A stretch of DNA of 64,000 bases, taken from the NCBI GenBank assembly GCA_018061645.1, contig JAGOTT010000002.1, forward strand, positions 23,842 through 87,841. Direction: 5' to 3'. This DNA comes from Candidatus Moraniibacteriota bacterium. GTDB lineage: Bacteria > Patescibacteriota > Minisyncoccia > Moranbacterales > UBA1568. The notes below the pieces were generated by a model that did not search any database, was not told the DNA's origin, and saw only the letters and a list, made by a program, of their open reading frames with translations. The translations under genes were made by a program, and so were the position numbers. Below, in pieces: positions 1 through 64,000 of this stretch. How positions within the stretch are numbered: position 1 is the stretch's first letter; the number at the start of each line of letters is the position of its first letter.

Positions 1-689
1 CATCCTTCGATGTAGTGCACGGACGAGCCTTCTTCGGCGATGATGAGCGTTCGTTCGAATTGTCCGAACCGTTCCGCGTTGATACGGAAATATGCCTGGA
101 GCGGAAGTCCGACTTTCACGCCTTTCGGGACGTACACGAACGAACCACCCGACCAGACGGCGGTGTTGAGCGCGGAAAATTTATTGTCGGCCGTCGGGAT
201 GAGCGTGCCGAAATACTTCCGGACGATTTCCGGGTGCTTTTTCACCGCGGTGTCCATGTCGCAGAAGATGACGCCCTTCTTCGTGAGCTCCTTCTGGATG
301 CTCTCATAGACGACTTCGCTTTCATACTGTGCGGAGACGCCGGCGAGGAATTTCCGCTCGGCTTCGGGGACGCCGATCTGGTCGTAGGTGTCCTTGATTT
401 CCTGCGGGAGATCCGTCCAGGCATCGGCGTTTCCTTCGGATGCCTTGAGATAGTAAGTGATGTCCTGAAAGTCGATGCCGGAGAGATCGGCGCCGAAGCT
501 TGGCATCTTCTTTTTCTTGAACACTCCGTAGGCATGGAGACGGAGATCCCGCATCCATGCCGGTTCCTCTTTCATATCGGAAATCTCGCGGACGATACCC
601 GCGCTTAACCCGCGCTTCGTCTTCTTGACCGCGCGTTCTGGCATGGAAAATCCGTATTTGTAGTCGAAATCGATCGATTCCTGTTTCAT
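1..689 (-). CDS. sufB: Fe-S cluster assembly protein SufB (N-terminal ~229 aa; C-terminus lies beyond window start)
   Basis: Minus-strand translation from ATG 689-687 reads MKQESIDFDYKYGFSMPERAVKKTKRGLSAGIVREISDMKEEPAWMRDLRLHAYGVFKKKKMPSFGADLSGIDFQD..., the conserved SufB N-terminus. It starts 1 nt after the sufC stop. It is not in the ORF track because no stop falls in the window. Confidence 0.8.
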   Translation of the reverse strand, partial: MKQESIDFDYKYGFSMPERAVKKTKRGLSAGIVREISDMKEEPAWMRDLRLHAYGVFKKKKMPSFGADLSGIDFQDITYYLKASEGNADAWTDLPQEIKDTYDQIGVPEAERKFLAGVSAQYESEVVYESIQKELTKKGVIFCDMDTAVKKHPEIVRKYFGTLIPTADNKFSALNTAVWSGGSFVYVPKGVKVGLPLQAYFRINAERFGQFERTLIIAEEGSSVHYIEG

Positions 690-690
690 A

Positions 691-1404
691 TCAGATATTC
701 TCGAATCCTTCTTTCTCGATTGCTCGGGCGAGTTCCGAGCCGCCGTGCTTCGCGATGACGCCGTTCCCTATGACGAACACCCGGTCCGGTTTGAGATACC
801 GGAGAATGCGGGTCGCATGCGTGATGATGAGGATCGACGAATCACCGGTCTTGTGTTTCAGGATGAACCGCGCGATCTTCCGGAGCGCGTCCACGTCGAC
901 GCCCGAATCGATCTCGTCGAGGATGAACAGCGACGGTTCGAGGATACCCGCTTGGAGGGTCTCGATCTTTTTCTTTTCGCCGCCGGAGAATCCGTCATGC
1001 GCGGAGCGGAAGAGGAGACCCTCCTCGATGCCGAGCTCCTTGGCATACGCTTTCGCGCGGGTGCGAAGAGTGAGCGCGTCCCCTTTTCCTTCGCGGGCGA
1101 TGCGGAGCAGATCGAGGACGGAGACTCCGGGAAGGGGGAGCGGATTCTGGAACGAGAGGAAAATGCCGAGCCGTGCGCGGTCCTCCGGCGCGAGGTTCGT
1201 GATCGATTTCCCGTTGAAGAGAATTTTCCCGCCGCGGGCGACGGAAAAAGCCGGATTGCCCGCGATCGCGTGGGCGAGCGTCGATTTTCCGGAGCCGTTC
1301 GGTCCCATGAGCACCGCGATCTCTCCCTTCCCGATTTCGAGAGAGAGCTTTTTCAGGATTTTTTTCCCGTCGATCGAGACGGACAACTTTTCTATAGTAA
1401 GCAT
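691..1404 (-). CDS. sufC: Fe-S cluster assembly ATPase SufC
   Basis: ABC ATPase motifs (GPNGSGKST Walker A, LSGGEKK signature). Start refined to ATG at 1404 (MLTIEKLSVSIDGKKIL), which is typical of SufC. The ORF track used a TTG at 1452. Confidence 0.85.
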   Translation of the reverse strand: MLTIEKLSVSIDGKKILKKLSLEIGKGEIAVLMGPNGSGKSTLAHAIAGNPAFSVARGGKILFNGKSITNLAPEDRARLGIFLSFQNPLPLPGVSVLDLLRIAREGKGDALTLRTRAKAYAKELGIEEGLLFRSAHDGFSGGEKKKIETLQAGILEPSLFILDEIDSGVDVDALRKIARFILKHKTGDSSILIITHATRILRYLKPDRVFVIGNGVIAKHGGSELARAIEKEGFENI

Positions 1405-1516
1405 AAAAAGTTCTTCTGTTATAAGCACCAAATTCAAAATTACAAATCCCAAATAAATTCCAATATCAAAATAATAAATTCAAAACGTTTCTGTTTTAGA
1501 ATCTTGGATTTATGAT

Positions 1517-1948
1517 TTATTTGGAACTTGGAATTTTAGATTTATGATTTTCTTGGGCAGTCAGTTTTCCCAGTGTGATCTTCGTCAATGTTCGTTCTAT
1601 TTCTTTCTCCAATATTCTCCACACTTCGTTCGTCTGGCAGTGGGAGATGATGGAGCAGGGGAGAGTGTTCTTGAGCGGTGGCGCAAACGACCTGATCGGT
1701 CCGTCGAGCGCTTCGAGGATATCCCAGGCGGAGATGGTTTCGGTCGGACGCGCGAGCGCATAGCCGCCGTCGACTCCTTTTTTGGATTCGACGATGCCGA
1801 CCTGGCGGAGTTTCTGGAGGATTTTTTCGAGGAAATCCTCGGGGATATATTCCGCTTCGGCAAGCTCGTGCGCGGAGACGGCCTGTCCGGAAGCAGCGAG
1901 GCTGACTGCCGCCCGAAGCCCATAATAAGCCTTTTTTGAAACTTTCAT
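1517..1948 (-). CDS. Rrf2/IscR-family transcriptional regulator
   Basis: MKVSKKAYYGLRAAVSLA... winged-helix N-terminus with Cys residues later (PCSIISHC). Lies upstream of sufCB on the same strand. Start refined to ATG 1948. Confidence 0.7.
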   Translation of the reverse strand: MKVSKKAYYGLRAAVSLAASGQAVSAHELAEAEYIPEDFLEKILQKLRQVGIVESKKGVDGGYALARPTETISAWDILEALDGPIRSFAPPLKNTLPCSIISHCQTNEVWRILEKEIERTLTKITLGKLTAQENHKSKIPSSK

Positions 1949-2047
1949 AATATAAGACCAATTAAGTCCTATATTAACAGGAACGAAACATTTTGTCAAA
2001 AGAAAACGCACCTCTTTTCGGGGCGCGTGAAACTTCGCTTCGGGTGG

Positions 2048-2311
2048 CTACTCGGATGGGATACAGACTCCGTCTCGGAGAATGGCGACGCGGATCGGTT
2101 CCTCTTCGGAATCCGACCGCAGCATTCGTTCGCGGATGAACTTCTGAAGCGCGGCGATCCTGTCAGGTGAGATTTCTCCCTGAATCAGTATCGCTATCTG
2201 TCTCCCATCGGTTTCGAGCGGGATGCAGACAGGGGAATCAGGGGTCTCCGCGAAAGCTCCTGAAGCATGTATGAACAACAAAAGAACGACGATGTGGTTG
2301 GCTCTTTTCAA
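2048..2311 (-). CDS. possible small secreted protein (TTG start, signal-peptide-like N-terminus HIVVLLLFIHASGAFA/ETPD)
   Basis: AAGGAG lies 6 nt upstream of a TTG. A hydrophobic signal-like segment follows. There is no homology call. Confidence 0.2.
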   Translation of the reverse strand: MKRANHIVVLLLFIHASGAFAETPDSPVCIPLETDGRQIAILIQGEISPDRIAALQKFIRERMLRSDSEEEPIRVAILRDGVCIPSE

Positions 2312-2699
2312 GAGTGTCTCCTTGGTTGTGACGTGCCCAATCTTCTGATAGGACTGAGGAATGATAGCGTGGTAGGCTGATTCGGTCAACTCTTCCGTCA
2401 GAGATATGAAAAAACCGAGGGCATGTGCCGTCGGTTTTCGTGAGGGGGTCGGAGCGTCGTTCCGGGCGCCGTGATGCCGACATCCGTGCCGGTGGCGCCG
2501 CTCGTTGATCCTTGCGGGATTTCCTGACTCTCGGAGTGAGACGGTTGATCCATCTTTTTGTTCGCAAGTCATCCTGCATTGTCACGATCAAGGCGTGTCT
2601 GTCCGACCCCCTGAGCCCTTGCCAAAAGAACATGTACGAAGTACAATTATACTCTCTTTCAAGAATTTTGTCAAGAGTGAACGATAATGATATCCCTGT

Positions 2700-3683
2700 A
2701 TGGAGCCATATCTCGGATTTTGGAAACAACTGAAAAAACCGTTTTTCGTGTTGGCGCCGATGGACGACGTGACGGATGCCGCTTTTCGACAGATCATCGC
2801 GAAACATGGTCGTCCTGATGTGACGTGGACGGAGTTCGTCTCTGCGGACGGCCTGTGTCATCCGGTCGGGCGGAAGGCGATACTCCCGAAACTGTGGTTC
2901 GACGAGAGCGAGCGACCGATCGTGGCGCAGCTTTTTTCGTCCTCGTCGGAGAAGATGCGTGGCGCGGCAAAACTCGCGGCGGAGCTCGGCTTCGACGGGA
3001 TCGATATCAACATGGGGTGCCCCGACAAGCTTATCAACAAACAGGGCGCCGGCGCGGCGTGCATCCTGGATTTCAAGAAAGCTCAGGACCTGATCCGTGC
3101 GGCGCAGGAGGGGGCACGAGACACAGGGAAGGAACTCCCTGTGTCGGTGAAGACGCGGCTCGGATTCGACACGGATATCCTCGAGAGTTGGTTGCCGGCG
3201 CTCCTCGAAGCGGAGCCGGCGGTCGTAACGATCCATGCTCGGACGCGGAAGGAAATGTCGGACGTGCCGGCACGATGGGAACGGATCGGGCGCGCGGTGG
3301 AAATCGCAAAAGGATCCGGAACGCTTATCATCGGCAACGGTGATGTGCAAGATATTGCGAAGGCGCGGGAGCTTGCGACAAAGACCGGCGTGGATGGGGT
3401 TATGCTCGGGCGGGCGATATTTGGCAACCCGTGGCTTTTCGATGAGGCAAAGGGCGTGGTTTCCGTCGAGGCGAAGCTCCGTGTCATGGTGGAACATACG
3501 AAACTCTATGAGGAGCTGTTTTCCGGCGTGAAGGGATTCGACTCGATGCGTAAACACTACGTCGCGTATGTTTCGGGGTTCCCGCGCGCGAAGGAACTGC
3601 GGGTGAAACTGATGAGCGCCAAGAACGCATCGGATGTTTCGGGTTTCGTCGAGGATTTCATATCGAGTCACGAAAAGTCATGA
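2700..3683 (+). CDS. tRNA-dihydrouridine synthase (Dus family)
   Basis: FVLAPMDDVTDAAFRQI motif and TIM-barrel Dus signature. TGA stop overlaps the mnmA start. Confidence 0.8.
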   Translation: MEPYLGFWKQLKKPFFVLAPMDDVTDAAFRQIIAKHGRPDVTWTEFVSADGLCHPVGRKAILPKLWFDESERPIVAQLFSSSSEKMRGAAKLAAELGFDGIDINMGCPDKLINKQGAGAACILDFKKAQDLIRAAQEGARDTGKELPVSVKTRLGFDTDILESWLPALLEAEPAVVTIHARTRKEMSDVPARWERIGRAVEIAKGSGTLIIGNGDVQDIAKARELATKTGVDGVMLGRAIFGNPWLFDEAKGVVSVEAKLRVMVEHTKLYEELFSGVKGFDSMRKHYVAYVSGFPRAKELRVKLMSAKNASDVSGFVEDFISSHEKS

Positions 3684-4897
3684 AGATAGCGATGCTTATT
3701 TCCGGCGGGGTGGACAGTTCCGTTTCATTGCGGCTGCTTCGCGATTCCGGTCACGATATCACCGCGTTCTATCTCAAGATCTGGCTCGAGGACGAGCTTG
3801 CATTCTTGGGCGAATGTCCGTGGGAGGATGACTTGAAGTATGTCCGCGCCGTGTGCGAGGAGGCGGGTGTGCCGCTCCGGATCGCGAACCTCCAGAAGGA
3901 ATACTGGGACGAAGTGGTCTCGTACGTGATCGCGGAGGCGAAAGCCGGGCGGACGCCGAACCCGGATATCCTCTGCAATTCCCGGATCAAGTTCGGGATG
4001 TTCTACGACCGGTTCGGCAAGGATTTCGATCGGGTCGCGACGGGGCACTATGCGCAAACTGAACTGCGTGATTTTCCGAAAGAAACTTTTTCCACGCCTC
4101 CTCGACTCATCAATTCTTTCGGTTACCGAAAAAATTCCCTCCCTCAACGGCAACCTGAGGAATTTTTTCGAACCGGAAACATTTTTTCAGACAGGAAGGA
4201 GCGCGCGGAAAAAATTCTTTCGGGAAATCCATCCGTACAGGAAGTGCTTCTCAAAAAATCTCCCGACCCGATAAAGGATCAGACGTATTTTCTCTCCCAG
4301 CTGTCGCAGGCGCAGGTGAACAAAGCGCTCTTTCCGATCGGCGGATTTCAGAAATCGGAAGTGCGTGAGTTAGCAAAGAAATATAAACTTCCGAACGCGG
4401 CACGGAAAGACAGTCAGGGGATCTGTTTTTTAGGGCAAGTCGCGTTCGACAAATTCCTCGAGCACTATCTCGGAACGAAGGAGGGCGATATCGTCGATCT
4501 GAAAACGGGGAAGGTGTTTGGAACGCACAAGGGATATTGGTTCCACACGATCGGACAAAGGCGGGGGCTCGGGCTCTCTGGGGGACCGTGGTATGTCGCG
4601 TCAAAAGATATCGGGGATAACACAGTCTTCGTTTCGAACGAGTGGCGGAGCGAAGAGATGGCGCGGGATTCGTTCATCGTTTCGCGATTGAACTGGATCT
4701 CCGGTAAGATTTCCGGGAAAAAGAATCTTTCCGTGAAACTCCGGCACGGACCGAAGGAGTATCCGTGCGAAGTGAAGTTTCTTGACGATGAGAGGCTCGA
4801 AGTGAAACTCGACGGCTTCGACCGTGGGATTGCGCCAGGGCAATTCGCGGTATTCTATGATGGGAAATATTGTCTCGGTGGCGGAGTCATCGTATAA
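3680..4897 (+). CDS. mnmA: tRNA-specific 2-thiouridylase MnmA, carrying a ~50-aa in-frame insertion
   Basis: SGGVDSSV PP-loop, CNSRIKFG and ATGHYA...KDQTYFL motifs. About 70 residues separate ATGHYA and KDQTYF, against ~20 typical. Confidence 0.85.
   Translation: MKIAMLISGGVDSSVSLRLLRDSGHDITAFYLKIWLEDELAFLGECPWEDDLKYVRAVCEEAGVPLRIANLQKEYWDEVVSYVIAEAKAGRTPNPDILCNSRIKFGMFYDRFGKDFDRVATGHYAQTELRDFPKETFSTPPRLINSFGYRKNSLPQRQPEEFFRTGNIFSDRKERAEKILSGNPSVQEVLLKKSPDPIKDQTYFLSQLSQAQVNKALFPIGGFQKSEVRELAKKYKLPNAARKDSQGICFLGQVAFDKFLEHYLGTKEGDIVDLKTGKVFGTHKGYWFHTIGQRRGLGLSGGPWYVASKDIGDNTVFVSNEWRSEEMARDSFIVSRLNWISGKISGKKNLSVKLRHGPKEYPCEVKFLDDERLEVKLDGFDRGIAPGQFAVFYDGKYCLGGGVIV
4073..4227. repeat. AT-rich nested inverted-repeat element inserted in-frame within mnmA
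   Basis: Outer arms tttccgaaagaaactttttcc (4073-4093) / ggaaaaaattctttcgggaaa (4207-4227). Inner perfect 12-nt arms cgaaaaaattcc (4127-4138) / ggaattttttcg (4159-4170). Local GC is ~40% against ~58% in flanking mnmA. Confidence 0.55.
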
Positions 4898-4926
4898 TGA
4901 AAAGCCGCCATTTTGTTGATGGCGGC
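4896..4926 (-). terminator. hairpin GCCGCCAT/ATGGCGGC followed by T-run on minus strand (also closes mnmA on plus strand)
   Basis: aaaagccgccattttgttgatggcggc; the minus-strand reading ends ...ggcggcttttcat. Confidence 0.4.
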
Positions 4927-4938
4927 GATCGTCGATCG

Positions 4939-5376
4939 TTAGGAATCGGTATCCGTTGCGGGTGCTCCTTCGATGAGATGAGCGTGTTCGACGAGTTGGA
5001 ACAAAACGATGGTATAGTCGTCGCCATCCGTTTCCAGAATTCGGATATCGACGGAGACGGGATTGATCTCCACTATATCAACCCTGTTGTTCGAGTGTCG
5101 TCCGACGAATCGGGCGCCACGTTTCGCGAATATGCGCTCGAGGACGTCTTTTTTTAGACATCCGCCACGGATAGCTCTCGCTTTCCAGTCCGGATGGAGC
5201 GAATACGGTTCCTTGACGGAAAACGGATCGATTGGTGATCGCGGGTCGTAATTGAGGGTGATGACATCTTTTTCCACGACTGTCTCCTTGTCGGTTGAAG
5301 GAACTGTGATGCTTCCATTTTTGTATACTATGTCCGCAGTCTTGTCAAAACGAAAAAAGGATTTTTTTGAAAACAT
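4939..5376 (-). CDS. hypothetical protein (145 aa)
   Basis: Protein-like composition, unlike the R/S/P-rich plus-frame ORFs here. Own hairpin terminator downstream. The 5' end overlaps the mutY start, so the start is uncertain. Confidence 0.35.
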   Translation of the reverse strand: MFSKKSFFRFDKTADIVYKNGSITVPSTDKETVVEKDVITLNYDPRSPIDPFSVKEPYSLHPDWKARAIRGGCLKKDVLERIFAKRGARFVGRHSNNRVDIVEINPVSVDIRILETDGDDYTIVLFQLVEHAHLIEGAPATDTDS

Positions 5377-6331
5377 TCTCTCGGACTTCCACCGGAAAGC
5401 CGGGCGGGAGCATTTGCCGTGGCGTCGGAAGGGAATCGGTGTCTATGGGATATGGGCGTCGGAAATCATGCTTCAACAGACGCAAGTCGGGCGGGTGATC
5501 CCGTATTATGAGAAGTTTCTTTCGCGGTTTCCGAATGTCGAGTCGCTCGCCCGGGTTTCGTGGGAAGAGTTTCTCCCGTATTACCAGGGACTCGGGTACT
5601 ATGCACGTGGGCGGAATATGCTTCGGACAGCGCGAATGATCGTTTCGGAGTATGGCGGGAAATTTCCGAGAGACGCGAAGGAGCTTGAGAAATTGCCAGG
5701 GGTGGGGCCGTATACGGCGGCGGCGATCGCGAGTTTCGCGTACGGCAAGGACACGGTCGCATGGGATACGAATCTCCGACGGGTCGTCGGGCGGTTTTTC
5801 TTCGGATCGAAAAAAGCCGATATCCCGAAGGAAAAAATCGAACCGCTGTTTTCCCTGAGGGCGAATGTGCTCAATGCGGCGATGATGGATTTCGGGTCGG
5901 CGATCTGTACGGCGCGACCGAAGTGCGGTGCGTGCCCGCTTTCGTCGCGGTGCGTGTATTTCAAGGAGAAAGGCACGCAAGAAACAAGGGACAAGAAACA
6001 AGATACAAAAATATCCAAAGTTTCAAGTCGAAAAGCTTCGGTCAATTGGAAAGATGCGCGGGTGTTCGTGACGCTCCACGAGAACCACAAGAAATATTAT
6101 TCGCCATTCAAGACAAGGTTTGCGCCGTTCGTCGTGCCGGCATCGCACAACACCCGTGCCGGCATCAAGGATTGGTTTCGACGGAAATACGGTCTCGGAC
6201 TCTCTGTTCGTCCGCCGCATAAAAGGGATATGCTCGATGGTCAACCGACGCTCTTCGTCAACACGCAGATTCTTTCCGGAAAACCGTCATTTTATGTCTT
6301 CAAGAGGAGTGATATGGATAATCGGGGCTAA
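5330..6331 (+). CDS. mutY: A/G-specific adenine DNA glycosylase (MutY family)
   Basis: LPWRR, HhH-GPD region, 4Fe-4S cysteine cluster CTARPKCGACPLSSRC. Start refined to ATG 5330 (MSAVLSKRKK...). Confidence 0.75.
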   Translation: MSAVLSKRKKDFFENILSDFHRKAGREHLPWRRKGIGVYGIWASEIMLQQTQVGRVIPYYEKFLSRFPNVESLARVSWEEFLPYYQGLGYYARGRNMLRTARMIVSEYGGKFPRDAKELEKLPGVGPYTAAAIASFAYGKDTVAWDTNLRRVVGRFFFGSKKADIPKEKIEPLFSLRANVLNAAMMDFGSAICTARPKCGACPLSSRCVYFKEKGTQETRDKKQDTKISKVSSRKASVNWKDARVFVTLHENHKKYYSPFKTRFAPFVVPASHNTRAGIKDWFRRKYGLGLSVRPPHKRDMLDGQPTLFVNTQILSGKPSFYVFKRSDMDNRG

Positions 6332-6418
6332 TTTTTTTGCTTTTCCACAAATTTTTCGTTAAAGTAGGGGAGCTTTCCGAAGTCCGCCGTTCATAATTCG
6401 CTCTTCATCATTTCTTCT

Positions 6419-7474
6419 ATGACAGCTTCCCGGGTCAATGTCTATTTCTTTCTCGCGCTGCTTCTTATAGCTGGCATCGGGGTATTTCTCATCCTGCAAC
6501 CGTTCCTTTCGGCGATCCTCGTCGCGGCGATCCTCGCGGTGTTTTTCATGAAACCGTTCGAGAAGACACGGGCGGTGCTCCACGGGAGCGACGGGTGGGC
6601 GGCGTTTCTGACCTGTATCCTGGTCGCGCTCATCGTGGTCGTTCCGCTCGCGGTCGTTCTCAGTCTCGCGGTGAACGAGGCGAACTCCTTCTATCATTCG
6701 GAGCAGAGTTCCGGGCTTCTTGAGAAGGGGAGCATGGTTGTCGCGAACCTGCCGTTTCTGGAAGTGACATTCGGAGATGGGAAGGGAATGGAACGGTTGT
6801 CCGGATCGTTCCAGGAAATCGGAAAGGGTGCAATCGGTATCCTCGGTGCCGCGTATCAGAGTGTGGCGGGGATGGTCTTGTGGCTCTTTGTGCTCTTCTT
6901 CTCGCTCTTCTATTTCCTCATCGACGGGAGGCGGATGGTCGGATACCTCATGCGGATTTCTCCTCTGCGCGACGAGCATGAGAAACTTCTGTTTCAGAAA
7001 TTCATCTCGATCAGCCGTGCGACGCTCAAGGGAACGCTTATCGTCGGTATCGTCCAAGGAGCCTTGGGCGGGGTCGCCTTCGCGATCGCCGGTGTCCCAT
7101 CGCCGATCATCTGGGGGATATTCATGGCGATCCTGTCGCTTATCCCGATGGTGGGTGCCGGACTCATCTGGCTTCCGGCGGGTATCATCCTGCTTCTTTC
7201 CGGGAGCGTCTGGCAGGGCGTGTTTCTGCTCCTATTCGGTCTCGGCGTGATATCGGTCATCGACAACATTCTCCGACCGAAGCTTGTCGGCCGTGATACC
7301 GAGATGCATCCGCTTCTCGTTTTCTTCGCCACCTTGGGCGGCATCGCGCTCTTCGGGATCTCCGGATTCCTCATCGGACCGATTATCGTCTCGCTCTTCA
7401 TGGCGCTCACGGGGATTTATATGTCCGAATACGCCGCCGAGCTCAAGGAATACAACGATAACGGAAAGGTATGA
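6419..7474 (+). CDS. AI-2E family transporter (UPF0118/PerM-like membrane protein)
   Basis: Multi-TM protein with a typical AI-2E topology and a conserved C-terminal region. Confidence 0.65.
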   Translation: MTASRVNVYFFLALLLIAGIGVFLILQPFLSAILVAAILAVFFMKPFEKTRAVLHGSDGWAAFLTCILVALIVVVPLAVVLSLAVNEANSFYHSEQSSGLLEKGSMVVANLPFLEVTFGDGKGMERLSGSFQEIGKGAIGILGAAYQSVAGMVLWLFVLFFSLFYFLIDGRRMVGYLMRISPLRDEHEKLLFQKFISISRATLKGTLIVGIVQGALGGVAFAIAGVPSPIIWGIFMAILSLIPMVGAGLIWLPAGIILLLSGSVWQGVFLLLFGLGVISVIDNILRPKLVGRDTEMHPLLVFFATLGGIALFGISGFLIGPIIVSLFMALTGIYMSEYAAELKEYNDNGKV

Positions 7475-8304
7475 CGGTTTGGTGGCAGAACATACCGACA
7501 TTTCTCGACCCGATCGTCTTTACGGCCGGGTCGTTCTCACTCCGGTGGTATGCGGTCTTTTTCGTACTCGGCTGGTTCGCCGCGTTCCGGTTTCTCCGGA
7601 GCCGGATCCGAAAAGGCGATCCGATCATAGGGAAAGAGGCGCTCTCCGATCTGGCGACCACCGTGTTCGTCGGCGCACTCCTTGGCGGAAGGCTCGGGTA
7701 TGCGCTTTTCTATGATCCGTCGCTTCTTTCGCATCCGATGTCCCTGGTGTCGCCATTCGATAGTTTTGGCACATGGAGGGGGATATGGGGGATGAGTTTT
7801 CATGGGGCGCTTTGCGGTGTTCTCTTCGGATCGTATTTTTTCGCGCGGTCGAGAAAGATCGGTTTCTGGCGGCTGACGGATTTCATTGTTCCTGCCGTTC
7901 CGATAGCGATTTTTTTCGGTCGTATCGGGAATTTTCTCAATCTCGAGCTGGTCGGAAGGACGACGGAACGATCATGGGGGATGTATTTCCCCGGGTTTTC
8001 CGGACTTCGCCACCCGTCGCAACTCTATGAGGCGTTCTTCGAGGGGGTGCTGCTCTTCGCGGTTCTCTTCATGATCGGGAAACGTCGGATGCGGGAAGGG
8101 TATCTGTCGCTCGCCTTCCTATTCCTATACGGATCCGCGCGTTTCATGCTCGAATTCTTCCGTGAGCCGGATGCCGGGTCGGAACTTTTCTTCGGATGGA
8201 TGACGCGTGGGCAATCGTTATCATTCGGTATGATCGTCTTTTCCATCGCGATTTCCGGCTTTTTCTCGAAGCAGAAAGATGGTATACTGAATGGGAGAGG
8301 GTAA
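7471..8304 (+). CDS. lgt: prolipoprotein diacylglyceryl transferase
   Basis: N-terminus resembling the Lgt N-terminus (FTAGSFSLRWYAVFFVLGWFAA) and FGRIGNFLN signature. Confidence 0.8.
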   Translation: MTVWWQNIPTFLDPIVFTAGSFSLRWYAVFFVLGWFAAFRFLRSRIRKGDPIIGKEALSDLATTVFVGALLGGRLGYALFYDPSLLSHPMSLVSPFDSFGTWRGIWGMSFHGALCGVLFGSYFFARSRKIGFWRLTDFIVPAVPIAIFFGRIGNFLNLELVGRTTERSWGMYFPGFSGLRHPSQLYEAFFEGVLLFAVLFMIGKRRMREGYLSLAFLFLYGSARFMLEFFREPDAGSELFFGWMTRGQSLSFGMIVFSIAISGFFSKQKDGILNGRG

Positions 8305-8710
8305 TAAGCCATTTTCTTTTTTTATGGGGAAAATCATCGGAATCGTCGTCGTGGTCGCCGCCTTGCTCGGAGGAGCGTATTTTTTGAAGACGTCCCAAGA
8401 GGAGGTTGCTGCGGTTCCGGATCAGGAAGCTCTGGTCGTTTCCGGTATCGTCTACTACTATGGCGAGGAATGTCCGCACTGTAAGGACGTCATGAGATTT
8501 CTCGACGAAAACAAGATTGCGGAAAAAGTGGATTTCGAGAAGAAGGAAGTCTGGCACGACATGGCGAATGCCCGGGAGATGGATGCGAAAGTAAAGATCT
8601 GCGGACTCGACAAAAAGAGCGTCGGCGTCCCGTTTCTCTTTGCCGATGGGAAATGTTTTATCGGTACGCCGGATGTGACGGGATTCTTCAAGAAAGCAGC
8701 CGGGATATAG
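8291..8710 (+). CDS. membrane-anchored thioredoxin/glutaredoxin-like protein (CPHC motif)
   Basis: TM helix then YYYGEECPHCKDV CxxC motif. TAG stop. Start may be the ATG at ~8324. Confidence 0.6.
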   Translation: MGEGNKPFSFFMGKIIGIVVVVAALLGGAYFLKTSQEEVAAVPDQEALVVSGIVYYYGEECPHCKDVMRFLDENKIAEKVDFEKKEVWHDMANAREMDAKVKICGLDKKSVGVPFLFADGKCFIGTPDVTGFFKKAAGI

Positions 8711-8737
8711 TCGAAAGGAACACACAAAAGACCCCCT

Positions 8738-9820
8738 ATGGAATCGAGGGCATTCCCCCTGAAGGAGCAGGTATCGAATAATATGGATGGTATCATCGGG
8801 ACGCGCGGCTCTGCCGGGTCATTTCTTCGTGCTTCTTCCTGTGCGGAGACGATCCCTTCGGTCCGCTCCGTCATCTTTTCGCGGGGAAAGCGGGCTGCTG
8901 TCGTCTCGTTTTCCGGTGACCGATACCTCTATCCGGCGCAGGCTATAGATTTTCTCGGCGAGCGGCCGCTCTATCTCTCCTCCATGAAGGTCGTCGATGG
9001 TCTGAGGAAGAAGGGATTTGTTCCGTCTTCTGGAGTGTCGCGTCCGTCCGTCGCTCTTGTCGCTCCGTCCAAAGAGGCTTTTGCTGCGGTCGAGGAAAGC
9101 TTCAGGAATTTCGGTGCGGATCTTTCCGCCGGGTTTTCCGGGTTCCGATTCGGAATCTCTTCGGGAAAACTGGCCTACGCCCCGCTTATCGGCGCGATGG
9201 CGCTCGGGATGGTGTCGGCGCTCTCGCTCGAACATTCTTTCGGACAAGGGGCTACGGCGGAAGAAGCGCGTATCGTCTATGTCGAGAGGACAGGATCGGA
9301 ATCCGTTCTGGGATCGGAAGACGGAAAGAACCGACTGCTCGATACGGAGGAGTTGCTTACCGGGCTTGTCGCGGAGGATCCCGATAAGAAAGAATTCGAG
9401 AACCGTGTGCGGAAACTGGTGAAGGGATATCCGATAGAAGACATGATTCCCTATATCATCGAGAAGGATCGGACAGTCGCGATGTTTTTGGTGGCAATCG
9501 CGAAGAAGGAGAGCGATTGGGGGAAACGCGTTCCGGTGCTCGAAGGACAGGACTGTTTCAATTATTGGGGATACCGCGGTATCCGGAAGATGATGGGAAC
9601 CGGGGGGCACACCTGTTTCAATAGTCGGCAGGACGCCGTGAATACCGTCGGGAAACGTCTCGAAACGCTCATCATAACGAACAAGCTCGACACGCCGGCG
9701 GATCTCATCCTCTGGAAGTGCGGCTCGTCGTGTGCGGGGCATAGCTCCTACAGCGTGCAGAAATGGATCGCGGACGTCGATCTCTATTATCGGAAACTTA
9801 ACGACGAAGGGAAAGAGTGA
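8738..9820 (+). CDS. membrane-anchored protein, paralogue A; C-terminal domain with AKKESDWGKR motif (possible lysozyme/glucosaminidase-like wall hydrolase)
   Basis: Shares a ~150-aa C-terminal domain with 9994..10773 (AKKESDWGKRVP...DCFNYWGY...WKCGSSCAGHS...KWIADVDLYYRKL). Confidence 0.6.
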   Translation: MESRAFPLKEQVSNNMDGIIGTRGSAGSFLRASSCAETIPSVRSVIFSRGKRAAVVSFSGDRYLYPAQAIDFLGERPLYLSSMKVVDGLRKKGFVPSSGVSRPSVALVAPSKEAFAAVEESFRNFGADLSAGFSGFRFGISSGKLAYAPLIGAMALGMVSALSLEHSFGQGATAEEARIVYVERTGSESVLGSEDGKNRLLDTEELLTGLVAEDPDKKEFENRVRKLVKGYPIEDMIPYIIEKDRTVAMFLVAIAKKESDWGKRVPVLEGQDCFNYWGYRGIRKMMGTGGHTCFNSRQDAVNTVGKRLETLIITNKLDTPADLILWKCGSSCAGHSSYSVQKWIADVDLYYRKLNDEGKE

Positions 9821-9905
9821 TTGTTCCTTGAGTTATTTTTTAATGGCTGGCGGCGGGGGAATCCTCGCTTTTTGCTTTAGATAAAGAAAATTTTATGAAA
9901 ATCCT

Positions 9906-9934
9906 TTGACGATTTGCCAAAAAAACGATATGAT
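9906..9934 (+). promoter_or_regulatory. sigma70-like promoter TTGACG-17-TATGAT for 9994..10773
   Basis: cctTTGACGatttgccaaaaaaacgaTATGATagg. Confidence 0.4.
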
Positions 9935-9993
9935 AGGAAGTGCATTCTTGCAGAAAAGGAGGGCTGGAGGGCTCTAATGACTAACAGCCATGT

Positions 9994-10773
9994 ATGCAGG
10001 ATATCGATTCGGTGACAGTGGAAGAGGAAGGAAATAAACGCAGAAGACAATCAAAAAAAAGTTATTCATCGGGACGCCTCCGGCAGGCGCTTTTTCTTTC
10101 AGGGGCAGCGCTCTTCGTGTTCGGCTCGGCTTTCGCTTTTGCGCGGGAATCAGAAGGGGTAGATGAATCGAATCGCGGAAGTGATTCTTCGGAGGAAAGT
10201 CTGAAAGAGTTATGTCTTTTCAGACTCGAACAGGAACTCTGGGAGTCGTTCGGGGGAAATCGGAATCCATCAGGTGCTCGGACGGACGCGATACGGAACT
10301 GTGAAGAAATCGTTTCCGGAAAGGACATCTTCGTGTCGAACGATCGGAGCGAACTCGAAGCGGAAATCCGCGCTCTTGTTTCCGGGTATCCGATCGAGGC
10401 GATGGCGACTTTCATCGCGTCGTATGACCGGGAAATCGCCGCGCTTCTTATCGGTATCGCGAAAAAGGAGTCGGATTGGGGGAAGCGCGTGCCTTTGGAC
10501 GATGTCGGGAAGGACTGCTTCAATTACTGGGGATACAAGGGGGCAGGATCGCGGGGTATCGGTATGGGACACGGATGTTTCGGGAGTCCGGAGGAAGCGG
10601 TGTCCACAGTGGGAAACCGTCTCGCGGAGCTCGTCGCGATCAGGAATACGAGCGATCCGGCGAACATGATCATCTGGAAGTGCGGCTCGTCGTGCGCGGG
10701 ACACAGTCCGGAGAGTGTCCGGAAATGGATCGCCGATGTGGATCTGTACTATCGGAAACTCGCGCGGTCGTAG
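9994..10773 (+). CDS. membrane-anchored protein, paralogue B of 8738..9820
   Basis: Signal/TM N-terminus and the same conserved C-terminal domain. TAG stop. Confidence 0.6.
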   Translation: MQDIDSVTVEEEGNKRRRQSKKSYSSGRLRQALFLSGAALFVFGSAFAFARESEGVDESNRGSDSSEESLKELCLFRLEQELWESFGGNRNPSGARTDAIRNCEEIVSGKDIFVSNDRSELEAEIRALVSGYPIEAMATFIASYDREIAALLIGIAKKESDWGKRVPLDDVGKDCFNYWGYKGAGSRGIGMGHGCFGSPEEAVSTVGNRLAELVAIRNTSDPANMIIWKCGSSCAGHSPESVRKWIADVDLYYRKLARS

Positions 10774-10780
10774 ACATTGG

Positions 10781-10808
10781 AACGCTCCTTCGGGGGCGTT
10801 TTTATTTT
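10781..10808 (+). terminator. rho-independent terminator (AACGCTCC-UUCG-GGGGCGTT + T-run)
   Basis: ggaacgctccttcgggggcgtttttatttt. Confidence 0.5.
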
Positions 10809-10835
10809 GAAAGACTATCCCGAGTTTTCCGGCAG

Positions 10836-10863
10836 TTGCAAAAAAAAACGATAGTGGGATAAT
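10836..10863 (+). promoter_or_regulatory. promoter TTGCAA-16-TGgGATAAT (extended -10), duplicated upstream of both Gly-rich paralogues
   Basis: atcccgagttttccggcagTTGCAAaaaaaaacgatagTGgGATAAT. The same ~50 nt is present at 58606-58655. Confidence 0.45.
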
Positions 10864-10986
10864 GATGGGAGAATCGCAGAATGAAGAATGATGATTGAAG
10901 AATTGAAGACTCCTATTTTAAAATCTGCAATCCACGATCCTCATTCATCATTCCGCGTAAACCAAAAACAGGCTAACAAAACGTCT

Positions 10987-12174
10987 ATGCGAAAAGGCAA
11001 CACGCTTCTCTATTGGGTGAAGGTCGTCTCCCTCGGTCTCATCCTCGGCCTCGGTCTCCAGTTCGCCTAGGCCTGGACCGCTCCATCCGCCCTTCCTCCC
11101 GGAGGCAACGTCGCAGGACCGGTGACGCTCGGAGCCGGCGCCCAGTACAAGCTCGGACGCCTCGGCGTGAACTCGAATGTCGCCCCGATCAACGCCCTCG
11201 AAGTCGGAGGCGGAGGCAACGCGCTCATCGGAGGAAACGCCTACGTGAGCGGCAGTGTCGGTATCGGTACCGCGGCTCCCACCGCCTATCTTCACGTACA
11301 GAAACCGTACGATCCCGGAACCCCGCTTTTCATCGCCACCAACTCATCGAACGACAACGGGTTCCGCGTCGGAGGACTCGGTCTCACCAGTCTCGGCAAC
11401 CATGCCGCTTCCGACGGTTCTCCCGCCGCATGGCTCAATGTCAAGGCGGAATCATCCGTCGGAAAACCGCTCATTCTCGGAACGAACGACGGAGCCGATC
11501 GGTTCCGTGTCGGAGGCGCGGGAAAAGTCGAGGCCTTCGGAGCCAGTGCCGACTTCTGTCTCGACAGGGGATCCGGTGCGACGTGTCTTTCGACCGTGGG
11601 CGGAGGGGGCGGATCGGGGACGGTGACGAGCGTTGGGACGGGTTCGGGCCTCACGGGAGGACCGATTACGGGGACGGGGACGATCGGCATCAATACGACA
11701 GGAATTTCCACTTGTACGGGAGGAAGTCAAAATATCGTCTGGGATGCATCCAATAGCCGCTTCAAATGCGAGACGGATGACACCGGCGTCAAGAGTTTTT
11801 CCTGTCCGTCCGGACAGGTAGTTTCCGGATTTGATGCCTCGGGAAACCCAATCTGCGTGAGTCATGTAAGCAGTCCGTTGAAAGGGTATTCGATGGGATG
11901 GGATGTCACTAACAGTCTCTATTATATAAGCGTAAGAACGCCAGCAGGTTTTTTGTCGCCGCGTTGTGGCTGTGATACGCGAATTGAAAACCTTCCGTCT
12001 GGTACTGGTACGACTGATTGTGGTGTTGTGGCTACTAGTAACGGTAAAGGTACAGCTGTTGCTGGGGGCAAATTTGGTTTTCATCAGGCAGACGTCGGTC
12101 CTGTGTGTTATGACCAGATACATGCTCCGTTTTCAAATGGCAATCGATCGATTCCATATTATAGGCTTGATTAA
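10987..12174 (+). pseudogene. glycine-rich secreted protein paralogue interrupted by in-frame TAG (11068-11070) at the signal-peptidase site
   Basis: ORFs 10888..11070 and 11122..12174 are in the same frame, separated only by TAG. Reads ...VKVVSLGLILGLGLQFA*AWTAPSALPPGGNVAGP..., against ...LKVVSLGLILGFGLQFAQAWTAPTQAPPGGNVSGP... in 58723..60069. Confidence 0.5.
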
Positions 12175-12292
12175 GCATATTTAAGATTCTTTGGTATAAT
12201 TCATAGCGTAATCAAAAAAATTGCGCCACGAATACTACTAACGAACAGTGAGGAACTCCTGTTTCCATGCTCGCAACTCTCCTGAAAATGGA

Positions 12293-12697
12293 ATGCTGAG
12301 TTTGTTTGCGAAAAATCCAGTTCAAAATCGTATCGTTCTTTACGTGCTTGGGATTTTCCTTACCATCATCATTTTGTGGGGTGTGTTTCATATGAAAATC
12401 TTGACTGATATGACTGTGCGGATAATGGATAAGGAAGTAGCGGTTCCGGTCAGACAGACTCTTTCGCAGGGGAAAACGATTCAGGGAAACATCGAAACAT
12501 CGGCGAAAGAAGAAAACGGAGTAGCGTCATTGACCGGAGAAGAGACTCACGTGCGACTCGAAAATTTGATGGCGGAAGAAGGCGATACGGCATCGCTGAC
12601 CGAAGAAGAGGTTCGTGCGAAGCTTGAAATGGTGCCGTCACCGGAATACGCGGAAGAACATGATGCGGATCATACCCACCAGCCGGATGTTAAGTAG
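12293..12697 (+). CDS. small single-TM protein with acidic C-terminal domain
   Basis: MLSLFAKNPVQNRIVLYVLGIFLTIIILWGV TM segment. Position is analogous to 60190..60564 downstream of the other Gly-rich paralogue. Confidence 0.4.
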   Translation: MLSLFAKNPVQNRIVLYVLGIFLTIIILWGVFHMKILTDMTVRIMDKEVAVPVRQTLSQGKTIQGNIETSAKEENGVASLTGEETHVRLENLMAEEGDTASLTEEEVRAKLEMVPSPEYAEEHDADHTHQPDVK

Positions 12698-12782
12698 GAT
12701 AAGCGCCTGCGTAAAACGCGCGGTATAACGGGAGCATTTACTTCCGTTTTCGTTTTCTTTCGGGATAGGGTAGAATGGAAGC

Positions 12783-13724
12783 ATGTCATGGATACTCGTC
12801 GCACTCTCGGGATATCTTTTCAACGCGCTCGCCGCGCTCTTCGACAAGTTCCTTCTTTCGGAGAATCGCATTGGCTCGCCGGCACTTTACGCGTTCTACA
12901 CATCGCTCGTGTCGCTCTTCGCAGTCGTGCTCATCCCATTCGGATTCGTTTTCGCGATTCCGAAAGCCATGTTTCTCGGCTTTTTTTCCGGGTTCCTGTT
13001 TCTTCTCGGACTCGTCGCCTTTTACGAATCCGTGAAACGGAGCGAGGTGTCGCGCGCGGCGCCTTTGGTCGGTGTCTCGGTGGTCGGTTTTCTTTTTCTT
13101 GTCTCGCTTCTCCTCGGAATCTCCTCCGGGCAACTGTTTCATGTGACGGATGTGATGGCGCTCGGGCTGCTCGTCGCCGGAAGCTTCGCACTTTCCAAGC
13201 ACACCGGTTCGAAGCGTGATCCGCTGTTCGCCCGGTATGTACTCGTCGCCGGCGCGCTTATGGCGGCGTCGCTCATCGTCCTCAAGGAGACGTACGTACT
13301 TTCCAATTTCTCGAGCGGATTCGTCTGGTCGAGACTTGGTATGTTCCTGACCGGCATGAGCTTTCTCCTGTTCCCCTTGTTTCGCGAGCAGATATTTTCC
13401 GGGGGTGAGCGCCATGCGAAGCCGACGAAACGCAATTTCGGAACGGCGACGTATTTCTTCCTGAACAAGGCGTTCGGAGGCGCCGGAGCGTTCCTGATCG
13501 CCTACGCGGTATCGCTCGGACCGGTCACGTTCATACAGGGGCTTTCGGGCACGCAGTTCGCTTTCCTGTTTCTGCTCGTCATTCCACTTTCCTTCCGTTA
13601 CCCGCACATTTTCGAAGAGAGACTTGATCGGATCGGACTTGTCGAGAAGGTGTTCGGCATCATACTCCTGTCACTCGGCGTCTTTCTCGCGGCCTCGAGC
13701 GGAAACCTGAAAGGATTTTTATAA
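12783..13724 (+). CDS. polytopic membrane protein (about 10 TM; DMT/EamA-like?)
   Basis: Hydrophobic helices throughout. The long antisense ORF 12786..13607 is rejected. Confidence 0.5.
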   Translation: MSWILVALSGYLFNALAALFDKFLLSENRIGSPALYAFYTSLVSLFAVVLIPFGFVFAIPKAMFLGFFSGFLFLLGLVAFYESVKRSEVSRAAPLVGVSVVGFLFLVSLLLGISSGQLFHVTDVMALGLLVAGSFALSKHTGSKRDPLFARYVLVAGALMAASLIVLKETYVLSNFSSGFVWSRLGMFLTGMSFLLFPLFREQIFSGGERHAKPTKRNFGTATYFFLNKAFGGAGAFLIAYAVSLGPVTFIQGLSGTQFAFLFLLVIPLSFRYPHIFEERLDRIGLVEKVFGIILLSLGVFLAASSGNLKGFL

Positions 13725-13786
13725 AGCTTGTATCGCAGTTTTGATTATTGGAATTCGAAACTTTTTTGGTGATTGGAGCTTGGTAA

Positions 13787-14863
13787 TTGGTTATTGCTGA
13801 ATGTATGTGGCGGATACTTCCTCTTTTGAAAATTATCGGAGTTTTCCTCCTCACGGTATTATTCGTCATTTCCGGATTTTTTGTGTATTTCAATCTGGAA
13901 GGTCCGGAACCACGCGAAGACGTGGAACTCGGCGTGACGTTCTCATATCGGTATGCCGAGTCGCTCGGACTCGATTGGAAGGAGGCCTATGTCGCGATGC
14001 TTGACGATCTCGGTGTTCGGAAACTCCGCATCCCGGTGTACTGGGATCTCGTGGAGAATGATCGCGGTTCATATGACTATTCCGCGGTCGATTGGCAGCT
14101 CGACGAGGCGAGGAGTCGCGGGGCGGAAGTCATCCTGTCCATGGGGCAGCGCGTGCCACGGTGGCCGGAATGTCATATTCCCGGATGGGTGAAGGAGAAT
14201 GGGACCGAATCGTATCGCGAAGCGGAGCTCCTTGGATTTCTCGAGCGGACCATGAGACGGTATATGGAGCGGGAAGAAATCGTCACGTGGCAGATCGAAA
14301 ACGAGCCATTTCTCGTCTTTTTCGGGGAGTGTCCGCCGCTTCGGAGAGGGTTTCTCGACGAGGAGATCGTACTCGTGAAAAGAATCGATCCGTCGAGGCC
14401 GGTCATGCTGACCGATTCCGGGGAATTGTCGATCTGGCTTCCTGCCGCCAAGCGTGCCGATATCTTCGGAACGACGATGTACCGGAAGATATTCAAGCCG
14501 GGATTCGGGTATTTCACGTATCCGCTCGGACCGAATTTCTTCCTTTTCAAGGAGACATTCGTTCGGCTTCTGTCCGATCAGGAACGATTTGTGGTCATCG
14601 AGCTCCAAGCCGAGCCGTGGGCAAGCGGATGGGTCGCGGATGTGCCGATAGCAGAACAATTCCGGACGATGAACCCGGATCTTCTCAGGCAGAATGTGGA
14701 ATATGCGAAGCGAGTCGGTTTTCCGGAGGTATATTTGTGGGGGGTGGAGTGGTGGTATTGGCTCCGGGAGAAGCATGATATGCCGGAGACATGGGATGCC
14801 GCCCGGGAGCTCTTCCGTGATTCCGGTGAAAACGGTATACTTGGAGAAGGAAATAAAACATAG
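13787..14863 (+). CDS. membrane-anchored putative glycoside hydrolase (TIM-barrel, cellulase-like fold)
   Basis: N-terminal TM, then LRIPVYWDLVE...WQIENEP resembling a GH5-type NEP catalytic motif. Confidence 0.5.
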   Translation: MVIAECMWRILPLLKIIGVFLLTVLFVISGFFVYFNLEGPEPREDVELGVTFSYRYAESLGLDWKEAYVAMLDDLGVRKLRIPVYWDLVENDRGSYDYSAVDWQLDEARSRGAEVILSMGQRVPRWPECHIPGWVKENGTESYREAELLGFLERTMRRYMEREEIVTWQIENEPFLVFFGECPPLRRGFLDEEIVLVKRIDPSRPVMLTDSGELSIWLPAAKRADIFGTTMYRKIFKPGFGYFTYPLGPNFFLFKETFVRLLSDQERFVVIELQAEPWASGWVADVPIAEQFRTMNPDLLRQNVEYAKRVGFPEVYLWGVEWWYWLREKHDMPETWDAARELFRDSGENGILGEGNKT

Positions 14864-14868
14864 TTGCT

Positions 14869-16482
14869 ATGAAAATAAAAATCATCTTCTCGTTCCTTTC
14901 GGCGGTATTCTTTACGCTTGGAATGCTCTTTATTTCCATGGACGGGCGCTTGGGAGAGGTTCTCGGCGATACGACATTGTCGACTGGGCTGCAGGGCGAT
15001 AACCAGATCGTCGGAGCGGACTCGCCAGGAACGGTTACAGCACTTCTCGCACCCGAACTGGTCGGTTCGCTCACAGGTCCGACATCGGTCAGATTGAATT
15101 GGACCCGACCGGCAAACGCTTCCGGGACGGTCACATACAAGATCAAGCGAAACGGAACACCCATCAAAACCTTCACGGATGTGCTCTCGTATGAGGATGT
15201 CGGTCTGAACCCGGGATCGAAATACGAATATGCCGTGTGGGCGGGAGACTCTGCGGGGAGAACCTCGAAAAGCGCCGTGTTCGAAGCGACGATTCCCGCT
15301 CCTGTCGGGGCACCTTCGGAAACAGCGTCGTCTACCGGAATCGTTTCCGAATCGAATCAGTCGGATACGATTGCGGATGTATCGCTTTCCGTTCCGGCGT
15401 TGAGCGGTTCGCTCACAGGTCCGACATCGGTCAGATTGAATTGGACCCGACCGGCAAACGCTTCCGGGACGGTCACATACAAGATCAAGCGAAACGGAAC
15501 ACCCATCAAAACCTTTACGGATGCGCTCTCGTATGAGGATGTCGGTCTGAACCCGGGATCGAAATACGAATATGCCGTGTGGGCGGGAGACTCAGTAGGA
15601 AGAGTCGTTCAGGCGTCACCGGTCAACATCATACTTCCGAAACCGGTACTGCCGGCTGTAAATGCCGTATCGGAATCGGCTTCGCCGGTTTCCGGCTCGA
15701 AGACGACCTATTCGGATTCCGGTTATCAGAAAAGTGCATCCGCTTCGACCGATGCCACGAAAGCTCCTTTGCCGGGGCAGGAAGAGAGGGATATTGATCC
15801 GTCGAGCGTCGTCACCTTGTCTGACCGTGATTCCGACCGTGATGGTCTGCCGGATGCCGAAGAAATCCGGGTAGGATCGGATCCGTTCGGTGTGGATACG
15901 GACGGTGACGGTTTTCCGGACGGTGAAGAGGTGAAAAGAGGTTTTAATCCGCTGAAATCGGCCACGAGCGATCGTGGCGATAAGGTCGTATTCGAATCTC
16001 CGAAGGAAAAACGGATATCGAAAGCCTCCGTCGAGGATCGCCGGCTTCGGGTTGAAAAAGTCGAGCGTGTGGTCCGTGAAAACGGGGGTGTCGGTACGAA
16101 AATCTCCGGGAAAGGAATTCCGAACACTTTTCTGACAGTCTACATCTACAGCGATCCCATCGTCGTGACCGTGAAGGCCGATGAGAACGGGAATTGGTCA
16201 TATGAACTCGATCGGGACCTTGAAGACGGAAATCATGAGGTGTATGTGGCCGTCACGGACGCTACCGGACGCATTTCTTCCCAATCAAGTCCGATTCCGT
16301 TCGTGAAGACGGCGCAGGCCATCAGCATCGGTTCCGTTTCCGACATGGAACGAGCGATAGAGGGAAATCGGTCGCCGGTCGAACGCGCCGGAGGCCAATT
16401 CATTTTTTTCGGCATCGCGATAGTGATTATGTTCCTTCTCGGTGCATTCTACTTCATCGGGCATAGGGCCTTTTCAGATTGA
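14869..16482 (+). CDS. surface protein with duplicated FN3-like modules, thrombospondin type-3 Ca-binding repeats and C-terminal TM anchor
   Basis: Signal peptide, two identical LTGPTSVRLNWTRPANASGTVTYKIKRNGTPIKTFTD modules, DSDRDGLPDAEE/DTDGDGFPDGEE repeats, and a C-terminal hydrophobic helix. Confidence 0.65.
   Translation: MKIKIIFSFLSAVFFTLGMLFISMDGRLGEVLGDTTLSTGLQGDNQIVGADSPGTVTALLAPELVGSLTGPTSVRLNWTRPANASGTVTYKIKRNGTPIKTFTDVLSYEDVGLNPGSKYEYAVWAGDSAGRTSKSAVFEATIPAPVGAPSETASSTGIVSESNQSDTIADVSLSVPALSGSLTGPTSVRLNWTRPANASGTVTYKIKRNGTPIKTFTDALSYEDVGLNPGSKYEYAVWAGDSVGRVVQASPVNIILPKPVLPAVNAVSESASPVSGSKTTYSDSGYQKSASASTDATKAPLPGQEERDIDPSSVVTLSDRDSDRDGLPDAEEIRVGSDPFGVDTDGDGFPDGEEVKRGFNPLKSATSDRGDKVVFESPKEKRISKASVEDRRLRVEKVERVVRENGGVGTKISGKGIPNTFLTVYIYSDPIVVTVKADENGNWSYELDRDLEDGNHEVYVAVTDATGRISSQSSPIPFVKTAQAISIGSVSDMERAIEGNRSPVERAGGQFIFFGIAIVIMFLLGAFYFIGHRAFSD
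15064..15593 (+). repeat. two ~188-nt near-identical tandem copies (15064-15251 and 15406-15593, period 342 nt)
   Basis: Only 2 mismatches between the copies. Each encodes an FN3-like module. Confidence 0.85.
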
Positions 16483-17846
16483 TAAGATCGGAAATCATGA
16501 AGAAACCAGTATCGACTTTTTCAAAAGGAGTCGCGTTCGTGCGACGGAATCCATCAGTCTTTTATTCGCTGTTTCTTATCATCGTGGTCGTCGGGGTGAT
16601 ATTCTGGAACAGTTACTATTCCCTCGGGAAATTCCAGAAAAGTACCGACAGCCTTTTGCAGGGGAGCGCGCTTCTTTCGGAACGGCTATTCGGGGTTTTC
16701 GCGGAAGATCTGATCCGTGATCCCGAAAAACTTTCCGAAAAAGTCGGAAGGATCCTCAGGGAGAATCCGAACGTGTCGAACATCGTCGTGCTCGAGAAAT
16801 CCGGTGAAGACGGGTTCAGGGTGACGACTTCGACGAATCCGGATGATATGGGCAGGATCGTGGACGATCCGTTCTATTTTCTCGCCTGGAGCCAGGAGGA
16901 GGGCGTGGCATTCCTCGGTAACGAGAGCGGGGAACGGTTCTGGAACGTACTCAAGCAGATCCGGAGCGGATCCGGAGAGAAGATCGGTCTCATTTTTTTC
17001 CAGCTTTCGCTCAGGGAAAACGACGCCTTCATTTCGGAAGAGGTGCGAAAAGTCTACGTTGTCGCCATCACGTCGCTTCTGTTCGTGTTGCTCATACTGG
17101 CGAATCATCTCCGGCTTTTTCGTTATGCCATCCGCGCGGCCGAATTGGAAGAGCTGGATAAGATGAAAGACGATTTCGTGTCCATGGCGAGCCATGAACT
17201 GAAAAGTCCGATCACCATCCTCCGCGGATATGTGGATCTTCTCAAGGAACCGATTCCGGAGCAGGAAGCCAAGAGGTATGTCGCCAGCATGGATGTCACG
17301 CTGGAGCGTCTCTCGACGCTCGTCGAGGATCTCCTGAATGTTTCGCGGCTCGAGCAGAACCGGCTTCCGATAGATGTGAAATCGGTCGGTCTCGAGGAGA
17401 TATTGCGACCGATAGCGGATGATTTCACTGTGCTTGCGAACGAGAAGGAACTTGAATTCTCATACGTCGATACGGATCTGCCCCGGGAAAGCGTTTCGGC
17501 CGACCCGGAACGTATGAAACAGATTCTCGTGAACCTCCTTTCGAATGCGGTGAAGTATACGAAAAAAGGGAAGGTGGAGCTGAAGGTTTCGGAGAAAGGG
17601 GATGATGTGATTGTCACCGTGGCTGACACGGGACTCGGTATATCCGCCGAAGACATGGAACATCTGTTCGGAAAATTCTATCGGGTGAAAAACGTGGATA
17701 CCGAAAAAATCCCGGGAACAGGGCTTGGGCTGTGGATTGCGCGCGAAATCGCTCGGAAAATGGGCGGAGATCTTACGGTGGAAAGCATACAAGGAGTCGG
17801 ATCACACTTCAGTCTCCATCTGAAGAAGGCGAAAACGAGTTCATAA
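16479..17846 (+). CDS. sensor histidine kinase (HisKA + HATPase_c), two N-terminal TM helices
   Basis: H-box MASHELKSPITILRGY and G-boxes GTGLGLWIAREIARKMGGDL. No response regulator is adjacent. Confidence 0.8.
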   Translation: MIRSEIMKKPVSTFSKGVAFVRRNPSVFYSLFLIIVVVGVIFWNSYYSLGKFQKSTDSLLQGSALLSERLFGVFAEDLIRDPEKLSEKVGRILRENPNVSNIVVLEKSGEDGFRVTTSTNPDDMGRIVDDPFYFLAWSQEEGVAFLGNESGERFWNVLKQIRSGSGEKIGLIFFQLSLRENDAFISEEVRKVYVVAITSLLFVLLILANHLRLFRYAIRAAELEELDKMKDDFVSMASHELKSPITILRGYVDLLKEPIPEQEAKRYVASMDVTLERLSTLVEDLLNVSRLEQNRLPIDVKSVGLEEILRPIADDFTVLANEKELEFSYVDTDLPRESVSADPERMKQILVNLLSNAVKYTKKGKVELKVSEKGDDVIVTVADTGLGISAEDMEHLFGKFYRVKNVDTEKIPGTGLGLWIAREIARKMGGDLTVESIQGVGSHFSLHLKKAKTSS

Positions 17847-17870
17847 AGTTTATAAAGTCCGTCAAGTTTA

Positions 17871-17921
17871 CCCTGTGAAATCCCACTCTGTGGGAATCCG
17901 GAGGCGGATTATTTCACAGGG
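17871..17921. other. three-way palindromic element (11-bp outer stem CCCTGTGAAAT/ATTTCACAGGG enclosing two hairpins)
   Basis: ccctgtgaaaTCCCACtctgTGGGAATCCGgagGCGGATTatttcacaggg. No T-run follows. Confidence 0.4.
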
Positions 17922-17940
17922 TGAATAAAGTGAAAGAAGC

Positions 17941-18687
17941 ATGAAAAGAAAAAAGCTTGCCATCTTCGATATCGATGGGACGATTTTCCGGAAGAATCTT
18001 CATTTCGAGCTCATCAACGAGCTCTCGTGGCTTGGTGCGTTTCCTGTTTCCGTTCGGAAGAAATTGACGGAAATCTACTCGAATTGGATCGAGCATGAAG
18101 GGACTTATGAGCAGTACCGCCGTGCGATCGTCGATCTGTACTCCGAACATATCCGTGGGTGTACCGAGGATGTCGTCCGTGAAGCGAGCCGCATCGTCGT
18201 TCCGTTCCATATGAAACGGACGTATATCTTTGCCGAGAATCTCATCCGGCGGTTCCGGAAGGAGGGGTATCATATCATCGCCGTATCCGGATCGCCACTG
18301 GAGATCGTCGAGGAATACAACGAGAAATATCTCAAGTTCGATTTCGTGTACGGGAGCGTGTATGAAAAGGATGAGGAAGGAATATACACCGGTGTCGCTT
18401 CATTCGAACCGTCGAAGGATAAGGGATCGATCGTGAAGCAGTACGTGTATGAGCAGGGACTGGATTTCAAGGAGTCGTACGGCATCGGCGACACCGAATC
18501 CGATATCAAGTTTCTCGGACTCGTCGAGTATCCGATCGCGTTCAATCCGAACCAGGGGCTGCTTGCCGCCGCCAAGGAACACGGTTGGCGGGTGGTGGTG
18601 GAGAAGAAGGACGTGGTATATGAAATTGAAAATGGAAAAATCAAAAATAAAAATGACAACACAAAATCAAAAAAACAGAAAGACTGA
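17941..18687 (+). CDS. HAD-superfamily hydrolase (phosphoserine phosphatase-like)
   Basis: LAIFDIDGTIF motif I and later GDTESD motif. Confidence 0.65.
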   Translation: MKRKKLAIFDIDGTIFRKNLHFELINELSWLGAFPVSVRKKLTEIYSNWIEHEGTYEQYRRAIVDLYSEHIRGCTEDVVREASRIVVPFHMKRTYIFAENLIRRFRKEGYHIIAVSGSPLEIVEEYNEKYLKFDFVYGSVYEKDEEGIYTGVASFEPSKDKGSIVKQYVYEQGLDFKESYGIGDTESDIKFLGLVEYPIAFNPNQGLLAAAKEHGWRVVVEKKDVVYEIENGKIKNKNDNTKSKKQKD

Positions 18688-18738
18688 ATGGTTTCAGGAT
18701 ATTTTCCATTTTGATATTTTCATTTTTCATTCCCCGTT

Positions 18739-18846
18739 ATGAACCAATTTCTCGACAATTTCCTGAAATCGACACTGTGGATCTGGCTTCCGTTCTATGC
18801 CTTTTTCGCTCTCCTCAAGCAGGCGGGGGAGAAGCTCCGAAAGTAA
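18739..18846 (+). CDS. possible 35-aa hydrophobic peptide
   Basis: MNQFLDNFLKSTLWIWLPFYAFFALLKQAGEKLRK. Ends at the RBS of the next gene. No homology. Confidence 0.2.
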   Translation: MNQFLDNFLKSTLWIWLPFYAFFALLKQAGEKLRK

Positions 18847-18856
18847 GGATGCATTT

Positions 18857-19258
18857 ATGATACTCTCCTTCTTCCGCGAGAAACACCAAGCGTTGTTCCT
18901 TTTGGTCACGTGGATGTGTGTCATTTTTGTCATGTCATCGTTTCCAGGTTCATCGGTGCGGTATGAAATGTCACTTCCGCTTCTCCTTGAGCGCAAGGGC
19001 GCGCATGTGTTCGAGTTCTTCGTGTTGACCATGCTTGCTTATAACGCGTTCTGCGCGTTTTTCCCGAAGGACCGTTCCGGTTCACTACTCGGGCTCTCCG
19101 GCGCCCTTTCCTTTCTCTACGCGTTTCTCGACGAGACACATCAGATGTTCGTTCCGTTCCGCGAGGGGAAGATTTCCGACATCGGTATCGATGCGATCGG
19201 TATCGCGCTATTCATCGTCGGATATGCTCTCTGGAAGGGATTCCGAAAAACTTCCTGA
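18857..19258 (+). CDS. VanZ-like family membrane protein
   Basis: AFLDETHQMFVPFREGKISDIGIDAIG motif. AAGGA RBS 8 nt upstream of ATG 18857. Confidence 0.5.
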   Translation: MILSFFREKHQALFLLVTWMCVIFVMSSFPGSSVRYEMSLPLLLERKGAHVFEFFVLTMLAYNAFCAFFPKDRSGSLLGLSGALSFLYAFLDETHQMFVPFREGKISDIGIDAIGIALFIVGYALWKGFRKTS

Positions 19259-19281
19259 TTGCAAATCCTGGACGACGAAAT

Positions 19282-19308
19282 AAAAAACTCCCCGGAGGGG
19301 AGTTTTCT
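19282..19308. terminator. bidirectional terminator AACTCCCC-gga-GGGGAGTT flanked by A/T runs
   Basis: Lies between convergent VanZ-like (+) and rplT (-). Confidence 0.5.
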
Positions 19309-19334
19309 TGTATCATGCATCTCCTATCCTCTTC

Positions 19335-19685
19335 TTACATCGTCTTCACCTTCTCGATGAAGGTCTTGAACGCCCCCGGATTCTTCATTGCGAGCTCGGA
19401 GAGGACTTTCCGGTCGAGTTCGATATTCTTCTCCTTCTGAAGCGGAATGAAATCCCGGTATTTGAGGCCGTAAAGACGAAGCGCATTCCCAAGGCGGACG
19501 ATCCAGAGACTCCGGAACGTGCGTTTCTTGTTGTGGCGGTCGCGATATGCGTAAACGCCGGCTTTCATGACGGCTTCTTTCGCTTTCGTGAACAGCTTGC
19601 TTCGACCCCAACGGTAACCCTTGGCGGCTTTCAGGACGTTGTTATGGCGTTTCTTGGTCATCACGCCGCGTTTGACTCTGGTCAT
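19335..19685 (-). CDS. rplT: 50S ribosomal protein L20
   Basis: MTRVKRGVMTKKRHNNVLKAAKGYRWGRSKLFTKAKEA... Confidence 0.9.
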   Translation of the reverse strand: MTRVKRGVMTKKRHNNVLKAAKGYRWGRSKLFTKAKEAVMKAGVYAYRDRHNKKRTFRSLWIVRLGNALRLYGLKYRDFIPLQKEKNIELDRKVLSELAMKNPGAFKTFIEKVKTM

Positions 19686-19789
19686 ACGTTTCTAGATAAA
19701 AATGTAAATCTCAAAATAGAAAATGTTCGTGCGCCGCGAGGCGGCACTCCTCAATTTTTACTTTTGATACTTTCCTTTTGCATTTCCGA

Positions 19790-19987
19790 TTATGCGTACG
19801 GCAATCCTTTCTTGATGTTGTTCTCATCGGCGAGTACCGCGATACCGCGATCGCGCCGTTTCGCGCGGGTCGCGTTGCCGTTGTCACGGGAGTTGTAATG
19901 GTTCTGCCCTGTGGCGCGCCGGGTGATCTTTCCTGATCCGGTGACCTTCACTTTCTTTGACACCGATTTTTTGGTCTTCTGCTTCAT
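19790..19987 (-). CDS. rpmI: 50S ribosomal protein L35
   Basis: MKQKTKKSVSKKVKVTGSGKITRR... Confidence 0.85.
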   Translation of the reverse strand: MKQKTKKSVSKKVKVTGSGKITRRATGQNHYNSRDNGNATRAKRRDRGIAVLADENNIKKGLPYA

Positions 19988-20126
19988 ACGTTATTGAGTT
20001 GGGGACTTTCGGGTTCGAGCATAGTTCGAGGCGCAAGAGAGGAACGCAGTAAGCTGTATGTCGCATACAGCGTCGAGTACCGGATCTTGCAACGAAGAAA
20101 TGTGCCGAACGCGTAAGTCCCAGTGA
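19988..20126 (-). promoter_or_regulatory. structured infC-rpmI spacer (possible L20 autoregulatory leader)
   Basis: Minus strand has a perfect hairpin CTGTATGcgaCATACAG and long-range complementary GGGACTT...AAGTCCC. Confidence 0.3.
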
Positions 20127-20675
20127 TTATTCAGGAATTATGAGGATGCTGAACCCGTTCTGGAACCGCTTCATCTCCTCTTCCACGCGGTAGGGGAGCG
20201 TGAGCGTGGCGAGGAATTCGTGGAGCGTGACTTTCGCTCGGTCCGGCATCGCCTTTTCCCGTCCCCGAAGGAGCACTTCGATCTTCACCTTGTGCCCCTT
20301 CTTGAGGAACTTCTCGGCCTGCTCCTTCTTGAAGGTGAGGTCGTGGGTGTCGGTGCGGAGGCCGAGTCGTACGCCCTTGATGTCGATCTTTTTCTGATTG
20401 CTCTTCGACGCCTGCTCTTTCTTCGTCTGCTGGTACTGGAATTTCCCGTACTCGAGGATCTTGCAGACCGGCGGGCTTGCCTGCGGGGAGACTTCGATCA
20501 GATCAAGATCGTCGGCGTGTGCCTTCGCGATAGCGTCGATAGTCGGCATCTCACCGACCGGTATTCCGTCCGCGCCGATAAGAAAAACCGTCGGAGCAGT
20601 GATCTGCTCGTTGGATCGGAACCGGATGACTACCTGCGGTTTCGGTTTCGGACGATGATGCCTTCTTCGACGCAT
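20127..20675 (-). CDS. infC: translation initiation factor IF-3
   Basis: MRRRRHHRPKPKPQVVIRFRSNEQITAPTVFLIGADGIPVGEM.... The ORF-track upstream extension to 20879 actually covers the tmRNA 3' part. Confidence 0.85.
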   Translation of the reverse strand: MRRRRHHRPKPKPQVVIRFRSNEQITAPTVFLIGADGIPVGEMPTIDAIAKAHADDLDLIEVSPQASPPVCKILEYGKFQYQQTKKEQASKSNQKKIDIKGVRLGLRTDTHDLTFKKEQAEKFLKKGHKVKIEVLLRGREKAMPDRAKVTLHEFLATLTLPYRVEEEMKRFQNGFSILIIPE

Positions 20676-20691
20676 GGTTTCGTGCTTAAAA

Positions 20692-21096
20692 TGTGGAGTT
20701 GATGGGAATCGCACCCATGTCCAAAATGTTTCTTCAAAATAATCTACAAGCTTAGCGTGTCTTGGGTGATACTGAGGGGTAAAAGATACGCGAAATCCCT
20801 TCAGGATCGTTTCTTCGTGCATACGGCTCAAGGCGGGAAAAAACGGAAGTCGCCTCTTGTCGTCCCGATAATATGACACCGAACGTTCCTACCGGGAATC
20901 AGGCGTTCGATGGCTCCGCACTAAACTGAATTAGGCGAGGGCAGGCGCGAAAGAAGGGGCAAACGCTTGCGCGAATGCGTTCTTGGCCTTGGTGATGAAG
21001 TTTGCATTTATCATCGTGGAAGCGAGTTTTTCGATCATACTTCCGAGATCGGCTTGCATATTTTGAATGTGCATCCTGTCGAAACTAGGCAACCCC
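20692..21096 (-). ncRNA. ssrA: tmRNA (ssrA)
   Basis: 5' GGGGTTGCCTAGTTTCGACAGG (canonical tmRNA start). Tag frame GCAAACTTC...GCCTAA = ANFITKAKNAFAQAFAPSFAPALA*. 3' T-arm GGGTGCGATTCCCAT and acceptor CAACTCC pairing with the 5' GGGGUUG. smpB is ~150 nt away on the same strand. Confidence 0.75.
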
Positions 21097-21120
21097 AGAC
21101 ATTGCGGAGCAATGTAATTT

Positions 21121-21240
21121 CTAATAACCAAGCTCCAATTTCCAAACAATGATCAATCACCAAATTGCAAGAACCAAACGGAAACCGATTTGATTTTTGG
21201 AAATTGGAAATTATTTGGAAATTGGAATTTGGTTATTGGT
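21121..21240. repeat. AT-rich palindromic intergenic island (arms ~28 nt: aataaccaagctccaatttccaaacaat / revcomp)
   Basis: The left half is the reverse complement of the right half (ggaaattggaaattatttggaaattggaatttggttattgg). Related islands occur at 1441-1560, 13735-13800, 28441-28500, 46624-46739, 49205-49270 and 54531-54660. Confidence 0.6.
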
Positions 21241-21243
21241 CAT

Positions 21244-21684
21244 TTAATTCAAATGCCTTCGCATTTGAATTTTTGCTTCTCGCTTCTTGATCGTTTCGCG
21301 CTTGTCGTAGGATTTTTTTCCTTTTCCCACGGCGAATTCGAGCTTTATGAGCTGGTTCTTAGTATAGACCCGGATAGGGACGAGTGTCAAGCCTTCTACG
21401 CGTGATTTTCCTATCAATGAGCGGATTTCCGAACGCTTGAGAAGGAGCTTTCTCGGTCTGGCATCCTCGTTCTTGGTATCCTTGTGGGCGTGTTCGTAGC
21501 GTGGAATGAGCGAATTCGTAAGGTAGAGCTCGTTTCCGTGGGTGGTGACGAAGGCGCCTTTCAGGCTGATATGACCTGTTTTCGCCGCCTTTACCTCGTT
21601 TCCGGTCAAAACCAAGCCCGCCTCGTACCGGTCGAGGAGTTCATAATCGAAACTTGCCCGTTTGTTGACAGCGAGTGTTTTCAT
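21244..21684 (-). CDS. smpB: SsrA-binding protein SmpB
   Basis: MKTLAVNKRASFDYELLDRYEAGLVLTGNEVKAAK... Confidence 0.85.
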   Translation of the reverse strand: MKTLAVNKRASFDYELLDRYEAGLVLTGNEVKAAKTGHISLKGAFVTTHGNELYLTNSLIPRYEHAHKDTKNEDARPRKLLLKRSEIRSLIGKSRVEGLTLVPIRVYTKNQLIKLEFAVGKGKKSYDKRETIKKREAKIQMRRHLN

Positions 21685-21762
21685 GACCCAAGTATCGGGT
21701 ATTTCGGAGGAAGTATCAAGGGGACGGCACTTCCAATTTCATTTCGTTTCCGTTAGGATGGA

Positions 21763-23448
21763 TTGGTGAAAGAAATCATTCGGCAGAAAATCGAAGAGGC
21801 AATCCGGGAGCTTCTTGCCCGGGTCGCTGCGCAAAGCGTTGCGGACAGGTCCGAGGATGGATTGCCGGTTTTTGATGTGTCCAGAGTGAAGGACGAACGG
21901 TTCGGGGATTACTCGACCAATGTCGCGATGATTCTTGCCAAGCTGCTCGGGAAGAGCCCGATGGAGATTGCGGAGCTTATCAGTCAACAGATAACAAATA
22001 ACAATCAACAGGGAATCCCTTTTGAAAAGATAGAAGTGGCGAGGCCGGGGTATATCAATTTTTTCCTGTCGCCTCGATATTTTGAGGGTGTGCTCGGGGA
22101 GGTGATCGGGAAAGGGGAGCAGTTCGGAGACTTGGAAATCGGAAAGGGACTGAAGATCGACAACGAGGTCATTTCGGCGAACCCGACCGGTCCGCTCCAT
22201 CTTGGGAACGCGCGCGGCGGATTCTGTGGGGACGCGCTTTCCCGTATCATGCGCAAAGCCGGGTACGACGTGACGAACGAATACTATGTGAACGACGCGG
22301 GTGAGCAGGTGGAAAAGCTTGGACACAGCGTCTTGAAAGATGAAGAAGCGGTGTATGCGGGCGACTATGTTGATGCATTGCATCAACGGTTAACAGTCAA
22401 CAATGAACAAAAAACAGTAAGGGAAGTCGGTGAGCGATCAGCGGAGCATGTTCTTGAGGAAATGATCAAGCCGACGGTGACGGAGAGGATGGGAATTCCG
22501 GTCGATCTGTGGATTTCCGAGAAGCGCGATATCGTGGACGCGGGACTCGTTGACAAAGCGATTGAAACATTGAAGGGCAAGGGGCTGACCTTCGAGAGCG
22601 AAGGGGCGCTCTGGCTCAAGACGACTGCTTTCGGTGACGACAAGGACCGGGTGCTCGTGAAATCGGATGGATCCCGGACGTATTTCGCGTCCGACTGCGG
22701 ATACATCCTTCACAAGAAAGAACGGGGATTTTCCCGGCTCATCCTTATTCTTGGAGCGGATCATCACGGGTATCGGACACGTCTTCAGGCTGCCGCGTCG
22801 GCGCTCGGCTTTGAGGGAACGTATGATATCTCGTTCGTTCAGCTCGTACGGCTCATGAAGGATGGTAAGGAGGTCCGCATGTCCAAGCGTGCGGGAAACG
22901 TGGTGACGATTGACGAGCTCCTTGAAAAGATTCCGGTCGATGTCGCGCGGTTCTTCTTTCTTATGTACTCACCCGATACACACATGAATTTCGACCTCGG
23001 ACTTGCGGAAGAACGATCCGCCAAGAACCCGGTTTACTATGTCCAGTACGCGCACGCGCGTCTCGCAAGCATTCTTCGCAAGGCGGAGGAGGCGGGGCTG
23101 GATTCCCGTTTTCACGGGAATGACAAAGAGAAGGATGGGAATCTGGATTTTTCTCTGCTCGCGCATCCGAAGGAGCGGGCGATTCTCCGGGAGCTCGCGT
23201 TCTTTCCGGAGCTCGTCGAAGAGGCGGCTACGGAGCGCGCGCCGCATAGACTCCCGCAGTACGCGATGCGGCTCGCGGACAAACTCCACTCGTTCTATGA
23301 CGAATGCAAGGTGATCGATCCGGAAAACAGGGAACTTTCGAAGGCGCGCCTCGCGCTCATCTCCGCGACGAAGATTGTCCTCAAAGAAACGCTCGGGCTG
23401 ATGGGTGTCTCGGCTCCGGAGCGGATGGAATCTAATGAGGATAAATGA
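21763..23448 (+). CDS. argS: arginine--tRNA ligase
   Basis: Class I HLGNARGG and KMSKR motifs. Two heptamer-array in-frame insertions (21981-22015; 22384-22425). Confidence 0.9.
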   Translation: MVKEIIRQKIEEAIRELLARVAAQSVADRSEDGLPVFDVSRVKDERFGDYSTNVAMILAKLLGKSPMEIAELISQQITNNNQQGIPFEKIEVARPGYINFFLSPRYFEGVLGEVIGKGEQFGDLEIGKGLKIDNEVISANPTGPLHLGNARGGFCGDALSRIMRKAGYDVTNEYYVNDAGEQVEKLGHSVLKDEEAVYAGDYVDALHQRLTVNNEQKTVREVGERSAEHVLEEMIKPTVTERMGIPVDLWISEKRDIVDAGLVDKAIETLKGKGLTFESEGALWLKTTAFGDDKDRVLVKSDGSRTYFASDCGYILHKKERGFSRLILILGADHHGYRTRLQAAASALGFEGTYDISFVQLVRLMKDGKEVRMSKRAGNVVTIDELLEKIPVDVARFFFLMYSPDTHMNFDLGLAEERSAKNPVYYVQYAHARLASILRKAEEAGLDSRFHGNDKEKDGNLDFSLLAHPKERAILRELAFFPELVEEAATERAPHRLPQYAMRLADKLHSFYDECKVIDPENRELSKARLALISATKIVLKETLGLMGVSAPERMESNEDK

Positions 23449-23492
23449 TGCAGGATGCATGATGCGCGAGGCGGAGATGTAAGATGCAACAG
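23439..23492. repeat. heptad array ATGATGC/AGGATGC/ATGATGC/GCGAGGC/GGAGATG/TAAGATGC beginning GATAAATGATG at the argS stop
   Basis: Same lead-in GATAAATGATG and GATGCA heptads occur at 50803-50839 after atpD. A partial E-element 3' module follows (23491-23522). Confidence 0.55.
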
Positions 23493-23772
23493 GATTCCTC
23501 GGCTGTGTTCGGAATGATAATGAGAGATAATGCGGTGCTAACAGGGAAATAAAAACGGAACCTATGCCGAGAAAACGGGGTCAGGATGAGGAAATCCTTC
23601 TTTTCGCGATGAAGGTCGTGGGACCAGTGGCGGTCTTCTTCATCGCCGCCGCAGTGACGGATCTGACGCATGTCATCTCGTGGGCGTCCTCGGGTCCTAT
23701 CGACTCCGCTCTGTATACCGTTTCTGGTGTCGTCGGCTGGCTGTTTTCTACGTCGTCATTGTGATAAACGAT

Positions 23773-24351
23773 ATGAATCATCCCGAAACGACATTCTTTC
23801 TTGTTCGGCATGGACAGTCGGAAAACAACGTCCTCGGACTTCTTTCTTCCTGGCCGGAGAAGCGCATTTTTCATCTGACGGAAAAAGGAAGGGAGCAAGC
23901 GGTGGTTGCGGCCGAGAAGCTCCAAGGAAAGGAAATAGCGAAGATATACAGCTCTCCTATAACACGGGCACTCGAGACGGCGCGGATCATCTCTGTCGCG
24001 ACCGGTATCGATATCGTCGTCGATGAGCGGCTTCGTGAGACGGATTTCGGTATCTATGACGGTATGTCGCCGAAGGTTCGGACGGCGAAGTATGCGACCG
24101 ATCTCGATCGCATCGATACGGATATCGCGGAGATCGAGGGGTTGCGGCACGAGCGGGAACGGATAAGTGCGTTCCTCGTGGATGTGATGAAAAACGATGT
24201 CGGGAAGAAAATCGTAGTTGTTTCTCACGGCGATCCGCTTGAACTTTTGCATGGAATACTTCTTGGTCAGACGATAGAAGAGAGTCTTCTTGAATGGGCG
24301 CCGGAAAACGCTTCGGTGACGGAGATGATGTTCAATGGAGAGCGTCCATGA
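23773..24351 (+). CDS. histidine phosphatase family protein (phosphoglycerate-mutase-like)
   Basis: FFLVRHGQSENN RHG motif. Start refined to ATG 23773. Confidence 0.65.
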   Translation: MNHPETTFFLVRHGQSENNVLGLLSSWPEKRIFHLTEKGREQAVVAAEKLQGKEIAKIYSSPITRALETARIISVATGIDIVVDERLRETDFGIYDGMSPKVRTAKYATDLDRIDTDIAEIEGLRHERERISAFLVDVMKNDVGKKIVVVSHGDPLELLHGILLGQTIEESLLEWAPENASVTEMMFNGERP

Positions 24352-24623
24352 CCGAGCTTCTACAAAATTTCGACTTCGGTACCGCTGCGCTTGTTTTCGC
24401 GGCGTATCTGGTCATAGACGCGCTCTATGCGCAGTATACGTACGCGGTGGTGAAGAAAAATCCGCTGCAGGCGGCGAATATCGGATTCGTGATGCATTTT
24501 CTCCTCGCCTTCGGCGTCGTCAACTATGTCGGGAATTTCCTCTATGTCGTTCCGCTCGCGCTCGGTTCCTGGCTCGGGACGTATCTTGTCGTACGGAGGG
24601 AAAAGGGCAAGGATATTGCCTGA
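24348..24623 (+). CDS. small membrane protein (2-3 TM)
   Basis: MTELLQNFDFGTAALVFAAYLVIDALY.... ATGA start/stop overlap with the previous gene. Confidence 0.4.
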   Translation: MTELLQNFDFGTAALVFAAYLVIDALYAQYTYAVVKKNPLQAANIGFVMHFLLAFGVVNYVGNFLYVVPLALGSWLGTYLVVRREKGKDIA

Positions 24624-24707
24624 AATGCTGAATTCCGCTACACTTTCCGTACAAATCGAAAGGCGATGACGAGGTTATCACCTCTGAGCTTCGGGAAGAA
24701 ACGATTC

Positions 24708-24776
24708 TGTCATCCTGAGCAAAGCGAAGGATCTCGCAAGAAAGACGAGATTCCTCGATAAACTCGGAATGACAAT
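24708..24776. repeat. E-element copy 1: TGTCATCCTGAGcaaagCGAAGGATCTCG-loop-CGAGATTCCTCGAtaaaCTCGGAATGACAA
   Basis: Outer arms GTCATCCTGAG/CTCGGAATGAC and an inner hairpin. Four further full or partial copies occur (49284-49352, 58567-58616, 23491-23522, 55479-55512). Confidence 0.6.
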
Positions 24777-24960
24777 CGGACTAGACCCCGACGGGTATGC
24801 CCGTAACAGCGTGAAATGAGGCGATAGTCATCATCTTGGTCATTGGGACTTGGTGATCGGTTATTGCGAAGCGAAGGTGGTACCACGTCATCGACGTCCT
24901 TCTCCGTTATTCGGGGCGGGTCGTTTTTTATTGTCAGATGGTTTTATGGTCGGTATGGTT

Positions 24961-25341
24961 ATGGAACAGGAAAGATTTCTCACTCTTAATAAAATTACTG
25001 CTTACAAAAAATCGTTTGCACTTTCAAATGATATCTGGGGTCTTGTCGGGAAGTGGGATGAATTTTCAAAAAGGACGATAGGATCCCAATTTGTACGGGC
25101 TATTGATTCCGTTTCCGCAAACATTGCCGAAGGATTCGGGAGATATGAGAAGAAAGATAAAGTACAATTTTATAGGATAGCGCGTGGGTCCGCATATGAA
25201 TCGCTTGATTGGCTGGAAAAATCAAAAAGAAGAAAGCTTCTTTCTGAAAAAGAATATGGACGCATCTTCTTGATCCTGAAAGAGCTGCCGAAGGATATCA
25301 ATACGTTGATAAAATATACCAATGATCATCTGGCGACCTGA
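24961..25341 (+). CDS. four-helix-bundle protein (23S rRNA intervening-sequence protein / Avd-like family)
   Basis: ITAYKKSFALSNDIWGLV...ANIAEGFGRYEKKDKVQFYRIARGSAYESLDWLE. GC is ~40% against ~58% in the flanks. Start refined to ATG 24961. Confidence 0.6.
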   Translation: MEQERFLTLNKITAYKKSFALSNDIWGLVGKWDEFSKRTIGSQFVRAIDSVSANIAEGFGRYEKKDKVQFYRIARGSAYESLDWLEKSKRRKLLSEKEYGRIFLILKELPKDINTLIKYTNDHLAT

Positions 25342-25375
25342 CCATAAAACAATGTAACTATCTAGCCATACAACT

Positions 25376-28300
25376 ATGTTCAAAAAAGTCGATCCGAAGG
25401 TGAGTTTTCCGAAGATGGAGGAGGAAATCCTCAAATACTGGGAGGACAACAAGATATTCGAGAAGTCGGTGTCGAAGGACGCGCCGCAGGGCGATTTCGT
25501 GTTTTATGAAGGGCCGCCGACGGCGAATGGGAAGCCGGGGCTTCATCACGTGCTCGCGCGGTCGTTCAAGGACATCATCCCGCGATACAAGACGATGAAA
25601 GGCTACCGGGTGGCGCGCAAGGCGGGGTGGGATACGCACGGGCTCCCGGTTGAGCTTCAGGTGGAAAAGGCGCTCGGACTCAAGAATAAACAGGATATCG
25701 AGAATATCGTCCCGGGCGATGCACGAGCGAGCGTCATCGAATTCAATAGGCGGTGCAAAGAATCCGTATGGGAGTATCGTGATCTCTGGGAGAAATTGAC
25801 GCGACGTATGGGCTACTGGGTGGATATGGAGCATCCGTATGTCACCTATGAGAACAGCTACATCGAATCAGTCTGGTGGCAGATAGCGCAAATCGCCGAA
25901 CTCAAAGATGAGAAAGGTGAAAGTTTGCTGTATCGTGGGCATAAGGTTGTGCCGTATTGCTATCGCTGCGGCACCGCACTTTCATCGCATGAAGTCGCGC
26001 AGGGGTATCAGACCGTGAAGGACAATTCGGTGTATGTGAAATTCGAAGTCAAAGAGCAAGGAGCAGGGAGTAAGAAACAAGGAAAGACCTATCTGCTAGC
26101 ATGGACTACTACGCCTTGGACTTTGCCGGGGAATGTGGCTTTGGCGGTGAATCCGAGTATTGAGTACGTTATTCGAGAAATTTTGAAAGGAGATCATGCT
26201 GGAGAAACATATATTACCGCCTCTGAAAGGCAAGCTGATGTTTATGCGTATTCCGGGATATTTCCGAAAGATGAATTAAAAGAAGGGGAAAATCCTGATG
26301 CTTGGGCAAAGACGAGAATTATAACCGGGAAAGAGTTGATTGGCCTCAATTATGAACCACTCTACGAAACTGACGAAAAAAATAATCGAGAGGGATTATA
26401 CCGCGTGATTGCTGGAGATTTCGTGACGACCGATTCGGGGACGGGAGTTGTGCACATCGCGCCGGCGTTCGGGGAAGATGACGCCAACGTCGGTCGGGAG
26501 AACGGGTTGCCGACACTTCATACCGTGGATCTCGAGGGGAAAGTCTCCGCTGATGTTCCTGGGAAGGGGATCTCGGTCAAGAAGAAGAATGACAAGAACC
26601 GGTATGCGGTCGACGACCTGATCATCGCGGACCTCAAGGAATGCGGACTGCTGTTCAAGGAGGAGGAATACGAACACGAATATCCGTTCTGCTGGCGGTG
26701 CGACACACCACTCATCTACTTCGCGAAGCCGTCGTGGTTCATCGCGATGAGCGCGGTGCGCGAGGAGCTGATGAAGAATGCCGAGGCGATCAGCTGGGTT
26801 CCGGAAAATATCAAGGAAGGACGATTCGGGGAGTGGCTTCGCGGTATCCGGGACTGGGCGATCTCGCGCGACCGGTACTGGGGGACACCGATCCCGATCT
26901 GGGAATGTGAAGGACAGACAACGGGTAACAGTCAACAAAAAACAGGATGCGGAAAGAGAAAAGTCATTTCTTCCATCAAGGAGCTTGAGGAATTATCCGG
27001 ACAGAAGTTAGAAGATGTGCATAAGCCGTATATCGACGATGTCGAGTGGACGTGTGAGTGCGGCAAGGGAACGATGCGGCGGACGCCGGAGGTGCTCGAC
27101 GTGTGGTTCGATTCCGGTGCGATGCCTCTGGCGCAGTTTTCGTATCCGGCTGGGTCGACGGACGATGAGAAGGTGATGATCGAGACCGGGAAATCCTTCC
27201 CGGCGGGTTTCATCTCTGAGGCGGTCGATCAGACGCGTGGCTGGTTCTACACGCTCCATGCGATCGCGACACTGCTTCATAAAGCCGGGGCGGTGCCGAA
27301 GGGGAACGCGTACGACAACGTGATCTGTCTCGGACACGTGCTCGACGGACAGGGTAAGAAGATGTCGAAGTCGAAAGGGAACGTGATCGATCCGTTCAAG
27401 ATGTTCGACGAATACGGTGCCGACATGCTCCGGTGGGCGCTCTTTTCTGTCAATCAGCCGGGACTGCCGAAACGTTTCGATGCCAAAGTGATGCGTGACG
27501 TCCAGAACCGCGTGTTCCGGATGCTGTGGAACTCGTATTCGTTCTTCATGACGTATGCTTCGATTGATGATTGGAAACCGAAGGAAAGCGTCGGTAAGTC
27601 GGAGCACATCCTCGATCGTTGGATCTTGGCTGACTGCAACTATCTGGTGCATGAAGTGAAATATGATCTCGACCGGTATGACGTGTATTCGGCCACGCAG
27701 ACGATCGAGAAGTTCATAGATAATCTCTCTAACTGGTATATCCGTCGGAGTCGGAACCGGTTTTGGAAAAATGAGAACGATGACGACAAGGAACACGCCT
27801 ATCAGACGTTGTGTGGAGTTCTTTTGACTCTTTCGAAATTGATGGCCCCGTTCACGCCGTTTCTTTCGGAAGAGATTTATCGGAACCTGACAGGAGAAGA
27901 TTCGGTGCACCTCGCGAATTGGCCGGAGGAAACGGAGCTTGAGGGTGGGGAGCTGCGGAAAGAGATGTTGTCGGCTCGTCTGCTTGTGACGCAGGGACTT
28001 AAGATGCGCTCTGAGGCGGGAGTGAAAGTGCGACAGCCGCTTTCGGGATTCTCCATCGGAGATATCGAGTTGCGCGATGAACTGAAGGAAATTCTCGCGG
28101 ATGAACTGAATGTGAAAACAGTTGTCGGCGGTAAGCCGCTGGGACTCGATACCGAAATTACCCCCGAACTCAGGCTCGAAGGGCAGGCGCGGGAAATCAT
28201 CCGCGCGGTGCAGGAAGGACGAAAGAAGGCGGGGTTCAACGTGGAGGACCGCATCAGCCTCGGCTACGAGGGAATGTCAGCAGTCTTTGCTGACGAGATA

Positions 28301-28435
28301 CTCCGGAACCTCATCGCCGGTGAGACGCTCGCGGAGGGCGGCATCACCGAAGGCGAGCTTGCTGATGCCGACTTCACCGAGTCCGTCGATCTCGACGGGG
28401 AGGCGTTCGCATTTTGGTTGAAACGTGGAAAGTGA
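25376..28435 (+). CDS. ileS: isoleucine--tRNA ligase
   Basis: PTANGKPGLHHV (HIGH) and KMSKSKGN motifs; 1019 aa. Heptamer insertion at 26914-26948. Confidence 0.9.
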   Translation: MFKKVDPKVSFPKMEEEILKYWEDNKIFEKSVSKDAPQGDFVFYEGPPTANGKPGLHHVLARSFKDIIPRYKTMKGYRVARKAGWDTHGLPVELQVEKALGLKNKQDIENIVPGDARASVIEFNRRCKESVWEYRDLWEKLTRRMGYWVDMEHPYVTYENSYIESVWWQIAQIAELKDEKGESLLYRGHKVVPYCYRCGTALSSHEVAQGYQTVKDNSVYVKFEVKEQGAGSKKQGKTYLLAWTTTPWTLPGNVALAVNPSIEYVIREILKGDHAGETYITASERQADVYAYSGIFPKDELKEGENPDAWAKTRIITGKELIGLNYEPLYETDEKNNREGLYRVIAGDFVTTDSGTGVVHIAPAFGEDDANVGRENGLPTLHTVDLEGKVSADVPGKGISVKKKNDKNRYAVDDLIIADLKECGLLFKEEEYEHEYPFCWRCDTPLIYFAKPSWFIAMSAVREELMKNAEAISWVPENIKEGRFGEWLRGIRDWAISRDRYWGTPIPIWECEGQTTGNSQQKTGCGKRKVISSIKELEELSGQKLEDVHKPYIDDVEWTCECGKGTMRRTPEVLDVWFDSGAMPLAQFSYPAGSTDDEKVMIETGKSFPAGFISEAVDQTRGWFYTLHAIATLLHKAGAVPKGNAYDNVICLGHVLDGQGKKMSKSKGNVIDPFKMFDEYGADMLRWALFSVNQPGLPKRFDAKVMRDVQNRVFRMLWNSYSFFMTYASIDDWKPKESVGKSEHILDRWILADCNYLVHEVKYDLDRYDVYSATQTIEKFIDNLSNWYIRRSRNRFWKNENDDDKEHAYQTLCGVLLTLSKLMAPFTPFLSEEIYRNLTGEDSVHLANWPEETELEGGELRKEMLSARLLVTQGLKMRSEAGVKVRQPLSGFSIGDIELRDELKEILADELNVKTVVGGKPLGLDTEITPELRLEGQAREIIRAVQEGRKKAGFNVEDRISLGYEGMSAVFADEILRNLIAGETLAEGGITEGELADADFTESVDLDGEAFAFWLKRGK

Positions 28436-28485
28436 TATTGGAAATTCCGAAATTCAATCATGAAAAATTGATTGGAAATTGAAAA

Positions 28486-29223
28486 ATGGGAATTGAGAAT
28501 TCTTCTGTGGAATACCGTTACACTGCCATCGTGCTGAAGAAGAAGGAGGTCGGGGAGACCGATCGCCTGTACACGTTTTTGACGCGCGAGGGTGGAAAGA
28601 TCCGCGCGAAGGCGGTCGGGGTCCGCAAGCCCCATGCGCGTCTCGCGGCATCACTTGAGACGCTGATGCTCTCCGATATCACGGTCGTAAGGGGAAGGGG
28701 GATGGGGCGCATTGCCGGAGCGATCACGGAGGAAGCGTATCTTGGCCTCCGCGGCGATCTTGACGCGCTCTCGCTCGTGGTCGAAGCGGCGGATATCGTC
28801 GATTCGCTTGTCGGGCTCGAACAACCCGACGAAAGCCTTTTCGCGTTGTTTCTCGAGTATCTTTCTCTGCTCGACGAACTTGCGGGAGCGGGAGACGCGG
28901 AATGCACACCGCTTGTGTCCGAGGGATTCTACGTGAAGCTCCTCTCCGAGCTTGGCTATCATCTCGAGACGTCTCTCTGCGCGGTGTCGGGGGATCGACT
29001 CGGATCCGGAAGCGAATGTTTCTTCAGTCCGGATGCGGGAGGAATCGTGCTCGCGGATCATGCCGACCGGCATTCGATCGCGGTGAGTGGCAACGCCGTG
29101 AAGCTTCTGCGACTGTTCCTCGGAAATCGTCTCGGATCACTCCGGAAGGTCCGTGTTTCGGATGCGGATATCGCGGAGCTCGGACGTATGCGGAAATTGT
29201 TCCTTCGGCATATTCTGCGTTGA
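28486..29223 (+). CDS. recO: DNA repair protein RecO
   Basis: N-terminal OB-fold region YRYTAIVLKKKEVGETDRLYTFLTREGGKIRAKAVGVRK, typical of RecO. Confidence 0.6.
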   Translation: MGIENSSVEYRYTAIVLKKKEVGETDRLYTFLTREGGKIRAKAVGVRKPHARLAASLETLMLSDITVVRGRGMGRIAGAITEEAYLGLRGDLDALSLVVEAADIVDSLVGLEQPDESLFALFLEYLSLLDELAGAGDAECTPLVSEGFYVKLLSELGYHLETSLCAVSGDRLGSGSECFFSPDAGGIVLADHADRHSIAVSGNAVKLLRLFLGNRLGSLRKVRVSDADIAELGRMRKLFLRHILR

Positions 29224-29271
29224 TCCATGATATAATGACAGGAACCAAGGAAAAGCTAATATAAAAATCGT

Positions 29272-31176
29272 ATGGGCCTTCAGGATCTCAATGAGGATAT
29301 CTATGCGCGGAACTACGAGGGTGGTCGCAAGACGCATACCGAATTCGAGCCGGGAAACCAGGCGTCCGGAAATGTCGAATTCGGGATGGATCGGTGGGGA
29401 GTATCCAAAATATCCGCTCCTGAAACGTTCCAGTCGAAGGTAAGGGACTTTTTCATGACGAAATGGAAGTGGTTCATGATCGGTCTTCTGTCCCTTTTCT
29501 TCATAGTCTTCGTGGCAAACCTCGCTTTCATCCGCGGGATGCTTTTCACCGAGGACCGTGTCAGTCTCGAGATCGTCGGACCGAAGGAAGTCGCAAGCTC
29601 CGAAACGGTGGAGTATGTCGTCCGATACAAGAATGAGAACATGCTGCCCATGGGTGACGTTGAGCTTCTTTTTTCCTATCCGGAATCGTTCAGGATGGAT
29701 GATAGCCAAGGCGCCACCGTAAGTGGGAATTCGGCGAAAATCGTTCTCGGGACCGTTGACGGACGATCCGGCGGCGAAGCGCGGTTCTCCGGAAAATTTT
29801 ATGGATCAAAGGGATCGCTTGCGTATTTTAAAGCCATACTCGTGTTCGCTCCCTCCGGTATTTCGGGTCGGTTCGAACGACAGGCGCAGGCAGGCGTGAC
29901 CATCGCATCCTCGCCGATCGTGCTCGAAGTCAGCGCTCCGCAGGAGGTCGCTTCCGGAAATGAGGTCGAATACGTGTTCGCCTACCGTAACGACAGTGAT
30001 CTTTCCTTTTCGAATCTCCGGATACAGGCGGAATATCCGCAGAACTTCCGCTTTAATTCCTCGGAGCCGAGATCGATCGATGGGGATGCCTCCTGGCGTC
30101 TCGGCAATCTGCTTCCCCGGGCGACTGGTGAGATACGCGTCCGCGGTGTCATTACGGGGAATCGGGATGAGGCGAAAGTGGTGCGCGTTTCACTCGGTGT
30201 GCTTCAGGGGGACGATACGCTTCTGTCGTATGATCGGAAGGAGCGACTGACACGTATCGTGGTGTCACCGCTTTCCATCACGCAGACCGTGAACGGGAAG
30301 ACGGACATCTCGGTGAATCCAGGCGATTCGCTCAATTACGAAATACAGTATTCGAATGATGGAGATATCGGTCTTCGTGACGTCATCATCACCGTCGAAG
30401 TGAATGCGGCGTATCTCGATATGACGAAACTCAGGATGGCCGGAGGTTCATACGATACCGCGAGGAGCGTCATCACATGGAAAGCGCCGGATCTCCCGGA
30501 ACTTTCCAGACTTGAACCGAAAAAAGGCGGAAAAGTCACTTTTACGACGTTCGTTCGGAGCGATATCGGCGTGTCCGGGGAGGCTGGAAAACACCTCTCC
30601 GTCCGGACCATAGCGAAGATAGACAGTCCGGATATCCCGTTTTCGAATCCCTCGAACAAGGTCATTGCGAGCAATGCGCTCGAGACCCGGATCGGATCGA
30701 CCGTGGATTACCAGGTGTCCGGGTACCATTTCGATACCGCATTGCCGAATGCGGGTTCTATCCCGCCGAAGGTAGGGGAAGAGACGACCTATACGCTTCG
30801 GTTCAAGGTGACGAACTATCTTAACGATATCGCTCGGGCGAAGGTGACGGCTACGCTGCCGACCGGGGTACGTTATACGGGAAAAAAGATTCCTGAAAGC
30901 GAGCCTATTTCGTACAATGAGCGCACCGGCCATCTTATCTGGGATATCGGAAGCATGTGGGGCGGAGGAAAGACTACGAAGGAAATAGCGTTTCAGGTAG
31001 CCATCGTTCCCGGGCTGAACGAAATAGGAACTTCGCCCACCATCCTCCTCGACTCCGTGTTCGAGGCCGAAGATACTTTCACGAAAAAATCGATCCGCGT
31101 GGAAAGCGGGTCGAAGACGACGAACCTGAAGGATGATGTGAATCTTTCGGAGTCCGGATTCAATGTCGTTCCGTAA
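29272..31176 (+). CDS. membrane-anchored protein with repeated DUF11/CARDB-like beta-sandwich modules
   Basis: One TM after a ~60-aa cytoplasmic N-terminus, then at least three ~120-aa modules (PKEVASSETVEYVVRYKNEN..., SAPQEVASGNEVEYVFAYRND...). Confidence 0.5.
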   Translation: MGLQDLNEDIYARNYEGGRKTHTEFEPGNQASGNVEFGMDRWGVSKISAPETFQSKVRDFFMTKWKWFMIGLLSLFFIVFVANLAFIRGMLFTEDRVSLEIVGPKEVASSETVEYVVRYKNENMLPMGDVELLFSYPESFRMDDSQGATVSGNSAKIVLGTVDGRSGGEARFSGKFYGSKGSLAYFKAILVFAPSGISGRFERQAQAGVTIASSPIVLEVSAPQEVASGNEVEYVFAYRNDSDLSFSNLRIQAEYPQNFRFNSSEPRSIDGDASWRLGNLLPRATGEIRVRGVITGNRDEAKVVRVSLGVLQGDDTLLSYDRKERLTRIVVSPLSITQTVNGKTDISVNPGDSLNYEIQYSNDGDIGLRDVIITVEVNAAYLDMTKLRMAGGSYDTARSVITWKAPDLPELSRLEPKKGGKVTFTTFVRSDIGVSGEAGKHLSVRTIAKIDSPDIPFSNPSNKVIASNALETRIGSTVDYQVSGYHFDTALPNAGSIPPKVGEETTYTLRFKVTNYLNDIARAKVTATLPTGVRYTGKKIPESEPISYNERTGHLIWDIGSMWGGGKTTKEIAFQVAIVPGLNEIGTSPTILLDSVFEAEDTFTKKSIRVESGSKTTNLKDDVNLSESGFNVVP

Positions 31177-32341
31177 CATGAATCGGATGCGATCACATTT
31201 CTTGGCAAACGAAGGCGTGTCGGTCGGTCGGACCGGTATGCTTCTGACGGGAAGCGGGGAGATGCGAACCCCGTTTTTCATGCCGGACGCGACCAAGGGA
31301 TCGGTCAAGGGGGTCTCCCTGTCAGACCTCGAAAGTGTCGGTGTCGGACCGATGGTCGTGAATACCTATCACCTTCAGCTTGCGCCCGGAGCGGATTTCA
31401 TCGGTGAAGCGGGCGGTGTTCATCGGTTCATGGGGTGGGATAAGCCTCTTCTTTCGGATTCCGGCGGATATCAGGTTTATTCGCTCATACATGGGAATCC
31501 GGATATGGGACGGATCACCGAGGATGGGGCGGAATTCCGCTCAGTGATCGACGGAGCGAAGCATTTCTTGACGCCGGAGCGGGCGGTTCAGATCCAATTC
31601 GATCTCGGTGTCGATATGATGGTATGTCTCGACGATCCGCGACCGAACGACGTATCCGAGGAGGAGATGGCGGCGTCCGTCGACCGGACGATCCGGTGGG
31701 CGAAGCGGTGCCGCGAGGAATATGATCGGCAGGTCGCCGAGAGAGAGCTTTCGGATGAGAGTCGGCCGCTTCTGTTCGGGGTGGTGCAGGGCGGGACGAG
31801 CGTGGGGTTACGGAGGAAGTGTGTCGCCGCTCTCGTCGATATCGGATTCGACGGATACGGGTTCGGTGGGCGACATGTGGATGTGGCGGGGAATTTTCTT
31901 GAGGAGATCATCCGGGAAACGGCGACAGCTATCCCTGAGGATAAACCGCGGTTTGCGCTCGGCATCGGGACGCCTGAGGACATAGTCCGTTGCTATCGTC
32001 TCGGCTGGGATATGTTCGACTGCGTTATCCCGACGCGCGAAGGCCGGCATGGCCGACTTTTCCGATGGAAAAATCAGGATACAGGATACAGGATACAGGA
32101 TACGAACCCCTCGGATTTCTACGAGACGATCAATATCAGTAACGAGCAGTTCAAAGAGGATTTTTCTCCGGTGGACGAGACATGCGATTGCGAGTTATGC
32201 CGGAATCATACGAAAGCGTACCTACGCCATCTTTTCCGTGTCGGGGACTCGCTCGGCGGTCGTCTCGCGTCGATTCATAATCTCCGTTTCTATATGCGGC
32301 TCATGGAGTCGCTTCGTCATCACGGTATTGACAAAAAGTAA
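31163..32341 (+). CDS. tgt: queuine tRNA-ribosyltransferase
   Basis: MRTPFFMPDATKG, LSDSGGYQV and the zinc site CDCELCRNH...H. Contains a (CAGGATA)4 tract. Confidence 0.85.
   Translation: MSFRNMNRMRSHFLANEGVSVGRTGMLLTGSGEMRTPFFMPDATKGSVKGVSLSDLESVGVGPMVVNTYHLQLAPGADFIGEAGGVHRFMGWDKPLLSDSGGYQVYSLIHGNPDMGRITEDGAEFRSVIDGAKHFLTPERAVQIQFDLGVDMMVCLDDPRPNDVSEEEMAASVDRTIRWAKRCREEYDRQVAERELSDESRPLLFGVVQGGTSVGLRRKCVAALVDIGFDGYGFGGRHVDVAGNFLEEIIRETATAIPEDKPRFALGIGTPEDIVRCYRLGWDMFDCVIPTREGRHGRLFRWKNQDTGYRIQDTNPSDFYETINISNEQFKEDFSPVDETCDCELCRNHTKAYLRHLFRVGDSLGGRLASIHNLRFYMRLMESLRHHGIDKK
32075..32102 (+). repeat. (CAGGATA)x4 heptanucleotide tract inside tgt
   Basis: aaatCAGGATACAGGATACAGGATACAGGATAcgaac, encoding KNQDTGYRIQDTN. 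Confidence 0.85.
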
Positions 32342-32382
32342 AAAGTATGCCATACTCTTCCGTTAATATCTAACGGGTGGGT

Positions 32383-32499
32383 ATGAGTGATTTCATGTTC
32401 GAGGTCGGTTTTTTCGGTCTTTGTTACGCGCTTATCTTCGGTGGAATATTCGGGGCCGCGTACAAGATGACCGAAATGATGCTTGTGATGATCGCCTGA
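32383..32499 (+). CDS. possible 38-aa hydrophobic peptide
   Basis: MSDFMFEVGFFGLCYALIFGGIFGAAYKMTEMMLVMIA. Followed by a terminator hairpin. Confidence 0.25.
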   Translation: MSDFMFEVGFFGLCYALIFGGIFGAAYKMTEMMLVMIA

Positions 32500-32510
32500 A
32501 GTTGGGATTT

Positions 32511-32600
32511 CCGGAAAACCTCCTCCTTGCGGGGGAGGTTTTCGTTTCCCAAAAAATGAAAACGCCGGCAGTTGCTTCTGCGCGGCGTTTTGCTTCAGGG
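32511..32600. terminator. pair of hairpins forming bidirectional terminators between convergent genes
   Basis: CCTCCtccttgcggGGGAGGtttt on plus. AAAACGCCGcgcagaagcaactgCCGGCGTTTTcatttttt on minus. Confidence 0.4.
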
Positions 32601-32738
32601 GATTTTTGGCGGTTTCTTTCGACGGTTCAATCCGATCGCGACGGACGCGAGAAGCGCCGCTGCCAAAATGACGCATATGGCCACGAGGATTATTGATCCA
32701 GGGTCGATGTCGATGATGTGCATGGCAAACTCCTTTGT

Positions 32739-33065
32739 TCAGGCTATCGCGTGGAAGGATCCCGAGCGTTTCGGAGCAGCCAATCTCGCCGCGTATTCTA
32801 TCTTGCCGAGATGTTCCGGATCATTTTTCAGAGTCGGAACCGTATCGGATGCGGCAAGCAGCACGTTCAGATACCGTTCCGCGAGCCGTTTTCCGGTTGG
32901 GTAGTCGCCAGGGTGGATATCGCGGTGCTCGTTCGTCCATCTGTTCAAGTCGGCTTCGGCCTCCGACAGATCGGCAAAAGGCCGTTCGCCTCCGGATCTG
33001 AATGCCTTGTAGAGGAGGAGCGCTAGTGCGGCCAGAACGATCAGGGGGATGCTGTCTGAGAGCAT
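32739..33065 (-). CDS. hypothetical membrane-anchored protein (108 aa)
   Basis: AAAGGAG SD 6 nt upstream of ATG 33065. N-terminal TM SIPLIVLAALALLLY. Terminator downstream. Confidence 0.45.
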   Translation of the reverse strand: MLSDSIPLIVLAALALLLYKAFRSGGERPFADLSEAEADLNRWTNEHRDIHPGDYPTGKRLAERYLNVLLAASDTVPTLKNDPEHLGKIEYAARLAAPKRSGSFHAIA

Positions 33066-33184
33066 GGGAGCTCCTTTCTTGTCAGGGGGTTGTTAAGGAA
33101 TGGTTTCTGTGTAGCGCGGAATCGTGTGTTTGTCCAGCGTTCTTTGACTTTCAGACCGGAAAAAGGTAGGGTTGAAGGGAAATA

Positions 33185-34612
33185 ATGAACTTTTTTCCTA
33201 TGGCGGAACAGAAAAATGACCTGATGGACAGGATCGTCTCCCTCTGCAAGCGGCGCGGATTCATCTTCCCGTCATCGGAGATCTACGGCGGGTTCGCGGC
33301 GGTGTACGATTTCGGTCCGTATGGGGTCGAGCTCGCGCGCAATATCCGCGAGGCGTGGTGGAAGGCGATGGTGCGCGACCACGAGAACATCGTCGGTCTC
33401 GATTCGGCGATCTTCATGCACCCACGGGTCTGGGAGGCGTCCGGGCATGTCGGCGGATTCTCCGATCCGCTCGCCGAGTGTCGGAAATGCCACAGCCGCG
33501 TCCGCGTCGACCATCTTCTCGAGGAAGCGGGAGTGTTTGCCGACGAGAAAATGACCGAAGCGGAGATAAATGCACTCTTTTCCGAGAACAAAGAGAAGAT
33601 AGCGTGCCCGAAATGTGGGTCGAAAGATTTCACCGAGGCGAAAAGTTTCAATCTTCTCGTTCAATCCAATCTTGGTAATTTTACCGGGGATTGGACGAAG
33701 GAGCCGACCTATCTCCGTGGCGAGACGTGCCAGGGCATTTACGTCAATTTCAAGAACGTCCTCGACTCTTCGCGGGTCAGGGTTCCGTTCGGTATCGCGC
33801 AGATCGGCAAGGCGTTCCGCAACGAAATCACCGCGCGGCAGTTCATCTTCCGCAAGCGCGAGTTCGAACAGATGGAGATGCAGTACTTCGTCCGGCCCGA
33901 GGAGGCGGCCGCGACCTATGAGGAGTGGCGCAAGAAACGTTGGCAGTACTATCTCGATCTCGGGATCAAGGAGGAACACCTCCGCTGGCACGAGCACGAA
34001 AACCTCGTCTTCTATGCCAAGGCGGCATGGGACATCGAGTACGAATTCCCATTCGGGTTCAAGGAACTTGAAGGCATTCACAACCGGAGCGACTATGACC
34101 TCACACAGCACTCGAAGTTTTCCGGCGTCGATCTCTCGTACCGCGATCCACAAACGAACGAGAAATATACCCCCTGGATCGTCGAGACTTCCGTCGGGCT
34201 TGATCGGACGTTTCTCGCGGTGCTGACGGATGCATACATGGAGGAAAAAATCTCGGACGATGAAACGCGCATCGTGCTCAAATTCCCGAAGAAGCTCGCG
34301 CCGGTACAGGTGGCGGTCTTCCCGCTCCTCAAGAACAAACCGGAGCTTGTAGCGAAGGCACGGGAGATATTCTCGTCGCTCAAGGAGGATTTCCGCGTCG
34401 AGTTCGACGACAACGGCAATGTCGGCAAGCGCTATCGTCGTCAGGACGAAATCGGCACGCCCTACTGCGTGACCGTCGACTTCGACACAATCGGCCAGGG
34501 CGAAGACGCTTCCCTGAAAGACACCGTCACCGTCCGCGACCGCGACACAATGAAACAGGAGCGGATAGGAATCAATGAATTGCACGAATATTTTTCGAGT
34601 AATCTAAAATAA
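33185..34612 (+). CDS. glyQS: glycine--tRNA ligase (dimeric GlyQS type)
   Basis: MDRIVSLCKRRGFIFPSSEIYGG N-terminus and class II motifs. Confidence 0.85.
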   Translation: MNFFPMAEQKNDLMDRIVSLCKRRGFIFPSSEIYGGFAAVYDFGPYGVELARNIREAWWKAMVRDHENIVGLDSAIFMHPRVWEASGHVGGFSDPLAECRKCHSRVRVDHLLEEAGVFADEKMTEAEINALFSENKEKIACPKCGSKDFTEAKSFNLLVQSNLGNFTGDWTKEPTYLRGETCQGIYVNFKNVLDSSRVRVPFGIAQIGKAFRNEITARQFIFRKREFEQMEMQYFVRPEEAAATYEEWRKKRWQYYLDLGIKEEHLRWHEHENLVFYAKAAWDIEYEFPFGFKELEGIHNRSDYDLTQHSKFSGVDLSYRDPQTNEKYTPWIVETSVGLDRTFLAVLTDAYMEEKISDDETRIVLKFPKKLAPVQVAVFPLLKNKPELVAKAREIFSSLKEDFRVEFDDNGNVGKRYRRQDEIGTPYCVTVDFDTIGQGEDASLKDTVTVRDRDTMKQERIGINELHEYFSSNLK

Positions 34613-34622
34613 TCAAACTCGT

Positions 34623-35336
34623 ATGTCCGAAGTATTTCATCCGTATAGCGAATACGAAGCGAACGAGGAAGCGGAGCAGATGAAAGCGAAGATCGCTTCG
34701 GGGGAGGCGTCGAACTATACCGAAGCGGAAAAGGGCGTCGATAAGGAACGAATAAAGAAGAATCTTGAAGAAACTCTTGAATCATTGCGAATCAATCGTT
34801 TTGGCAATTCGCTGCACTTTCTTGCTGCCGCGAATCTTCTGGAGCTGAAGGATGTGACTATAGACCTGTACCGAATCCATATCTCAAGAGCGGCAGATGT
34901 TGTGCTTGAAAGTGATGATCCTTATGTAGTCTTTCATCAACCCGTTCATACAGCGCATGATTATTTAAGAGAGGAATACAAGGGGTTGACTGATGGATTG
35001 GGCGAAAAATGGCAAGCAATAGGAAAACTTTTGGTCATACTTCGGGCGGCTCAGAGGGCTGATGAAGGATTTTTTAATGAGGAAAAAAATGGTGCCGCTA
35101 GGTATTATAGACGTATAGGAATGGATGAAGAGGCAGACAGGTTTGAAACGATGAAGAATGATTCTCATGATAATGAGCATGAAACCTGCAGCGAAATGCC
35201 CTACGTCGGGAAAATCGTAGCAAAGTTTCGGGAAGAGATACGGAAAGAGGATTTGTTTACACCCGAAGAAACCGAAAAAATCCGTGTCGACGCGATAGAG
35301 AAAATAGAGAAGGTTCTAGCGGATTTGGAAAAATAA
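34623..35336 (+). CDS. hypothetical protein with low-GC central segment
   Basis: No recognisable motifs. The central ~400 nt is ~42% GC. Confidence 0.4.
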   Translation: MSEVFHPYSEYEANEEAEQMKAKIASGEASNYTEAEKGVDKERIKKNLEETLESLRINRFGNSLHFLAAANLLELKDVTIDLYRIHISRAADVVLESDDPYVVFHQPVHTAHDYLREEYKGLTDGLGEKWQAIGKLLVILRAAQRADEGFFNEEKNGAARYYRRIGMDEEADRFETMKNDSHDNEHETCSEMPYVGKIVAKFREEIRKEDLFTPEETEKIRVDAIEKIEKVLADLEK

Positions 35337-35347
35337 TCACATTTGCA

Positions 35348-36622
35348 ATGAAATTTCAGAAACACACGCTGAAAAACGGGCTGCGGGTGATGCTCGCGCC
35401 GATGCGGGACACAGGGACGGTGACGGTACTCGTCATGACCGGTGCCGGGTCGCGCTATGAGACGCGCAAGGAGAGCGGCATCGCGCACTTCCTCGAGCAC
35501 ATGTTTTTCAAGGGGACGAAACGTCGCCCGACAGCATTCGATATTTCCAAGGAACTCGACGGGATCGGTGCCGAATACAACGCGTTCACCGGAAAGGAAT
35601 ATACCGGGTATTATGCCAAGGTGGAGGCACACCATGCGGATACCGCGCTCGACGTAGTCTCGGATCTCTTCCTCCATCAGAAGCTCGAACAGGAAGAGAT
35701 CGACCGCGAGAAGGGGACGATTCTCCAGGAGATCAATATGTACGAGGACAAGCCGTCGTCGCGCGTCGGCGAGCATTTCGACGAGCTTCTTTATGGTGAC
35801 CACCCGGCGGGCTGGCGGATTTTGGGGCCGAAGGAGAATATCAGGAGGTTCAAGCGTGCGGATTTTGTCCGGTTTCTCCGGAAAATGTATACCGGGTCGA
35901 ACGTCGTCGTGGGGGTTGCCGGAAAATTCGATGAGAAAGAAATCCTGAAAGGGATAGAAGAGCGGTTCGATGTCCTCGCGGGAGGGAAGAGGCCGTCATT
36001 TAGGAAGATTTCCGAGCGACAGAAATCGCCCGCGCTTTTCATCGAGAAAAAGAAGACCGATCAGACGCATTTTCTCCTCGGTGTCAGGGGCTATGAAGCG
36101 GAACACGAGGATCGCTATCCGCTTGCGGTGCTTTCGACGATTCTCGGGGGTGGGATGTCCTCGCGACTCTTCATCCAGGTCCGTGAGCGCCGTGGGCTCG
36201 CCTATCATGTCTCAACCGGCGTAGATGCGCTTCATGATGCCGGGTCGCTTGCGACGCAGTGCGGGGTGGAACACGAGAATCTCGAGAAGACGATCGCGGT
36301 CATCCTCGACGAGTATCGGAAGATAGCTCAGGAGAGGGTGGAAGAGGAGGAGCTTTCCCGCGCGAAGGAATATATCAAGGGGCGGCTCGCGATGGGACTT
36401 GAGGGGTCGGACGATGTGGTCGAGTACCTTGTCGCGCAGGAGGTGCTTCGTGACAAGGTGACGCTTCCGGAGGAAAAGGCGAAGAAAATCGATGCGGTCA
36501 CGGCGGATGATGTCTTGCGTGTCGCGCAGGATATCTTCCGGAACGACAAGCTCAACCTCGCCGTCATCGGTCCGCATGATGCGAGGATGAAAAAGCGGCT
36601 GGAGAAATTCCTTTCATTGTGA
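35348..36622 (+). CDS. M16-family zinc peptidase (insulinase-like)
   Basis: HFLEHMFFKGT inverted zincin motif. Confidence 0.8.
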   Translation: MKFQKHTLKNGLRVMLAPMRDTGTVTVLVMTGAGSRYETRKESGIAHFLEHMFFKGTKRRPTAFDISKELDGIGAEYNAFTGKEYTGYYAKVEAHHADTALDVVSDLFLHQKLEQEEIDREKGTILQEINMYEDKPSSRVGEHFDELLYGDHPAGWRILGPKENIRRFKRADFVRFLRKMYTGSNVVVGVAGKFDEKEILKGIEERFDVLAGGKRPSFRKISERQKSPALFIEKKKTDQTHFLLGVRGYEAEHEDRYPLAVLSTILGGGMSSRLFIQVRERRGLAYHVSTGVDALHDAGSLATQCGVEHENLEKTIAVILDEYRKIAQERVEEEELSRAKEYIKGRLAMGLEGSDDVVEYLVAQEVLRDKVTLPEEKAKKIDAVTADDVLRVAQDIFRNDKLNLAVIGPHDARMKKRLEKFLSL

Positions 36623-37656
36623 ATATGGATACGGATCGGATCGTCGAAATTGGAACCAGACTCATCTTTCGTGTCGCGTTTCTCGCGGTAGCGGTATATT
36701 TTCTGTATCTGCTTCGCGATATCGTGCTTATCGTGCTCCTTGCGGTGCTTACCGCCGCGGCGTTGTATCCGCTTATCGCACGGCTTGAGCGGTGGAGGCT
36801 TTCCCGGACCGGTGCGGTCGTCGCGGTCTACCTCGGATTTCTGACGATTATCGTTGCCGCAGTTGCGGTCTTCATCCCGCTCTTCATATCGGAAGTGAAG
36901 AACTTCGCATCCTCGTGGCCGATGTACGGAAACAAGCTTTCCGGCTTTCTTGCCGCGCTCGAATCATATTTTCAGTCTTTCGGGGTCGAGTTCAGTCGGG
37001 ATCAGTTTTTCGGTGAGATAGAATCAGGGATCTCGCAGAGCGCGGGGAATATCGTCGCGACGACCGTCGGAATCTTCTCGGGGCTCATTCATTTTCTCGG
37101 CTATTTCTTCCTTGCGCTGTATCTTTCGCTCGAGGAGGACGGTATCGAGAAATTCTTCCTCGCGCTCGCGCCGGATCAGTATCATGCGCGCGCGACGGAA
37201 TTCGCGGGAAAGATCCGCATCCGTGTCTCGCGCTGGCTCGGGGCGCAACTCCTGCTTATGGCGATCGTCTTCGTCATCTACTATATCGGACTGTCGCTTT
37301 TCGGTGTTCCGTATGCGCTTGCGATCGCCCTTTTCGGGGGACTGGTCGAGATCGTCCCGTATATCGGACCGATCTTGGCCGCGATTCCGGCGGTGCTCCT
37401 CGGCTTGCTCGAAGCGCCGGTCGTGGGATTCTCGGTACTCGCGTACTACACGGTCGCCCATCAGCTCGAAAGCCACATCATCGCGCCGCAGGTGATGAAA
37501 CATTCCGCGGGGCTCAACCCGGTCGTGCTCATCGTCGCGGTGCTGATCGGACTCGAGCTCGGAGGGGCGATCGGCGTGCTCCTCGCGGTGCCTGCCGCCA
37601 TGGTTATGGGGGTGTTCGTGGAAGACTTCATGGAGAAGAAGAAAGAGCGAATGTAG
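36619..37656 (+). CDS. AI-2E family transporter (second copy)
   Basis: Multi-TM protein with a conserved AI-2E C-terminal region. Confidence 0.65.
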   Translation: MNMDTDRIVEIGTRLIFRVAFLAVAVYFLYLLRDIVLIVLLAVLTAAALYPLIARLERWRLSRTGAVVAVYLGFLTIIVAAVAVFIPLFISEVKNFASSWPMYGNKLSGFLAALESYFQSFGVEFSRDQFFGEIESGISQSAGNIVATTVGIFSGLIHFLGYFFLALYLSLEEDGIEKFFLALAPDQYHARATEFAGKIRIRVSRWLGAQLLLMAIVFVIYYIGLSLFGVPYALAIALFGGLVEIVPYIGPILAAIPAVLLGLLEAPVVGFSVLAYYTVAHQLESHIIAPQVMKHSAGLNPVVLIVAVLIGLELGGAIGVLLAVPAAMVMGVFVEDFMEKKKERM

Positions 37657-37673
37657 AATATTGAATGTAGAAT

Positions 37674-38342
37674 ATGGGGACACTTTTCATCGTCGCGACG
37701 CCGATCGGAAATATGGAAGACATCACTCTCCGAGCTTTGAGAGTGCTGCGGGAATGCGACGCGGTGCTCGCGGAGGATACGCGCGTGACGAAAAAACTCC
37801 TTGCGAAATATGAGATCGAAAAACCTGCCGTCTCCTGTCATGAACACACGGACGAGGCGAAACTTCTCCGGCTCGTGGGAGAAATGAAGGAAGGGAAAAC
37901 ATTCGCGTACGTGACGGACGCCGGGACGCCGGGACTTTCGGATCCGGGAAACAAACTCGTCTCACTCGCAAGTGGTGCCGGTGTCGCGGTCTCGCCGATT
38001 CCCGGTGCCTCCGCTCTCGGAGCGATCGTGTCGGTCGCGGGGATCGACATGCGCGAATTCCTCTTTCTCGGGTTTCCGCCGCACAAGAAGGGCCGCGAGA
38101 CCTTTTTCAAGAAGGTGGTTGCGTCGGAACATCCGGTCGTCTACTATGAATCGCCGCACCGCGTGATGAAGAATCTCGAGCTGCTCGGGATGCTTGCATC
38201 GGAGTCGAAGGTCATCATTGGTCGCGAGCTTACCAAGATGTTCGAGGAAGTCATCCGCGGCACGGTCGGGGAAGCGACGGGATATTTCGAGGCGAATCCG
38301 TCCAAGGTGAAGGGGGAATTCGTCATCGTCGTGTATCGATAA
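37674..38342 (+). CDS. rsmI: 16S rRNA (cytidine1402-2'-O)-methyltransferase
   Basis: LFIVATPIGNMEDITLRALRVLRECDAVLAEDTR. Confidence 0.8.
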   Translation: MGTLFIVATPIGNMEDITLRALRVLRECDAVLAEDTRVTKKLLAKYEIEKPAVSCHEHTDEAKLLRLVGEMKEGKTFAYVTDAGTPGLSDPGNKLVSLASGAGVAVSPIPGASALGAIVSVAGIDMREFLFLGFPPHKKGRETFFKKVVASEHPVVYYESPHRVMKNLELLGMLASESKVIIGRELTKMFEEVIRGTVGEATGYFEANPSKVKGEFVIVVYR

Positions 38343-38357
38343 TCAATAAAAAAATAT

Positions 38358-38840
38358 ATGGAAACGATCAAGCAGGCGGCGATCCCGATCGCGAACTATA
38401 AGCAGACGATCTCATTCGATTCCGAACGGATCGTCGTCGAAGACGCATCGGGACGGCACGAGCTCTTTCTGTGCGATATCGAAATGGTTCACGTATACCC
38501 GCTTTTCTTTCCGGTGCTTCGGATCGTTCCGGTGTTGGTATCCGATGTGTATCTGACGGGGAAAGGAAACGAAGTGAAGGCGTTTAATGTTTCCCGTAGT
38601 GACACTGAAAGAATCGTTTCGGCGGTTTCGGTGGCGCGTCCGGACGTGGCGATCGTCCGCGAACCGCTTCGGCGGGGGATCGGCGGATTCAGCGGATACC
38701 TCATGCGCTCGCTCGATCGGCAGGCGGAGCTGGGTGTCCCGCACGCCTCACTTCCCTTGGTGTTCATTTTCCTTGACCTTTTCTGGATGATTCTCCTTTT
38801 CGGGCTTCTCGGATACGGAATAACGAGGATGCTGTTTTGA
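38358..38840 (+). CDS. hypothetical membrane protein
   Basis: Two or three TM segments. No motif. Confidence 0.4.
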   Translation: METIKQAAIPIANYKQTISFDSERIVVEDASGRHELFLCDIEMVHVYPLFFPVLRIVPVLVSDVYLTGKGNEVKAFNVSRSDTERIVSAVSVARPDVAIVREPLRRGIGGFSGYLMRSLDRQAELGVPHASLPLVFIFLDLFWMILLFGLLGYGITRMLF

Positions 38841-38879
38841 CCGCTTGTCGCCACCGGTTTTTTGCGCGACAATGAAAAA

Positions 38880-38905
38880 GCCCGATGCATTGCATCGAGC
38901 TTGAA
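38880..38905 (-). terminator. CGATGC-aat-GCATCG hairpin + T-run (minus strand)
   Basis: The minus strand reads cgatgcaatgcatcgggcttttt. Confidence 0.35.
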
Positions 38906-38907
38906 GG

Positions 38908-39069
38908 TCAGAAGAGCCCGGGGAAAAGTATGGAAAGGGAAAAAACTGTCACCACGAACGCGTAGAATCCTGCGCCCATGATGAGTCCCAACAGGATAAT
39001 TTTCCACAAGGGTGGCGATTTCTCCTGTTCCATATCCTTTACCGTAATACCAAAATTCTTTCCTGCCAT
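38908..39069 (-). CDS. 53-aa small membrane protein
   Basis: AAGGAGG SD 7 nt before ATG 39069. MAGKNFGITVKDMEQEKSPPLWKIILLGLIMGAGFYAFVVTVFSLSILFPGLF. The ORF-track 38908..39615 extension overlapping metG is rejected. Confidence 0.45.
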   Translation of the reverse strand: MAGKNFGITVKDMEQEKSPPLWKIILLGLIMGAGFYAFVVTVFSLSILFPGLF

Positions 39070-39159
39070 TGCACCCTCCTTTGGGTTAGTGATAGTGATA
39101 TGAAAAAGGACTACAATTCGATATATTATACTCCATAAATATAGTTTTGTCAATACTCT

Positions 39160-40596
39160 ATGCAAGAAAGAACTGAAAACAAGCCTTTTTACATAACGAC
39201 GACCCTGCCGTACGTGAACGGTCGACCGCACCTGGGACATATCCTCGAATTCGTACAGGCGGATGTTTTGGCGCGCATGGCGCGAGCACGCGGGGACGAG
39301 GTGATCTTCAATGTCGGCACGGATGAGCATGGGCAGAAGATATTCCAGAAGGCCACTGAAGAAAGCATCACTCCACAGGAATACTGTGACCGGATGTCGG
39401 AGCACTTCCGCATAGTCAAAGAGACGCTCGATGTGAGTTATACGCATTTCATCCGCACGACCGATCCGCATCATGTCGCTGCCGCGCAGGAATTCTGGCG
39501 GCGATGCGAAGCGAGTGGCGATATCTACAAGAAACAGTATAAGACGAAGTACTGCGTCGGGTGCGAACTCGAGAAGACGGATTCGGATCTCGACCACGGG
39601 AAATGTCCGGATCATCCGAATATGGAAATCGAGACCGTCGACGAGGAAAACTATTTCTTCCGATTCTCGAAGTACCAGGACGCGCTCTTGAAGCTCTACG
39701 ATGAGCGGCCGGATTTCGTCGTGCCGAAGAATCGTCTCGTGGAAATCCGCAATTTCGTCGCAGGCGGACTCCGGGATTTTTCCATCTCGCGTCTCGCGAC
39801 GAAGATGTCATGGGGGATTCCGGTTCCCGGTGATGAGGAGCACGTCATGTACGTGTGGTTCGACGCGCTCGCGAACTATGTGACCACGTTGGGCTGGCCC
39901 GAGGACGAGACGAATTTCAGGAAATTCTGGCCGGGACTCCAGATCGCCGGGAAGGACAATCTTCGCCCGCAGTCCGCCATGTGGCAGGCGATGCTCCTTT
40001 CTGCCGGAATGGAGCCGTCGCGGCAGATCCTCATCCATGGGCATGTCATGAGCGGCGGGACGAAGATGTCGAAATCGCTCGGGAACGTGATCTCACCCGA
40101 CGAGCTCGTGGAGAAATTCGGCAAGGACGGGACACGGTATCTGCTGCTTTCTTCGGGAAATCTCGAGAACGATCCGGATATCACGATGGAGCGGCTCACG
40201 GAGAAATACAACGCCGACCTCGCGAACGGACTGGGAAACCTCGTTTCACGCGTTTTGAAACTGTCTGAAAAACTGGATCCCCGGGTCAAGTCCGAGGATG
40301 ACAAAGCGGGTGCATTTCCTGAAGAGCTTGCGAAGATTCTCGATGAATACCGGTTCGCGGATGCGACGGAGTATGTGATGGGACTCGTGCGCGAGGCGAA
40401 CAGGCATATCGACGACGAAAAACCGTGGGAACTCGTGAAGACCGACATGGAGCGATTTGACGGCGTGATGCGCGTGCTGCTCGACCGGCTCGCCTTCATC
40501 GCTTCCGCGCTCGCGCCGCTCCTCCCCGAAACCTCGGCAAAAATCACGAAGGCGCTTGCGGAAGGAAAAGTTGAACCGCTTTTCAAGAGGGTCTAG
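39160..40596 (+). CDS. metG: methionine--tRNA ligase
   Basis: PYVNGRPHLGHILEF (HIGH) and KMSKSLGN motifs. Confidence 0.9.
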   Translation: MQERTENKPFYITTTLPYVNGRPHLGHILEFVQADVLARMARARGDEVIFNVGTDEHGQKIFQKATEESITPQEYCDRMSEHFRIVKETLDVSYTHFIRTTDPHHVAAAQEFWRRCEASGDIYKKQYKTKYCVGCELEKTDSDLDHGKCPDHPNMEIETVDEENYFFRFSKYQDALLKLYDERPDFVVPKNRLVEIRNFVAGGLRDFSISRLATKMSWGIPVPGDEEHVMYVWFDALANYVTTLGWPEDETNFRKFWPGLQIAGKDNLRPQSAMWQAMLLSAGMEPSRQILIHGHVMSGGTKMSKSLGNVISPDELVEKFGKDGTRYLLLSSGNLENDPDITMERLTEKYNADLANGLGNLVSRVLKLSEKLDPRVKSEDDKAGAFPEELAKILDEYRFADATEYVMGLVREANRHIDDEKPWELVKTDMERFDGVMRVLLDRLAFIASALAPLLPETSAKITKALAEGKVEPLFKRV

Positions 40597-40673
40597 ATAG
40601 ACATCAAGTATTTCGCATAAGGGAATTATGAATTTCCATACGTGATACAAGATACGGTATACGCAATACGACC

Positions 40674-41612
40674 ATGATCGACATCCATACCCATCTTCAT
40701 TTCAAGGACTACGACGCGGATCGCGACGCGGTGATCGCGCGTGCGCGTGAAGCTGGGGTGGAGAAGATGATCCTGGTCGGGACGGACCTCGAATCGTCGC
40801 GCACGGCAATCGCACTTTCGGAGAAGCATGATTTTCTGTTCGCATCGGTCGGCATCCACCCTCACTTTTTCAACGAAGTTGAAAAAGAATTTCCAATTTC
40901 CAATTTCCAATTTCCAAACAAATCCCAATTTCCAATTTCCAAATTTCAAACGGAAATCAAAGGAATAACGGAGCTAGCGAAACATCCGAAGGTCGTGGCG
41001 ATCGGGGAGTGTGGGCTGGATTACTTCGTACGCAACGAGCAAGGAGCAACGAACAATGAGCAGGGAGGAGCAATCAGCAATCAACAGAAGAAAATCCAAG
41101 AAGAAGGATTTTTGGCACAGATGGAAATCGCGAAGGAACTCGGTCTGCCGCTCATCATCCACACTCGCCCCTCCGTTGGCACGATGGATGCCTACGAAGA
41201 TGTTTTCGAGATTCTGAAAAATCATTTATCACTCATCCCGCATCCCGCATCTGCTTTCATCCTCCACTGTTATCAGGGTGACACGGAAATCACGAAGAAA
41301 CTTCTCGGACTGCCGAACGCGCATTTTTCTTTTGCGGGAAGTGTCACCTATCCGGTAAAAAAATCGCTTATTGGAACGAAGGATGATTCCTCGGAGGTCG
41401 TAAAACTTGTACCGATGGAGCGAATTTTTGTCGAGACGGATTGCCCGTATCTTGCGCCGCAGCCGATGCGCGGGAGTCGCAACGAGCCGGCGTATGTCAC
41501 GATGACCGCGGAGCGGATGGCGGAAACGAAGGGGACGGATGTCAAGGAACTGGAATCGACCATAAACCGGGTCTTTTCAAGGGTTTTCGGAAGGAGTAAG
41601 ATGGAAACGTAA
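40674..41612 (+). CDS. TatD-family metal-dependent DNase with two low-complexity insertions
   Basis: IDIHTHLHF N-terminal histidine motif, then the conserved GECGLDY and further catalytic His/Asp motifs. Insertions FPISNFQFPNKSQFPISKFQ and NEQGATNNEQGGAISNQQ. Confidence 0.75.
   Translation: MIDIHTHLHFKDYDADRDAVIARAREAGVEKMILVGTDLESSRTAIALSEKHDFLFASVGIHPHFFNEVEKEFPISNFQFPNKSQFPISKFQTEIKGITELAKHPKVVAIGECGLDYFVRNEQGATNNEQGGAISNQQKKIQEEGFLAQMEIAKELGLPLIIHTRPSVGTMDAYEDVFEILKNHLSLIPHPASAFILHCYQGDTEITKKLLGLPNAHFSFAGSVTYPVKKSLIGTKDDSSEVVKLVPMERIFVETDCPYLAPQPMRGSRNEPAYVTMTAERMAETKGTDVKELESTINRVFSRVFGRSKMET
40891..40950 (+). repeat. CCAATTT heptamer tandem array (~9 units) in-frame inside tatD
   Basis: ttccaat ttccaat ttccaat ttccaaa caaatcc caatttc caatttc caaattt caaa. 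Confidence 0.85.
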
Positions 41613-41631
41613 TCAGGATAATCTCAACTGT

Positions 41632-42162
41632 ATGATGAACTTCGATATGCCGGTGGCGAAGAAAGATGATGGTCCGAAAATCAATCCGGACGGGACGGTG
41701 GAGTTTATCTTCGCGACCGATGAGGAAAAAGCGGCTCTCGCGGAGGCGAAAGCGGCGGGTATTGCCAAAAACAGAGAAACCGGCGGATCGGGAAGAATCC
41801 TCTCTTCCAAGGAAAAGGCAGGGAATTGGTATGGACAGGACACCGGTCCGGAAGGTTCATCGGAATGGGTTCTTGATCCGGAGAAGCCCGTGGCTGCGGT
41901 GGTGGAGACGACCGTGGAAAGCTTGAAGGGAGAGGATTCTCTGACAAGGTTGACGAGGCAAATCGATGATATCGCGAAGAAACGCGCCGATATATTGCTC
42001 CAGTTGGTTCAGGCAACCGACGAAGTCGAGAAGAATCGTCTGCGGGCGCTTTCGGATGCGCTTGAGAAAGGGTACGCCACCAGGATGAGGGAATACGAGG
42101 ATATGACCGGCGTATCACAGGAAGTAAGTGATGTCGAGGAAAGTGATAAGCTCGTAGCCTGA
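41632..42162 (+). CDS. hypothetical acidic protein
   Basis: ORF only. Confidence 0.4.
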   Translation: MMNFDMPVAKKDDGPKINPDGTVEFIFATDEEKAALAEAKAAGIAKNRETGGSGRILSSKEKAGNWYGQDTGPEGSSEWVLDPEKPVAAVVETTVESLKGEDSLTRLTRQIDDIAKKRADILLQLVQATDEVEKNRLRALSDALEKGYATRMREYEDMTGVSQEVSDVEESDKLVA

Positions 42163-42167
42163 AGAAT

Positions 42168-43418
42168 ATGAACGACAAGTCATTCGTTCCAGAATCGACC
42201 CAGACCGAATCGGTGTTCGATTTTCCGGATACATCCTCCGCTGTCGGATCCGATGACGATGCTTCCGTAGACCAATTGCGGACCGAGCTTGTCAGAAAGG
42301 AGAAATTGCTCGGTCAGGTCGATACGTATCTCGAAAAAAATATCGCCGAACGGATACGCGCTACCGATGACAAACGTATCGACGCGGAATACGGGGAGAA
42401 ACTCGACTCCGGATATCTGAAAATGGCGACACACGGAGACGACATCGAGAAGAGGATAATCGCCATCAGAAAGGCGATCGGTGTCGATCCCGAAGGAAAA
42501 AATATTCCTGCGGTGTCGGAGAACATGGATTCCGTTGCTACCACCGGCACTGTTCCCGTTTGTGAAAAAAATATCGCCGGACGTATGTTTTCCGGTTTCC
42601 GCGGATTGATTCGGAAAATCTTTTCCGGTTTCAGGGGAGGATTTTCGGGGAAAGGGATTTCCGATGAAAATCTTGCCGCGCCGGTGGAAACGCTTCCGCC
42701 TGAGAAAAAACCGGTGTTGCCAGTTGTCGGGAAATTCGGGATGAACGGCGTTTCGGAATATCGGAGCGATGGCGCGCTTCCGACCGGTTGGGGGGCGATT
42801 GGAAATGCATCGGACCCGTATGCGGCGGAGCGGTATCCGCATGAGGGCGGTATATCGGACAAGGAAAACGTTCCGATCGAACCTGACGCAGAACTCGCGA
42901 AAGCCCTTTCGGAGCCTTCCGAGTATGATAATGTGCGCCGTCTGCGGGAGCGTGACTGGATGGGATTTTCGGAAGTTCATCGGGAAGGGGCTGCTGGAAT
43001 CGGTATGGATGAATGGCTGGAGAAGAAGCGGCGTGCCGATGTGCCTGACACCAAGATATTCGGAGCCGTTCCGGAAGACCAGTACCGCATCGAAGAAATC
43101 GGGGCGACACGGGCGATGGGGGATGTTGTCACGCTCAAGACTACCCTCGAGGATGTCGAAAGGATGGCAAAGGAACATCCGGATCTCGCGGAAACCTACG
43201 CTGTCCAACGGGATATCGCGGGTCGAGCCTATGCGGAAGCTCTCGGAGTCGCCCGGTTCGCGCTTGCGGCGGAGCTTCGTGGCGAACCGGAGGGCGAGCA
43301 TCGGAAGGCGCTCATGAAGGATTTCTCTTTTGTTGTAGCCGAATTGCGTCGCATCGGCGAGTCGTCGCCCGAAACGTCGGTTTCGGAGGAGGAGGCTTCC
43401 GATAGGAGGGCAGCCTGA
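42168..43418 (+). CDS. hypothetical acidic protein (416 aa)
   Basis: ORF only. Antisense ORFs are rejected. Confidence 0.45.
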   Translation: MNDKSFVPESTQTESVFDFPDTSSAVGSDDDASVDQLRTELVRKEKLLGQVDTYLEKNIAERIRATDDKRIDAEYGEKLDSGYLKMATHGDDIEKRIIAIRKAIGVDPEGKNIPAVSENMDSVATTGTVPVCEKNIAGRMFSGFRGLIRKIFSGFRGGFSGKGISDENLAAPVETLPPEKKPVLPVVGKFGMNGVSEYRSDGALPTGWGAIGNASDPYAAERYPHEGGISDKENVPIEPDAELAKALSEPSEYDNVRRLRERDWMGFSEVHREGAAGIGMDEWLEKKRRADVPDTKIFGAVPEDQYRIEEIGATRAMGDVVTLKTTLEDVERMAKEHPDLAETYAVQRDIAGRAYAEALGVARFALAAELRGEPEGEHRKALMKDFSFVVAELRRIGESSPETSVSEEEASDRRAA

Positions 43419-43433
43419 ACGAGTCCGGAAAAA

Positions 43434-43468
43434 GAAAAGCGCCCCACGTGTTGCGTCGGGGCGTTTTG
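43434..43468. terminator. bidirectional terminator GCGCCCC...GGGGCG with T-runs on both strands
   Basis: aaaagcgccccacgtgttgcgtcggggcgttttgctg, between convergent genes. Confidence 0.5.
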
Positions 43469-43472
43469 CTGT

Positions 43473-44162
43473 CTATGGAAGGGGGAATGGGAACCTGCGT
43501 ATCGTGAGGGATGTCTCCCGATCAGCGAGCGAGGAGAGCGCGGTGAGGAACTTCCAGGGGTTTTCCGATGGAGCCTCACCGAAGATTTCGGCGACGATCC
43601 GATCGTCCGATTTCGTCGCGTACCACTCCGTAAATGACCGTTTGGCTCGGAGGAGTCGGATAGTGTCCTTGGGATCCGCGTTTCCGAGAAGAAGCGCATT
43701 CCAGCATTCTTCCGCGACGAAGCGGATCCGCTCTCCGGCGAGTATGGTTATAGATTCGCAATGCGATCTTCCGGAGGTGTCCATGCCGGGAGCGGTCGAA
43801 ACCCGGATCTCTTCGAGAACGGTTTCCCAGAACAGGTGTTTCGAAAGCGTCCAACGGTATCGATCAAGGATTGGTCCAAGCGGTTTTCTCGTCGCAAAAT
43901 GACGTCTGTCGATCGTACGTGCAAGCCGGAGGACTTCTGCGAAGTACCGTTTCGCGGCGAAGACGATTTCCTGTCTCGGATCATCGTGGTCGTCATTGGT
44001 AGACTCGCCGACGCTTCCGGTGACAGGAATGATGAGAGACATCCAGGATGCATGAGGGCTGGCGTGGGATCCCGGGATATTCGGGGGGGTGGTGTTCTGA
44101 AGCGAGTCATTCGCGGCTTCTGTGGCCGCAACGGTAAAAAGCGGTGCGGCGCGTGAAGTCAT
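43473..44162 (-). CDS. hypothetical protein (229 aa)
   Basis: ORF with protein-like composition. Terminator downstream. Confidence 0.4.
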   Translation of the reverse strand: MTSRAAPLFTVAATEAANDSLQNTTPPNIPGSHASPHASWMSLIIPVTGSVGESTNDDHDDPRQEIVFAAKRYFAEVLRLARTIDRRHFATRKPLGPILDRYRWTLSKHLFWETVLEEIRVSTAPGMDTSGRSHCESITILAGERIRFVAEECWNALLLGNADPKDTIRLLRAKRSFTEWYATKSDDRIVAEIFGEAPSENPWKFLTALSSLADRETSLTIRRFPFPLP

Positions 44163-44296
44163 GAGAAACTCCTCACTGTGAAAAATATGTGGCCCCTTCC
44201 GGGGCGGAATTGGTAATGAGCCATCGAAGATGTATATACCGTAATCGTATCTTTGTCAAGAATGAGTGCCTCCCGTTATCGGAATTTTTTTAAGCT

Positions 44297-44325
44297 TTGA
44301 CACTTTCCGGTTTCGGATATATACT
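44297..44325 (+). promoter_or_regulatory. consensus sigma70 promoter TTGACA-17-TATACT upstream of atp operon
   Basis: TTGACActttccggtttcggataTATACT. Confidence 0.55.
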
Positions 44326-44328
44326 TGG

Positions 44329-44359
44329 TGGCGTCGCGACGATTGCGACGTCATTTTTT
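44329..44359 (+). other. GC hairpin + T7 immediately at predicted transcript start (5' stabiliser or attenuator)
   Basis: ggCGTCGCgacgattGCGACGtcattttttt. Confidence 0.4.
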
Positions 44360-44372
44360 TGTTTGAATTTTC

Positions 44373-44560
44373 TGAGAGCCTGTTGAATATCTCATGTCGA
44401 GTTGCAAACTCGGAAATTCCGCGCGAAAATCATGAAAAGTAAGAAGGGATACTATCGTATCCCGACAAGCTTTGAATGGTTTGCAGCCGGAATTTCCGAG
44501 TTTCAGCCGACAAGCACTTGTTTTTCTTTTATTCATGCGGTGAGATATTAAACAGGCTCT
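44373..44560. repeat. 188-nt nested palindrome in atp leader
   Basis: Outer arms tgagagcctgttgaatatctca / tgagatattaaacaggctct. Inner arms cgagttgcaaactcggaaattccg / cggaatttccgagtttcagc. Apex hairpin GGGATACtatcGTATCCC. Confidence 0.6.
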
Positions 44561-44570
44561 GTTCGATCGT

Positions 44571-45326
44571 ATGGAAATATCCATCGCGGCGGAAAAACTT
44601 TTCGGTTTCGGAACATTCCCCATCACGAACTCACTTCTGCTCGCTGTCTCTTTGAGCGCGCTCCTGTCGGGGGCCGTTTTTGTTTTCCTGCGGAAGCTCG
44701 AGGAAATCCCGCGCGGGGTGCAGAACGCCGTCGAGGCGGTGTTCGAGGCGCTCCTCTCGCTCATCGAGAGCGTGACCCAGGACAAGGTGCAGGCGAGAAA
44801 GTTCTTTCCGCTCATCGCGACGATTTTTCTCTTCGTGCTCTTCTCGAACTGGGCGGGGCTGCTCCCCGGTGGCGGGACGGTCGGCGTTCACGGTGAGCAC
44901 GGGGGGCATGAGACGGTCATTCCGTTCCTTCGCAGTCCGTCGGCGGATCTCAATATGACGCTTGCGCTCTCGCTGATTTCCGTTTTTTCGATCCAGTTCG
45001 CGGGCATCGCCGCTTTGGGTCTTCGCGGATATGCGTCGAAATTCTTCGTCGCGCCGTGGACCAAGCCCTATGGTATCGGTACCGCGGTCGGACTCCTCGA
45101 GCTTATCGGGGAATTCGCGAAGATCCTTTCATTTTCATTCCGGCTCTTCGGAAACGTGTTCGCGGGGGAAGTGCTTTTGACCGTCATGCTCCATCTGGTC
45201 CCGTATACCATCCCGCTCCCGTTCCTGTTTCTCGAGGTGTTCGTCGGAGTCATCCAGGCGCTCGTGTTCGCGCTTCTGACGCTTGTCTTCCTTAAGATGG
45301 CGACCATCGGGCACGAGAGTCATTAG
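44571..45326 (+). CDS. atpB: ATP synthase Fo subunit a
   Basis: Five to six TM helices. Conserved Arg in ...FRLFGNVFAGE.... Confidence 0.85.
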   Translation: MEISIAAEKLFGFGTFPITNSLLLAVSLSALLSGAVFVFLRKLEEIPRGVQNAVEAVFEALLSLIESVTQDKVQARKFFPLIATIFLFVLFSNWAGLLPGGGTVGVHGEHGGHETVIPFLRSPSADLNMTLALSLISVFSIQFAGIAALGLRGYASKFFVAPWTKPYGIGTAVGLLELIGEFAKILSFSFRLFGNVFAGEVLLTVMLHLVPYTIPLPFLFLEVFVGVIQALVFALLTLVFLKMATIGHESH

Positions 45327-45398
45327 AGATGAAAATTACGACGTGCGACGTGCGTATTTGGAAACAAGTAGGCAGTTCGCAATCCGTAATATAATTAA

Positions 45399-45635
<237 letters not shown>

Positions 45636-45637
45636 TC

Positions 45638-45737
45638 AGTTAACAGATAACAGAAAACAAAAAACAGGGAGCGCTGCTGTCTGTCATCGCATCTCTCCTG
45701 GGATTATTGTTGGCTGTTTATCGTTTTTTGTTGACTG
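45638..45737. repeat. inverted CAGNTAA heptamer arrays flanking the atpE-atpF spacer
   Basis: cagttaa cagataa cagaaaa caaaaaa cag ... ctgtttatcgttttttgttgactg. Confidence 0.55.
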
Positions 45738-45740
45738 TCT

Positions 45741-46229
45741 ATGGAAGCACTTGTGAAACTGGGTATCGACTGGAAACTGCTGCTCGCGCAGGCAGTGAAC
45801 TTTGTCGTGCTGCTCCTCGTCCTGCGTCGGTTCGCCTATCGTCCGATGCTCGAATTCCTCGACAAGCGCGCGGGAAGGATAGAGCAGGGGCTTAAGGACG
45901 CCGAAGCGGCCGGAAAGCGGCTCGAGGAGGCGGCGCGGAAGGAGGAAGAGCTTCTTGCTGCGGCGCGTGAAGAAGCGAAGGGTCTGGTCGCGAAGGCGGA
46001 AATCGCCGCTGAGAAGCGAGCCGAGGCGATCATGACGCAGGTTGCGGCGAAATCGGAAGCGATTTTCGAGGAAGCGAAGAAGCATGCGGAGGCGGAACGG
46101 GAAAAGATTTTCCGTGAAGCCAAGGAAGAGCTTGCGACGCTTGTGCTTTCGGCGACGGAGAAGATCCTCGGCGAGAAATCATCCGGCAAGGACAAGGAAA
46201 TCGCGGAACGGTTTTTGAACGAAAAGTGA
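45741..46229 (+). CDS. atpF: ATP synthase Fo subunit b
   Basis: N-terminal TM then a long charged helix. Confidence 0.8.
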   Translation: MEALVKLGIDWKLLLAQAVNFVVLLLVLRRFAYRPMLEFLDKRAGRIEQGLKDAEAAGKRLEEAARKEEELLAAAREEAKGLVAKAEIAAEKRAEAIMTQVAAKSEAIFEEAKKHAEAEREKIFREAKEELATLVLSATEKILGEKSSGKDKEIAERFLNEK

Positions 46230-46230
46230 T

Positions 46231-46620
46231 ATGAAAGTATCGTCGTCACAATATGCGAAGACGTTGCTCGCGCTTTCCGATACGGGAGACGTGCGTCGGA
46301 TTGCCGCATCGTTCCTGGCGCTCGTCCGGAGAAACCGCGCGGCGAAGCGGCTTCCGGCGATCCTCCGGATGGCGGAGCGCCTTTCGGACGAGCGCGACGG
46401 GGTGATATCACTTTCGGTCGAGACGGCGACCGAGGCGGATGCATCGGTGCGGCAGGCTATCGAATCCGTCGTGGCGGGATTTTTTCCGGGGAAGCGGCCG
46501 GTGTTCAGATACGGAGTAGTTTTCGGTCTCGTGGGCGGCGCGCGGATTTCTTCCGATGACGAGATGATCGATGCGACGGTCCGTAGGAGATTGATTGAAC
46601 TTGAAAAGGCACTGCGCTGA
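46231..46620 (+). CDS. atpH: ATP synthase F1 subunit delta (OSCP)
   Basis: Position and size fit. MKVSSSQYAKTLLAL.... Confidence 0.75.
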   Translation: MKVSSSQYAKTLLALSDTGDVRRIAASFLALVRRNRAAKRLPAILRMAERLSDERDGVISLSVETATEADASVRQAIESVVAGFFPGKRPVFRYGVVFGLVGGARISSDDEMIDATVRRRLIELEKALR

Positions 46621-46623
46621 TAG

Positions 46624-46739
46624 TCATTTTCCAATTCCCAGTAAGTTTTCATTTGTACGAATTCCTGGTTATTTTTGGAAATTGTTTCATTGATGATTCA
46701 TTGGTAATTGGAAATTGGTAATTGGAAATTGTTTCAAGT
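46624..46739. repeat. AT-rich island with ggtaattggaaattg repeats (atpH-atpA spacer)
   Basis: cattggtaattggaaattggtaattggaaattg; same CCAATTTCC family as 21121-21240. Confidence 0.5.
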
Positions 46740-48242
46740 ATGGCAAACACACTCATCGAGGAGCTGAAGCGGCAGATCGAATCCTTCGATCACGAGACGA
46801 AGAAGGAGAAGATTGGCCGGGTGATGGAAACGGGCGACGGCGTCGCGCGCCTCTCCGGTCTCTCGGACGTCGCGTCGTCGGAGATCGTCGAATTCGGAAG
46901 TGGGGCGATCGGCGTCGCGCAGAACCTCGAGGAATCCGAAGTCGGTGTGATGATTCTTTCCGGCGCGGAGGGCGTGAAAGAGGGCGAGACGGCGAAGGGA
47001 ACAGGACGACTGCTTTCCATCCCGGTGTCGGAAGGTATCGTCGGCCGGGTCGTTGATCCGCTTGGGGTACCGCTCGACGGACGGGGCGAGATCGTGGGCG
47101 AGAAGAAGCTCATGCCGATAGAAAAAGTGGCCCCCGGAGTCATCGCGCGCGAGTCGGTCAAGAAACCGCTTCAGACCGGTATCAAGGCGATCGATGCGCT
47201 CATTCCCGTCGGTCGCGGGCAGCGTGAACTCATCATCGGTGATCGGCAGACCGGCAAGACCGCGGTCGCGATCGATACGATCGTGAACCAGAAGGGGCAG
47301 GATGTTATCTGTATCTACGTCGCCATCGGACAGAAGGAATCCAAGGTCGCGCGCATCATGGGTGAATTGTCGAAGCGTGGCGCGATGGACTACACGGTCG
47401 TCGTGGTCGCCGGCGCGTCGAAGCCGGCCGCACTCTCGTTTCTCGCGCCGTATGCGGGAGCGGCGATCGGTGAATATTTCATGGAACAGGGGAAGGATGT
47501 GCTCGTGATCTATGATGATCTTTCCAAGCATGCCTGGGCGTATCGGCAGATCGCGCTCATCCTGCGCCGTCCGCCGGGACGCGAGGCGTATCCGGGCGAT
47601 GTGTTCTACCTCCACTCGCGGCTTCTTGAGCGGAGCGCCAAACTCTCCGCGGAAGAAGGCGGTGGATCGCTCACCGCGCTTCCGATTATCGAGACGCAAG
47701 CGGGTGACGTGTCGGCATATATCCCGACGAACGTTATCTCGATCACCGACGGTCAGATTTATCTCGAAAGCGATCTCTTCTACAAGGGTATCCGCCCGGC
47801 ACTCAACGTCGGATTGTCGGTCTCGCGCGTGGGATCGGCGGCACAGATCAAGGCGATGAAGCAGGTCGCAGGAACCTTGCGGCTCGACCTGGCGCAGTTC
47901 CGCGAGATGGAAGCCTTCGCACAGTTCGGTTCCGACCTCGACGAAGGGACGCGGAAACTCATCGATCGCGGGCGTCGCGCGGTGGAGCTCCTGAAACAGC
48001 CGCAATACGCGCCGCTCAAAGTCGAAGAAGAAGTTGCGGTGCTCTATGCGCTCTCTCGCGGACATCTCGACACCGTTCCGGCGGAAAAGATCCGCGAGTG
48101 GGAGACGGGAGTACTCTCGTATCTCCGGACCGAAGGCGAGGACGCGCTTGCCGGTATCCGTGAGAAGAAGGAACTGACCGAGGAAGTGGAGAAGGTGTTG
48201 AAGGAAAGAATAGAAGAATTCAACAAACGATTTCAGATTTAA
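46740..48242 (+). CDS. atpA: ATP synthase F1 subunit alpha
   Basis: GDRQTGKT Walker A. Start refined to ATG 46740 ([10 protein letters not shown]). Confidence 0.9.
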
Positions 48243-48269
48243 GATTTCAGAGTGAAGATTGTCGGATCA

Positions 48270-48300
48270 AATCTGCAATCGAAAATCTGCAATCTGCAAT
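48270..48300. repeat. AATCTGC heptamer array
   Basis: aatctgc aatcgaa aatctgc aatctgc aattc. The reverse complement of the same heptamer occurs in-frame in leuS at 52236-52270. Confidence 0.6.
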
Positions 48301-48304
48301 TCTT

Positions 48305-49204
48305 ATGGCTTCGACCAGGGACGTACAACGGCGGATAAAGGGCGTGAAGTCGACCGGGAAAATCACCCGGGCGATGGAGATGATTTCGGCCGTGAAGATG
48401 CGCAAGGCGGTCACGGCCGTGATGAACGTTCGTCCGTATGCGAAAGCCGTGCTCGTGGTATTGCGGCAGATGACGACCGTCGAACGGATGGGTGCGCATC
48501 CGTTTTTCATCGATCGCCCCGTGAAGCGCGAGTGCTATGTCGTCGTCTCGTCGAACCGCGGACTCTGCGGCGGGTTCAACTCGCAGATCATGAAGCGTCT
48601 CCGTGCCATCCGCGAGGCGGATGCGGACCGGGAGGCGGAGTTTGTCACCATCGGCAAGAAAGCCGACGGGATCGTCCGGAGATTGGGGGGCGAGATTATT
48701 GCGTCCTTTCCGGACGTGCTCGCGACGCCGACCGCCGAGAATCTCCGCCCGATCGCGAAGATGCTCGTCGCGAAATTCCTCGGGGGCGAGATCGACCGCG
48801 CGGTCATGGTCTATACGGACTTCGTGTCGGTGCTCTCGCAGGTCGTGAAGGTGCGTGCGCTCCTGCCGGTCGTAGAAAAGGACGTTCTGAAAGCGCTTCA
48901 CGAGATGGATCCGAAAGCGGATGTTTCGGTGGATGAGATCGAAGCGGAATATGTGGTCGAGCCGGCGACGGAGGAGATGCTCGAGCGGCTCATCTTGCAA
49001 CTCCTCACGATGGAACTCTACCACGGTGTGTTCGAGTCGAATGCCAGCCAGGAGGCTGCGCGTATGATCGCGATGCGCAACGCGACTGACGCCGCCAAGG
49101 AGATGGTGGAAAACCTGACGCTTTCCTACAACCAGCTCCGTCAGGCGAAGATCACCGCCGAAATCGCCGAACTCTCGGCAGGGAAAGCGGCCCTTGAAAC
49201 GTAG
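48305..49204 (+). CDS. atpG: ATP synthase F1 subunit gamma
   Basis: MASTRDVQRRIKGVKSTGKITRAMEMIS... Confidence 0.85.
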   Translation: MASTRDVQRRIKGVKSTGKITRAMEMISAVKMRKAVTAVMNVRPYAKAVLVVLRQMTTVERMGAHPFFIDRPVKRECYVVVSSNRGLCGGFNSQIMKRLRAIREADADREAEFVTIGKKADGIVRRLGGEIIASFPDVLATPTAENLRPIAKMLVAKFLGGEIDRAVMVYTDFVSVLSQVVKVRALLPVVEKDVLKALHEMDPKADVSVDEIEAEYVVEPATEEMLERLILQLLTMELYHGVFESNASQEAARMIAMRNATDAAKEMVENLTLSYNQLRQAKITAEIAELSAGKAALET

Positions 49205-49283
49205 TTTCAAGAAATTTCAAATGACAAATTCCAAAAACCAAACAAATCACAGATTCCAAATTCAAAAACACAAAATGTAGAAG

Positions 49284-49352
49284 TGTCATCCTGAGTGAAA
49301 CGAAGAATCCCGGTGTGAGAACGGGATTCCTCGACAGACTCGGAATGGCAAG
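49284..49352. repeat. E-element copy 2
   Basis: TGTCATCCTGAGtgaaaCGAAGAATCCCGgtgtgagaaCGGGATTCCTCGAcagaCTCGGAATGGCAA. The inner stem is perfect and shows compensatory changes relative to copy 1. Confidence 0.6.
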
Positions 49353-49386
49353 AAATGAAGTGAAGAGTTCTGACCTATCATTTTGA

Positions 49387-50891
<1,505 letters not shown>

Positions 50892-51338
50892 ATGCAAAGC
50901 ATAAAACTCAAAATCGTTACGCCTGAAAAACTTATCCTCGAGGAAGAGGTGTATTCGGTGACGCTTCCGGGAGCTGCGGGCGAAGTGACCATTCTGCCGG
51001 AACATGTCCCGTATGTCGGGATGATCAAGGCGGGGGAGCTTTATTTTCGTCGTACGCCCGATGCGGAGCCGGAGCCGTTCGCGACCGCCGGCGGATTTGT
51101 CGAGTTCCATGAGAACACGCTTTCAGTACTTGCGGACACGGCGGAGCGACCGAAGGAGATCGATATAAAAGCCGCGGAAGAAGCGCACAAGCGCGCGGAA
51201 GAAGTGATGAAGTCGCGCGTGTCGATGGACGATGAGGAGTATGCCCGCGTCGCCGCCGCTCTCGAACGCGAATTCGCGAGGCTCAAGGTCGCACGGAAAC
51301 ACGCGAGCAAGCCGCGGGTTTCACTCGGCGAAGAATAG
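50892..51338 (+). CDS. atpC: ATP synthase F1 subunit epsilon
   Basis: MQSIKLKIVTPEKLILEEEVYSVTLPGAAGEVTILPEH... Confidence 0.8.
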   Translation: MQSIKLKIVTPEKLILEEEVYSVTLPGAAGEVTILPEHVPYVGMIKAGELYFRRTPDAEPEPFATAGGFVEFHENTLSVLADTAERPKEIDIKAAEEAHKRAEEVMKSRVSMDDEEYARVAAALEREFARLKVARKHASKPRVSLGEE

Positions 51339-51352
51339 GATACGCATTTTCG

Positions 51353-51385
51353 GAAGCCGCCTATATCAGGCGGCTTTTCTTGTTT
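51353..51385 (+). terminator. rho-independent terminator of atp operon (GCCGCC-tatatca-GGCGGC + T-run)
   Basis: gaagccgcctatatcaggcggcttttcttgtttctt. Confidence 0.55.
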
Positions 51386-51438
51386 CTTCGGGGATTTTCC
51401 GCTAGAGTGGGATAGTGAAATCGTATTCTCTTGATACT

Positions 51439-53859
51439 ATGGATAAGCGATATTCCCCGAAAACCATAGAGCCGAAATGGCAGAAAGAATGGGAAGAAAA
51501 AGGGATTTTCCGTCAGTATGACCGGAAGAAGAGATTCTACGTACTCGACATGTTCCCGTATCCGTCCGGAACCGGTCTTCATGTCGGTCATCCGAAAGGG
51601 TATATCGCGACCGATGTGGTGGCGCGGATGAAACAGCTACAGGGCTTCGGCGTGCTCCACCCGATGGGTTGGGATGCGTTCGGACTTCCGGCGGAACAGT
51701 TTGCCATTAAGAACAAGATGCATCCGAGTATCGCTGTGAAAGAGAATATCGGAACCTACAAGAAACAGATGGAAGCCATCGGGTTTTCCTATGATTGGGA
51801 GCGGGAAATCGATACGACGGACCCGGAGTATTACAGATGGACGCAGTGGATATTCCTCAAGATGTTCGAAAAGGGACTCGCGTACGAGTCATATGAGCCG
51901 ATCAACTGGTGTCCGTCGTGTCAGACGGGACTGGCGAACGAGGATCTCGAGGACGGTGCGTGCGAACGCTGCGGGACGCAGGTCGAGAAGAAGCCGATGC
52001 GGCAGTGGGTACTCAGGATGACCGCGTACGCGGATCGGTTGCTTGCCGATCTCGATCGGACGGAGCTTGATTGGGAAGAGCAGATCAAGGAACAACAGCG
52101 GAACTGGATCGGACGGAGCGAAGGAGCGGAAGTCGAATTCCAAATCACGAATTCCAAATCAAAGATAAGAGTCTTTACCACGAGAGTTGACACTATTTTC
52201 GGGTGCACGTATGTGGTCGTGGCGCCGGAACATAGAATAATTGCAGATTGCGAATTGCAGATTGTAAATTTCGGAGAGGTCGAAGAGTATCTCGAGAAGA
52301 CAAAGAAAAAGTCCGATCTCGAGCGGACAGAACTGAACAAGGAAAAAACCGGCGTGAAACTCGAAGGCATCGAAGCGGTGAATCCGTTCACAGGGGAATC
52401 CGTACCGGTGTACGTTGCCGATTACGTACTCGGCTCATATGGCACGGGCGCCGTCATGGCAGTCCCGGCGCATGATGAGCGTGATTTCGAGTTCGCGAAG
52501 AAGTACGGACTTGATATAAGCACGGTGGTTTCCGGCGGAGATCAATCCGATGAAGTCGCATTTACCGAGGATGGGATGCTTGTAAACTCTGGTGATTTTT
52601 CTGGACTTTCATCCGCGGAGGCGAGGGAAAAGATGATGGCATGGATCGAGGAGAAAGGACTCGGCAGGAAGTCGGTGAAATACAAGATGCGGGACTGGAC
52701 GTTTTCGCGCCAACGATACTGGGGCGAACCGATCCCGATCGTTCATTGCGAGGAATGTGGCGCGGTGCCGGTCAAGGAGTCGGATCTTCCGGTGCGGTTG
52801 CCGGATGTGGAGTCGTATGAGCCGACGGGAACGGGAGAATCGCCGCTTGCGGATATAGATGAGTGGGTGAATGTGCCGTGCCCGAAGTGTGGGGGCGCAG
52901 GGAAGCGGGAGACGAATACGATGCCGCAGTGGGCGGGGTCGTGCTGGTATTACCTTCGGTTCATCGATCCGAAGAATGGCGGAGCGTTCGTCGGGGAAGA
53001 ATTGGAAAGGGAATGGATGCCGGTCGATCTTTATGTGGGTGGCGCGGAGCATGCGACGCGACATCTCCTCTATGCCAGATTCTGGCATAAGTTTCTCTTC
53101 GATATCGGTGTCGTTTCGACCGATGAGCCGTTCAAGAGGCTTGTTCACGTCGGACTCATCAATGCATCCGATGGGCGGAAGATGTCGAAGCGATGGGGGA
53201 ATGTGGTGAATCCGGACGATATCATCAGGGATTTCGGCGCGGACGCGCTCAGGCTCTATGAAATGTTCATGGGACCGTTCACGCAGAACATCGCCTGGAA
53301 TACCGAAGGACTCGTCGGGACGCGGCGATTCCTGGATAAGATATGGAAGCTTTCCGAGAAAGTGACAAGGAACAAGGAGAGAGGAACGAGTGGGAACGAA
53401 AAACTTGAAGCGGCTGTTCATCGGACGATCAGAAAGGTGACGGAAGATGTCGACGATTTCAAGTTCAATACCGCGATCAGCGCTCTTATGATTCTTGCGA
53501 ATGCGATGGAGAAGGAGAATCATGTATCGGACATCGTGTATCGGGAATTTCTTATCCTCCTCTCTCCCTTCGCGCCGCACATCGCGGAAGAACTCTGGGA
53601 AAGATCGGGAAACGAACAGTCGATCTTCCTTGAGAAATGGCCGCAGTACGACCCGGAGAAGGCGGTCGAAATGCAGGTGACAATCGCGGTTTCAGTGAAC
53701 GGGAAAGTGCGTGATATCATCACAGTCGCGAGGGATGCTTCGGAGGAAACGCTTCGATCGAAGGCGCTTTCGAATGAAAAGGTGCGGAAATATTTGGAGG
53801 AGAAGGAACCGAAAAAAGTTATCGTCGTTCCCGGTCGCATCGTCAATATCGTCATCTGA
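51439..53859 (+). CDS. leuS: leucine--tRNA ligase
   Basis: PYPSGTGLHVGH (HIGH) and KMSKRWGN motifs. Start refined to MDKRYSPKTIEPKWQ. In-frame heptamer arrays at 52141-52168 and 52236-52270. Confidence 0.9.
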   Translation: MDKRYSPKTIEPKWQKEWEEKGIFRQYDRKKRFYVLDMFPYPSGTGLHVGHPKGYIATDVVARMKQLQGFGVLHPMGWDAFGLPAEQFAIKNKMHPSIAVKENIGTYKKQMEAIGFSYDWEREIDTTDPEYYRWTQWIFLKMFEKGLAYESYEPINWCPSCQTGLANEDLEDGACERCGTQVEKKPMRQWVLRMTAYADRLLADLDRTELDWEEQIKEQQRNWIGRSEGAEVEFQITNSKSKIRVFTTRVDTIFGCTYVVVAPEHRIIADCELQIVNFGEVEEYLEKTKKKSDLERTELNKEKTGVKLEGIEAVNPFTGESVPVYVADYVLGSYGTGAVMAVPAHDERDFEFAKKYGLDISTVVSGGDQSDEVAFTEDGMLVNSGDFSGLSSAEAREKMMAWIEEKGLGRKSVKYKMRDWTFSRQRYWGEPIPIVHCEECGAVPVKESDLPVRLPDVESYEPTGTGESPLADIDEWVNVPCPKCGGAGKRETNTMPQWAGSCWYYLRFIDPKNGGAFVGEELEREWMPVDLYVGGAEHATRHLLYARFWHKFLFDIGVVSTDEPFKRLVHVGLINASDGRKMSKRWGNVVNPDDIIRDFGADALRLYEMFMGPFTQNIAWNTEGLVGTRRFLDKIWKLSEKVTRNKERGTSGNEKLEAAVHRTIRKVTEDVDDFKFNTAISALMILANAMEKENHVSDIVYREFLILLSPFAPHIAEELWERSGNEQSIFLEKWPQYDPEKAVEMQVTIAVSVNGKVRDIITVARDASEETLRSKALSNEKVRKYLEEKEPKKVIVVPGRIVNIVI

Positions 53860-53864
53860 ATCAC

Positions 53865-54530
53865 ATGAAAACGAGCATACCGGATTTTTTGCCGCTTGAT
53901 CGGCCGGTCATCATCTTCGACCTTGAGACGACCGGACTCACGCCGGGCGAGGATCGCATCGTGGAAATAGCCTATGAGAAGATCCTTCCATCCGGAGAGA
54001 TCCAGTCATCCGTGGCCCGGATCAACCCGGGAAAATCCATTCCCGAGGATGCCAAACGCGTGCACGGCATAAGCGACGAGGATGTGAAGGATTCGCCGTC
54101 GTTCGCCAAACTCGCGTACGAACTGTGGAGCGTCTTCGACGGGGCGGATGTCGGTGGGTTCAACGTGCTCGGGTTCGATTTGCCGTTTCTGCGAGGGGAA
54201 TTCTCGACCGTCGGGAAAAATTTCGAATTTTCCCAGAAGCGCGTGCTCGACGCGAAGATCCTCTATCACAAGATCGTCCCGCGTGACAATTTCGCACCTC
54301 GTAACCTTTCCGCCGCATACAGGCTCTATTGCGGAAAGACTCACGACAGCGCGCATACCGGCGCGGGGGATGTCCGCGTGACGGTCGAGATTCTCGAGCA
54401 GATCCTGAAGCGGTATCCGGAGCTCCGGAACTGGGATACGATCATGGGGCTGAACGGACAAAAGAAGCTGCTCGAATCCGCGAAAAACGAGCATGCGCCG
54501 CTTTTGGAATCGACCGGAACACTATTCTAA
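53865..54530 (+). CDS. DEDDh 3'-5' exonuclease (DNA polymerase III epsilon-like)
   Basis: VIIFDLETTGL Exo I motif and later H-x4-D. Confidence 0.7.
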   Translation: MKTSIPDFLPLDRPVIIFDLETTGLTPGEDRIVEIAYEKILPSGEIQSSVARINPGKSIPEDAKRVHGISDEDVKDSPSFAKLAYELWSVFDGADVGGFNVLGFDLPFLRGEFSTVGKNFEFSQKRVLDAKILYHKIVPRDNFAPRNLSAAYRLYCGKTHDSAHTGAGDVRVTVEILEQILKRYPELRNWDTIMGLNGQKKLLESAKNEHAPLLESTGTLF

Positions 54531-54660
54531 AATTTCAAGTTTTCAATTTCTCATTTCTAAACAATTTTCAATGATTCAATTTTAAAATTTGAGAATTAAG
54601 GAATTTGATCATTGTTTGAAAATTAAGAATCAGAAATTGGAAATTCCGAGTGGTGAGGCT
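54531..54660. repeat. AT-rich palindromic island with 7-nt periodicity (AATTTCA ... TGAAAAT), core CAAACAATGATCA
   Basis: The left half is approximately the reverse complement of the right half. It shares the CAATGATCAA core with 21150-21165. Confidence 0.55.
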
Positions 54661-54695
54661 GATATCCAATATGTTTTCGCAACGAAATAAGAAAT

Positions 54696-55463
54696 ATGAA
54701 TTATAGTGACGCAATTCTTCTCGGCATAGTGGAAGGTCTTTCGGAATTCCTTCCGATTTCCTCGACCGGGCATCTCATCCTTACGGCGAAATTTCTAGGA
54801 CTCGAGCAGACTGGGTTTCTGCCGAGTTTCGAGGTGGTGATCCAGCTCGGTGCGATCCTGGCTATCGTTGCCCTGTACTGGCGGAAACTCTTTCTGAATC
54901 GGGCAGTCATGGAGCGGATAGCGATCGCGCTTCTGCCTGCGATACTGATCGGAGGCTCGCTGTATCCGTGGATCAAGTCGCTCTTCGCCATGGAAGCCGT
55001 CGTGGTTGCGGCGCTTTTTTTCGGAGGCATGCTCATCATTCTCTTCGAGTGGTTCCATAAGGAGAAACCGGATGCCGTCGATGACCTCTCCACGCTTCCA
55101 CGCCGGACGGCGTTTTTCGTCGGCATGTTCCAGGCGTTGTCGGTCGTTCCCGGCGTGTCCCGGGCGGGAGCGACCATTCTCGCCGGGCTCGCGCTCGGCA
55201 TGAAACGTCGCGCGACCGTCGAATTCTCGTTTCTCCTCGCCGTGCCGACGATGATCGCTGCGACCGCCATCGATATCTGGAAGAACGGCGCGGGCTTCGC
55301 CTCTTCGGAATGGGGATTGCTTTCGGTCGGGTTCATCGTCGCGTTTTTCGTCGCGATCCTTGCGGTGAAGTTCTTTCTCCGATTCGCCGAGTCGCACACG
55401 TTCATCGCGTTCGGTGTGTACCGGATGTTTATCGCCGCGCTCTTTTTCCTGTTCATTCTCTGA
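54696..55463 (+). CDS. uppP: undecaprenyl-diphosphatase
   Basis: VEGLSEFLPISSTGHL motif. Eight TM. Confidence 0.85.
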   Translation: MNYSDAILLGIVEGLSEFLPISSTGHLILTAKFLGLEQTGFLPSFEVVIQLGAILAIVALYWRKLFLNRAVMERIAIALLPAILIGGSLYPWIKSLFAMEAVVVAALFFGGMLIILFEWFHKEKPDAVDDLSTLPRRTAFFVGMFQALSVVPGVSRAGATILAGLALGMKRRATVEFSFLLAVPTMIAATAIDIWKNGAGFASSEWGLLSVGFIVAFFVAILAVKFFLRFAESHTFIAFGVYRMFIAALFFLFIL

Positions 55464-55478
55464 TTTCTCTTGAAAGTT

Positions 55479-55512
55479 TTGTCATTCTGATCGAAGTGAA
55501 GAATCTAGGATC
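55479..55512. repeat. E-element partial copy (5' module) abutting folD start
   Basis: TGTCATTCTGATCGAAGTGAAGAATCTAGGATCG. Confidence 0.4.
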
Positions 55513-55518
55513 GAAATC

Positions 55519-56373
55519 ATGCCTCTTCTATTTGGAAAACCGGTCTCGGAAAAAATTCTTTCCGAGACAAGAGAGAAAATAAAAGGCTCGGGAGTCGTTC
55601 CGGGACTCGGTGTCGTGTTGGTAGGGGACGACCCTGCGTCGCGGATTTACGTCGGCATAAAGGAGTCGCGTGCGAGCGAACTCGGTTTCCGTTTCGTGAA
55701 GACGGAACTTCCTGTCTTCGCGACGGAAGCGGATATCCTTGATGCTGTTCGGAAGCTGAACAAAGACGAGAGCGTTCATGGGATTATCGTACAATTGCCG
55801 CTTCCTCCCGGAATAGATGCCGACCGGATTATCACTGCGATCGACCCCATGAAGGATGCCGACGGATTCCTTCTCGATGAAAAAAATGTAACACGAACTC
55901 ACGGTCGTGAGATGATGTTACATTCTGTGCCGGTGTTTCCGGAGGCGATGATAGAGCTTGCGAAATCTTCGGGCGTGCCTTTTTCGGAGAAGTCCGGTGT
56001 CGTACTTGTGAATTCCGAACGATTCGGGAAAACGATGGTGGATGCGCTTCGGCAGGAAGGCGTACAGTCGGAGTATGTATTTTCCGATGATATCGGTTCG
56101 AGCCGATCGACGATCAGTCGGGCTGATTTCGTGTTCACCGCGCTCGGGAAGCCGGAAGCTCTTTCGAAAAACATGTTCAAAAAAGGTGTGGTCGTGATCG
56201 ACGGCGGCATCGCTCCGTCAGACAGGAAAATCGTCGGGGACGTGTCCATCGACGGAAGCGATGAAAATATGTTTCTCTCACCGGTTCCCGGTGGCGTCGG
56301 TCCGGTCACGGTCGCATGCCTCCTTCGGCGGGTCGTGACGCTCGCGCTTGAAAACGGAAAAACGGCCGCATAG
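55519..56373 (+). CDS. folD: bifunctional methylenetetrahydrofolate dehydrogenase/cyclohydrolase
   Basis: GLGVVLVGDDPASRIYVGIKESRASELGF...VHGIIVQLPLP. Confidence 0.85.
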   Translation: MPLLFGKPVSEKILSETREKIKGSGVVPGLGVVLVGDDPASRIYVGIKESRASELGFRFVKTELPVFATEADILDAVRKLNKDESVHGIIVQLPLPPGIDADRIITAIDPMKDADGFLLDEKNVTRTHGREMMLHSVPVFPEAMIELAKSSGVPFSEKSGVVLVNSERFGKTMVDALRQEGVQSEYVFSDDIGSSRSTISRADFVFTALGKPEALSKNMFKKGVVVIDGGIAPSDRKIVGDVSIDGSDENMFLSPVPGGVGPVTVACLLRRVVTLALENGKTAA

Positions 56374-56385
56374 CCGTTTTTTTTT
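56361..56385. terminator. AACGGC-cgcata-GCCGTT + T9; bidirectional (folD on plus, tRNA-Leu on minus)
   Basis: aaaaacggccgcatagccgttttttttt. Confidence 0.55.
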
Positions 56386-56386
56386 G

Positions 56387-56469
56387 TGCCGGGAGAGAGA
56401 CTCGAACTCTCATGCTGTTGCCAGCGCGGGATTTTGAGTCCCGTGCGTCTACCATTCCGCCATCCCGGC
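56387..56469 (-). tRNA. tRNA-Leu (anticodon CAA), class II long variable arm, CCA not encoded
   Basis: Reverse complement GCCGGGATGGCGGAATGGTAGACGCACGGGACTCAAAATCCCGCGCTGGCAACAGCATGAGAGTTCGAGTCTCTCTCCCGGCA. 7-bp acceptor, D-arm GGCGGAATGGTAGACGC as in tRNA-Leu, anticodon loop CTCAAAA, T-loop TTCGAGT. Confidence 0.85.
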
Positions 56470-56582
56470 AGGATTCCATCATTTTATGGCTGTATTATTG
56501 CATTGTTAGTAAAAAATATCTACCTAATCGTTTCTTTCGGTAATGTGGCAATGAAGCAATGCAATCATGAAAGTCTAGGCAA

Positions 56583-56611
56583 TTGAAAAGAGTGTGTCAA
56601 TGACGTATACT
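56583..56611 (+). promoter_or_regulatory. promoter TTGAAA-17-TATACT for parAB
   Basis: TTGAAAagagtgtgtcaatgacgTATACT. Confidence 0.45.
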
Positions 56612-56612
56612 G

Positions 56613-56690
56613 TCAGGGAACAATGAACAGGGAACAGAACCCATTCGTTCCCTCTTCGGATGTTCGTTGCTCCCTGTTTATTGTTCGCTG
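56613..56690. promoter_or_regulatory. 78-nt imperfect palindrome forming the entire parA 5' leader (candidate operator)
   Basis: Left gaacaatgaacagggaacagaac and right gttcgttgctccctgtttattgttc are reverse complements. The palindrome ends 3 nt before ATG 56694. Confidence 0.45.
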
Positions 56691-56693
56691 ATT

Positions 56694-57464
56694 ATGGCTA
56701 AGATCGTCGCATTCGTGAACCAGAAGGGCGGGGTAGGGAAAACCACGACGACGATCAACGTCGCCCGGTATTTGGCGCATTTCGGGAAAAAAGTACTCCT
56801 CGTCGATCTTGATCCCCAGGGGAACGCCTCGTCGGGCCTGGGCATCGACCCACGGGGGCTCGAGAAGAATCTCTATCATGCCATGATCGGCGGGCTTTCG
56901 CCGCGCGAAATCATCCTCTCGACCGATACCGAAAATCTCCATATCATTCCTGCGGCGCAGGACTTGGCCGGCGCGGAGATCGAGATGGTACATATCGACG
57001 CACGTGAATTCCGGCTCTATTCCGTTCTGCGGCAGGTACGGACGTTCTATGATTATATCCTTATCGATTCTCCACCGTCACTCGGGCTCCTCACGGTCAA
57101 CGGGCTCGTGGCGAGCGACGAGGTCGTGATACCGGTGCAGGCGGAATACTATGCACTCGAAGGACTCTCGCAGCTCCTGGGGACGGTGGAACTCGTTCGG
57201 GAGCGACTTCAGCCGAATCTCAAGATCATGGGGGCGCTCATCACGCTCTATGATCGGCGGAACCGCCTTGCACGGCAGGTCGTGTCGGAAGTGCAGAAAC
57301 ATTTTCCGGGGCCGGTGTTCGAGACGATCGTGCCGCGTTCCGTCCGACTCGCCGAAGCCCCTTCGTATGGGAAGTCCATCCTTGATTTCGACGCGTTCTC
57401 CAAAGGCGCCCGCGCGTACAAGGCGGTCGCTCGCGAAATCATTTCCCGGGAGAATGAAAAATGA
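56694..57464 (+). CDS. parA: chromosome partitioning ATPase ParA/Soj
   Basis: MAKIVAFVNQKGGVGKTTTT deviant Walker A. Confidence 0.85.
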   Translation: MAKIVAFVNQKGGVGKTTTTINVARYLAHFGKKVLLVDLDPQGNASSGLGIDPRGLEKNLYHAMIGGLSPREIILSTDTENLHIIPAAQDLAGAEIEMVHIDAREFRLYSVLRQVRTFYDYILIDSPPSLGLLTVNGLVASDEVVIPVQAEYYALEGLSQLLGTVELVRERLQPNLKIMGALITLYDRRNRLARQVVSEVQKHFPGPVFETIVPRSVRLAEAPSYGKSILDFDAFSKGARAYKAVAREIISRENEK

Positions 57465-57547
57465 AAATATCAAAAATCAAAATTACGGTGTACAATGTGA
57501 TCGGTATGGAAGATTTTCCATTTTGACGTTTCCATTTTGATTTCCCT

Positions 57548-58561
57548 ATGGCTCAGCAGCACGGACTCGGGAGGGGACTCTCCTCGCTTATCCCGCCGAA
57601 AAAAACCGGAGGCGATTCGCCATTCAAGGATATGGTGCTTCGCGCCGTGGAAAAGGAGAGTTTCCCTGTATCCGGGGTGATTAAGCCGCTTTCTGCCGAA
57701 ATTTCGAAACCGGTTGTTTCCTCGGGTGCTTCGTTTTCCGGTGAGCCTGAATCGGAGGTTTCTCCGGTTTCAATCCTGATGAACTCGGTCGTCGAGGCCG
57801 ACATCATGTCGATCGTTCCGAACCCGCACCAGCCGCGGATCCGGTTCGACGAGGAAAAGCTTCGCGAGCTTGCGAATTCGATACAAGAGCACGGTATCCT
57901 GCAGCCGCTCATAGTTTCGCCGCTTCCGGACGGGAAGTATGAGCTGATCGCTGGAGAACGTCGGCTCCAGGCGGCGAAACTCGCCGGACTCGCGACGGTG
58001 CCGGTACTCGTCCGTGACGCGAAGGAGAACGAGAAACTCGAGCTTGCGATCATCGAAAATGTTCAGCGGCACGACCTCGATCCGATCGAGGAGGCGAAAG
58101 CGTATGCGCGTCTCATGGACGAATTCGGATTGACGCAGGAAGGGACGGCGAAGAAGATGGGGAAGAGCCGGAGTGCGGTCGCGAACCTACTTCGGCTGCT
58201 TTCGCTCCCGATCGAGATCCAACGCGCGATTTCCGAGGGAAAGATCACCGAGGGGCATGCGAAGGCGCTTCTCTCGATAGAGAATCCGGAGAAACAACGC
58301 GCTTTGTTTGAGATGATCGTGAAGACCGGAATGACGGTTCGTGAGACGGAATCGAAGGCGCGGGAGGTGTCTGTCCGGCCTCACGTGCGACACATCTCGA
58401 CGCTCCCACCGGAGCTTGCCGAGAAGGCGGACAGGCTCTCGTCCGCGCTCGGGACCAAGGTCGCCGTGAAGCCGGCGGGGAAGGGTGGGAGAATCGTCGT
58501 CGAATACTATTCCGACGAGGAACTCGAGCAGATCGTTTCGCGGTTCCTGGTGACGAACTGA
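57548..58561 (+). CDS. parB: chromosome partitioning protein ParB
   Basis: IVPNPHQPR ParB box and HTH region. Confidence 0.85.
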   Translation: MAQQHGLGRGLSSLIPPKKTGGDSPFKDMVLRAVEKESFPVSGVIKPLSAEISKPVVSSGASFSGEPESEVSPVSILMNSVVEADIMSIVPNPHQPRIRFDEEKLRELANSIQEHGILQPLIVSPLPDGKYELIAGERRLQAAKLAGLATVPVLVRDAKENEKLELAIIENVQRHDLDPIEEAKAYARLMDEFGLTQEGTAKKMGKSRSAVANLLRLLSLPIEIQRAISEGKITEGHAKALLSIENPEKQRALFEMIVKTGMTVRETESKAREVSVRPHVRHISTLPPELAEKADRLSSALGTKVAVKPAGKGGRIVVEYYSDEELEQIVSRFLVTN

Positions 58562-58566
58562 GTTTT

Positions 58567-58616
58567 CGTCATCCTGAGTCCGCCAAAGGCGGATAGGCTC
58601 CGCGAAGAATCCCGAG
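58567..58616. repeat. E-element copy 3 (5' module + hairpin TCCGCCaaaGGCGGA) fused to the Gly-rich gene promoter repeat
   Basis: CGTCATCCTGAGtccgccaaaggcggataggctccgcGAAGAATCCCGAG. Confidence 0.45.
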
Positions 58617-58627
58617 TTTTCCGGCAG

Positions 58628-58655
58628 TTGCAAAAAAATCAAATCGTGGGATAAT
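58628..58655 (+). promoter_or_regulatory. promoter TTGCAA-16-TGgGATAAT (copy 2)
   Basis: Identical ~50-nt block as at 10812-10863. Confidence 0.45.
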
Positions 58656-58722
58656 GCATCCAGGAAACAGTCAACAAGTAACAGTTAACAGAAACCGTAT
58701 GCATACGAAACAATCGTTCGCG

Positions 58723-60069
58723 ATGAAAGTCTCATACTGGCTCAAGGTCGTCTCCCTGGGACTTATCCTCGGATTCGGACTCCAGTTCGCCCAAGCCTGG
58801 ACCGCTCCGACCCAAGCCCCTCCCGGAGGCAACGTCTCGGGACCGATCACCGTCGGCGATGTCGGACAGAGTAAGGCTGGAAACCTCGCGCTCAACACGA
58901 GCGGGGCATACGCGAACGGACTCCTCGTCCCGAACGGCAATGTCGGTATCGGCACCGCGGCTCCGAACAGGAAACTTCACGTGCTCTTCAATAATCCGAA
59001 TGCCGACGGAACCAACGGACAGCTTGTCGTCGAGAATATCGCCGACAGCGCGAACGGTGTCGCCGCGGTGAATATACGTGTCGGGAACGCCGGCGCGATG
59101 GGCAATCTTCAGTTCAGCGTCGGAAACTGGCAGGGAAGCGCGAACAAGGCGGCATTCGGCTATGACCACGGAGGACAGGAATTCGAATTCTGGACCCTGA
59201 ACGGATCCTGGTCGCCGAAACTCTTCATCGGTCAGACGGGAAACCTCGCCGCCAACGGCAACATCACGTCCGGCACCAGTGTTACCGCGCCGCAGTTCTG
59301 CATCGGCGCAAGCTGTATCAACAGCTGGCCGAGCGGAGGTGGTTCCGGTGATAATCTCGGCAACCACACCGCGACGCAGAATCTCAATATGGGAGGCTTC
59401 AATGTCTCCAGTGCCGGAGCCGTCTACGCCAACACCTTCTATGACAACAACAACGTCGGCTACTATCTCGATCCCGCAAGTACGAGTTTCGTCAATGGCA
59501 TCGCCGCTGTCGGGAACTACACCACGACGAACGGGAATATCACCACGACGAACGGTGACTTGTCCGGCAAGAGGGTGTGCATAAACGGCGTGTGCCAGGG
59601 GAGTTGGCCGGCCGGCGGGTCGGGGACGGTGACATCGCTCTCCGCGGGGAACGGTATCACGCTTTCCCCGAATCCGATCGTGGGAGCGGGGACGATTTCC
59701 TGGAACCATACCGCGACGCAGAACCTCGACATGAATACCACGAACAGGATCATCAACCTCGCAACTCCGACAGGCAACAATGATGCGGCGACGAAGGGGT
59801 ATGTGGATGGAAAAGTCGGCAGTTGGGCAATTTTTTCCAATATACCTACGGGAGCGGTGGCTGCCGGTTGTAGCCAATTTCATAGTGTAGCATCCTCACG
59901 ATATTCCGCTGAATGCTGGGGAGGGGCGAGTGTGAATATCGTCACTTGCGGAACTACGCTAACGACGTCAAATTGTCCAGCAGGTACGACAAGAAAAGGA
60001 AACATGACTTCGTCAGTAGACGGTGGCTTCTGTGATGTAAGAGGTGCTTTCAGCTGTATAAAAAATTAG
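58723..60069 (+). CDS. glycine/asparagine-rich secreted protein (tail-fibre-like beta-helix adhesin?), intact paralogue
   Basis: Sec signal MKVSYWLKVVSLGLILGFGLQFAQA/W. Repeated GNVGIGTAAP-type motifs, C-terminal Cys-rich region and ...NLATPTGNNDAATKGYVD motif. The first ATG at 58654 lies inside the -10 box, so the start was moved to 58723 (or 58699). Confidence 0.65.
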   Translation: MKVSYWLKVVSLGLILGFGLQFAQAWTAPTQAPPGGNVSGPITVGDVGQSKAGNLALNTSGAYANGLLVPNGNVGIGTAAPNRKLHVLFNNPNADGTNGQLVVENIADSANGVAAVNIRVGNAGAMGNLQFSVGNWQGSANKAAFGYDHGGQEFEFWTLNGSWSPKLFIGQTGNLAANGNITSGTSVTAPQFCIGASCINSWPSGGGSGDNLGNHTATQNLNMGGFNVSSAGAVYANTFYDNNNVGYYLDPASTSFVNGIAAVGNYTTTNGNITTTNGDLSGKRVCINGVCQGSWPAGGSGTVTSLSAGNGITLSPNPIVGAGTISWNHTATQNLDMNTTNRIINLATPTGNNDAATKGYVDGKVGSWAIFSNIPTGAVAAGCSQFHSVASSRYSAECWGGASVNIVTCGTTLTTSNCPAGTTRKGNMTSSVDGGFCDVRGAFSCIKN

Positions 60070-60189
60070 CTACATTTAAAAGAGGAGAGGTTGGATAAAC
60101 GACGTTTGTGATGAGCCTTACATCTCCATAGCTATCTTCAGATGAAATAGAACGGAATTCTCCCGGATAAATTTAAAATAAAAAATCAT

Positions 60190-60564
60190 ATGTTCGTAGA
60201 CAGACCACTCGGAGACCCGCTCAAGCGGAAGCAGTTGAAATGGCTCCTTCTCGTGCTCGGCGTCATCATGATTATCGCGATACTCCTTCTCTCGTTTCGT
60301 CTTATGAAAGAGCCGGTGCAGGATCCGGCGCAGCCGATGTCTCCCGATAAGGGTACCGCGCAGGGAAAGCCGACCCAGGAGGATGTCCAGAAACAACTCG
60401 AAATGCTTGCCAAGGAAGACGCCGCGAACTCCGCTCCGAAGCCGACCCAGGAGGAAATCCAAAAGCAGCTCGAAGCGCTTGCTGCCGAGGATGCCAAGAA
60501 TCCCGCTCCGAAGCCGACCCAGGAGGAGATAGCGAAGCAGCTCGAGGCCCTTTCCAAACAATAA
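60190..60564 (+). CDS. small single-TM protein with 24-aa tandem repeats (PKPTQEEIQKQLEALAAEDAKNPA)
   Basis: N-terminal TM. The repeats are encoded by 72-nt tandem units at 60370, 60442 and 60514. Confidence 0.5.
   Translation: MFVDRPLGDPLKRKQLKWLLLVLGVIMIIAILLLSFRLMKEPVQDPAQPMSPDKGTAQGKPTQEDVQKQLEMLAKEDAANSAPKPTQEEIQKQLEALAAEDAKNPAPKPTQEEIAKQLEALSKQ
60370..60561 (+). repeat. 72-nt in-frame tandem repeat, ~2.7 copies
   Basis: The unit ccgacccaggagga...gctccgaag repeats with ~80% identity. Confidence 0.75.
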
Positions 60565-60576
60565 CGGAAGGAAATT

Positions 60577-61722
60577 ATGAAAACAAAAGCATTCAGAAAG
60601 ATATTCGGGACATTCGCGGTTCTGGCGTTCGCGCTCGGTGCCGGTGTCGCGATCCGCTCCGCCTCCGCAGGAATGGAAACCGGTTCCGGCTGGTTGTGGG
60701 GCGGAAGCGAGGTTGCCGATACGAATGGTGGTGCCGCACCGAACAACGGGGTATTGGATGGAGATGAATCCGGTCTTGGGTGGGTGAGCTTCAACAGCAC
60801 CGATTGTGATACGAACAACAATGGAACCATCGAGGCCTCCGAAGTGGCAGCGCATCCGGGATGTCCGGCAGGCGCGACCGCGAGTTATGGAGTGGATATC
60901 CCTTCCGGTAACGGTCCGCTTTCCGGCTATGCCTGGTCGGAAAATTTCGGTTGGATCAGTTTCAACGGCGCCGATCTATCGGGAGTAAATCCTTGTGCCC
61001 CAGTGCTTGCACAGGCGACACGGACCGGAAGTAGTATTTCCGGCGGAGCGAGGATTCTTTCCATAAAAACTGCGATGGCAGCAGGAAATGCCGGTGGGTT
61101 TGACGGATGTATCAGTCTCTCCGGAGCGGCTCCAGCTTATAGTGTGACCGTTGATGCAACACCGGATCCGGATAAGTTATTGGGCTATGCTTGGTCGAGC
61201 GATCTCGGTTGGATCGATTTCAGCCGTGCGTCGGTCGGGGGCGCGTTGCCTCCCCCGAACACCCTCAAGGTCTGTCTCAATTCCTGCGATAGTGGAAGTC
61301 TCAATTTTAATGGCGGGGTTATAAGCTTCAACCCGACCGAAACCCGTCAACTCGTATCCTGTCATAATTCCGCTCCTGATTGTTCGATGGCTTCCGGGGA
61401 TATCACCGCGCTTGGTACTACGAGCTTCTCTGCAGGGGATACTCCGAATGATGCTGTGACTCCGACAGCGACAAAGGGAGAATTCCAGGCGAACGCCGTC
61501 GCATCTACTCAAAGCGAGGATGTTTCGATCGTGACGGCATCTGGTAACGCCTCAATGCGATTTACCACCCTCTATACTCCAGCATGCTCCTCCTGTAACG
61601 ACGAAAAAGCGCAGCACTGTCCGACTGAAACTTGGACGAGCGGATGCGGAGTGAGTTGTGCGGCGGGAACAGGCACTCGATACTGCGACATGAACTGGAA
61701 GGAAGTGGCGCCGGGACAGTGA
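60577..61722 (+). CDS. secreted protein with three GYAWSENFGWISFN-type aromatic repeats and Cys-rich C-terminus
   Basis: Signal peptide MKTKAFRKIFGTFAVLAFALGAGVAIRSASA. Repeats LGWVSFN / GYAWSENFGWISFNGADLS / GYAWSSDLGWIDFS. Confidence 0.55.
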   Translation: MKTKAFRKIFGTFAVLAFALGAGVAIRSASAGMETGSGWLWGGSEVADTNGGAAPNNGVLDGDESGLGWVSFNSTDCDTNNNGTIEASEVAAHPGCPAGATASYGVDIPSGNGPLSGYAWSENFGWISFNGADLSGVNPCAPVLAQATRTGSSISGGARILSIKTAMAAGNAGGFDGCISLSGAAPAYSVTVDATPDPDKLLGYAWSSDLGWIDFSRASVGGALPPPNTLKVCLNSCDSGSLNFNGGVISFNPTETRQLVSCHNSAPDCSMASGDITALGTTSFSAGDTPNDAVTPTATKGEFQANAVASTQSEDVSIVTASGNASMRFTTLYTPACSSCNDEKAQHCPTETWTSGCGVSCAAGTGTRYCDMNWKEVAPGQ

Positions 61723-61760
61723 GCTGAAAGTCCATCAAGTTCGTAAAGTTGTAAAGTTAT

Positions 61761-61792
61761 AAAGAAAGCCTCTTATTTTAGGGGCTTTCTTT
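61761..61792 (+). terminator. hairpin AAAGAAAGCCTC-ttatttta-GGGGCTTTCTTT
   Basis: aaagaaagcctcttattttaggggctttctttac. Confidence 0.4.
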
Positions 61793-61889
61793 ACTTTATG
61801 GACTTGAAAGACTTTAAAAACTTGATGGACTTTATGAACTGTTCATTCTGTAGTACAATGGAAAAAGAAATAAGTGATCGGATTTTCCT

Positions 61890-62669
61890 ATGGCAGAGAA
61901 TGGAACATACCTCTCGGTCGTCATTCCGTCGTACAAGGAAGGGGAGCGGATCGGACGGAACCTGCTCGAGATCGACAAATATCTGAAGAGCAAAAATTTC
62001 TCATACGAGATTCTCGTGGTAGTTGACGGATCCCCGGACAATACTGCGGAAGTGGCGCGGAATTACGCGCTTTCCATCCCGAATCTCCGCGTGATCGAAA
62101 ACAAGGAGAACCATGGCAAGGGCTATGTCGTCCGTCAGGGACTGCTCGAAGCCAAGGGGGCGTATCGGATTTTTCTCGATGCGGACGGGTCGACATCCAT
62201 CACGCACTGGGACTCGTTCGAGCCGGAATTCCGGAAGGGCGCGGATGTCGTTATCGGATCGCGGGACTTGCCGGAATCGTATATCCAGGTGCATCAGCCG
62301 AGGCACCGGGAAATCATGGGGGATATGGGGAACTGGCTTATCCGTATCACGCTCGGACTCTGGCGGTATCCCGATACGCAGTGCGGGTTCAAGGTGCTCT
62401 CCGCCGAGGCGGCGGAGGCGGTCGCCTCTCGGATGGTCGTCGACCGCTTCGGATTCGATTTCGAACTCATCGCACTTGCCGAGCGACTTGGGTTTTCCGT
62501 GAGACAGATGCCGGTCCGCTGGATGAACGAAGAAGGATCGACGGTCGGATTGACCGGGAAAAACGGGTTCACGCAGGTATTGATCGATCTCTGGAAGACC
62601 AGGATGCGGCTCTGGGTCGGAGCGTATGGGCTCGGGGAAGGGGGAAAGCGGTCGGCAGTATCCGAATAG
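61890..62669 (+). CDS. family 2 glycosyltransferase (dolichyl-phosphate hexosyltransferase-like)
   Basis: LSVVIPSYKE...VVDGSPDNT...LDADGS DxD motifs. Confidence 0.75.
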   Translation: MAENGTYLSVVIPSYKEGERIGRNLLEIDKYLKSKNFSYEILVVVDGSPDNTAEVARNYALSIPNLRVIENKENHGKGYVVRQGLLEAKGAYRIFLDADGSTSITHWDSFEPEFRKGADVVIGSRDLPESYIQVHQPRHREIMGDMGNWLIRITLGLWRYPDTQCGFKVLSAEAAEAVASRMVVDRFGFDFELIALAERLGFSVRQMPVRWMNEEGSTVGLTGKNGFTQVLIDLWKTRMRLWVGAYGLGEGGKRSAVSE

Positions 62670-62700
62670 ACGGAAATCCTGAAAAACGAACAAAAAACGT

Positions 62701-63732
62701 GTGAAAATAGAAATCGAACAGACAAAGAAAGTCGCCGCACCGTCCGAATCGGAACTGCGACAGGATATCGTGACCGGGGACTGGGTCGTCATCGCCACCG
62801 GACGCGCGAAGCGCCCGGAAGATTTCGTTTCGACGTCGCGCGCGAAGGACAACCCGGACGTGGACGATCCTTTTCTGGATCTCCGGGCGAGCGACCAGGA
62901 AGAACCGGTACTGCTTTATACGAAGCCGGACGGGGAGTGGAGTCTCGCCGTCATCCCGAACAAATTTCCGGCCTTTACCCGTGGTCGTGCGCCACGTGAT
63001 CTCTCCGAGGGACCGTATTTCGCGATGTCCGGAGTCGGATATCACGAGGTCGTCATCACGCACGACCCGGAGAAGTCCATCGCGGAGCTCGAGCTGTGGC
63101 AGGTGGCGGAAGTGGTGGATGCGTACCATGATCGATACATGTCGCTCATGAGCAGGAAAAGCGTGAATTCCATACAGATTTTCCATAATCACGGCAGGGA
63201 ATCCGGCGCATCGATATCGCATCCGCACTCCCAGCTCATGGCGATTCCGGTCATCTCGCCATACCTCAAGTTGGAGCTCGACGGCGCGGAGCTCTATCAC
63301 AAGAACAACCGCGAGAATGTCTACCAGGTGATCGCCGAATACGAGTCGAAGGAGAAGACCCGGGTCGTGTTCGAGAACGAACATTTCATCGTCTTCTGCC
63401 CGTTCGCGTCGAGAGCGGCTTTCGAGACATGGATTCTTCCGAAGTCGGGAAACCCCTATTTCGAACGGATTATCGACGACGAGAAACTCGCGCTTGCGGA
63501 GGCCTTGCAGAAAGGACTCTTCGGCATCTGGAAGGGTCTCGGGAATCCGGCATATAATTTTTATCTCCATGCTGCGCCGTGCGACGGGAAAGACTATCCG
63601 CATTACCGGTGGCATTTCGAGATCCTACCGAGGACGAGTATCTGGGGCGGATTCGAGCTCTCGAACGGCATCGAGGTTTCGACGATACAGCCGGAGAAAG
63701 CGGCGGAATTCCTGCGATCCCAATTGTCATGA
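62701..63732 (+). CDS. galactose-1-phosphate uridylyltransferase-like HIT-family nucleotidyltransferase
   Basis: SHPHSQLMAIP (HxHxQ) motif. GTG start. Confidence 0.65.
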   Translation: MKIEIEQTKKVAAPSESELRQDIVTGDWVVIATGRAKRPEDFVSTSRAKDNPDVDDPFLDLRASDQEEPVLLYTKPDGEWSLAVIPNKFPAFTRGRAPRDLSEGPYFAMSGVGYHEVVITHDPEKSIAELELWQVAEVVDAYHDRYMSLMSRKSVNSIQIFHNHGRESGASISHPHSQLMAIPVISPYLKLELDGAELYHKNNRENVYQVIAEYESKEKTRVVFENEHFIVFCPFASRAAFETWILPKSGNPYFERIIDDEKLALAEALQKGLFGIWKGLGNPAYNFYLHAAPCDGKDYPHYRWHFEILPRTSIWGGFELSNGIEVSTIQPEKAAEFLRSQLS

Positions 63733-64000
63733 AGAAAAAGTATCTCATCGGAAATCTCAAGATGAACCTCTCCTCGAAGGAGGAGGCGGATCAGTATCTG
63801 TCTGTACTCAAACGGGAGACGGCGGGGAGGCATTTCGAACATGTCGAAATCGTCGTTGCTCCTCCGTTCATTCACCTTGACCGGTTCCATCGCGAGTTGT
63901 CGAAAGGCATCGCGCTCGGGGCGCAGGATGTCTTTTGGGAGAAGGAGGGATCGTATACCGGAGAAATATCCCCATCCATGCTGAAGGATATCGGTGTCGA
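63729..64000 (+). CDS. tpiA: triosephosphate isomerase (5' part; continues beyond window)
   Basis: MKKKYLIGNLKMN...VEIVVAPPF...GAQDV. ATGA overlap with the previous stop. Confidence 0.75.
   Translation, partial: MKKKYLIGNLKMNLSSKEEADQYLSVLKRETAGRHFEHVEIVVAPPFIHLDRFHRELSKGIALGAQDVFWEKEGSYTGEISPSMLKDIGV

Follow-up and report, generated by a model that had tools for sequence, protein, structure and literature searches.

An in-frame palindromic element interrupts mnmA

The window, the whole 64-kb stretch of DNA that was analysed, carries on its + strand (3680–4897) an ORF of 405 amino acids for MnmA, the tRNA 2-thiouridine(34) synthase. The product is 100% identical to a protein from a Candidatus Moranbacteria MAG, contains the Pfam domains PF03054, PF20259, and PF20258, and matches E. 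coli MnmA (2DER) with an E value of 3e-78. Between its GHYA and KDQTYF motifs lies an inserted element, T1 (4073–4237, + strand, 165 nt), which comprises 55 codons (codons 132–186, FPKETF...SGNPSV) and is missing in the empty allele L004. The borders of T1 were set by comparing the filled with the empty allele and are accurate to ± 1–2 codons. Its length is divisible by three, and it is read in the same frame as its host with no stop codon.

An earlier reading of this DNA, made from the letters alone (the sequence-only reading), had proposed an in-frame, stop-free insert between ATGHYA and KDQTYF, and both the ORF call and the empty-allele comparison agree with it. The proposed size of ~155 nt and ~50 amino acids was close to the 165 nt and 55 codons given by the empty allele. 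The insert had also been called AT-rich; the direction was correct, but the difference was exaggerated (40% versus 58% GC), the measured values being 43.9% GC in 4073–4227 and 54.1% in the remaining mnmA.

The insertion point lies between residues 143 and 155 of E. coli MnmA (2DER). In the AlphaFold model, residues 134–184 have a pLDDT below 50 and are flanked by strands 126–131 and 187–192; the segment is thus predicted to be disordered and to sit at the tip of a β-hairpin. Both the mapping onto 2DER and the disordered tip in the model fit a surface loop, as had been suggested. All catalytic motifs of insert-bearing MnmA are intact, and the open frame suggests that the ribosome reads through T1, which would give a ~55-residue disordered loop that MnmA tolerates. 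In distant lineages, low-complexity expansions that are not hairpins occur at the same turn.

T1 folds into a nested hairpin

Nested inverted repeats had been described at this position, and folding of 4060–4240 bears out a strong nested hairpin both as RNA (–62.2 kcal/mol, z = –5.36, 0/200 shuffles as good) and as DNA (–37.8 kcal/mol, z = –5.44), that is, with z ~ –5.4 both ways. The inner arms (4127–4138 with 4159–4170) are 12 nt long and 100% complementary, as reported; the outer arms, given before as 21 nt, are 25 nt long and imperfect (4073–4097 with 4203–4227, 76% complementary). A covariance model, R1, built from 12 T1 copies, matched the window copy over its full length at 4066–4233 on the + strand (165.6 bits, E = 2.6e-40). 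The reverse strand reached only 40.8 bits, hence T1 has a defined orientation. All of the 10 insert-bearing orthologous mnmA loci and the two intergenic copies share the fold.

From the outside inwards, and with all coordinates on the + strand, helix 1 (the outer stem) pairs 4070–4082 with 4217–4229. Its sequence is wholly different between subfamilies, yet its complementarity is kept (13/13 pairs with two-sided change, 83% of cells paired). Helix 2 pairs a conserved TTTTTC (4087–4092) with GAAAAA (4207–4212), and helix 3 pairs 4098–4103 with 4196–4201, with two-sided change at five of its six pairs. These are followed by two conserved internal loops. The 5' loop, GACTCATC (4104–4111), holds the 2-bp helix 4, and its columns are near-invariant, intergenic copies included; the 3' loop (4184–4195) has the family consensus TTCTTCAGACAAG and reads TTTTCAGACAGG in the window copy. 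Further in, helix 5 (4112–4123 with 4172–4183) shows two-sided change at 11 of 12 pairs and has 91% of its cells paired. Helix 6, formed by the perfect 12-nt inner repeat (4127–4138 with 4159–4170), has 98.6% of cells paired and six pairs with two-sided change. It is capped by an apical loop (4139–4158) with a conserved CTCMMTCRRCGGCAWCC that is kept in the intergenic copies.

The hairpin of the nucleic acid, not the encoded peptide, has been kept by evolution

In the alignment of T1 copies, 38 of the 51 base pairs have changed on both sides. Nevertheless, 90% of cells remain paired, compared with 39–57% when the partner was slid, and none of 500 shuffles matched the observed pairing. Pairwise differences at codon positions 1, 2, and 3 were 0.30, 0.31, and 0.33 in T1 versus 0.18, 0.13, and 0.49 in the host gene; T1 is therefore without codon periodicity. 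Moreover, L013 (protein P0025) scores 142 bits against R1 and has its central part in another frame (FPSLDGGTQETF versus NSLTRRQPMEFF), and the apical loop CTCMMTCRRCGGCAWCC is translated in two different frames among orthologues (L013 versus L010). It is the hairpin of the nucleic acid, rather than the peptide that it encodes, that evolution has kept in T1.

Were T1 a lineage-specific domain or loop selected for a peptide function in MnmA, one could understand why its frame is open in every copy and why some residues recur in its translations (F7, R20, L24, R27, and P29 in alignment A4). These residues, however, recur because the underlying DNA is conserved. The missing codon periodicity and the different frame of the core in L013 refute a peptide function, within the limits of these tests; the predicted disorder of the segment and its absence or replacement in sister lineages also speak against it, and we give this explanation next to no credence.

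A maintained structure could instead mean that the hairpin is a structured nucleic acid of use to the cell or to mnmA. It might impose a translational pause between MnmA domains, offer RNase III or another nuclease an entry site that controls mnmA mRNA, bind a protein, or give rise, by processing of the transcript or its antisense, to a small RNA. Such a function would be in line with the strong covariation, the conserved unpaired nucleotides, and the lack of codon-level constraint, and also with an overall divergence of T1 (~0.31) that is below that of host third-codon positions (0.49). The antisense RNA fold is the stabler one in 12/12 copies; these copies are related, however, and so do not amount to 12 independent observations. 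Nor did the stem mismatches show a strand bias (G:U versus A:C roughly 28 versus 23, by hand count). A search of Rfam 15 with the window copy and the intergenic L028 copy, both strands of each, returned only noise (E ≥ 0.24, far below gathering scores). A useful hairpin is also hard to reconcile with close relatives that have no T1 or have unrelated hairpins at the same place, and with homologues in unrelated intergenic contexts, whose orientation to local transcription differs. On balance, we consider a cellular function improbable.

Two specific readings of the antisense loops were also tried and rejected. A ribozyme was considered (CUGAUGAG, GAA, GUC), but the order of motifs fits no hammerhead topology, and a K-turn was considered, but the G·A geometry does not fit; Rfam was negative in both cases. 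In a gathering scan of the whole window, Rfam reported only a tmRNA and one tRNA.

The same turn of MnmA is empty, filled, or differently filled among relatives

Of the 120 closest MnmA proteins, 77 have a basal 18-residue β-turn linker with no insert; in the other 43, this turn is occupied by inserts that fall into at least four sequence types. Each of the five kinds of insert whose DNA was examined folds as a hairpin. The distribution of insert types over the host tree is patchy, with differences between sister alleles. Even between close relatives the allele varies, with another T1 subfamily, an unrelated hairpin, or an empty site in its place: four of them, whose mnmA 5' and 3' parts are each 86–92% identical to L001, have T1-A, T1-B, no insert, and another hairpin. 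Judging from these sister alleles, which are empty or hold other hairpins, T1 is not an ancestral MnmA domain, and the view that it is an insertion stands.

Upon comparing alleles, we noted that identity falls sharply at the T1 borders between close relatives. The window and L001 are 0.89 identical in the host gene and 0.61 in the element, and L001 and L002 are 0.83 identical in the host gene and 0.96 in the element. The right linker of L001 is likewise 0.90 identical to that of L002, and the 3' part of its gene is 0.78 identical to L002 and 0.88 to L004; the flanking linker codons move together with T1 in L001 and L002. We take these identities to show that at least one allele, that of L001, is a mosaic produced by recombination, with an element and neighbouring linker codons that derive from one lineage and a remaining gene that derives from another, and that the T1 allele moves between lineages. 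Frame-disrupted mnmA alleles, which would have pointed to excision from the RNA, numbered 0 among 92 DNA loci, although protein databases would omit such alleles.

Site, strand, and frame are identical in all 11 mnmA copies of T1. This constancy, down to the codon and in 11 lineages spread across the host tree, raises the prospect of a homing-like, site-specific hairpin: an enzyme acting in trans (such as an HUH/Y1 transposase or a different structure-specific recombinase) would read the loops of the folded hairpin and insert the element repeatedly at this one sequence of mnmA, and the patchy distribution would stem from independent gains instead of allele exchange. Asymmetric conserved loops with covarying stems are what a protein-recognised hairpin is expected to have. 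The sharp drop of identity at the borders, the REP-like abutment of both intergenic copies to stop codons, and a possible similarity of the empty-site sequence to the 5' arm and right flank of T1 point the same way. On the other hand, linker codons that travel with T1 in L001 and L002 fit recombination better than clean transposition, and the presence of at least four unrelated hairpin families at one turn suggests a tolerant-site filter rather than the specificity of an enzyme. Comparison of filled L001 with empty L004 gave only ambiguous similarity and no clear target-site duplication, no transposase was identified in the loci covered, and the copy number is very low. Repeated homing of this kind therefore seems to us an unlikely account.

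Few members of the family were found outside mnmA

Two intergenic T1 copies were found, at 1811–1979 of L028 (138 bits, R1) and at 12288–12457 of L024 (111 bits, R1). Both are in Patescibacteria genomes other than that of the window; between them they show either orientation to the flanking genes, and each begins 2–5 nt past a stop codon. These homologues bear on the question of whether the palindrome could have arisen in place, by template switching or fold-back repair from mnmA sequence, with arms that evolve in concert and no dispersed family. Such a local origin would explain why outer-stem complementarity is kept despite large sequence change, and part of the 5' arm does resemble the empty-site sequence; coding palindromes of nematomorphs, described below, provide a precedent for arm-to-arm concerted evolution. 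However, the core and loops are homologous across distant hosts and the two intergenic copies, blind homogenisation of the arms would erase the conserved asymmetric loops, and the GC content is 10 points under that of the host gene. The intergenic homologues largely refute a local origin, which we regard as very unlikely.

Further searches returned little. No second copy was detected in the 64-kb window by blastn, nhmmer, or the covariance model. A strict core pattern, run against 185,579 species genomes, matched only mnmA copies in two MAGs, both of them already known loci. Related loci, ~1 Mb in total outside mnmA, yielded nothing beyond the two intergenic copies. A relaxed pattern gave 0 hits in metagenome contigs, a collection whose MnmA relatives are ≤61% identical, and two patterns gave 0 hits in viral contigs. 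Searches for other protein hosts were also negative: the five alternative frames (concatenated), the one search of real power, matched none; the in-frame peptide matched none of 1.84 billion 50%-identity representatives, a weak test that missed MnmA itself; and a ten-sequence peptide profile retrieved no other host, being so underpowered that it missed known T1-bearing MnmA proteins. Given the very low copy number, mobility by transposition stays putative. The sequence-only reading had anticipated further copies and a genome that hosts several such elements. Neither the window nor, with the strict core pattern, the two MAGs yielded a second copy, and the two intergenic homologues are in other genomes; the plurality holds for intergenic hairpins only, the mnmA element being single-copy in the window.

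Several weak matches were discarded. A 16-nt match at 55547–55564 is merely a short palindrome, and an nhmmer hit at 53151–53183 (E 0.004–0.02) is a 33-nt similarity within coding sequence. Covariance hits below ~31 bits (L024 8758–8963; L021 2181–2295 and 3202–3285; L013 20756–20830; and T3 of L094) have only a generic stem-TTTTTTC...GAAAAAA-stem frame and were not counted as family members. They are other hairpins, intergenic or in-gene.

T1 resembles several known elements, with membership of their families unsupported

The sequence-only reading likened T1 to the Rickettsia palindromic elements (RPEs), of which RPE-1 and relatives (Ogata et al., 2000, 2002) are summarised in PMC10969869 and PMC2229807. 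The likeness is one of behaviour. RPEs and T1 are palindromic, ~100–170 nt long, and non-coding with an open frame; they occur both between genes and in frame within conserved enzyme genes, their peptides fall at positions on the surface where they are tolerated, and the host enzyme stays intact. According to PMC10969869, PMC2229807, and PMC3733652, an RPE-bearing enzyme stayed active. T1 also has a lower GC content than its host gene, forms a stable hairpin (165 nt, compared with ~100–150 nt by the usual RPE criterion), and is an in-frame, stop-free surface insertion.

The differences are as clear. T1 belongs to another phylum, the Patescibacteria, and is likened to RPEs by behaviour. Many dispersed copies per genome, in several genes, characterise RPEs, whereas T1 is of very low copy and was found in one protein only and at an unvarying site. 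The outer stem of T1 is hypervariable, in contrast to the conserved core and loops, and the pairing has been maintained (90% paired, 38 covarying pairs), whereas RPEs are reported to lose repeat identity over time (PMC6649704). Its site, moreover, turns over among several hairpin families. Our best reading is that T1 behaves like an RPE, since it is an in-frame nested palindrome that is not ancestral and whose family is also intergenic, and that membership of the RPE family is unsupported. Of the earlier comparison, the behaviour (in frame, in a disordered loop, with intergenic kin) is thus retained, and the multi-copy family and RPE-type architecture are not.

The accompanying claim that in-frame palindromes are not generally described outside Rickettsia was overstated. 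In-frame palindromic, MITE, and REP insertions are known from Wolbachia and as ERIC, Correia, Yersinia palindromic sequence, and REPs in several phyla (PMC10969869, PMC2229807, PMC3733652). Small repeats within genes include ERIC, the 107-bp Correia element, Yersinia palindromic sequence, and the GTAG/CGTC REPs of Opitutus, Thauera, and others (PMC2229807, PMC3733652). The novelty of T1 is therefore moderate: the phylum is new, the structure is maintained and has conserved loops, and the site is a hot spot.

MITEs and REPs are likewise small, non-autonomous stem-loop repeats, located mostly a few bases from the 3' ends of genes, as are the two intergenic T1 copies, and occasionally fused in frame to genes, those for tRNA modification and repair included. 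However, the defining features of MITEs are target-site duplications and terminal inverted repeats that are conserved between copies, whereas the termini of T1 are non-conserved, its conserved parts are internal, and no clear duplication was seen. REPs are 20–40 bp units with a GTAG or CGTC head, whereas T1 lacks such a tag and forms one hairpin of 165 nt; of the REP/BIME features (a short headed unit, high copy, and a RAYT), T1 shares only the placement next to stop codons. No RAYT or IS element was identified with T1 in the loci covered.

The intervening sequences (IVS) of bacterial 23S rRNA genes are also hairpins that interrupt a highly conserved gene, each at a fixed position. They are sporadic among close strains, with different insert types at one site, and are thought to spread by recombination through conserved flanks. 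IVS are excised from rRNA by RNase III and are untranslated; T1, by contrast, is part of an mRNA, has kept its frame open, and is presumably translated.

Coding palindromes of nematomorph mitochondria (PMC6649704) are also long hairpins inside protein-coding sequence, whose arms evolve in concert such that pairing is kept and the peptide changes, and which are gained or lost between related species. They differ from T1 in being perfect inverted repeats across many genes, with no conserved loops, and in being mitochondrial, with no sequence family shared with intergenic DNA.

An integron attC site was considered as well and rejected: inspection of alignment A2 revealed no R''/R' boxes (RYYYAAC ... 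GTTRRRY) at the ends of the copies, and these ends are non-conserved.

A candidate recombination cassette in a tolerant loop

We favour, with a probability of roughly 0.6, the reading that T1 is a low-copy, non-autonomous palindromic element that is tolerated in frame and exchanged among mnmA alleles by recombination. It would belong to a small, non-coding family of Moranbacteria and related Patescibacteria, whose members are four-tier hairpins of ~165–170 nt. The original insertion in mnmA may have come from an intergenic family member, and later spread among mnmA alleles would have been mostly by homologous recombination. The ultra-conserved flanks that encode GHYA and KDQTYF could provide the homology arms, and the tolerant loop could act as a selective filter. 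The shape of the hairpin would then be kept for the element's own propagation or stability, a selfish constraint, and not for MnmA.

Some observations sit uneasily with this exchange of a tolerated element. A constant site, strand, and frame in 11 mnmA copies is unexpected under random insertion. Conserved asymmetric loops together with covarying stems are the usual mark of a functional RNA or of DNA recognised by a protein. Lastly, T1 is of low copy, has a single protein host, and came with no candidate transposase in the loci covered. A bolder interpretation, which we hold to be possible and rather unlikely, is that T1 is specific for structure and has a recognition code of its own, made up of asymmetric conserved loops on a covarying scaffold, and that it either homes repeatedly to one mnmA codon or acts as a functional RNA or ssDNA module in coding sequence; more broadly, Patescibacteria would have a class of hairpin cassettes that enter and leave tolerant loops of essential proteins. 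If true, cassette swapping would give the Candidate Phyla Radiation (CPR) a way of varying protein length that has not been described before.

Our literature search found no reports of selfish palindromes inside protein genes in the CPR, to which T1 would extend the Rickettsia-type phenomenon. The locus is an unusually clean case, with filled, empty, and differently filled alleles among close relatives, and one β-turn of an essential tRNA-modification enzyme is occupied by at least four unrelated hairpin families. It raises the questions of whether such hairpins ride along neutrally, serve as recombination cassettes, or function as nucleic acids, how the ribosome and the enzyme handle a hairpin of ~ –60 kcal/mol and a 55-residue disordered loop, and what share of CPR protein length variation is due to hairpin elements. 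As a practical matter, such inserts should be masked in annotation and phylogenomic pipelines.

A second palindrome in the window

The strongest hairpin in the window is another palindrome, at 44373–44560, directly upstream of an ORF (44571–45326) that looks, by eye, like the gene for the ATP synthase a-subunit. The sequence-only reading had placed this palindrome in the atp leader. The palindrome itself is real; homologous copies of it, however, occur in other genomic contexts in relatives, so it is no atp-specific leader and is instead another dispersed element.

The mnmA insert is a hairpin at a turn that tolerates insertions

The mnmA ORF of the window (3680-4897, + strand) encodes a protein of 405 aa that contains the three MnmA Pfam domains and is 100% identical to MnmA of a Candidatus Moranbacteria MAG. 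The sequence-only reading had described a nested palindrome inside this gene. We recovered the feature, with inner arms at 4127-4138 and 4159-4170 (a perfect inverted repeat of 12 nt), outer arms at 4073-4097 and 4203-4227 (76% complementarity over 25 nt) and a GC content of 43.9% versus 54.1% in the remaining mnmA, although the numbers first given for it were slightly exaggerated. A single long hairpin is predicted for 4060-4240, with folding energies of -62.2 kcal/mol (RNA; z -5.36) and -37.8 kcal/mol (DNA; z -5.44); 0/200 shuffles were as good in either case.

The insertion site was surveyed by aligning 38 Moranbacteria MnmA proteins (alignment A1) and by inspecting the 120 best MnmA hits. 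An 18-residue linker, xTEERDGxTxLKxSPDPx, joins the GHYA and KDQTYF motifs in 77 of the 120, while 43 have extra sequence at exactly that turn. The segment is similarly short in E. coli MnmA, where the HMMER alignment breaks between residues 143 and 155 of 2DER. MnmA of the window has 55 additional residues here (132-186), corresponding to 4073-4237; we refer to this insert and its homologous copies as T1. With A1 as input, AlphaFold gave a model of mean pLDDT 78.9 in which residues 134-184 have pLDDT <50 and are flanked by strands 126-131 and 187-192, hence the insert is predicted to be a disordered loop at the tip of a beta-hairpin. Low-complexity, non-hairpin expansions at the same turn in unrelated lineages show that the loop tolerates insertions in general.

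MnmA of Moranbacteria is hypervariable at a second site as well, after NWISGxxP (A1 columns 493-551, window about 4700-4720), at which the window protein has no insert. The peptides of inserts at this site, ELVSGPQENTGRSRNEFGMT and PPLSLEDSTAPLGQGS, resemble translated GC-rich palindromes.

T1 is conserved as a nucleic acid

Comparing the DNA of orthologues, we found a homologous T1 in 10 mnmA loci, all with the same four-tier hairpin. The outer stems are wholly different in sequence between lineages, with 5' and 3' arms TTTCCGAAAGAAAC and AATTCTTTCGGGAAA in the window, CCGACAGGAATGTA and CACATTCCTGTCGG in relative L001, and TCCTTGCAAACTAT and ATATTTGCAAGGA in relative L008. RNAalifold on an alignment of 12 copies (A2) gave 51 pairs, 38 of them with compensatory double changes; 90.2% of the alignment cells were paired, versus 39-57% when the partners were slid, and 0/500 shuffles reached the observed values. 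Sequence itself is conserved in the apical loop (CCTCAMTCRACGGCAWCC), in two asymmetric internal loops (GACTCATC and TTCTTCAGACAAG) and in a TTTTTC/GAAAAA helix.

Pairwise differences at codon positions 1, 2 and 3 were 0.30, 0.31 and 0.33 in T1, versus 0.18, 0.13 and 0.49 in the rest of mnmA. Moreover, a pair of 1-nt indels puts the centre of the copy in locus L013 (protein P0025; 142 bits to R1, the covariance model from the 12 copies) into another frame (…EKFPSLDGGTQETFRSE… vs …DRKNSLTRRQPMEFFRT…), and its DNA is still conserved. The T1 peptide is therefore not what is selected; the constraint lies at the nucleic-acid level. The antisense RNA was 4-17 kcal/mol more stable than the sense RNA in 12/12 copies, with 4-11 G:U pairs in antisense versus 0-4 in sense folds, the copies being related to one another. 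The stems in A2 have no wobble-pair strand bias.

Intergenic relatives of T1

In about 1 Mb of sequence around mnmA genes of Patescibacteria, a profile and R1 detected two clear intergenic homologues. The first (L028, 1811-1979; 138 bits) lies 5 nt past a nifU-like gene's stop codon and on that gene's strand; the second (L024, 12288-12457; 111 bits) lies 2 nt past the mutY stop codon, on the strand opposite both neighbouring genes. Both non-coding copies retain the conserved loops, hence T1 is a small family, dispersed and normally located at the ends of genes. The sole in-frame context found was mnmA: in-frame peptide searches for other proteins, which were weak or underpowered, returned none, and nothing matched in other proteins in the five other frames. 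In one-genome-per-species collections, the sole two matches to a strict core pattern were already-known mnmA loci, and pattern searches of viral contigs gave 0 matches. No second copy was detected in the window by blastn, nhmmer or the covariance model.

These intergenic homologues, together with the codon and frame tests, largely refute two alternatives, namely a local origin of T1 by template switching and a selected protein loop. A host-level function of T1 as RNA or DNA is a further rival. Against an RNA function specific to mnmA stand the presence or absence of T1 among close relatives, the intergenic copies in both orientations and the stems free of wobble-pair strand bias. We favor instead a structured palindromic element whose hairpin is probably kept since T1's own persistence or propagation depends on it. 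At mnmA, the ribosome would read through T1, and the 55 encoded residues would form a harmless disordered loop.

The mnmA site is a hot spot of hairpin turnover

When inserts were taken out and a neighbour-joining tree was drawn from the MnmA core, T1 alleles came out interspersed with empty ones and with those carrying other inserts. Sister proteins differ in state: T1 and empty (P0002/P0007), T1 and insert type T4 (P0024/P0051), T1 and insert type T3 (P0021/P0041), and T4 and a GC-rich hairpin (P0046/P0060). Host and element identities are incongruent, at 0.89 and 0.61 for the window and L001, 0.83 and 0.96 for L001 and L002, and 0.76 and 0.83 for L006 and L007. Identity between L001 and L002 is 0.96 in the element, 0.90 in the right linker and 0.78 in the 3' gene part, whereas the 3' part of L001 is 0.86-0.88 identical to L004, the window and L095; compared segment by segment in this way, the L001 allele is a mosaic. 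Over the 5' part of mnmA, and likewise over its 3' part, the window, L004 and L095 are each 86-92% identical to L001, and no two of these four relatives are in the same state: one has a T1 of subfamily A, one a T1 of subfamily B, one an empty site and one an unrelated GC-rich hairpin. Other insert types with DNA examined are also hairpins (z -7.4 for T3, -3.6 for T4, -3.6 for L095 and about -4 for L014).

Composite arrays occupy the turn in two loci, combining T1 with a partial T1 of another subfamily and/or a GC-rich hairpin. L005 (10404-10800) has a complete subfamily B T1, followed by a 3' half-copy of subfamily A and then a GC-rich hairpin (peptide ECHPGL...); L006 (789-1060) has a subfamily A T1 and the GC-rich hairpin. 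These composites suggest that T1 alleles recombined unequally and that more hairpins were then added.

Diverged linker codons travel together with T1, so the simplest mechanism for its spread among mnmA alleles is homologous recombination via the nearly invariant GHYA/KDQTYF coding flanks. The site probably recurs since it accepts inserts and has ideal homology arms on its two sides. A less likely rival is a homing-like, enzyme-targeted insertion, with site-specific re-insertion at mnmA; we consider it unlikely that T1 homes in a structure-specific manner or acts as a functional nucleic-acid module within coding DNA. Collectively, our results show a structured palindromic element, in-frame in a tolerant loop and with intergenic relatives, whose alleles are exchanged or replaced, and the mnmA site is a hot spot at which hairpins of several families take each other's place.

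Relation to known palindromic elements

The sequence-only reading likened the insert to Rickettsia palindromic elements (RPEs); the feature is real and that reading was right in spirit. By analogy of behaviour, T1 resembles RPEs: size, palindromic shape and open frame agree, and each occurs in intergenic DNA as well as in-frame at surface positions of proteins. Unlike RPEs, T1 was not multi-copy and multi-gene in the searches made, and its pairing is maintained, whereas RPEs are reported to lose repeat identity over time (PMC6649704). The accompanying claim that in-frame palindromes are nearly unique to Rickettsia was too strong, since small palindromic repeats fused in-frame to genes are known from Wolbachia, for ERIC, Correia and the Yersinia palindromic sequence, and for REPs in Opitutus and Thauera, with tRNA-modifying genes among the hosts (PMC2229807, PMC3733652, PMC10969869). 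Nothing in the literature searched describes such elements from CPR bacteria, which is weak evidence of absence. T1 is not a strict MITE, with unconserved termini and no clear sign of a target-site duplication, nor is it a REP, an attC site or an Rfam family. We classify it as a low-copy, structure-conserved hairpin element presumably translated in-frame.

Other hairpins and neighbouring genes

A short palindrome at 55547-55564 (CGGAAAAAATTCTTTCCG), inside ORF 55519-56373, matches the T1 outer-arm motif at 16/16 nt, probably by chance or composition. Intergenic hairpins in L024 (8758-8963), L021 (2181-2295 and 3202-3285) and L013 (20756-20830) score 19-31 bits to R1 and share with T1 only a generic outer frame, stem-ATTTTTTC...GAAAAAAT-stem, which may point to a looser superfamily or to a structural template common to these genomes. 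Within a few kb of mnmA, a bAvd-family gene lies beside a reverse-transcriptase gene in L008 (506-1989) and L095 (12657-14216), as in diversity-generating retroelements; L010 (2530-3621) has the reverse-transcriptase gene only, and L009 (1-376, at the locus edge) a bAvd/23S-IVP-family gene only. We found no link between these genes and the T1 hairpin.

The strongest hairpin of the window (-72.5 kcal/mol) is the nested palindrome at 44373-44560, with arms 44375-44394 and 44541-44560 (95%) and inner arms 44406-44452 and 44457-44503. Just downstream lies ORF 44571-45326, which by eye resembles an ATP synthase a-subunit gene. This second palindrome had been assigned to the atp leader. The element stands, but homologues in L007 (2004-2190, with an Rrf2-family gene on one side and dus on the other) and L027 (5743-5905) make it another dispersed hairpin family rather than an atp-specific leader. 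Two terminator-like hairpins lie side by side at 32461-32630 (intergenic), and a nested hairpin at 61711-61850 surrounds a terminator-like, GC-rich stem immediately past the end of ORF 60577-61722; L016 (8700-8794) has a weak copy of it. Lastly, an AT-rich hairpin family of TTTGGAAATTGGAA-like words occurs at 1425-1545, 21106-21260, 40887-40975 and 46617-46730, and also in L004, L005, L095 and L016; its copy at 21106-21260 directly adjoins the tmRNA gene (20691-21096, - strand).

Follow-up and report, generated by a model that had tools for sequence, protein, structure and literature searches.

A gene in the MAG of a Candidatus Moranbacteria bacterium, one copy of a large family of leader-bearing proteins, is interrupted by a single in-frame TAG codon, and the best explanation appears to be an ordinary one: most likely, a nonsense mutation of recent origin or, with lower probability, an erroneous base, in a multigene family that recombines rapidly, rather than recoding. 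In the window, that is, the entire 64-kb stretch of DNA that was analysed, the interrupted gene is a 394-codon frame that runs from ATG 10987 to a TAA ending at 12174 and is broken only at 11068-11070. Its parts, together with the coding sequence currently annotated at this locus, are as follows:

10987..11067, + strand, leader part: 27 codons, nearly all of the predicted signal peptide (MRKGNTLLYWVKVVSLGLILGLGLQFA)
11068..11070, + strand, in-frame TAG: position -2 of the A-x-A↓W motif, with CAG or CAA in four homologous loci
11071..12174, + strand, gene remainder: last leader residue, conserved WTAPSALPPGGNV N-module, Gly-rich fibre-like body, Cys-containing C-terminal tip, TAA
11122..12174, + strand, NCBI CDS KBD19_00795 (MBP9751384.1): 350 aa from a GTG, without the leader and without the conserved N-motif

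Frame 1 of the + strand is open over 10885-11070 (61 codons) and again over 11071-12174 (367 codons), with the TAG as the sole break, exactly as proposed in an earlier reading made from the sequence only (hereafter, the sequence-only reading); the second segment contains neither another stop nor a frameshift. The translation around the break is ...GLGLQFA-stop-AWTAPSALPPGGNV..., the interrupted frame reads ...MRKGNTLLYWVKVVSLGLILGLGLQFA-stop-AWTAPSALPPGGNVAGPVTLG..., and the predicted mature part contains AWTAPSALPPGGNVAGPVTLGAGAQYK. Two details of the sequence-only reading have to be revised. It started the interrupted gene at 10888 and the sister gene at 58723, whereas the likely starts are ATG 10987 (MRKGNTLLYW...) and ATG 58699, respectively; and it placed the TAG exactly at the signal-peptidase site, where the codon indeed lies within the A-x-A↓W motif, but as its x, at position -2, two codons before the predicted cleavage bond. 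In the other two frames, the region after the TAG contains 10 and 13 stops, and none of 20,000 shuffles of this region (0/20000) stays open. Because the 367 codons after the TAG are fully open, the lesion appears to be recent. A listing of same-frame ORF pairs across the window was noisy and revealed no other broken gene.

The interrupted gene is one of at least three paralogues in this Candidatus Moranbacteria genome. The sister gene within the same window is intact:

58699..60069, + strand, sister gene KBD19_01045: 456 aa, intact, CAA at 58792-58794, ends in TAG, directly downstream of parB

The likely start of the sister gene, ATG 58699, is also the one chosen by NCBI (456 aa). Its translation includes ...GFGLQFAQAWTAPTQAPPGGNV... 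(over a longer stretch, ...YWLKVVSLGLILGFGLQFAQAWTAPTQAPPGGNVSGPITVG...), with CAA, as previously read, in the codon at 58792-58794 that matches the TAG. Similarity between the two proteins is high over the first ~45 residues only, and overall they are 31% identical. The third paralogue, KBD19_03230 (P0008; 482 aa), lies on another contig of the same MAG and is 76% identical to the sister overall, with a near-identical long central body and a different C-terminal tip; by eye, its leader shares features with that of the interrupted gene (NTLLYWVK, PSALPP). The C-terminal tip of the interrupted gene matches only a single homologue (P0003; 56% over 98 residues). The sister gene has a syntenic counterpart downstream of parB in a relative (L016, P0011) that is 88% identical over the first 95 residues; this protein is shorter (392 vs 456 aa) and, judged by eye, diverges from about residue 190. 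A positional orthologue of the interrupted gene was not found, and the homologue with the closest leader (P0002) is located in a different neighbourhood, after a MurJ-like gene.

The N-terminus of the homologues is strikingly conserved (...YWLKVVSLGLILGLGLQFAQAWTAPxxAPPGGNVxGPxTxG..Q.K.G.L...) and is followed by unrelated, modular C-terminal parts. The interrupted gene carries the conserved N-terminal 60-90 residues that define the family (YW.KV.SLGL.LG.G.QFAQAWT.P..PPGGNV.GP.T.G...Q.K.G.L). This 'A-x-A↓WT.P..PP.GN' family of CPR bacteria is unnamed and has no Pfam or NCBIfam model; we found no relevant literature on the family motif or on tail-fibre-like proteins of CPR. An initial homologue search produced 44 matches, and an exhaustive HMMER search with the first 95 residues of the sister as the query retrieved 10,343 cluster representatives at E<=1e-3 and 1,764 at 1e-10, counts that include giant proteins matching only the NVGIGT..P..KLHV repeat, many times over.

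The leader of the interrupted gene (MRKGNTLLYWVK / VVSLGLILGLGL / QFA-x-A↓W) fits the rules for Sec export and signal peptidase I cleavage, namely, a positive n-region, a hydrophobic core of 10-15 residues and small residues at -3 and -1, as judged by a rule check rather than by a predictor. Among the 96 leader-bearing proteins retrieved, 85 have [AV]-x-A before the invariant W (median position 32), in line with the (-3,-1) rule; thus, cleavage at A-x-A↓W is predicted, although the leader may instead stay uncleaved as an N-terminal anchor. The residue at position -2 of these leaders is Q in 39 cases, R in 19, L in 8, K in 7, F in 6, A in 5 and S in 4, with others in the remainder. By this comparison, the position hit by the TAG is apparently unconstrained, a site without any special role.

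From the leader and the tail-fibre-like modules, the family can be predicted to consist of secreted or surface-anchored fibre-like proteins of CPR bacteria. Searches of Pfam, NCBIfam, PHROGs and PDB sequences gave no match for either the interrupted gene or the sister, and the AlphaFold2 model of the post-stop part is poor (mean pLDDT 56.5, pTM 0.25) and provides no basis for a fold search. The likeness to phage tail fibres and tailspikes with a PF13884 chaperone comes from the relatives: several family members (P0005, P0012, P0014, P0015, P0017 and other homologues) carry a C-terminal PF13884 domain (Peptidase_S74), the NVGIGT..P..KLHV repeat recurs many times in the giant relatives, and P0008 shows a weak match to a PHROG tail-fibre family. 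Unlike those phage proteins, however, the interrupted gene and its sister have no PF13884 domain in the Pfam search and no PHROG match, the leader is of the cellular Sec type, and the neighbours are housekeeping genes such as parB and lgt. A viral origin was considered and rejected: in IMG/VR viral contigs, the leader pattern was not found, the only match being an unrelated one. With modular C-terminal parts apparently exchanged on a common leader and N-module, this is, by its sequences, a family that recombines and turns over fast.

The regions upstream of the interrupted gene and of its sister contain the following elements:

10779..10802, + strand, terminator-like hairpin with T-run: ends the upstream gene 9994..10773
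10817..10864, + strand, promoter block of the interrupted gene: 30-nt exact repeat 10817-10846, -35 TTGCAA 10836-10841, 16-nt spacer, TG 10855-10856, -10 GATAAT 10858-10863
10875..10957, + strand, long 5' UTR hairpin: lies in the ~117-nt 5' UTR, ~63 nt inserted compared with the UTR of the sister, retained in locus L005 of a related species
58609..58656, + strand, promoter block of the sister gene: -35 TTGCAA 58628-58633, 16-nt spacer, -10 GATAAT 58650-58655

Because the terminator-like hairpin closes the upstream gene, the interrupted gene appears to be a transcription unit of its own, with its own promoter. The common upstream block noted in the sequence-only reading was recovered in full: the window contains the 30-mer ATCCCGAGTTTTCCGGCAGTTGCAAAAAAA exactly two times (at 10817 and 58609; 0 expected), and both copies run on into GTGGGATAAT, yielding TTGCAA-16-GATAAT with an upstream TG. 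The further claim that the promoter had been duplicated together with the sister holds only to the extent that the block is common to both genes; it is family-wide and present also in related species, and so is not a private duplication. The 30 bases upstream of the -35 element are identical in both copies in this genome but diverged in the loci of related species, including L005, which shares the special 5' UTR of the interrupted gene and yet has diverged in these 30 bases. Such identity within the genome, combined with divergence between species, suggests concerted evolution within the genome. Across the four loci that have this promoter, the A-run of the spacer ranges from 7 to 9, whereas the spacer itself measures 16 nt in every one; an independent contig (L001) shows the same A-run, with no length variation between samples. 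We therefore rejected phase variation via the poly-A tract, given the constant spacer length.

At the codon that matches the TAG, the two most similar leaders (L005/P0002 and L016/P0011) carry CAG, whereas the sister gene and L011/P0004 carry CAA. Starting from this CAG, a single C>T transition explains the TAG. We searched for recurrence of a stop at this codon with the nucleotide pattern GGN NTN CAR TTY GCN TRR GCN TGG RYN NNN CC, which corresponds to G-x-Q-F-A-stop-A-W-[T/V]-x-P and in which TRR covers TAA, TAG, TGA and TGG. The pattern had one match, unrelated (Acidobacteriaceae), in 185,579 GTDB species genomes and two, also unrelated, in JGI metagenomes; thus, neither collection yielded a further member of the family that is interrupted at this codon. 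The GTDB species representatives, as scanned with this pattern, do not include the source MAG. The size of the family was taken from the protein libraries instead.

The inferred ancestral context of the TAG resembles a known mutational hot spot. Coulondre and Miller (1978) reportedly found amber hot spots at CCAGG in the lacI gene of E. coli, where deamination of 5-methylcytosine converts CAG to TAG. Here, likewise, the ancestral GCC-CAG-GCC would contain CCAGG, with the inner C mutated to yield CTAGG and glutamine replaced by an amber codon. In contrast to the lacI case, however, a CCWGG methyltransferase lacks support in this organism. In the window, CCAGG was observed 42 times vs 43 expected and CCTGG 32 times vs 45; given that CCWGG is not clearly depleted, the 5-methylcytosine hot spot is a speculative lead only, and we did not adopt it.

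Taken together, we consider it probable, although well short of certain, that the interrupted gene is a real, recent null allele, that is, a fresh nonsense pseudogene. The starting points are the stop itself, the intact downstream frame, the ancestral CAG or CAA codon, the normal usage of TAG and the absence of recurrence. Under this scenario, each paralogue would have a separate promoter of the sigma-70 type, a leader of the Sec type that ends in A-x-A↓W, a conserved N-terminal module (WTAP..PPGGNV.GP.T.G...Q.K.G.L) and a C-terminal part that is modular and recombines. At leader position -2, one C>T transition would have turned CAG, which encodes Gln, into TAG; ribosomes that start at ATG 10987 would then stop after 27 residues, producing only a signal-peptide fragment, and the 367 codons behind the TAG would be left untranslated, whereas any restart at GTG 11122 would give a product without the export signal and without the conserved N-module. 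Because translation would end within the leader, with the downstream codons untranslated, the allele would be a null, and a very recent one. Among the three options listed in the sequence-only reading, a recent nonsense mutation or a variant is accordingly favoured, given the CAG in the closest leaders and the undamaged downstream frame, whereas programmed read-through is disfavoured by the lack of recurrence in GTDB and JGI and by the free variation of position -2 among the 96 leaders.

The closest known parallel is an ordinary nonsense pseudogene in a multigene surface-protein family, with one premature stop in an otherwise intact paralogue, intact sisters in the same genome and a truncated ORF that the annotation pipeline rescued from the next start codon. 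The ORF is disrupted in comparison with the intact homologues, and the promoter is intact. Unlike the ordinary pseudogene, however, the interrupted gene shows no second lesion, and for this reason a fresh pseudogene and a sequence error can be told apart only by reads.

The alternative that has to be weighed most seriously, although we regard it as clearly the less probable one, is that the T at 11068 reflects an error in the consensus or the assembly, or else a strain variant in the minority, such that most cells have CAG and an intact gene that is expressed like its sisters. The independent coverage of the locus bears on this directly. Exact-protein look-ups of neighbouring genes identified the same strain in two other runs, SRR11088391 and SRR34217545, and four Logan contigs match the window at 99.98-100% identity, differing from it at 1 of 16,158 nt. 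Contigs from other runs cover the gene body from 11079 on, and in another run its sequence is 100% identical. However, the k=31 contigs break in the paralogue repeats on both sides of the TAG, stopping at 10846 or 10971 and restarting at 11079 or 11583: the last base of L002 coincides with that of the 30-nt promoter repeat, L001 extends to 10971, and L003 picks up at 11079. The nearest independent contig misses the TAG by 8 nt and none spans 11068, which leaves room for a consensus error or a minority variant. Look-ups of the 350-aa product, of the 60-aa and 42-aa upstream ORFs, of the sister and of P0008 for independent coverage returned nothing on record. An intact full-length version of the protein is likewise missing from a library of 5.8 billion clusters, an absence that says little given that the contigs are broken at this very spot.

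The TAG sits in the leader repeat that is common to the paralogues, where assemblers are least reliable, and the lack of a second lesion equally fits an intact gene with one wrong base; both observations count against a null allele. An error in the consensus would also account for the fact that the GTDB and JGI scans show this stop in no other member of the family, and the leader is repeated among at least three paralogues. Conversely, none of the four homologous loci examined has a T at this position (CAG, CAG, CAA, CAA), so that the T is unlikely to come from collapsed paralogues, with the exception of P0008, which is still a possible source because its DNA was outside this comparison. Substitution errors are rare in a short-read consensus, and the near-clonal appearance of the population, with the single mismatch across the two other runs, argues against this alternative as well. 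On balance, the T at 11068 is probably present in the cells.

A real but leaky TAG, read by a near-cognate tRNA-Gln(CUG) that would restore the glutamine and permit low-level expression, with read-through acting as a dimmer, is improbable. Near-cognate decoding of UAG would insert glutamine, which is the ancestral residue here, and both the promoter and the downstream frame are intact. Insertion of the wild-type residue is, however, what would happen in any CAG>TAG mutant. Against this alternative, the stop is neither conserved nor recurrent at this site in any relative; the window encodes no suppressor tRNA(CUA), its tRNA and tmRNA content consisting of one tRNA, Leu(CAA), plus tmRNA; and an Rfam search of the window detected only these two, with nothing credible around the TAG and no known recoding RNA family. 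The base after the TAG is G, and UAG-G is not known to be leaky in bacteria. Any nonsense allele is subject to background read-through, so read-through of this TAG would not be evidence of a programme.

A similarly improbable extension of the null-allele scenario is that the family forms a recombination-driven surface-variation system in an episymbiotic CPR bacterium, with the TAG copy as a silent reservoir cassette that would be reactivated by gene conversion from a sister leader. In such a system, the promoter, leader and N-module would serve as homology handles, and the C-terminal receptor-binding tips would be exchanged between paralogues. Quite apart from this extension, the family can be compared with the vlp and vsp genes of Mycoplasma, families of variable surface proteins that combine a conserved promoter and leader with a variable body. 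Like these families, the present one has several copies per genome with common promoter and signal-peptide DNA and divergent C-terminal parts, an A-run in the promoter spacer, and a block upstream of the -35 element that is identical within the genome and diverged between species. In contrast to vlp and vsp, however, the spacer is a constant 16 nt in four loci despite the A-run of 7 to 9, without length variation between samples; the inactivation is a base substitution rather than reversible slippage; and the leader is not of the lipoprotein type.

We give very little weight to the notion that the 350-aa protein from GTG 11122 is a real functional product, a leaderless cytoplasmic derivative. 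MBP9751384.1, entered as 'hypothetical protein KBD19_00795' in a Candidatus Moranbacteria MAG, is 100% identical to the post-stop product, and GTG 11122 is the first in-frame start past the TAG; thus, NCBI annotated precisely the restart product without a signal peptide that the sequence-only reading had anticipated. However, the Shine-Dalgarno candidates for this GTG, read directly from the sequence, are poorly placed, with GGAGG 16 nt and AGGA 3 nt upstream, and a start at this position would remove the leader together with 17 residues of the module that is best conserved in the family. For these reasons, the 350-aa KBD19_00795 CDS is best regarded as an artefact of annotating a truncated frame, and probably is one. 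Furthermore, no homologue begins at this point, and a perfect leader of the family is still encoded by the 81 nt before the TAG, something that would have to be coincidental if the gene began at 11122.

The weakest alternative, in which this organism or gene would read TAG as sense by means of a suppressor tRNA, code reassignment or pyrrolysine, has nothing in its favour beyond the in-frame TAG itself and is most improbable, given that no tRNA(CUA) is encoded in the window and that TAG terminates 13 of its 60 non-overlapping long ORFs, including the sister gene (26 others end in TGA and 21 in TAA). The judgement of the sequence-only reading that TAG is a normal stop here and that reassignment is unlikely, as well as the suppressor screen that it called for, thus came out as expected within the 64-kb window. 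Several of the TAG-ended ORFs precede a terminator or the start of the next gene.

In itself, the TAG means little, being either a null allele caused by a single base or a base-calling problem, and it affects one copy of a redundant family. For annotation, the consequence is a correction: KBD19_00795 should carry a flag for a pseudogene, or for a gene with an interrupted frame, rather than be presented as a 350-aa protein. The family in the background is of modest use. It is a very large, unnamed, CPR-wide set of leader-bearing, tail-fibre-like, mosaic putative surface proteins that deserves a family model of its own; its members are plausible candidates for host attachment in CPR episymbionts, and the family is probably important for the cell-surface biology of CPR bacteria.

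The 5' untranslated region (UTR) of the interrupted gene, the member of the fibre-like family with the in-frame TAG, carries an insertion of about 63 nt compared with the UTR of its intact sister, and this insertion is predicted to fold into a long hairpin (minimum free energy -29.7 kcal/mol, z = -3.1).

Features discussed here, in window coordinates
8738-9820 and 9994-10773: pair of paralogous genes directly upstream of the interrupted gene
10875-10957: 5' UTR hairpin of the interrupted gene
11850-12174: low-GC 3' end of the interrupted gene
20691-21096, - strand: tmRNA gene (ARAGORN; Rfam RF00023, 108.5 bits)
59800-60069: low-GC 3' end of the sister gene

The hairpin is retained in L005, a homologous locus from a related species, with the pairing preserved across three one-sided changes; no double compensatory changes were found between L005 and the window, and no second copy of the hairpin was detected elsewhere within the window. 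It may function as a leader, either stabilising or regulatory; alternatively, it may be a small inverted-repeat insertion.

The two genes directly upstream are mutual paralogues that share a C-terminal Cys-containing domain of about 130 residues (…GKRVP…CFNYWGY…WKCGSSCAGHS…DVDLYYRKL), for which Pfam and NCBIfam yielded no match. A few genes downstream of the interrupted gene, 14869-16482 encodes a protein of 537 aa that combines fn3, bacterial TSP3 repeat and Big_13 Ig-like domains and is probably another surface or adhesion protein. Two same-frame ORFs, 60190-60564 and 60577-61722, follow closely after the sister gene, with one TAA and 12 nt between them; Pfam yielded no match for either, and the pair may represent separate genes or a further interrupted gene. 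In L016, the related-organism locus syntenic with the sister gene, a gene for a 127-aa four-helix-bundle protein of the bAvd / 23S_rRNA_IVP type (1012-1395) is flanked by parA on one side and parB on the other; this fold is also that of the accessory protein in diversity-generating retroelements.

Across the whole window, GGCC is under-represented about two-fold, with 90 occurrences observed against 190 expected under a maximal-order Markov model, and the count of CTAG is low as well (16 vs 29), which may be the footprint of a GGCC-specific restriction-modification system. The tmRNA encodes the tag peptide ANFITKAKNAFAQAFAPSFAPALA.

In both paralogues, GC content is about 0.63 across the regions for the N-terminal and central parts and drops to about 0.48 over the last 300 nt or so. 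This drop fits the acquisition of the C-terminal tips as separate modules; it may also be a mere effect of amino-acid composition. At the other end of these genes, the 30 nt covering the -35 box and the region upstream of it are identical in the two paralogues (10817-10846 and 58609-58638), and the same stretch has diverged in L005 and L016, the homologous loci of a related organism. This combination of identity within one genome and divergence between genomes suggests that the promoters of this family undergo gene conversion with one another within a genome.

Follow-up and report, generated by a model that had tools for sequence, protein, structure and literature searches.

The hairpin repeats in a 64,000-nucleotide stretch of DNA from Candidatus Moranbacteria (CPR/Patescibacteria), the whole of which is hereafter called the window, are probably copies of a REP/REPIN (BIME)-like element, that is, a non-coding, non-autonomous and insertional palindromic DNA repeat. 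They consist of two doublets and at least three single arms, amounting to seven arms in 64 kb.

Doublets and single arms in the window

The copies and the features directly associated with them are located as follows.

24708-24775/24776, + strand: doublet copy 1, inside the ileS T-box leader at the apex of Stem II (repeat family D16)
24709-24733, + strand: 5' arm of copy 1, GTCATCCTGAGCAAAGCGAAGGATC
24734-24748, + strand: spacer of copy 1, 15 nt, self-complementary
24749-24773, + strand: 3' arm of copy 1, GATTCCTCGATAAACTCGGAATGAC
49284-49351/49352, + strand: doublet copy 2, in the atpG-atpD intercistronic spacer, flanked by the genes for the gamma and beta subunits of ATP synthase (recognised by repeat family D16, by its fold and by the arm model)
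49285-49309 and 49325-49349, + strand: the two arms of copy 2
55481-55505, + strand: single arm GTCATTCTGATCGAAGTGAAGAATC, between the bacA (uppP) stop and the folD start, scoring 39 bits in the arm model, to whose training set it belonged
58568-58611, + strand: loop-expanded single arm, 7 nt 3' of the parB stop
58579-58600, + strand: extra hairpin of about 22 nt, TCCGCCAAAGGCGGATAGGCTC, which interrupts the loop of the arm at 58568-58611
58628-58655: promoter-like site (TTGCAA-16-GATAAT with TG), 3' of the arm at 58568-58611
23493-23518, - strand: degenerate single arm in the 3'-arm orientation, reading GATTCCTCGGCTGTGTTCGGAATGAT on the + strand, 45 nt past the argS stop
23101-23124, - strand: related hairpin module, reading GATTCCCGTTTTCACGGGAATGAC on the + strand, in frame within argS, 14.6 bits

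Each doublet is built of two inverted arms around a short spacer, an arrangement that as single-stranded DNA or RNA gives one hairpin of about 30 bp. Copies 1 and 2 are 68 nt long each and share 76% identity. The three-segment hairpin of about 30 bp predicted for them has a folding energy of -31.2 kcal/mol in copy 1 and -32.1 kcal/mol in copy 2 (z = -4.7 and -4.9, respectively), and 0 of 200 shuffled sequences folded equally well. Folding of the minus strand is comparable (-33.1 kcal/mol for copy 1 and -29.5 kcal/mol for copy 2), and the positions of wobbles and mismatches are symmetric between the two strands. A cruciform-like fold with two separate hairpins was rejected for the window copies because it is far less stable; calculated as RNA it comes to +5 to -8 kcal/mol, and the long hairpin to -28 to -32 kcal/mol. 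Translation of the hairpins produces spurious small open reading frames, for example ...VILSEAKDL...

The arm model matched the arms of copy 1 with 42.1 and 35.3 bits, and those of copy 2 as well. The arm pattern GTCATYCTGAGN5CGAAGRATC, with up to three mismatches allowed, occurs five times in the window against a chance expectation of 0.06, the five matches being the four doublet arms and the single arm at 55481-55505. The preliminary description of this DNA had reported a five-member family of hairpin elements with two full and three partial copies, and the family is indeed real by these counts and by the shuffling result. As to the partial copies, 55481-55505 is a clear arm, 58568-58611 is loop-expanded, and 23493-23518 is degraded; this last arm is marginal when taken alone (15.1 bits, E = 0.32 in the arm model) but is identical at the orthologous site of the relative L002. 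The single arms are solo or decayed copies. A promoter repeat had also been described beside the third copy, where we do find the promoter-like site listed above, which is kept after the post-parB arm in the relatives L250 and L251.

Paired substitutions between the copies had been taken to argue for selection on secondary structure. Between copies 1 and 2 there is exactly one double change, which affects the first pair of the spacer stem (T-A in place of C-G, or the reverse); two further changes alter one side only and still allow the bases to pair (G.U to A-U, U-A to U.G). The compensatory signal between the two full copies is genuine but thin, and strong covariation comes solely from the wider family treated below.

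Copy 1 in the ileS leader and the orthologous sites in relatives

Copy 1 lies within a riboswitch leader, the parts of which, with the genes that follow, are:

24657-24904, + strand: ileS T-box leader, Rfam RF00230, 38.2 bits
24903-24920, + strand: T-box terminator hairpin, followed by a U-run to 24930
24946-25341: Avd-like PF05635 gene, between the T-box terminator and ileS
25376-28435: IleRS open reading frame, 100% identical to a Candidatus Moranbacteria MAG protein

The relatives of this IleRS are all Moranbacteria or Patescibacteria. The match to the T-box model (E = 6e-5 over the whole window, 4e-7 locally) stays under the RF00230 gathering score of 93 because Stem I is truncated and the leader contains inserts. 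Its T-box identity is given by its motifs, its terminator and its position upstream of ileS, and it comprises a K-turn-like GA motif, a truncated Stem I whose terminal loop carries the specifier AUC (Ile) and then A, a Stem II, a IIA/B region and, as its T-box sequence, AAGGUGGUACCACG. The T-box is kept in the loci of six relatives and reaches 34-50 bits in the three full-length loci that were scored. Copy 1 fills an 89-nt insert placed by the Rfam model on top of Stem II; in the predicted fold of the leader the element extends Stem II coaxially, and every conserved T-box motif is intact around it. Since Stem II works through its mid-stem S-turn and the region varies in length from about 10 to 200 nt (PMC7583486), it is a plausible inference that its apex tolerates an insert. 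A scan of copy 1 revealed neither a promoter nor a terminator belonging to it. A natural palindromic insert of about 70 nt at this apex shows an insert-tolerant part of the riboswitch that would be useful for riboswitch engineering, and the leader is an example, from a CPR bacterium, of a T-box whose Stem I is truncated; a literature search combining T-box with CPR or Patescibacteria gave no paper.

The neighbouring folD, argS and Avd-like genes had been correctly named in the preliminary description. A link with the Avd-like gene did not hold: a jackhmmer search found only two PF05635 open reading frames in about 240 module-bearing loci, and the PF05635 genes of L250 lie elsewhere and have no adjoining module, so that we regard the proximity as coincidental.

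The comparison with the window took in eight relatives at ileS and four at the atp-to-parB region. DNA identity to the window is about 89-90% for L002 and L250, about 82-95% for L003, and lower for the others. The T-box apex is without the element in L003, L246, L004 and L249. In L003, which is 95% identical to the window over the 154 nt directly downstream of the insertion point, CCGAAAGGAG replaces the 69-nt element: where the window reads GAUUC, the 69-nt element and AAUCGG, L003 reads ...GAAGAAAU-CCGAAAGGAG-ACUAGACCCC. The Stem II apices of L246, L004 and L249 measure 10-16 nt. At the same place L247 carries a different 50-nt insert, and in L002 the same outer frame encloses a doublet built of a different type of arm (TGTCATCC-CGCACTTGATGCG-GGATC ... 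GATTCC-GGGTCAAGCCC-GGAATGACAA).

The other sites give a similar picture of presence and absence. Between atpG and atpD a 69-nt doublet is identical in the window and L250 and absent from L251, L252 and L253, which have short unrelated spacers. The bacA-folD arm occurs in the window and L250 only, with 4 of its 25 positions decayed in L250 amid conserved flanks; the distance from bacA to folD is only 2-3 nt in L251, L252 and L253, and therefore about 50 nt were gained in the window. After parB, L250 has an intact arm (39.6 bits) where the arm of the window is interrupted, and L251 has GTCATTCCCGTCTACGCGGGAATC, an arm of the GTCATTCCCG...CGGGAATC type. The degenerate arm at 23493-23518 is absent in L003, L004 and L247. 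Copies also occur within reading frames: the argS module GATTCCCGTTTTCACGGGAATGAC is part of a 10-codon insert (...SRFHGNDKEKD...), and this 10-aa insert is common to the ArgRS of the window and L003 and missing from that of L004, and a GTCATTCCCGCG.../...CCCGAGGATGAC doublet gives rise to a 21-aa insert in the IleRS of L002.

Because orthologous sites are empty in relatives (four at the T-box, three at atpG-atpD and three at bacA-folD), the copies there are insertions. Target-site duplications, which had been proposed as a check, are not visible at the T-box, atpG-atpD, bacA-folD or other filled sites compared; at the T-box, the insertion junctions are unreadable because a small apical hairpin was replaced and not cleanly interrupted. 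Two orthologous sites carry different arm types in different lineages, which could be explained either by insertion at a hot spot or by conversion. Copy 2 does not differ at all between the window and L250 (100% identity), whose genomes are about 89% identical, and this could reflect selection on the transcript, although the signal is not significant, since the downstream flank is also 97% identical. No identical copies were found at non-orthologous sites, a metagenome scan for the spacer geometry of the window copies returning one unrelated high-GC match, and there is thus no direct sign of recent transposition.

The arm as the conserved unit

The unit shared by the wider family is a single arm of about 27 nt, T-GTCATYCTGAGC-GNA-GCGAAGRATC-T, with an invariant GTCAT head. 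Taken alone it is predicted to form a hairpin in which a 5-bp stem (ATYCT/AGRAT) is followed by a tandem G.A/A.G and by two G-C pairs, with a GNA triloop on top. We searched for it with a pattern of 18 fixed and two two-fold degenerate positions. This pattern was found in at least 120 stretches of genome_contigs (one genome per species) against about 4 expected by chance, a figure from our own arithmetic for 596 Gb and both strands, and in at least 120 stretches of IMG/VR uncultivated viral contigs. Among the genome matches listed, the arm is present in at least 15 phyla; they come from Acidobacteriota, Chloroflexota, Bacteroidota, Patescibacteria, Nitrospirota, Nitrospinota, Gemmatimonadota, Planctomycetota, Verrucomicrobiota, Omnitrophota, Bacillota, Bdellovibrionota, Desulfobacterota, and Alpha- and Gammaproteobacteria, and include the Bacteroidota isolates Lacinutrix, Flavobacterium and Mucilaginibacter. 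The host loci range from 29 to 70% GC, and the boundaries of the arm are sharp, with conservation at background right outside T(-1) and T(+1).

The pair formed by positions Y6 and R22 is Watson-Crick in 294 of the 299 non-redundant instances (TA 148, CG 146, TG 2, CA 3). When arms that had not been chosen by the pattern are included in the alignment, both-sided changes are seen in four of the seven stem pairs, and 94% of cells are paired, compared with 21-50% when the partner is slid. The loop of the family is C (95%) G (80%) N A (89%) G (91%), where N takes all four bases. It agrees with the GCGNAGC DNA mini-hairpin motif, which is extraordinarily stable (Tm ~76 °C; PMC13037366), and the window's own arms deviate from it, having the loops GC-AAA-GC and GT-GAA-AC and also TCGAAGT; their self-hairpins are weak by nearest-neighbour energies.

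An inverted partner accompanies about one third of the instances (103 of 299 within 115 nt, at spacings ranging from 49 to 139 nt), and about two thirds of the matches are single 27-nt arms. Among 28 canonical doublets, the C-G or T-A alleles of the two arms are the same in 14 and different in 14. Since the arms of a doublet carry their alleles independently, the conserved pairing is each arm's own hairpin and not the inter-arm stem. The selection on an inner stem that had been read from the window copies is to be revised in this sense: covariation is real, and across the family it is located within each arm. By nearest-neighbour energy, the best fold of 27 of the 28 canonical doublets, and of both window copies, is nevertheless the long hairpin between the arms.

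Copies are mostly intergenic, often right after stop codons, and convergent gaps are twice as frequent among their sites as divergent ones. Between co-directional genes, 46 single arms are in sense and 30 in antisense orientation, a weak bias; distance profiles to starts and stops are alike in both orientations, with a modest excess just past sense stop codons. All-against-all clustering of the open reading frames within 1.5 kb of about 300 arms revealed no recurrent neighbour protein, a search that a single-copy RAYT would escape, and the sole clusters near arms were phage structural proteins from related viral contigs. A canonical doublet had no BLAST match in the INPHARED phages and one weak match in the PLSDB plasmids, and a full-text literature search for the arm sequence gave no relevant paper. 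We also considered whether small GIY-YIG nuclease genes are flanked by such hairpins, and rejected it as unsupported, the single GIY-YIG gene of L251 having no adjacent arm.

Readings of the repeats and comparison with known systems

As a REP/REPIN-like element, the unit would spread as single-stranded DNA folded into a hairpin, on which an enzyme provided in trans would act, as RAYT does on REPINs, or in the manner of the IS200/IS605-type Y1 transposases. Transposases of the latter type leave no target duplication. The lack of a recurrent neighbour protein is as expected for a non-autonomous element. Copies would persist only where an extra hairpin is harmless, as at stem apices, in intercistronic spacers and in protein linker loops. 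Once transcribed, the hairpin would merely lengthen Stem II of the T-box coaxially and the insert there would be neutral, and the hairpins in operon spacers may incidentally hinder mRNA decay or offer a site for processing. For annotation, such hairpins should not be called sRNA genes, and they are a cause of odd inserts (...RFHGNDK...) in real proteins.

An alternative that we consider unlikely is a structured RNA under selection, either an sRNA or a cis-acting element (an intercistronic hairpin for processing or stabilisation, or an extension of Stem II with a function), whose compensatory changes would result from selection on the RNA fold. The strong predicted folds of both doublets and the compensatory pair between them are consistent with it, but both strands fold alike, with strand-symmetric wobbles and mismatches, and the arms of doublets do not co-vary, so that the long hairpin is not what is conserved; moreover, the GNA loop is a DNA mini-hairpin motif and not a typical stable RNA loop. 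Copy 2 is perfectly kept between the window and L250, but the bacA-folD arm has decayed there while its flanks have not, and copy 1 is dispensable, since four relatives have a working-looking T-box that lacks it. All window copies are on the transcribed strand, as nearly every gene here is encoded on the + strand, and the slight sense bias of single arms and their closeness to sense stop codons also agree with an RNA. As to known families, the related doublet type of L002 weakly matches the Francisella sRNA FtrB (38 bits against a gathering score of 66), but Rfam gave no match to the element itself, neither at gathering thresholds or E <= 0.1 in the whole window nor at E <= 10 around copy 1, and eight canonical-doublet loci from other phyla returned at E <= 1 only generic hairpin (miRNA) noise. 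The repeats show neither a match to a curated model nor a strand asymmetry. The structured small RNA proposed in the preliminary description is not borne out, and a free-standing sRNA gene is not supported: with copy 1 inside the T-box leader, lacking a promoter or terminator of its own, and copy 2 inside the atp operon, neither doublet is placed as such a gene.

A mobile element with hairpin-dependent mobility had been proposed as well, in the form of a MITE. Mobility is supported by presence and absence at the three orthologous sites, whereas the form of the element is REPIN-like, and a classical MITE, meaning an internally deleted IS derivative with terminal inverted repeats that is moved by a DDE transposase and makes target-site duplications, is highly improbable. 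Its small size, inverted-repeat architecture and presence/absence polymorphism would suit the copies, as would insertion in frame within genes, which is reported for some MITEs and for Rickettsia palindromic elements (RPEs; PMC10969869). Against it, the inverted arms come without a duplication at any filled site and without a transposase cluster near them, no parent IS or transposase family recurring within 1.5 kb of about 300 instances; a transposase dependent on terminal inverted repeats leaves the two thirds of matches that are single 27-nt arms unexplained, and every arm is itself a hairpin with internal covariation. A third possibility, which appears quite unlikely, is that the 27-nt mini-hairpin is not mobile but functional, a recognition or structural signal in DNA or RNA for a machinery shared by bacteria (it might serve priming on single strands or keep SSB off, bind a recombinase or nucleoid protein, or stop exonucleases at 3' ends), its copies being kept because they are useful. 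Near-identity in at least 15 phyla at 29-70% GC, with sharp boundaries, is hard to reconcile with vertically descended selfish DNA and speaks for such a function, as does the enrichment right after stop codons. There are also suggestive precedents: GCGNAGC mini-hairpins, which withstand SSB and nucleases, occur at priming sites of the phage G4 type and at ssiA of RSF1010 (PMC13037366), and the dRS3 repeats of Neisseria, with a similar frame (ATTCCC-N8-GGGAAT), are recombinase and phage integration sites (PMC1797815). However, copies are sporadic among close relatives and single arms decay, some lie in coding regions and in a riboswitch stem with no obvious role there, and the motif was not found in cultured-phage genomes (INPHARED) and is almost absent from plasmids (PLSDB).

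REP/REPIN families are normally lineage-specific and vertically inherited, and a RAYT-type system does not predict the spread of the arm across phyla. An arm kept base for base in at least 15 phyla and in viral contigs misfits the view of REP-like repeats as lineage-specific partners of domesticated transposases, and suggests either that horizontal spread is frequent or that a mobilising or recognising activity which many bacteria share has gone unrecognised. We tentatively suggest, as a possibility with the odds against it, that the arm is an undescribed pan-bacterial insertional DNA mini-hairpin, probably spread across phyla by phages or other vectors and copied within genomes by a widespread enzyme that recognises the folded strand. 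Sister types (such as the dRS3-like GTCATTCCCGCG...CGCGGGAATC) would have the GTCAT...ATC frame in common and could take each other's place at a site. REPIN-like doublets would arise from such an arm and could settle in the stems of riboswitches and the loops of proteins, even where the genome is as small as in CPR bacteria.

Several known repeats resemble these elements in part. Correia/NEMIS, ERIC, BOX and RUP are also small non-autonomous inverted-repeat elements that are co-transcribed with their neighbours and can alter mRNA structure, and a review of MITEs describes potential T-box-like motifs in BOX elements (PMC10969869). They have terminal inverted repeats, target duplications and a presumed DDE transposase, whereas here there are single arms, a conserved internal hairpin in each arm, and no duplication. 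RPEs are palindromes inserted in frame at tolerated surface positions of proteins as well as in non-coding regions (PMC10969869), to which the inserts in argS (10 aa) and in the ileS of L002 (21 aa) are the counterparts; RPEs differ in being about 100-150 bp long, restricted to Rickettsia and unrelated in sequence, while the elements here are 25-70 nt and derive from a pan-bacterial arm. There is a likeness in sequence with the dRS3/NIME repeats of Neisseria, since sister arms in the relatives have the ATTCCC-N8-GGGAAT form, for example GTCATTCCCGCGAAGGCGGGAATC in the ileS of L002 and GTCATTCCCGTCTACGCGGGAATC in L251 (PMC1797815). The GTCAT...ATC frame of the window arms is common to all of these, and FtrB (Rfam RF02748) gives a sub-threshold match with the L002 ileS copy and none with the window copies. 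The core of the window arm is CTGAG...CGAAG with a tandem G.A, and not CCCGCG; furthermore, dRS3 repeats flank RS cassettes in long arrays and serve as a phage integration site, and no arrays were seen here.

In architecture the repeats match the REP/REPIN elements. These are imperfect palindromes of Proteobacteria, about 25 nt long and with a GTAG head, which are mobilised by RAYT (TnpA-REP) Y1 transposases, occur as single units and as inverted doublets and whose hairpin is maintained by compensatory changes (PMC3116915, PMC3337134). The present arm is unrelated to REPs in sequence, copies occur in frame within genes and in a riboswitch as well, and lineage specificity fails, the arm being nearly identical in at least 15 phyla and in viral contigs. 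The likeness lies in the palindromic arm of about 25-27 nt with a conserved head (GTC/GTCAT here, GTAG in REPs), in the mostly extragenic location, often at the 3' ends of genes or between cistrons, with no coding capacity and no target duplication, in the occurrence of single units together with inverted doublets that form a long hairpin, and in the maintenance of the hairpin by compensatory changes.

Arm types at orthologous sites

The arms, self-folding palindromic units of ~25-27 nt, differ in type by lineage at one and the same orthologous site, being CTGAG...CGAAG or CCCGC...GCGGG. This was observed at the apex of Stem II in the ileS T-box leader, where the window differs from the related locus L002, and at the site 3' of parB, where the window and L250, another related locus, differ from a third, L251. 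Identical outer frames (TGTCATCC...GGATC and GATTCC...GGAATGACAA) surround the differing arm types. These comparisons suggest that hot spots received insertions more than once or that one repeat type was converted into another.

Two further features accompany the parB-proximal arm:

58579-58600, another small hairpin (TCCGCCAAAGGCGGA plus TAGGCTC) within the arm's loop
58628-58655, promoter-like site TTGCAA-16-(TG)GATAAT

The L250 orthologue of the arm carries no interruption. The promoter-like site lies directly 3' of the arm and is kept in L250 and L251; its -10 hexamer is overlapped by an ORF listed with its start at 58654, and therefore the true start of this ORF is probably further downstream.

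The ileS leader region

The following features belong to this region of the Moranbacteria (CPR) genome or to related loci:

24657-24930, ileS T-box leader
24946-25341, PF05635 (23S rRNA IVP / Avd-like four-helix-bundle) gene
L001 146-847, L248 653-1213, L250 11392-11775 and 18623-19006, further PF05635 genes

Stem I of the T-box is truncated, and its terminal loop bears AUC, the specifier for Ile; despite this truncation the transcription-terminator read-out is present. The T-box is kept upstream of ileS in the loci of six relatives; a search of one literature library found no paper connecting T-boxes with Patescibacteria/CPR.

In the window, the slot that separates the T-box terminator from ileS contains the PF05635 gene; in other relatives it is occupied by an HD_4 gene or a 217-aa ORF, or is empty. 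The small PF05635 genes, which are scattered sporadically within operons of close relatives, themselves look like mobile insertions. Despite its ~90% DNA identity to the window, L002 has a T-box whose Stem I is longer and whose Stem III differs, and an additional nucleotidyltransferase gene (NTP_transf_2, 277 aa; L002 1240-2073) upstream of it; the leader region of ileS is thus a rearrangement hot spot.

Low-complexity repeats and minus-strand RNA genes

Many intergenic regions are filled by low-complexity TTGGNAATTGG / CCAATTTCC repeats in both orientations, and in the window and three related loci (L003, L247 and L249) they also make up the T-box's enlarged Stem III:

1420-1549, 13755-13809, 21111-21249, 28461-28504, 40884-40968, 46676-46742, 49209-49274, 54528-54646, repeats
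24825-24865, repeats inside T-box Stem III

Two RNA genes are on the minus strand, whereas nearly all protein genes of the window are on the plus strand:

20691-21096, minus, tmRNA gene (108 bits)
56387-56469, minus, tRNA of 83 nt with a long variable arm

Hairpin modules inside synthetase genes

Arm-related hairpin modules are also found in frame within two aminoacyl-tRNA synthetase genes:

23101-23124, argS, 10-aa ArgRS insert
L002 5123-5237, ileS, 21-aa IleRS insert

Both inserts are missing in other relatives. The hairpin copy in L002 ileS resembles the Francisella sRNA FtrB at 38 bits, a sub-threshold match (gathering score 66).
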